This document shows positions 1 through 5,714 of a stretch of 5,714 bases of DNA, one piece after another. This stretch comes from a virus. The stretch's first letter is position 1. Each line of letters opens with the position of its first letter. The DNA lies in IMG/VR virus record IMGVR_UViG_3300045988_000358, positions 1-5,714 of that record; one strand, written 5' to 3'. Below the pieces are notes generated by a model that had not been told where the DNA came from, did no database searches, and saw only the letters and a list, made by a program, of their open reading frames with translations. A program made the position numbers and the translations under genes.

Positions 1-55
1 AGTATGCTACGTCTTCATCATCTGTTTTAATTACTGCCGCGTTGCCTACGTTTTC
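1..55. repeat. Terminal redundancy, copy 1. Bases 1-55 are identical to 5660-5714, which is the overlap signature of a circular genome assembly.
   Basis: Base-by-base comparison: agtatgctacgtcttcatcatctgttttaattactgccgcgttgcctacgttttc occurs at both window ends. The minus-strand capsid reading frame stays in frame across the junction. Confidence 0.95.
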
Positions 56-544
56 GTCTCGGAAAAATTCGTTCCAGATCATGACATATGCTCGGACTGG
101 CAGTGCGTTGACTGTGAAAACTCCCTTTATTTTTGTCGGCACTCCCATGTAGTCTAAAATCGAACCTTCTCTTGGCGCTGTTTCTTCACCTGTGCCGTTT
201 ATGATGATTTTTGGGATTTCATATGTCTTTGTTGGCATCCATGGCGTATCTTCTACCTCTCCCATGAACTGTTTGAAATGATCCCACAGAATTCTACTAG
301 GACAATAGAAATAGTAGAAGTCAATGAATGCATCATCCATCACCGGATATTTCGGTGTGGTCATTCTAATGATTGCTGACGTGTCCACGCTAAATGTGTC
401 GCCCGGTAATACTTCGTCTACGTAAAACGGAATCAGTTTGCCGGAATCAAATGTTGTGAGAATAGTCTGGTCACGGTTGAACCGCGTTCGACTTGCTTTC
501 ATTTCTGGAATTTGATTGAAGTGTCGTTCATTGTTTCGGTTCAT
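1..544 (-). CDS. VP1: Major capsid protein VP1 (Microviridae F-protein family), N-terminal part. The CDS continues at 5659 on the circle. The full CDS is complement(join(4515..5659,1..544)), 1689 nt, 562 aa.
   Basis: Hand translation from ATG 544..542 gives MNRNNERHFNQIPEMKASRTRFNRDQTILTTFDSGKLIPFYVDEVLPGDTFSVDTSAIIRMTTPKYPVMDDAFIDFYYFYCPSRILWDHF... The hFnqiP..RSRF.R...TTFd.G.LiPfy.dEVLPGDTF pattern is the conserved N-terminus of gokushovirus-type VP1. A strong SD (AAGGAGG) lies 7 nt upstream. The ATG overlaps the VP3 stop as ATGA. The frame joins exactly to ORF 4515..5660 (...DDEDVAY-L-DEKPTEETF...). Confidence 0.93.
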   Translation of the reverse strand, partial: MNRNNERHFNQIPEMKASRTRFNRDQTILTTFDSGKLIPFYVDEVLPGDTFSVDTSAIIRMTTPKYPVMDDAFIDFYYFYCPSRILWDHFKQFMGEVEDTPWMPTKTYEIPKIIINGTGEETAPREGSILDYMGVPTKIKGVFTVNALPVRAYVMIWNEFFRDENVGNAAVIKTDDEDVAY

Positions 545-939
545 TCTCCGCCCTCCTTTGCTTTAGGTTCTGCTTTAGCTTCTGTTTCCGCCTTTTTTTG
601 CAGTTCTTCAAGTTTCATGGCGTTTGCCTGTGCGGTCGCGATCATGCGATGATACTCATGAATGTTCTGTGGGAATTCCGTAATATCCGTGTATGTATCG
701 TTTAGTGCTCCTTCCGACAGGCTTTTCAGAAACTGTGGGTCAAAACTTGCTTTTCGGACGATGCTTTTGATATCACATTCGTCCGCATAGCTTTCAATTT
801 CCTGTTGGATATCGATTGGTTCAGTTTCTTGCAGTACTTCTTCTCCTTTCTCGTTTTTCGTCCAGACGTATTGTTTTTGGAGTTTTTCGCCTGATTCAGA
901 AAAGAAGGGCTCTCGCCCTTCTTCATATCGTTTATTCAT
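541..939 (-). CDS. VP3: Internal scaffolding protein VP3-like, 132 aa. The start is re-assigned to ATG 939..937, not 1059 as in the ORF track.
   Basis: MNKRYEEGREPFF...CDIKSIVRKASFDPQFLKSL...EFPQNIHEYHRMIATAQANAMKLEELQKKAETEAKAEPKAKEGGE. It has the size, acidic/helical character and position (immediately upstream of VP1 and coupled to it by ATGA at 541..544) expected of gokushovirus VP3. SD GGGAGGG lies 8 nt upstream of ATG 939. The track extension 940..1059 overlaps the upstream gene and is an R/S/T-rich out-of-frame artefact. Confidence 0.65.
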   Translation of the reverse strand: MNKRYEEGREPFFSESGEKLQKQYVWTKNEKGEEVLQETEPIDIQQEIESYADECDIKSIVRKASFDPQFLKSLSEGALNDTYTDITEFPQNIHEYHRMIATAQANAMKLEELQKKAETEAKAEPKAKEGGE

Positions 940-1171
940 GCGGCTTGCCCTCCCATACCTTTTCCTTGTCGTTCGTGAACGTGCCCAGCTCGTCTTCGAA
1001 CGCTGCCAGTTTGAAGCCGGTGTAGTCGCCGGGCGCCTGCCCGACAAACGTTTTTTCATCCTTTGCCATTACGTTGCACATACGTGCAAAGGTTGCATTG
1101 TTTTTGCTCTCGCCTACCCATGCGTAGCACTTTGCTACGCTATCCCACAGGCCAAAATATTCATGCTTCAT
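932..1171 (-). CDS. Small non-structural protein, VP5/ORF5-like, 79 aa.
   Basis: MKHEYFGLWDSVAKCYAWVGESKNNATFARMCNVMAKDEKTFVGQAPGDYTGFKLAAFEDELGTF... This fits the pattern I recall for the gokushovirus ORF5 family: F.i.D......f.......A.R.F, then a DY.L..lG.fD...G segment. SD AAGGAAGGA lies upstream of ATG 1171. The gene overlaps the VP3 start by 8 nt. Confidence 0.5.
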   Translation of the reverse strand: MKHEYFGLWDSVAKCYAWVGESKNNATFARMCNVMAKDEKTFVGQAPGDYTGFKLAAFEDELGTFTNDKEKVWEGKPHE

Positions 1172-1192
1172 GATATCTATCCTTCCTTTCTT

Positions 1193-1315
1193 TTACAGCC
1201 GGATGCCGCCGCGCATAGGTTTCTGGCTAAGGTTGATGGTTTTGGTTTTTCGTGCTGTTACGTTGAACACACGGCGGTCTTTTGCCCCGCCCATTATCTT
1301 ACGATGTCGCGCCAT
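1193..1315 (-). CDS. Small basic DNA-binding/packaging protein, 40 aa. It is a functional analogue of phiX174 J and gokushovirus ORF8/VP8. It is not in the supplied ORF track.
   Basis: Hand translation gives MARHRKIMGGAKDRRVFNVTARKTKTINLSQKPMRGGIRL. It carries 12 Arg/Lys/His in 40 residues. The ..R.F..TA......N......MRGGiRL C-terminus is the pattern I recall for microvirus J-like peptides. SD GGGAG lies 7 nt upstream of ATG 1315..1313 and the TAA stop is at 1195..1193. Confidence 0.65.
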   Translation of the reverse strand: MARHRKIMGGAKDRRVFNVTARKTKTINLSQKPMRGGIRL

Positions 1316-1526
1316 TGTTACACTCCCTTCTCATTAATTCAATTTCAATTGTGTTTGCGTAGCTTTTCATCTGCCAAATTTCATCTATTAGCATTTTTGC
1401 ATCTTCGATGTCTGATACTTTTCTAAGCATTTTGTAATTGCTGTTAATTTCTTTGTATTTTTTTTCGAGCTGTCTTTCTAGTGTTTCTTTGGGCTGGTCT
1501 CGTACGTTCCAAGATTTGTACATCAT
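1299..1526 (-). CDS. Hypothetical protein, 75 aa, predicted helical and highly charged. The start is re-assigned to ATG 1526..1524.
   Basis: MMYKSWNVRDQPKETLERQLEKKYKEINSNYKMLRKVSDIEDAKMLIDEIWQMKSYANTIEIELMRRECNNGATS. A perfect SD (AAGGAG, 1539..1534) lies 7 nt upstream of ATG 1526. The gene sits in the same-strand operon, 4 nt after the preceding stop. I recognise no family. Confidence 0.5.
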   Translation of the reverse strand: MMYKSWNVRDQPKETLERQLEKKYKEINSNYKMLRKVSDIEDAKMLIDEIWQMKSYANTIEIELMRRECNNGATS

Positions 1527-1530
1527 GGCT

Positions 1531-1653
1531 TTACTCCTTTTCATTTTCATTGATGCTATCATGCAGTGCGTGATAGATTTCGTCAAGCTTTTCGAGAATC
1601 TGCATCATAATGCGGATTGCCTGTTTGACGTCCTTAATGGAAATCAGTGCCAT
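1531..1653 (-). CDS. Hypothetical micro-protein, 40 aa. It is not in the supplied ORF track.
   Basis: Hand translation gives MALISIKDVKQAIRIMMQILEKLDEIYHALHDSINENEKE. ATG 1653..1651 lies 1 nt after the peptidase stop (TAA 1657..1655), with GGGGG 6 nt upstream. Its own stop (1533..1531) abuts the SD of the next gene. It looks like an amphipathic helix with no transmembrane segment. Confidence 0.4.
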   Translation of the reverse strand: MALISIKDVKQAIRIMMQILEKLDEIYHALHDSINENEKE

Positions 1654-1654
1654 C

Positions 1655-2044
1655 TTATACCCCCTTTCTGTATTTGCTGGCGCGTGTGTCTATGTGTACC
1701 CACGTATTGTATACGATAATGCCGCATTCATACGGAATGATTTTATTCAGTTCGTTGGCAATTTCTTTTGCGGTCATGCCGTTAATTCGGATGTCTGCAG
1801 CCATACCGCGCATATGGTATGAGTACTTTGCACCGCCTACCTCTTCATTCCTTGCCGGTGTCCTGTATCCGCTGTTGATGATTACAGGCTTTCCGACATG
1901 GTTTCTGAGAATGTCCAGGATTGACACTAGGTAACTATCTATAAAAACTACCTGTGAACCGTCTTTGCAGGCGAATTCCCTTACTTTGAAGTGCTGCCCT
2001 ACTTTTTCGTTTGCGTCTGTGTCCATGATATAGCTTTTAATCAT
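1655..2044 (-). CDS. Zinc D,D- or L,D-peptidase of the M15 family (Peptidase_M15_3 / YcbK-like fold), 129 aa. The start is re-assigned to ATG 2044..2042.
   Basis: MIKSYIMDTDANEKVGQHFKVREFACKDGSQVVFIDSYLVSILDILRNHVGKPVIINSGYRTPARNEEVGGAKYSYHMRGMAADIRINGMTAKEIANELNKIIPYECGIIVYNTWVHIDTRASKYRKGV. The motifs are F..kEF.C, SGYR.p..N..vGGa..S.H..G.AaD, and vHvD. These supply the H-D-H zinc ligands of M15 cell-wall peptidases. SD GGGGGAG lies 4 nt upstream of ATG 2044. The track start at 2098 is a TTG that is actually the first three bases of the promoter -35 hexamer. Confidence 0.85.
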   Translation of the reverse strand: MIKSYIMDTDANEKVGQHFKVREFACKDGSQVVFIDSYLVSILDILRNHVGKPVIINSGYRTPARNEEVGGAKYSYHMRGMAADIRINGMTAKEIANELNKIIPYECGIIVYNTWVHIDTRASKYRKGV

Positions 2045-2069
2045 TTTGCTCCCCCGCTTTCTATTGTGG

Positions 2070-2113
2070 ATTGTATCATGTATTTTGTCGCATGTCAATT
2101 GTTTTTTGTTTTG
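2070..2113 (-). promoter_or_regulatory. Near-consensus sigma70/sigmaA-type promoter with an A-rich UP-like element. It is the probable main phage promoter.
   Basis: The minus strand reads AAAACAAAAAACAA-TTGACA-tgcgacaaaatacatga-TACAAT. The -35 TTGACA is at 2098..2093, the spacer is exactly 17 nt, and the -10 TACAAT is at 2075..2070, preceded by TGa (extended -10). The A-tract covers 2113..2099. The predicted transcription start is near 2063, about 20 nt upstream of the peptidase ATG. Confidence 0.6.
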
Positions 2114-2116
2114 AAC

Positions 2117-2130
2117 GGCGCTTTAGCGCC
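2117..2130. repeat. Short GC hairpin GGCGC-TTTA-GCGCC. It contains the first copy of the CGCTTTAGCG motif.
   Basis: A perfect 5-bp inverted repeat with a 4-nt loop lies directly upstream of the UP-like A-tract. CGCTTTAGCG (2119..2128) recurs exactly at 2325..2334. Confidence 0.7.
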
Positions 2131-2190
2131 TTGCCGTGCGGAGCGCATGCGGAGCTCGGCTAAATCCATTCCTTTTTAGCGCTGTGCGCG

Positions 2191-2303
2191 TTTTCAACAC
2201 TTTCAACACTTTCAACATGTTTTCAACAAAATGTTGCACAATGATTTTCGTCATTTTGACGGACTTTCAACAATTCAACAATTTTTCAACAAAATTTTCA
2301 ACA
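2191..2303. repeat. Iteron array: eight copies of TTCAACA (extended consensus TTTTCAACA; TGTTGAAAA on the coding strand).
   Basis: TTCAACA starts at 2193, 2202, 2211 and 2222 (block 1, spacings 9, 9, 11) and at 2266, 2274, 2285 and 2297 (block 2, spacings 8, 11, 12). A degenerate ninth copy, TTCAACT, is at 2351..2357. A partial inverted copy, TGTTGCA, is at 2232..2238. Confidence 0.9.
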
Positions 2304-2441
2304 GCATTTTTTGCTTTTTATTTACGCTTTAGCGTTAAATTTTAGTACTTTTCAACTTTTCCACTACCTCTACTACTACTCCTACAACAAGTTATATATT
2401 TTACGGCGCTTGTGAGCTTGCGAACAATAGCGCTGAAGAGC

Positions 2442-2484
2442 CGCGCGTGCGCGCGTGCGCGCTTCGCGCGCGTGTGCACGCGCG
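2442..2484. repeat. GC-rich imperfect palindrome that alternates pyrimidine and purine (potential cruciform/hairpin, Z-DNA-prone).
   Basis: 2442..2460 pairs with 2466..2484 across the loop gcttc. This gives 19 stacked positions: 16 Watson-Crick pairs and 3 G.T pairs (2451/2475, 2453/2473, 2456/2470). 2442..2462 (21 nt) and 2466..2484 (19 nt) are each perfect Y-R alternations made of CG, TG and CA steps. Confidence 0.85.
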
Positions 2485-2544
2485 ATAAAGGTATAGCTAT
2501 TTGATAGACTGAATAGATTGATACATGGATTCTTTAAATGGTAA

Positions 2545-2578
2545 TAGCCCAGTACCTTACTTGATAGGTACTGGGCTA
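2545..2578 (-). terminator. 13-bp perfect stem-loop 19 nt downstream of the VP4 stop. Candidate end-of-operon terminator or ssDNA structural element.
   Basis: TAGCCCAGTACCT (2545..2557) and AGGTACTGGGCTA (2566..2578) are exact reverse complements around an 8-nt loop. On the coding strand the stem is followed by TTACCATTTAAAG, which is only a weak U-tract. Confidence 0.35.
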
Positions 2579-2596
2579 GGTGACACCATGACACTG

Positions 2597-3616
2597 TTAA
2601 AGTGTCCCTTTTTTCTTCATTTGCTTCTTTATCACTCTCTCTTTTGTTTTGCATTGTTCTGCAAAGTCTGCGTTTTCGTACTTTAGTCGGTTTTCTGCGA
2701 TTGCCGCTTTCTGCCTGTTCTGTTTAATTCTCCACAATCTTTGTGGGTTTTCAGCTTCCATCATTTTTTCATAATAACGTGGAATTTGTGCGTGTTTGCC
2801 GTTTGTGCATTGGATATACCCTCGCTTCCAGATTTCTGCTTTGTGTTCTTGATAGTAGTGGTCTCCTAGACCCGGTTTAAGGCTCATACATGCGAATGGC
2901 TTTGCTTGCCCTAGTTCGTAGTATGCATTTGCTTTTTTACCGTCTATCTCGTACATTTTTTTTGTGACGTATCCTGCAACATATCTATATGTTTCTGGCA
3001 CTGCTTGTGCTATCTGTATTTGACCCATGCCCCATAGGTCTTCTAGCCATTTGCTTGTGAAGTATCCGTTGTGTTGTATTTTGTATAGGTGTTCTAGGTC
3101 TGTTGGCTGCCATCCATACAGTATCATGTGATAATGCGGTCTAGCTGTCTGTTCTCCGTACTCTCCCGCTATAAAATAGCGTAATTTGCCCTTATAAGCC
3201 TTTCTGAGGCGTTTTAAGAACTTTTGAACGTCAGTATACAGTAACGTTTGGACGCTTTCAGGGCGCTTCTCTCCCGGCTTCCAGACGTATTGCACTTTTC
3301 GCATTATTTCACCTGTGTTTACTATCATGCCCGGTACATGGTCATCGTCATAAGTTAATGTTATAAACCAGACTTCTTCTTTTGGATAATCTCGTGCTTC
3401 TAATTCTATTCGTGTTGTCCAGTCCTCTCTTTGTCTGATTCTGCATCCGATGCACTGCCCGCATGGTATCAACATGACATCTTTCCTATACATCAAATCC
3501 TCATATTTTAGCTGTCTTCCCGATATTTCGGAAAAGCGGGAGAGTGAATACACCCTCCCGCTGATATTTTTATTGTTCGGGTTGTACAGCCTTATTAATG
3601 GCTTGTAACAACTCAT
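2597..3616 (-). CDS. VP4: Replication initiation protein VP4 (HUH rolling-circle endonuclease, phiX174 gpA family), 339 aa.
   Basis: The N-terminus is MSCYKPL. There is a Cys cluster (PCGQCIGCR), RCR motif 1 (FITLTYDD), the HUH motif (RPHYHMILYG) and a double-tyrosine catalytic motif (YVAGYVTKK; compare phiX174 A, YVAKYVNKK). The ATG overlaps the VP2 stop as ATGA at 3613..3616. Confidence 0.93.
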   Translation of the reverse strand: MSCYKPLIRLYNPNNKNISGRVYSLSRFSEISGRQLKYEDLMYRKDVMLIPCGQCIGCRIRQREDWTTRIELEARDYPKEEVWFITLTYDDDHVPGMIVNTGEIMRKVQYVWKPGEKRPESVQTLLYTDVQKFLKRLRKAYKGKLRYFIAGEYGEQTARPHYHMILYGWQPTDLEHLYKIQHNGYFTSKWLEDLWGMGQIQIAQAVPETYRYVAGYVTKKMYEIDGKKANAYYELGQAKPFACMSLKPGLGDHYYQEHKAEIWKRGYIQCTNGKHAQIPRYYEKMMEAENPQRLWRIKQNRQKAAIAENRLKYENADFAEQCKTKERVIKKQMKKKGTL

Positions 3617-4476
3617 CTTAGATAATCACCTGGCTTTCTCTTTTCTCCGTATGCTCCAGTTTTGTCCTGCGGCTTCATGCCCCTACTTTGTTCTTTGACT
3701 TTTCCCGTTTTTTCTGTTGCTTTTTCGATTGCTTTGCTTGTGTCGTTTCCGACTTCTGTAAGTGCTTTTTGCAGTCCGTATGGCGTCATGTGTGTCGAAC
3801 TAAGCATCTGCTGCCAGCTTTCTGCTGCATTATACCAATCACTTTTACTCCAGCTTGAGCTTGAGTATGCATTTGGTACAAACCCACCGCTTCTGCTTAC
3901 TCCTAGTGCGCTACTGCTTGCTAAACCCATGCTTGCACCGCTGATTGTTCCTGCACTTCCTCCTGGTGTGCTTGCGCCGCCGTTTGAGAACGCTAAGATA
4001 GGGTTAAGTCCTGCCTTTCGCATGTCTTCAACTGCTCGCTGGTAACTTGTATTGCTCATGTGCTCTTGCCATTCACGGTTTGCTAGTGCTTCTGCACTGT
4101 TGTAGTTCATTGCTACGCTGTTTTCAATATGGTTGTATACGCCTTGCATGATTGCTTGTAAGGTGTTGTATCCCATTTGTTTTAGCATGCTTTGGCTGTT
4201 ATATTTACCTTGCATGGCAGCTTCTTGCCCTTGGTATGCGTATGCCTGTTTAAGCCAGTCATTTACCTGTTGGATGTTTGTTCCGGCTTGGCTTCCACTC
4301 TCTGAGTGTCCACCGCCTTGGCTTGTGCTCCCGCCTTGGCTTTGGCTGTTGCCTGTCTGACCCCATCCACCAAAAGCTCCAGCAACGTTTTTTGCTGCTC
4401 CGGCGATTGTTCCGACCGTATTCGCTACGTTTCCTGCTACGTTTAGTGCTGTTAAGATTCCTGATAATACTCCCAT
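3613..4476 (-). CDS. VP2: Minor capsid / DNA pilot protein VP2, 287 aa.
   Basis: The N-terminus is Gly/Ala/Val-rich and hydrophobic (MGVLSGILTALNVAGNVANTVGTIAGAAKNVAGAFGG, with a 12-nt tandem gctacgttt repeat at 4424..4444). An S/Q/G low-complexity tract follows. The conserved core HMSNTSYQRAVEDMRKAGLNPILAF matches the sntayQRa..Dm..AGLNP.La signature I recall for gokushovirus VP2. The gene lies directly after VP1. Confidence 0.85.
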   Translation of the reverse strand: MGVLSGILTALNVAGNVANTVGTIAGAAKNVAGAFGGWGQTGNSQSQGGSTSQGGGHSESGSQAGTNIQQVNDWLKQAYAYQGQEAAMQGKYNSQSMLKQMGYNTLQAIMQGVYNHIENSVAMNYNSAEALANREWQEHMSNTSYQRAVEDMRKAGLNPILAFSNGGASTPGGSAGTISGASMGLASSSALGVSRSGGFVPNAYSSSSWSKSDWYNAAESWQQMLSSTHMTPYGLQKALTEVGNDTSKAIEKATEKTGKVKEQSRGMKPQDKTGAYGEKRKPGDYLR

Positions 4477-4478
4477 TC

Positions 4479-4504
4479 AAAAATAGCCCGGATTTCTCCG
4501 GGCT
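4479..4504 (-). terminator. Intrinsic-terminator-like hairpin between VP1 and VP2: an 8-bp GC-rich stem, a GAAA loop and a T5 run.
   Basis: The coding strand reads TAA-gaaa-GGAGGA-AGCCCGGA-GAAA-TCCGGGCT-A-TTTTT-GA-ATG. The stem is 4504..4497 / 4492..4485, the loop is 4496..4493 and the T-run is 4483..4479. It follows the most highly expressed gene, as phiX174 terminators follow its structural genes. Confidence 0.5.
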
Positions 4505-4514
4505 TCCTCCTTTC

Positions 4515-5714
4515 TTACAGTTTGTACAAGCCCGGTACGCTGTACAACGGCATCCGTCTTGTGGTTTTGTTTGCTACGCGTATTGCGCCGAAAAATTGCG
4601 GCTCGTCCTGTACGATGAGTGTGCGTGCAATTTCTTCTTTTCCTTCTGCCATCCATCCTTGCGAGAGTGTCGGTACGGTTGAATAGTTGTCGGCATAGTG
4701 CCAGAAGTCCAGCGTTCCTGTTGCGTTGCTTCGCATTTTACCGGATACCCGGTTAGGCTTCATTCTGTAGTCTGCCCATGCTTCCTGGTATCCGAAGGTT
4801 TCATCATCTGTATTTGAGCCGGTCAACATGATTTCTTTCTTTTTGACAGGCTGTTCACCTAAGTTTGCGAACTGCGGCACGTAATAGTCGAGCCTGTCTC
4901 TTCGACTCCAAAAACGTTCCAAGCCTTGCTGATAACTGTGATTGTGCCGTACACAACATACACCGATTACAAAACCGTGCTCTTCGAACGATTTGGTAAA
5001 ACTGCTTTCGTTGATTGGCGTTACTGACATTGCACCGGTTTCGCCGATAGGTGTGTCTGTATCGGCTTGCTGTCCGCTGGTCTGCACGATTTGGTTCATG
5101 TTGACATGGTATCTTCCACCGCCAAGGTATTCCGGAATTTGTACAGTTTTATCCGAGATAACCACATTCCATAGTGCTTGTACCTGTTCGCGGTATCTGC
5201 TGCCACCGCGTGCAAGTTCTTCGTAGTACTGTTGTACTGCTACGGCTTTTCTCAAATCGTTGATGGTTGCTGCGTTTACTCCTCCCAGGTCCGCACCTAA
5301 GAATCCACCTTTTTGTACAGTGCCTAGGCTTGTTGATGCGCCTGAAACATATGCAGCGTTTGGGTTGCTCTCTGTTCCTACTGAATTATATATTTTTGGT
5401 TCTGCTGTGGTTACTCCCGTTGCTGTACTGTTCAAGAAAATGTCATTGCTTGGTGTCAACTTCTTTTTCAGGTCGGCGCTGGCGAATAGGTTTACTGGTG
5501 CATTGCCTTCTATCGTCAGTGGCACTGCCGGCCCGCGCTGAGGATAAGGCAAACAGCTGGTAAAGTAGTCGTGGAATTTGTTTACCGGTAAGCATCTGCC
5601 ACCTCTTCTGGCTTCCGATAGGGTTTTTTCAAATGTTTCTTCGGTAGGTTTTTCATCCAAGTATGCTACGTCTTCATCATCTGTTTTAATTACTGCCGCG
5701 TTGCCTACGTTTTC
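4515..5714 (-). CDS. VP1: Major capsid protein VP1, C-terminal part. The unique sequence is 4515..5659. 5660..5714 repeats 1..55 and remains in the open frame.
   Basis: The 381-aa ORF ends ...RRMPLYSVPGLYKL with TAA at 4517..4515. The M at the track start is a TTG (5660..5658) that is really an internal Leu codon. There is no stop between 5660 and 5714, and the frame is continuous with 1..544. Length and conserved N-terminus fit the Microviridae F/VP1 capsid family. Confidence 0.93.
   Translation of the reverse strand, partial: ENVGNAAVIKTDDEDVAYLDEKPTEETFEKTLSEARRGGRCLPVNKFHDYFTSCLPYPQRGPAVPLTIEGNAPVNLFASADLKKKLTPSNDIFLNSTATGVTTAEPKIYNSVGTESNPNAAYVSGASTSLGTVQKGGFLGADLGGVNAATINDLRKAVAVQQYYEELARGGSRYREQVQALWNVVISDKTVQIPEYLGGGRYHVNMNQIVQTSGQQADTDTPIGETGAMSVTPINESSFTKSFEEHGFVIGVCCVRHNHSYQQGLERFWSRRDRLDYYVPQFANLGEQPVKKKEIMLTGSNTDDETFGYQEAWADYRMKPNRVSGKMRSNATGTLDFWHYADNYSTVPTLSQGWMAEGKEEIARTLIVQDEPQFFGAIRVANKTTRRMPLYSVPGLYKL
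5660..5714. repeat. Terminal redundancy, copy 2 (identical to 1-55).
   Basis: Exact 55/55 identity with the window start. Confidence 0.95.

Follow-up and report, generated by a model that had tools for sequence, protein, structure and literature searches.

The window, a 5,714-nucleotide stretch analysed over its full length, begins and ends with the same 55 bases and is therefore a complete circular genome of 5659 nt. All recognizable genes lie on the minus strand. VP1, the major capsid protein (562 aa; Phage_F), runs from 544 to 1 and wraps to 4515. VP2, the DNA pilot protein, lies at 4476→3613 and VP4, the replication initiator, at 3616→2597. The peptidase gene (2044→1655, stop codon included) encodes a single-domain M15_3/M15A protein of 129 aa (14.6 kDa, pI 9.1). 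It is followed by ORF40 (1653→1531), which encodes an acidic helical 40-aa protein that is not a membrane protein and has its Shine–Dalgarno (SD) sequence within the 3'-terminal part of the peptidase gene, and by ORF74 (1526→1299), which encodes a conserved hydrophilic protein of 74–75 aa and starts at ATG 1526 rather than at TTG 1586. A highly basic 40-aa protein (1315→1193), VP5 (1171→932; Phage_ORF5) and the VP3 scaffold (probably 939→541; Chlamy_scaf) complete the series. A circular genome of ~5–6 kb with VP1, VP2, VP4, VP3 and VP5 on one strand is of the gokushovirus type within the Microviridae, in agreement with the microvirus origin given in the initial annotation. The nearest deposited genomes are those of human, pig and monkey gut gokushoviruses (76–86% nucleotide identity). 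The present genome is a distinct variant, with a top whole-genome nucleotide identity of ~85–86% and a top VP1 identity in IMG/VR of 82%. An Rfam scan of the whole window gave nothing significant.

ORF40 and ORF74 were considered as lysis accessories and rejected. Neither contains a transmembrane segment or matches a known family. ORF40 occurs in about two thirds of the relatives, at times elsewhere in the genome, and is not an obligatory partner because it is absent from the remaining third.

The gap between VP4 and the peptidase gene is a non-coding control region of ~500 nt (2099–2596, minus strand). Its elements are a perfect 13-nt hairpin, a GC-rich palindrome, about nine GTTGAAA repeats and the hairpin GGCGCTAAAGCGCC (2117–2130). 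Folded as ssDNA, the region gave z = −3.9 against shuffles, and its repeat part is conserved above the level of the coding genes. A sigma-70/SigA-type promoter-like site, known from its consensus match alone, lies at 2098→2070 on the minus strand and consists of TTGACA (2098–2093), a 17-nt spacer and TG-n-TACAAT (2078–2070); at 11 of 12 consensus positions, the match is the best in the window. The peptidase gene is thus the first gene after the promoter in this genome, as had been proposed. Of 51 relatives, 27 have the same pattern 5' of their peptidase; many of those that lack it carry a non-membrane ORF or coding sequence directly 5' of the peptidase. The start codon ATG 2044 is kept in the 51 complete relatives (129 or 130 aa), and a longer ORF from TTG 2098 is an artefact, since that TTG belongs to the −35 hexamer of the promoter-like site. 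The SD sequence GGGGGAG (2049–2055, minus strand) ends 4 nt 5' of the peptidase ATG. Strong SD sequences also precede most other genes of the genome. A terminator-like hairpin with a T-run (4485–4504, minus strand; 8-bp stem with 6 GC pairs) separates the stop codon of VP1 from the start of VP2. Given the promoter-like site, the SD sequence and this hairpin 3' of VP1, the peptidase is apparently co-transcribed with the structural genes. The promoter and terminator layout, read from consensus patterns, contains no sign of delayed peptidase expression.

Translation of the minus strand from 2044 to 1655 reproduces the 129-aa protein quoted in the initial annotation, and its designation as an M15 zinc peptidase was borne out by profile searches. 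The protein matches Pfam PF08291 (Peptidase_M15_3) with an E-value of 2.6e-23 and 82.7 bits (gathering cut-off 23.2) over profile positions 2–108 of 108, and PHROG 894 ('endolysin') with an E-value of 2.4e-44; a weaker Pfam match is to Peptidase_M15_2 (MepK-like). The quoted SGYR...S.H..G.AaD...vHvD-type motif is present as S58-G-Y-R61, S75-Y-H77-x-x-G-x-A-A-D84 and W115-V-H117-I-D119, and the metal ligands H77, D84 and H117 are intact. Residues S58, R61, H77, D84, W115, H117 and D119 do not vary among 46 distinct microvirus sequences or in an alignment of ~35 homologues that includes the phage/prophage clade. The dN/dS values against relatives are 0.05–0.28, mostly 0.05–0.17, which corresponds to strong purifying selection. 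Judged from its sequence, the peptidase gene is functional. The exact 129-aa protein is already public in NCBI, IMG, ENA and Logan (the IMG name is YcbK/DUF882 family), and deposited relatives are annotated as 'peptidase M15'.

The AF2 model of the peptidase (mean pLDDT 78.5, core >84) was compared with the PDB using Foldseek. The top match was PDB entry 1LBU (E-value 8e-5, 26% identity over 94 columns), which was also the top solved structure by sequence search (E-value 9e-5). The next matches were Hedgehog N-domains, VanY, ChiX, LysECD7, VanXYc, LdcB and LysB4, which correspond to the LAS fold; the probability was at least 0.96 for 1LBU, the Hedgehog N-domains, VanY, ChiX and LysECD7. VanY and VanXYc are distant structural matches (TM-score ~0.44–0.48). 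The Pfam models of VanX and VanY were unmatched even at E-values up to 10, with hits to M15_3 and M15_2 only. The score against the NCBIfam vanY_BG model was negligible (12.6 bits against a cut-off of 400), and the NCBIfam MepK match was weak (45 bits, far under the equivalog cut-off). The subfamily placement for which the initial annotation had called is therefore, by profiles and structure, M15_3/M15A with M15_2/MepK-like affinity and not VanX/VanY. The nearest characterized relatives all act on the assembled wall; they are a secreted DD-peptidase, holin-dependent endolysins and the MepK L,D-endopeptidase family. The secreted DD-peptidase and the MepK family have their site of action outside the cytoplasm.

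Transmembrane and signal segments were sought by Kyte–Doolittle (KD) hydropathy only, as a simple stand-in for TMHMM and SignalP, using the mean over 19 residues and a threshold of 1.6. By this measure the N-terminus of the peptidase (MIKSYIMDTDANEKVGQHFKVREF) is hydrophilic and has no Sec or SAR segment; the start is conserved and there is no upstream extension. Among ORFs of 20 aa or longer on the coding strand, in all three frames of the circularized genome, none reached 1.6 over 19 residues. The lack of an export signal and of a holin-like segment on the coding strand, both claimed at the outset, thus held under the hydropathy scan. The highest coding-strand values were 1.59 for a 27-aa ORF within VP1 (336→253) and 1.29 for the VP2 N-terminus. 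The former was discarded as a chance occurrence, as the hydrophobic stretch is lost in relatives. The scan was extended to 50 complete circular relatives found via the peptidase and 23 found via VP1, giving 74 genomes with the window included. On the coding strand of these 74 complete genomes there was no conserved holin-like segment, and the VP2 N-terminus was the sole recurrent hydrophobic segment. The ~40 N-terminal residues of VP2 (4357–4476, minus strand) are glycine/alanine-rich and hydrophobic (MGVLSGILTALNVAGNVANTVGTIAGAAKNVAGAFGG), with KD values of 1.29 here, 1.73 in L051 and 1.53 in L212. This segment may be the source of a membrane lesion. Of the two parts of a canonical holin–endolysin system, the genome encodes the signal-less enzyme of a muralytic family and, by hydropathy, no small membrane protein (holin). 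The peptidase lacks the N-terminal hydrophobic segment of signal-peptide and SAR endolysins, and a small, usually overprinted membrane protein of the amurin kind was not found in this genome.

A small membrane-active product that escapes recognition might still serve as the holin, encoded by ORF43 (2254→2123, MTKIIVQHFVENMLKVLKVLKTRTALKR...) or by an overprinted or complementary-strand gene. The 43-aa product of ORF43, which lies 5' of the promoter, would be strongly basic (pI 12) and amphipathic, and its first 30 residues are found again in 31 of 51 relatives. However, conservation of the region extends to all three codon positions, the GTTGAAA repeats run on 5' of the ATG, indels shift the frame past about residue 30, and the ORF lacks an SD sequence and precedes the promoter. 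A cis-acting DNA element accounts for this pattern better than a gene does. The complementary strand offers many hydrophobic ORFs (597 in 23 genomes) because it is T-rich, and a complementary-strand ORF beside a peptidase gene was described by Roux et al. (2012; PMC3394797). Nevertheless, the antisense ORFs vary or vanish among the relatives. The longest in this genome, the plus-strand ORF 938–1426 (162 aa), lies antisense to VP5 and the basic protein with its codons aligned to theirs; together with the other antisense ORFs it was rejected as compositional, the ends being variable or the ORFs absent in 51 relatives. Codon-aligned antisense ORFs are a known compositional artefact. The 45-aa predicted membrane protein of the microvirus Ebor (PMC11980548) counts in favour of a small partner; the 27-aa ORF within VP1 of this genome is not hydrophobic in relatives. 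A hidden partner of either type is considered highly improbable.

The closest non-microvirus homologues of the peptidase (40–52% identity) are almost all from Clostridia genomes or their phages. They are carried by the Faecalibacterium phages FP_Toutatis and Lelie (annotated as endolysin and peptidase), by cultured Faecalibacterium prausnitzii, F. intestinale, F. tardum and F. langellae, and by Oscillibacter, Lawsonibacter and many Acutalibacteraceae, Oscillospiraceae and Eubacteriales MAGs. The Clostridia phage and prophage homologues are single-domain proteins of ~137 aa that have no signal peptide and are located in lysis cassettes. In FP_Toutatis the product of the adjoining gene has 131 aa and two transmembrane segments, and the gene after it encodes a protein with a C-terminal transmembrane segment; other prophages have a Holin_SPP1 gene two genes 3' of the homologue. 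A small same-strand ORF containing a transmembrane segment, by the same crude hydropathy criterion, was found within 1.5 kb of the homologue at 37 of 45 loci. Because these homologues are also signal-less and stand in lysis cassettes, the absence of a signal peptide from the microvirus peptidase is a property inherited from holin-dependent endolysins, and it is no evidence for a cytoplasmic function. Compared with the phage/prophage clade, the microvirus clade has a deletion of seven residues just before the W-x-H ligand, which could alter the specificity of the peptidase. An adaptation of the microvirus enzyme in charge or hydropathy relative to the prophage clade was also considered and dropped, as no difference was found.

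The initial annotation had suggested that the peptidase hydrolyses D-Ala-D-Ala-containing precursors in the cytoplasm, as VanX and VanY do. As an 'enzymatic amurin', it would remain in the cytoplasm and hydrolyse stem-peptide precursors with or without D-Ala-D-Ala (UDP-MurNAc-pentapeptide and lipid II at the inner face), so that the wall is starved and growing cells lyse without a holin. Such a role would accord with the 74 complete genomes that have neither export signal nor membrane partner, with the strong promoter and SD sequence, by which plentiful enzyme would be made in the cytoplasm as soon as transcription begins, with the D-Ala-D-Ala-cleaving carboxypeptidase activity of the top solved-structure relative, 1LBU, and with a fold common to VanX, VanY and VanXY. 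Against it stand the unmatched VanX and VanY profiles and the structural distance from VanY and VanXYc. Furthermore, the homologues at 40–52% identity have identical catalytic residues and are placed in holin-timed cassettes, an arrangement that would be hard to explain if the enzyme were lytic in the cytoplasm; a recombinant PF08291 endolysin could be produced and was active on exposed sacculi; and the microvirus and prophage clades are alike in charge and hydropathy. The precursor-hydrolase idea is unsupported, because the closest homologues are endolysins beside holins and the VanX/VanY profiles are unmatched; the 1LBU enzyme is moreover secreted. We regard this reading as unlikely.

All complete relatives identified via VP1 (73–82% VP1 identity) carry a peptidase, and three incomplete contigs do not. 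In several of these relatives the peptidase is 44–51% identical to that of the window with a VP1 identity of ~75%. This combination of low peptidase and high VP1 identity suggests allele replacement by recombination, which has been described in other microviruses (Kirchberger et al., 2022; PMC9239249). Two peptidase-bearing contigs of 13.2 and 10.4 kb were rejected as prophages and are tandem or chimeric microvirus assemblies, one of them fused in the middle of VP1 to a DUF2079 gene. A search of species-representative bacterial genomes for a VP1-related prophage returned 31 pattern matches and no VP1 relative. Gene-transfer affinity and SD usage are the two indications of the host, and they point to a Clostridia-type bacterium. 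Some gut Microviridae clusters have been tied to Clostridiales via CRISPR spacers (Shkoporov et al.).

The explanation that we prefer, and consider probable, is that the peptidase is a captured endolysin that serves at the egress of a gut gokushovirus clade. The protein would be a single-domain M15A/M15_3 (LAS-fold) zinc enzyme that cuts peptidoglycan stem peptides or cross-links. Its gene would have been captured horizontally, without the holin, from the holin–endolysin cassette of tailed phages of Clostridia (Faecalibacterium, Oscillospiraceae, Acutalibacteraceae) and then fixed in the clade. The transcription unit would comprise, in order, the peptidase, ORF40, ORF74, the basic protein, VP5, VP3, VP1 and the terminator, and the peptidase, as the first gene of this structural-gene unit, would therefore accumulate in the cytoplasm beside the virion proteins. 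Signal-less like its tailed-phage homologues, the enzyme would reach the wall only after something else had breached the cytoplasmic membrane. The analysis establishes the enzyme family, the intact active site, the purifying selection, where the gene came from, its fixation in the clade and that it has neither signal peptide nor transmembrane partner; we infer that the peptidase acts on the assembled wall at egress. Speculatively, the breach could be made by surplus VP2 inserting in the membrane through its glycine-rich hydrophobic N-terminus, by a generic lysis function that gokushoviruses without a peptidase must already have, or by a factor of the host or of a resident prophage. This missing step is an argument against the endolysin model: there is no established route to the wall without a holin, a signal or SAR.

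Use of the enzyme in the virion was weighed against release by an endolysin. A few copies in the capsid could open a Gram-positive-type wall at entry, a role at egress being optional. Tailed phages have M15A domains within some of their large baseplate or virion proteins, the peptidase gene is apparently co-transcribed with structural genes, and a tail-less particle of 25–30 nm facing the wall of a presumed Clostridia host would gain from a wall hydrolase. Neither VP1 nor VP2 is fused to the peptidase, however, and a capsid-binding extension is not recognizable. A virion enzyme would also have to find room in a T=1 capsid already filled by VP2, the basic protein and 5.7 kb of ssDNA, where little volume should be left. 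In the sole microvirus with proteomics, the wall hydrolase was present in virions at trace level (PMC11980548). An entry or dual-use role is accordingly judged improbable.

The peptidase gene is in itself ordinary and already described, and the interest of the genome lies in the question of the missing holin and in the probable Clostridia host. An abundant gut clade with a fixed, recognizable endolysin and no visible export is a tractable system for finding the membrane step and identifying the host. Should that host prove to be Faecalibacterium or a relative, a gut bacterium associated with health would be the prey of these phages. A bolder version, to which we give only a small chance, is that the clade lyses a Clostridia host using an endolysin without a holin, either because VP2 or another structural protein breaches the membrane or because the peptidase is a cytoplasmic 'enzymatic amurin'. 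Lysis by either means, if true, would be a strategy undescribed for any phage group and would establish tail-less ssDNA phages on Clostridia.

The presence of a peptidase in these genomes is not new, as the initial annotation had allowed, and has been in print since 2012. Roux et al. (2012) reported M15_3 peptidases in five human-gut gokushoviruses and six alpaviruses, found that four gokushovirus peptidase genes group with Faecalibacterium, drew attention to the holin neighbours in bacterial genomes, noted one complementary-strand ORF adjoining a peptidase gene, proposed an endolysin role in contrast to phiX174 E and speculated on Gram-positive hosts (PMC3394797). Kirchberger and Ochman (2020; PMC7062461) noted that gokushoviruses have no peptidoglycan-synthesis inhibitor or equivalent of phiX174 E and that some have gained peptidases. 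Peptidases were later treated as lysis-associated accessory genes, with a peptidase or amidase conserved in several microvirus families (Kirchberger et al., 2022; PMC9239249). The endolysin interpretation is also given in 10.1101/2022.02.15.480533, and M15 peptidases are also present in marine Occultatumvirinae. The general statement that small ssDNA phages use no muralytic enzyme is therefore out of date (PMC3394797; PMC9239249; Ebor Gp7, PMC11980548). A keyword search of the literature on microvirus peptidases returned no treatment of how the enzyme leaves the cytoplasm, and the systematic lack of a transmembrane partner across 74 genomes is, as far as the earlier papers on these peptidases were covered, not reported in them.

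The window phage resembles phages that encode amurins (phiX174 E etc.) in having a small genome and having to lyse its host with minimal coding capacity. The amurins themselves are small membrane proteins, often overprinted, that act against MraY, MurA or MurJ, whereas the window protein is a soluble enzyme and no such ORF was found. The microvirus Ebor (Gp7 with Gp1) likewise has a small wall hydrolase, a likeness that does not imply M15 membership of Gp7; peptidoglycan degradation by Gp7 has been verified in vitro, and only traces of it are found in virions (Bardy et al., 2025, mBio; PMC11980548). Ebor differs in belonging to another subfamily, in its alphaproteobacterial host and in listing a 45-aa predicted membrane protein that the window genome lacks. 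The zinc D-Ala-D-Ala carboxypeptidase of Streptomyces albus G (1LBU; MEROPS M15A) is matched in its catalytic core only and, unlike the window peptidase, is a secreted enzyme of 213 aa with an additional N-terminal wall-binding domain. The endolysin of Burkholderia phage ST79 (PF08291, 'peptidase M15A'; ligands H77, D84 and H119) is likened to the window peptidase by family and ligand pattern (H-x6-D ... W-x-H) alone, and its muralytic activity on exposed sacculi was determined experimentally (PMC5025407). ST79, unlike the window phage, is tailed and infects a diderm host, and its endolysin works with a holin, LysB and LysC. The endolysins of Clostridia tailed phages (FP_Toutatis AUV56799, Lelie orf35 and prophage copies) share the catalytic residues, the length class and the absence of a signal peptide with the microvirus enzyme, but they adjoin holins or small membrane proteins and keep the seven residues before W-x-H. 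The M15_3 peptidases of human-gut Gokushovirinae (KX513876, KX513868 and the MG945xxx series) are encoded by the same gene, in viruses of the same group and habitat, at 62–86% identity.

The two ends of the window are identical over 55 nt (positions 1–55 and 5660–5714), and this terminal direct repeat shows that the window covers an entire circular genome, 5659 nt in length. The gene for VP1, the major capsid protein, is interrupted by the window ends (544 to 1, then continuing to 4515) and is read as 562 continuous residues once the repeat is removed. On the same minus strand, the VP1 stop is separated from the start of VP2, the DNA pilot protein, by a strong terminator-like hairpin at 4485–4504, which has an 8 bp stem with six GC pairs and a T-run. 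A Shine–Dalgarno sequence (SD) of its own is absent from VP2.

Two small conserved minus-strand genes, each with a strong SD, are situated immediately 3′ of the peptidase gene: ORF40 (1531–1653), which encodes an acidic helical 40-mer, and ORF74 (1299–1526), the product of which is hydrophilic. ORF40 is placed differently in some relatives and is missing from about one third of them; family matches were sought for both products and none was found for either. The mechanically called ORF of the scaffold protein VP3 (541–1059, minus strand, 172 residues) is probably too long at its start, since the PHROG match begins at residue 41, the SD GGGAGGG lies upstream of the Met41 codon (939) and VP3 in relatives has 132 residues.

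The plus (non-coding) strand holds a hydrophobic ORF of 162 residues at 938–1426, counterparts of which, with variable ends, occur in approximately half of the relatives. It was rejected as a gene on account of these variable ends and of its position codon-aligned and antisense to VP5 and to the 40-residue basic protein. Given this alignment, the ORF is most likely to be compositional in origin.

Approximately nine direct repeats of (T)GTTGAAA(A/G), with roughly helical spacing, were located on the minus strand at 2190–2360. The array is present in 31 of the 51 complete relatives compared, among which the repeat stretch looks better conserved than the coding genes, and some substitutions are concerted between neighbouring repeats (GAAAGTG to GAAACTG). 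The arrangement resembles that of iterons or of an array of protein-binding sites and is possibly part of an origin. Superposed on the repeats is a minus-strand ORF of 43 residues (2123–2254; MTKIIVQHFVENMLKVLKVLKTRTALKRNG...), the peptide of which is amphipathic and cationic (pI 12) and is the only one encoded by the genome with a membrane-active appearance. Residues 1 to ∼30 are found again in 31 of the 51 relatives; beyond this point the frame is shifted by indels. The ORF shows conservation at all codon positions, is without an SD and is probably not a gene.

A GC-rich palindrome, (CGCGCGTG)n, with 20 nt arms lies at 2442–2484, and a perfect 13 nt inverted repeat with an 8 nt loop (2545–2578) lies a short way beyond the 3′ end of VP4, the replication initiator gene. 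As single-stranded DNA, the 500 nt intergenic region folds far more strongly than shuffled sequences (z = −3.9); together with the palindromes, this folding would fit a complementary-strand origin. No significant Rfam match was obtained for this region.

Two long related contigs are probably assembly chimeras and not prophages: L001 (13.2 kb) carries two different microviruses in tandem, and in L002 (an ENA scaffold of 10.4 kb) a related microvirus is present in 1.6 copies and passes, midway through VP1, into the gene for a DUF2079 membrane protein.

In eight relatives (L181, L212, L196, L206–L208, L188 and L193) the peptidase is only 44–51% identical to that of the window despite a VP1 identity of ∼73–76%, which suggests that the lysis gene was swapped by recombination inside the clade. 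Compared with the Clostridia phage and prophage clade in alignment A1 of the peptidase and its homologues, the microvirus peptidase clade lacks seven residues at residues ∼111–115 (window ∼1700–1715). Here, ...RYPVKAGRPAGWVH of the phages and prophages aligns with ...VY-------NTWVH of the microviruses, directly N-terminal to the third zinc ligand, and the loss could change the substrate cleft of the peptidase.

What the first reader, a model, noticed from the sequence alone, without database searches (positions are those of the whole stretch)
2191..2357. Array of eight TTCAACA iterons plus one degenerate TTCAAC copy (consensus TTTTCAACA) in two blocks, inside an unusually long non-coding region
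Microvirus genomes are normally packed edge to edge, yet 2045..2596 (552 nt, about 10% of the genome) has no credible ORF. Its AT-rich half contains eight exact TTCAACA heptamers in a single orientation. They are spaced 8-12 bp apart, roughly one helical turn. Four lie at 2193-2228 and four at 2266-2303, with a degenerate ninth copy at 2351. The phased T-tracts should also bend the DNA intrinsically. The array lies 95-260 bp upstream of the main promoter. Iterons next to a small stem-loop are the standard origin architecture of HUH-Rep replicons such as CRESS-DNA viruses and many RCR plasmids, but this layout is not part of the phiX174 origin paradigm. The nearest textbook host motifs are only near-matches. 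The relaxed DnaA box TTWTNCACA matches 8/9 for the four TTTTCAACA copies, but the mismatch falls at a conserved C. The Spo0A 0A box TGNCGAA matches 6/7 as TGTTGAA. I therefore treat host-factor titration or host control as an open possibility, not a call.
Basis: partly seen in the sequence, partly recalled or inferred. Interest (0 to 1): 0.7.

Follow-up and report, generated by a model that had tools for sequence, protein, structure and literature searches.

The report
Host-origin-like DnaA module in a microvirus
The repeated TTCAACA heptamers are most likely binding sites for the host replication initiator DnaA, and they form part of a 215-bp cassette that copies the layout of the host chromosome's own replication origin, which has not been described for this family of small single-stranded DNA phages.

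Summary
Eight exact TTCAACA copies lie at 2193-2303 where 1.1 are expected, and three more degenerate copies lie nearby.

The heptamers are probably not Rep iterons. They are the core of 9-mers TTTTCAACA. At the same positions relatives carry TTTTCCACA or TTATCCACA, the consensus DnaA box.

The array ends in a tandem box pair (2349-2365), a 4-bp spacer, CTA CTA CTA CTC CTA (complement 3'-GAT-5', the DnaA-trio consensus) and an AT-rich stretch. Register and orientation match the Bacillus subtilis origin "basal unwinding system".

The same TTTTCAACA arrays ending in CTACTACTA fill the dnaA-dnaN spacer of four gut Oscillospiraceae, Ruminococcus and Clostridiales genomes. Their DnaA differs at three of six base-contact residues.

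The cassette (2188-2406) is present in more than 100 gut gokushoviruses with Rep identity of 38-100%. It is found in both orientations and on either side of the Rep gene. A separate stem-loop (2545-2578), supported by covariation, keeps a fixed orientation and is the better candidate for the Rep nick site.

Best reading: the phage recruits host DnaA to melt its replicative form. No DnaA binding or unwinding has been shown experimentally. I found no published description.

The parts
2188..2406 (+). Whole cassette: DnaA-box array, DnaA-trios and AT-rich end. This is the unit that is conserved and that flips orientation among relatives.
   Evidence: blastn finds this stretch in 43 phage records at 70-95% identity. 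It is the only megablast match to KT264790. The boundaries come from comparing L128 and L173 (inverted) with the window.
2191..2240 (+). Box block 1: TTTTCAACA (2191), CTTTCAACA (2200), CTTTCAACA (2209), TTTTCAACA (2220), TGTTGCACA (2232).
   Evidence: Relatives have TTTTCCACA at the position of the fourth box.
2249..2261 (.). Small palindrome CGTCA-TTT-TGACG between blocks 1 and 2. It is conserved in the close clade only; its role is unknown.
2264..2303 (+). Box block 2: CTTTCAACA (2264), AATTCAACA (2272), TTTTCAACA (2283), TTTTCAACA (2295).
   Evidence: Relatives L015, L112 and L009 have TTATCCACA (exact DnaA-box consensus) and GTATCAACA at the third and fourth positions.
2349..2365 (+). Tandem box pair next to the trios: TTTTCAACT (2349-2357) and TTTTCCACT (2357-2365), 8 bp start to start. 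B. subtilis boxes 6 and 7 have the same register.
   Evidence: The B. subtilis scaffold sequence is in PMC8287927 supplement file 5.
2366..2369 (+). 4-bp spacer ACCT (GCCC, CCCC, CTCC or TTGC in relatives), at the position of the GC cluster of bacterial origins.
   Evidence: PMC8287927.
2370..2390 (-). DnaA-trio repeats: the + strand reads CTA CTA CTA CTC CTA CAA CAA, so the minus strand reads 3'-GAT GAT GAT GAG GAT GTT GTT-5'.
   Evidence: This is the only CTACTACTA in the genome. 92 of 98 unique relatives have (CTA) three or more times at this place. The consensus 3'-GAT-5' is from PMC8287927 and PMC6669920.
2391..2404 (.). AT-rich stretch GTTATATATTTTAC, the candidate DNA-unwinding element.
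   Evidence: The 16-mer starting at 2389 is the second least stable duplex window of the whole genome.
2545..2587 (-). Conserved stem-loop (arms 2545-2557 and 2566-2578, loop TACTTGAT) plus invariant flank GGTGTCA in gene sense (2581-2587). It is a candidate VP4 nick site and lies outside the cassette, in fixed orientation.
   Evidence: Present in 102 of 106 genomes. Five of eight pairs show compensatory changes. The loop complement ACTTGATA equals the phiX174 nick context.
2442..2484 (.). GC-rich alternating palindrome between the hairpin and the cassette. It is present in many relatives but not all; function unknown.
2070..2098 (-). Sigma-70-type promoter TTGACA-17-TACAAT with TG, for the endolysin and small-gene block.
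   Evidence: The equivalent perfect promoter in L001 is shown.

Best explanation
The heptamers are the cores of DnaA boxes of the type used by the host, TTTTCAACA. This is a lineage variant of TTATCCACA. Together with a tandem box pair, a 4-bp spacer, five or more DnaA-trios and an AT-rich stretch, they form a 215-bp cassette. The cassette copies the DnaA-box/DnaA-trio 'basal unwinding system' of the Firmicutes chromosomal origin, the dnaA-dnaN spacer.

Inferred mechanism: on the double-stranded replicative form, host ATP-DnaA binds the 11 boxes. It oligomerises from the trio-proximal box pair onto the minus-strand trios and melts the adjacent AT-rich DNA.

Inferred consequence: the melted DNA either gives the host helicase and replisome an entry point, allowing Rep-independent theta-type amplification or maintenance of the replicative form, or helps expose the nearby VP4 stem-loop for nicking, or both.

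Shown: sequence architecture, conservation, and identity of motif and layout with bacterial origins. Inferred: DnaA binding, unwinding, and the role in the phage cycle.
For: 1. Box identity. At the same positions relatives interchange TTTTCAACA, TTTTCCACA, TTATCCACA (exact consensus) and TTATCAACA. Inverted TGTGGAAAA copies flank the array in some genomes.

2. Architecture. The window reads TTTTCAAC-TTTTCCACT / ACCT / CTA CTA CTA CTC CTA / AT-rich. B. subtilis reads TTATCCAC-AAATCCACA / GGCC / CTA CTA TTA CTT CTA CTA (PMC8287927 supplement). The two share the 8-bp box register, the 4-bp spacer and the relative orientation. The C. difficile trio CACCTACTACTATTACTACTATGA (PMC7561715) is similar.

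3. All sequence rules of the published search program for this system are met: a box with at most 2 mismatches, a second box with at most 4, a spacer of at most 16 bp, and at least 3 NAN triplets.

4. Conservation. 92 of 98 unique cassettes have (CTA) three or more times directly after the box pair. The boxes and trios are the best conserved columns, at least 90% identical.

5. Host origins. In L224, L241, L246 and L273 (Oscillospiraceae, Ruminococcus, Clostridiales) the spacer between DnaA and DnaN holds 3-19 forward TTWTCMACA boxes, against 0-2 in the rest of each locus. The genes are confirmed by Pfam, except DnaN of L241, which is confirmed only by a tblastn match to its start. Each spacer ends in TTTTCAACA-(G)TTTCAACA-CCCC-CTACTACTACTACTA-AT-rich or a close variant.

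6. Those DnaA proteins carry P423N/V/A, T435S and H439Y at three of six base-contact residues (residue list in PMC7561715). This fits an altered box preference.

7. The second least stable 16-mer of the genome follows the trios.

8. The cassette works as a module. It occurs in both orientations and on either side of VP4, as expected for a double-stranded DNA element. Even so, its AT-rich end faces the conserved VP4 hairpin in 88 of 94 genomes.

9. Among phage records chosen by Rep similarity alone, 40 of 46 with VP4 at least 44.8% identical carry it.
Against: - There are no binding or unwinding data.
- No copy in the window itself matches TTWTNCACA exactly. The mismatch is at a normally invariant C, so binding rests on the inference that the host DnaA accepts A there.
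Only four origin loci were recovered among 120, the rest being mostly chance hits, so the host assignment is indicative only.
- Similarity between phage cassettes and host origins is only at motif level, about 70% over 110-195 nt. Capture from the host versus convergence is unresolved.
- The AT-rich stretch is short, about 14 bp.
- Six genomes have the cassette flipped so that the AT-rich end points away from the hairpin. This weakens the 'opens the nick site' version.
- The phage keeps a full HUH Rep, so a second, DnaA-fired origin is not obviously needed.
- A narrow scan for TTATCCACA-plus-trio modules in other microviruses found only one, probably by chance.
Confidence: 0.65

Rival explanations
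1. DnaA sponge or DnaA-dependent regulatory region. The boxes bind host DnaA, but the purpose is to titrate it away from the host origin (as datA does) or to let DnaA level control the neighbouring promoter. No origin firing or unwinding on the phage DNA is involved.
For: The array holds many same-sense weak boxes on a molecule that reaches high copy number. It lies 95-205 bp upstream of a strong promoter. Small clusters of three or more TTTTCAACA boxes also occur in intergenic regions away from dnaA in Oscillospiraceae and Ruminococcaceae contigs. Orientation independence fits.
Against: A sponge or operator needs no trios, no fixed 4-bp spacer and no AT-rich end. Yet these are the most conserved parts: 92 of 98 cassettes have the trios. 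The cassette also moves relative to promoters; in clade B it lies upstream of VP4.
Confidence: 0.15
2. Iterons for the phage Rep (VP4), as in CRESS-DNA viruses and RCR plasmids. Rep binds the repeats and is thereby positioned to nick a nearby stem-loop.
For: The array always lies next to the VP4 gene and within 45-380 nt of a conserved stem-loop. Direct repeats spaced about one helical turn apart are typical of iterons.
Against: The motif is the same in genomes whose VP4 is 38-100% identical, so there is no co-variation with Rep. The same arrays with the same trio ending lie between dnaA and dnaN in bacterial chromosomes that carry no phage genes. Copies are replaced by canonical DnaA boxes. 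The array flips relative to the hairpin among genomes with 92-95% identical VP4.
Confidence: 0.05
3. Array of Spo0A (0A-box-like) sites that couples phage development to host sporulation, as in phi29.
For: TGTTGAA matches TGNCGAA at 6 of 7 positions. From memory, 0A boxes overlap DnaA boxes in the B. subtilis origin. Many Oscillospirales form spores.
Against: None of the eight copies has the C of TGNCGAA. Variants in relatives go to TGTGGAA or TGTGGATAA, not TGTCGAA. The trio-proximal position defines these sites functionally as DnaA boxes in the host origins.
Confidence: 0.04
4. Passenger DNA. A piece of host origin was picked up by recombination and is carried without function, or the repeats bind some other, unidentified host factor.
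For: Similarity to host origins is at motif level. Presence, orientation and position of the cassette vary.
Against: The cassette is retained in more than 100 genomes of about 5.7 kb from human, pig, monkey, dog, mink and raccoon guts. It is the most conserved DNA between genomes too diverged elsewhere for megablast. Phage cassettes share features absent from the host origins seen here (CTACAACAAGTTA, AAAATGTTGCACAA), which indicates long residence under selection.
Confidence: 0.08

Closest known systems
Basal unwinding system of the Firmicutes chromosomal origin (B. subtilis incC boxes 6 and 7 plus DnaA-trios; C. difficile oriC2)
   Same: Tandem DnaA boxes in an 8-bp register, a 4-bp spacer, three or more 3'-GAT-5' triplets on the strand opposite 5'-TTATCCACA-3', then AT-rich DNA, with further upstream boxes in the same sense.
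   Different: The module sits on a 5.7-kb single-stranded DNA phage genome, not between dnaA and dnaN. The boxes are the TTTTCAACA variant. The AT-rich stretch is shorter. The module is found in both orientations relative to its neighbours.
dnaA-dnaN spacers of gut Oscillospiraceae, Ruminococcus and Clostridiales genomes (L224, L241, L246, L273)
   Same: They use the same box variant, mix it in the same way with TTTTCCACA and TTATCCACA, end in the same box pair, C-rich spacer and CTACTACTA, and have a similar block layout.
   Different: The host regions are longer (295-1275 nt) and hold more boxes. The host box pairs are contiguous (9-bp register), against 8 bp in most phages. The phage-specific tail CTA CAA CAA G TTA is absent.
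Plasmid and phage origins that use host DnaA boxes beside their own initiator (P1 oriR, pSC101, RK2 oriV; from general knowledge)
   Same: A mobile replicon carries DnaA boxes so that host DnaA assists origin opening or helicase delivery alongside an element-encoded initiator.
   Different: Those are theta replicons with iteron-binding Rep proteins and only one to a few DnaA boxes. As far as I know none has a box pair, trios and unwinding element arranged as in a chromosome, and none is an HUH rolling-circle single-stranded DNA phage.
f1/M13 origin 'domain B' enhancer bound by IHF (from general knowledge)
   Same: A host-factor-binding region beside the nick site of a single-stranded DNA phage stimulates the action of the phage initiator.
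   Different: The factor is IHF rather than DnaA, and the enhancer has no box or trio architecture.
phiX174 origin (30 bp inside gene A)
   Same: The separate stem-loop at 2545-2578 carries ACTTGATA, identical to the phiX174 nick context AACTTG^ATAT.
   Different: The heptamer array has no counterpart in phiX174. In the window the phiX-like octamer lies on the strand antisense to the genes.

Membership tests
Bacterial origin basal unwinding system (DnaA boxes plus DnaA-trios) | A DnaA box with at most 2 mismatches to TTATCCACA (or to the species' own box) next to the trios | tested here: met
   TTTTCCACT at 2357-2365 has 2 mismatches. Most relatives have TTTTCCACA, with 1 mismatch.
Bacterial origin basal unwinding system (DnaA boxes plus DnaA-trios) | Optional second tandem box with at most 4 mismatches and at most 3 bp from the first | tested here: met
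   TTTTCAACT at 2349-2357 has 3 mismatches and overlaps the first box by 1 nt. This gives the same 8-bp register as B. subtilis TTATCCAC-AAATCCACA.
Bacterial origin basal unwinding system (DnaA boxes plus DnaA-trios) | Spacer of at most 16 bp between the better box and the first trio, typically a GC-rich stretch of about 4 bp | tested here: met
   The spacer is ACCT (4 bp). Relatives have GCCC, CCCC, CTCC, TTGC and others, and the length of 4 is kept in most. GC content is only moderate in the window.
Bacterial origin basal unwinding system (DnaA boxes plus DnaA-trios) | At least three consecutive triplets 3'-NAN-5' (consensus 3'-GAT-5') on the strand opposite 5'-TTATCCACA-3' | tested here: met
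   The minus strand reads 3'-GAT GAT GAT GAG GAT-5' at 2370-2384. 92 of 98 relatives have three or more GAT. Orientation was checked against the B. subtilis scaffold oligos.
Bacterial origin basal unwinding system (DnaA boxes plus DnaA-trios) | AT-rich unwinding region directly beyond the trios | tested here: met
   The window 2389-2404 ranks second of 5659 for low duplex stability.
Bacterial origin basal unwinding system (DnaA boxes plus DnaA-trios) | ATP-DnaA binds the boxes, oligomerises on the trios and separates the strands | not testable with these tools
   This needs purified host DnaA, footprinting and a strand-separation assay.
HUH-Rep iteron origin (CRESS viruses, pMV158-type RCR plasmids) | The iteron sequence is specific to, and co-varies with, the cognate Rep | tested here: not met
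   The heptamer is the same with VP4 identity from 38% to 100%, and the same arrays occur in bacterial chromosomal origins.
HUH-Rep iteron origin (CRESS viruses, pMV158-type RCR plasmids) | Iterons in fixed position and orientation beside the nick-site stem-loop | tested here: not met
   The distance to the conserved hairpin ranges from 43 to 377 nt, and the orientation flips among genomes with 92-95% identical VP4.
Spo0A 0A-box cluster | Matches to TGNCGAA | tested here: not met
   0 of 8 copies match. All have T in place of C, and variants in relatives are TGTGGAA-type.
phiX174-type origin | Nick context CAACTTG^ATA on the viral (gene-sense) strand | tested here: inconclusive
   The context is not in the array. 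ACTTGATA is in the loop of the 2545-2578 hairpin, but on the strand antisense to the genes. The packaged strand is unknown.

The most novel reading that the evidence does not exclude
A clade of gut gokushoviruses carries, beside its rolling-circle Rep and nick-site hairpin, a second origin of cellular type. This origin is a mimic of the host chromosomal origin and is fired by host DnaA. It would let the replicative form replicate, or persist like a minichromosome in step with the host cell cycle, without Rep. That would give these 'lytic' microviruses a plasmid-like carrier state. The box type would also read out their uncultured Oscillospirales hosts.
Probability: 0.3. Interest if true: 0.9.

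Novelty: new variant of a known kind. Interest (0 to 1): 0.8.

Why it matters
Microviruses are textbook rolling-circle replicons. They are thought to need only their HUH Rep plus host elongation and priming factors. No role for DnaA and no origin of the bacterial-chromosome type has been described for them. Three full-text searches (Microviridae + DnaA box; gokushovirus + DnaA; microvirus + DnaA + origin of replication) found no report of DnaA boxes in a microvirus.

If the cassette works as its architecture suggests, four things follow:
- It gives a testable mechanism for replication or persistence of the replicative form in the abundant, uncultured gut gokushoviruses.
- It provides a sequence-based host predictor, because the phage boxes match the host origin boxes.
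- It points to a lineage-specific DnaA-box variant (TTTTCAACA) in Oscillospirales that goes with substitutions at DnaA base-contact residues.
- It separates the non-coding region into a host-factor module and a distinct hairpin that is a candidate nick site. This makes the long-unknown gokushovirus origin directly testable.

Tried and rejected
- **Non-coding RNA or tRNA.** There is no Rfam match in the region and no tRNA.
- **Coding potential.** The 43-aa and 90-aa minus-strand ORFs in 2045-2654 match no Pfam or PHROG family. ORFs that cross the cassette border cannot be conserved, because the cassette flips.
- **Site-specific inversion switch.** I saw no inverted repeats at the cassette borders, and no recombinase is encoded. 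The flip is better explained by recombination between genomes.
- **Generalising to other microviruses.** An IMG/VR scan for TTATCCACA followed within 3-14 nt by CTACTACTA gave 79 loci. Only one was a microvirus (L391), and there the motif is embedded in a hairpin, probably by chance. Two genomes with about 36% identical VP4 (MG945868, PP511501) have no box array.
- **Prophage copies.** tblastn of the window's proteins against the 120 bacterial loci found nothing.
- **Direct homology to host origins.** blastn of phage cassettes against the host origins gives only repeat-level matches of about 70%. Capture from the host could not be shown.
- **IHF, CodY, PhoP-type and LytTR-type consensus sites.** I compared these by eye from memory, found no good fit, and did not pursue them.
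- **Literature.** I searched for the 9-mer and for gokushovirus non-coding regions and found nothing relevant.

Full report
**What the window is.** The 5714 bases are a circular genome of 5659 nt with a 55-nt terminal redundancy. All genes lie on the minus strand:
- major capsid protein (544 across the ends to 4515)
- pilot protein (4476-3613)
- Rep/VP4 (3616-2597; PF23343, phrog_942)
- an M15 endolysin (2044-1655)
- small ORFs, including VP8-like, VP5 and VP3 homologues

It is a gokushovirus-type microvirus. Its closest public relatives are human and pig gut gokushoviruses. The finding lies in the only long non-coding stretch, 2045-2596, between the VP4 stop and a strong minus-strand promoter (TTGACA 2098-2093, 17 nt, TG-TACAAT 2075-2070).

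Eight exact TTCAACA copies lie at the stated positions, all on the + strand and none elsewhere. The expected number is 1.1, and 0 of 200 shuffles reach 8. The spacings are as stated. Read as 9-mers the copies are TTTTCAACA or CTTTCAACA. Three further related 9-mers exist: TGTTGCACA at 2232, TTTTCAACT at 2349 and TTTTCCACT at 2357.

**Conservation.** A blastn search with the non-coding region hits 63 phage records. The part that matches in most of them is 2190-2400, which is exactly the array. For KT264790 this is the only stretch of the whole genome that megablast can align. With 2185-2410 alone as query, 43 records match at 70-95% identity, all from mammalian gut samples.

- A pattern scan of IMG/VR gave 41 microvirus genomes with the array. 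Their VP4 is 38-100% identical to the window's.
- In a sample chosen only by VP4 similarity, the 80 best loci of 232 confirmed, 76 loci were analysed. Of these, 55 have more than 600 nt of sequence after VP4, and all 55 carry the array.
- In the GenBank phage collection, 40 of the 46 records with VP4 at least 44.8% identical carry it. Most of the six without it are short records.
- Two genomes with about 36% identical VP4 lack it.

**The repeats behave as DnaA boxes.** Lining up 18 diverse cassettes shows that relatives carry TTTTCAACA, TTTTCCACA, TTATCCACA, TTATCAACA or GTATCAACA at the same positions. TTATCCACA is the exact DnaA-box consensus. Some genomes add inverted TGTGGAAAA copies at the edge. 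This is the variation expected of a DnaA-box family TTWTC[C/A]ACA. It is not what Rep iterons would show, since those should change with the Rep.

**The array ends in a complete unwinding module.** After the third block the + strand reads TTTTCAAC-TTTTCCACT, ACCT, CTA CTA CTA CTC CTA CAA CAA G, TTATATATTTTAC. The published definition of the bacterial 'basal unwinding system' has five parts (PMC8287927, PMC6669920, PMC7561715):
- a DnaA box with at most 2 mismatches
- an optional second tandem box
- a spacer of at most 16 bp, including a GC-rich stretch of about 4 bp
- at least three triplets 3'-NAN-5' with consensus 3'-GAT-5'
- AT-rich DNA beyond the triplets

The scaffold oligonucleotides in the supplement of PMC8287927 give the B. 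subtilis element as 5'-TTATCCACA-AATCCACA-GGCC-CTA CTA TTA CTT CTA CTA. The phage element has the same 8-bp register of the two boxes, the same 4-bp spacer and the same relative orientation of boxes and triplets.

Three further checks agree:
- CTACTACTA occurs once in the genome.
- 92 of 98 unique cassettes have (CTA) three or more times at this spot. A variable fourth triplet follows, then an invariant CTA CAA CAA G.
- The 16-mer that follows (2389-2404) is the second least stable duplex window of the genome.

**The same thing is found at bacterial chromosomal origins.** Four loci stand out:
- L224, uncultured Oscillospiraceae
- L241, Ruminococcus sp.
- L246, Clostridiales RUG098
- L273, Oscillospiraceae

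In these the arrays fill the spacer between genes confirmed by Pfam as dnaA and dnaN. For L241, dnaN is confirmed only by a tblastn match to its start. The spacers hold 3-19 forward TTWTCMACA boxes, against 0-2 in the rest of each 4-8 kb locus. Each ends in TTTTCAACA-GTTTCAACA-CCCC-CTACTACTACTACTA-AT-rich or a close variant.

So in these bacteria TTTTCAACA occupies the positions that define DnaA boxes functionally. Their DnaA proteins read RDHSTIVY where E. coli and other Firmicutes read RDHTTV(L/I)H. Aligned to the E. coli domain IV structure 1J1V, three of the six base-contact residues differ: P423 to N, V or A; T435 to S; H439 to Y. PMC7561715 states that these six residues are conserved among Firmicutes and E. 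coli. This fits a shifted box preference and points to Oscillospirales as the probable hosts. That host call rests on four loci from a truncated scan.

**The cassette is a movable module.** In most genomes it lies after VP4 with TGTTGAA on the gene-sense strand. Six genomes with 92-95% identical VP4 have it in the same place but inverted. In a clade with 38-40% identical VP4 it lies between VP2 and VP4, again inverted relative to the genes. The flipped unit corresponds to window 2188-2406. I found no inverted repeats at its borders. A strand-specific single-stranded DNA or RNA role is therefore unlikely; a double-stranded DNA protein-binding role fits.

**A separate stem-loop.** A stem-loop at 2545-2578, preceded in gene sense by an invariant GGTGTCA, is present in 102 of 106 genomes. 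It always has the same orientation relative to VP4. It lies just after the VP4 stop in most genomes and just before the VP4 start in the 38-40% clade. Five of its eight consensus pairs show compensatory changes. Its loop, read on the window + strand, contains ACTTGATA, the octamer around the phiX174 nick (AACTTG^ATAT, origin feature at 4306).

This hairpin, not the array, is the better candidate for the VP4 nick site. In 88 of 94 genomes the AT-rich, trio end of the cassette points towards it.

**Mechanism proposed.** On the replicative form, host ATP-DnaA fills the boxes, extends from the box pair onto the minus-strand triplets and melts the AT-rich DNA. This could load the host helicase for theta-type replication or maintenance. 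It could instead help extrude the nearby hairpin for VP4. I cannot tell these apart. The bias of the AT-rich end towards the hairpin favours a link to VP4, while the six flipped genomes show that such a link is not strict. Binding, unwinding and biological role are all inferred.

**Rivals.**
- A pure DnaA sponge or operator does not explain the conserved triplets, spacer and AT-rich end.
- Rep iterons are contradicted by the lack of co-variation with VP4, by the bacterial origins and by the flipping.
- Spo0A boxes are contradicted by the constant T where C is required and by the direction of variation in relatives.
- Passenger DNA is contradicted by retention in more than 100 small genomes and by phage-specific conserved features.

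**Known or new.** Full-text searches for Microviridae or gokushovirus together with DnaA or DnaA box found no report of DnaA boxes in a microvirus. A recent paper on microvirus non-coding structures discusses only hairpins. The element belongs to a known kind, the DnaA-box/DnaA-trio module, but its presence in a rolling-circle single-stranded DNA phage is new as far as I can tell.

Noticed in passing
window 2545-2587 (minus-strand sense); the same element in 102 of 106 related genomes: A stem-loop supported by covariation, with invariant flank GGTGTCA and loop ATCAAGTA in gene sense, lies directly after the VP4 stop. In the 38-40% VP4 clade it lies directly before the VP4 start. On the antisense strand the loop reads ACTTGATA, identical to the phiX174 nick context. 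It is a candidate VP4 nick site. If the phiX analogy holds, the nicked and packaged strand would be antisense to the genes.
   Followed up: partly
L402 (PP511501, Dulem virus 161) 2960-3010; L401 (MG945868) 1140-1195: More distant microviruses have the same type of hairpin next to VP4. In PP511501 it is in the opposite orientation relative to the genes: gene sense reads stem-TACTTGTTC-stem-TGACACC. In MG945868 it is oriented as in the window. The orientation of the putative nick hairpin relative to the genes therefore seems to differ between lineages.
   Followed up: no
L224, L241, L246, L273 (DnaA C-terminal domains): The DnaA proteins of the four bacteria whose origins use TTTTCAACA boxes carry RDHSTIVY. 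They differ from E. coli and other Firmicutes at three of six base-contact residues (P423N/V/A, T435S, H439Y). This may be the determinant of a lineage-specific DnaA box.
   Followed up: partly
window 2442-2484: A GC-rich alternating purine-pyrimidine palindrome (CGCGCGTG repeats, 20-nt arms 85% complementary) lies between the hairpin and the cassette. It is present in many relatives but absent in L128. Its function is unknown; it may be a single-strand origin or a structural element.
   Followed up: no
window 2117-2130 and 2324-2335: Two small hairpins share the loop TTTA: GGCGC-TTTA-GCGCC and ACGC-TTTA-GCGT. One lies outside and one inside the cassette. The motif TAGCG recalls the CS-6 loop of plasmid single-strand origins, but that comparison is from memory only.
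   Followed up: no
L315 (Mesoaciditoga sp., WGFY01000063) 2430-2790: A TTTTCAACA array ends in TTTTCAACActTTCAACAgtacCTACTACTACTA plus AT-rich DNA, but it lies next to groES/groEL and a metallophosphatase gene rather than dnaA. It may be an origin separated from dnaA in a Thermotogota genome.
   Followed up: no
L213, L225, L233, L239, L269, L274, L308, L314: Intergenic clusters of three to six TTTTCAACA, TGTTGAAAA or TGTGGAAAA boxes occur away from dnaA-dnaN in Oscillospiraceae, Ruminococcaceae and Ruminococcus contigs. They may be DnaA-box clusters or DnaA-regulated promoters.
   Followed up: no
window 2065-2073 (minus strand): CAATCCACA, which resembles B. subtilis box 7 (AAATCCACA), overlaps the -10 and start region of the endolysin-operon promoter. 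It is not conserved in L001.
   Followed up: no
window, whole genome: The strand antisense to the genes is strongly T-rich: AT skew of the + strand is -0.4 to -0.65 in the coding flanks of the profiled stretch 1900-2750. This could bear on which strand is packaged.
   Followed up: no
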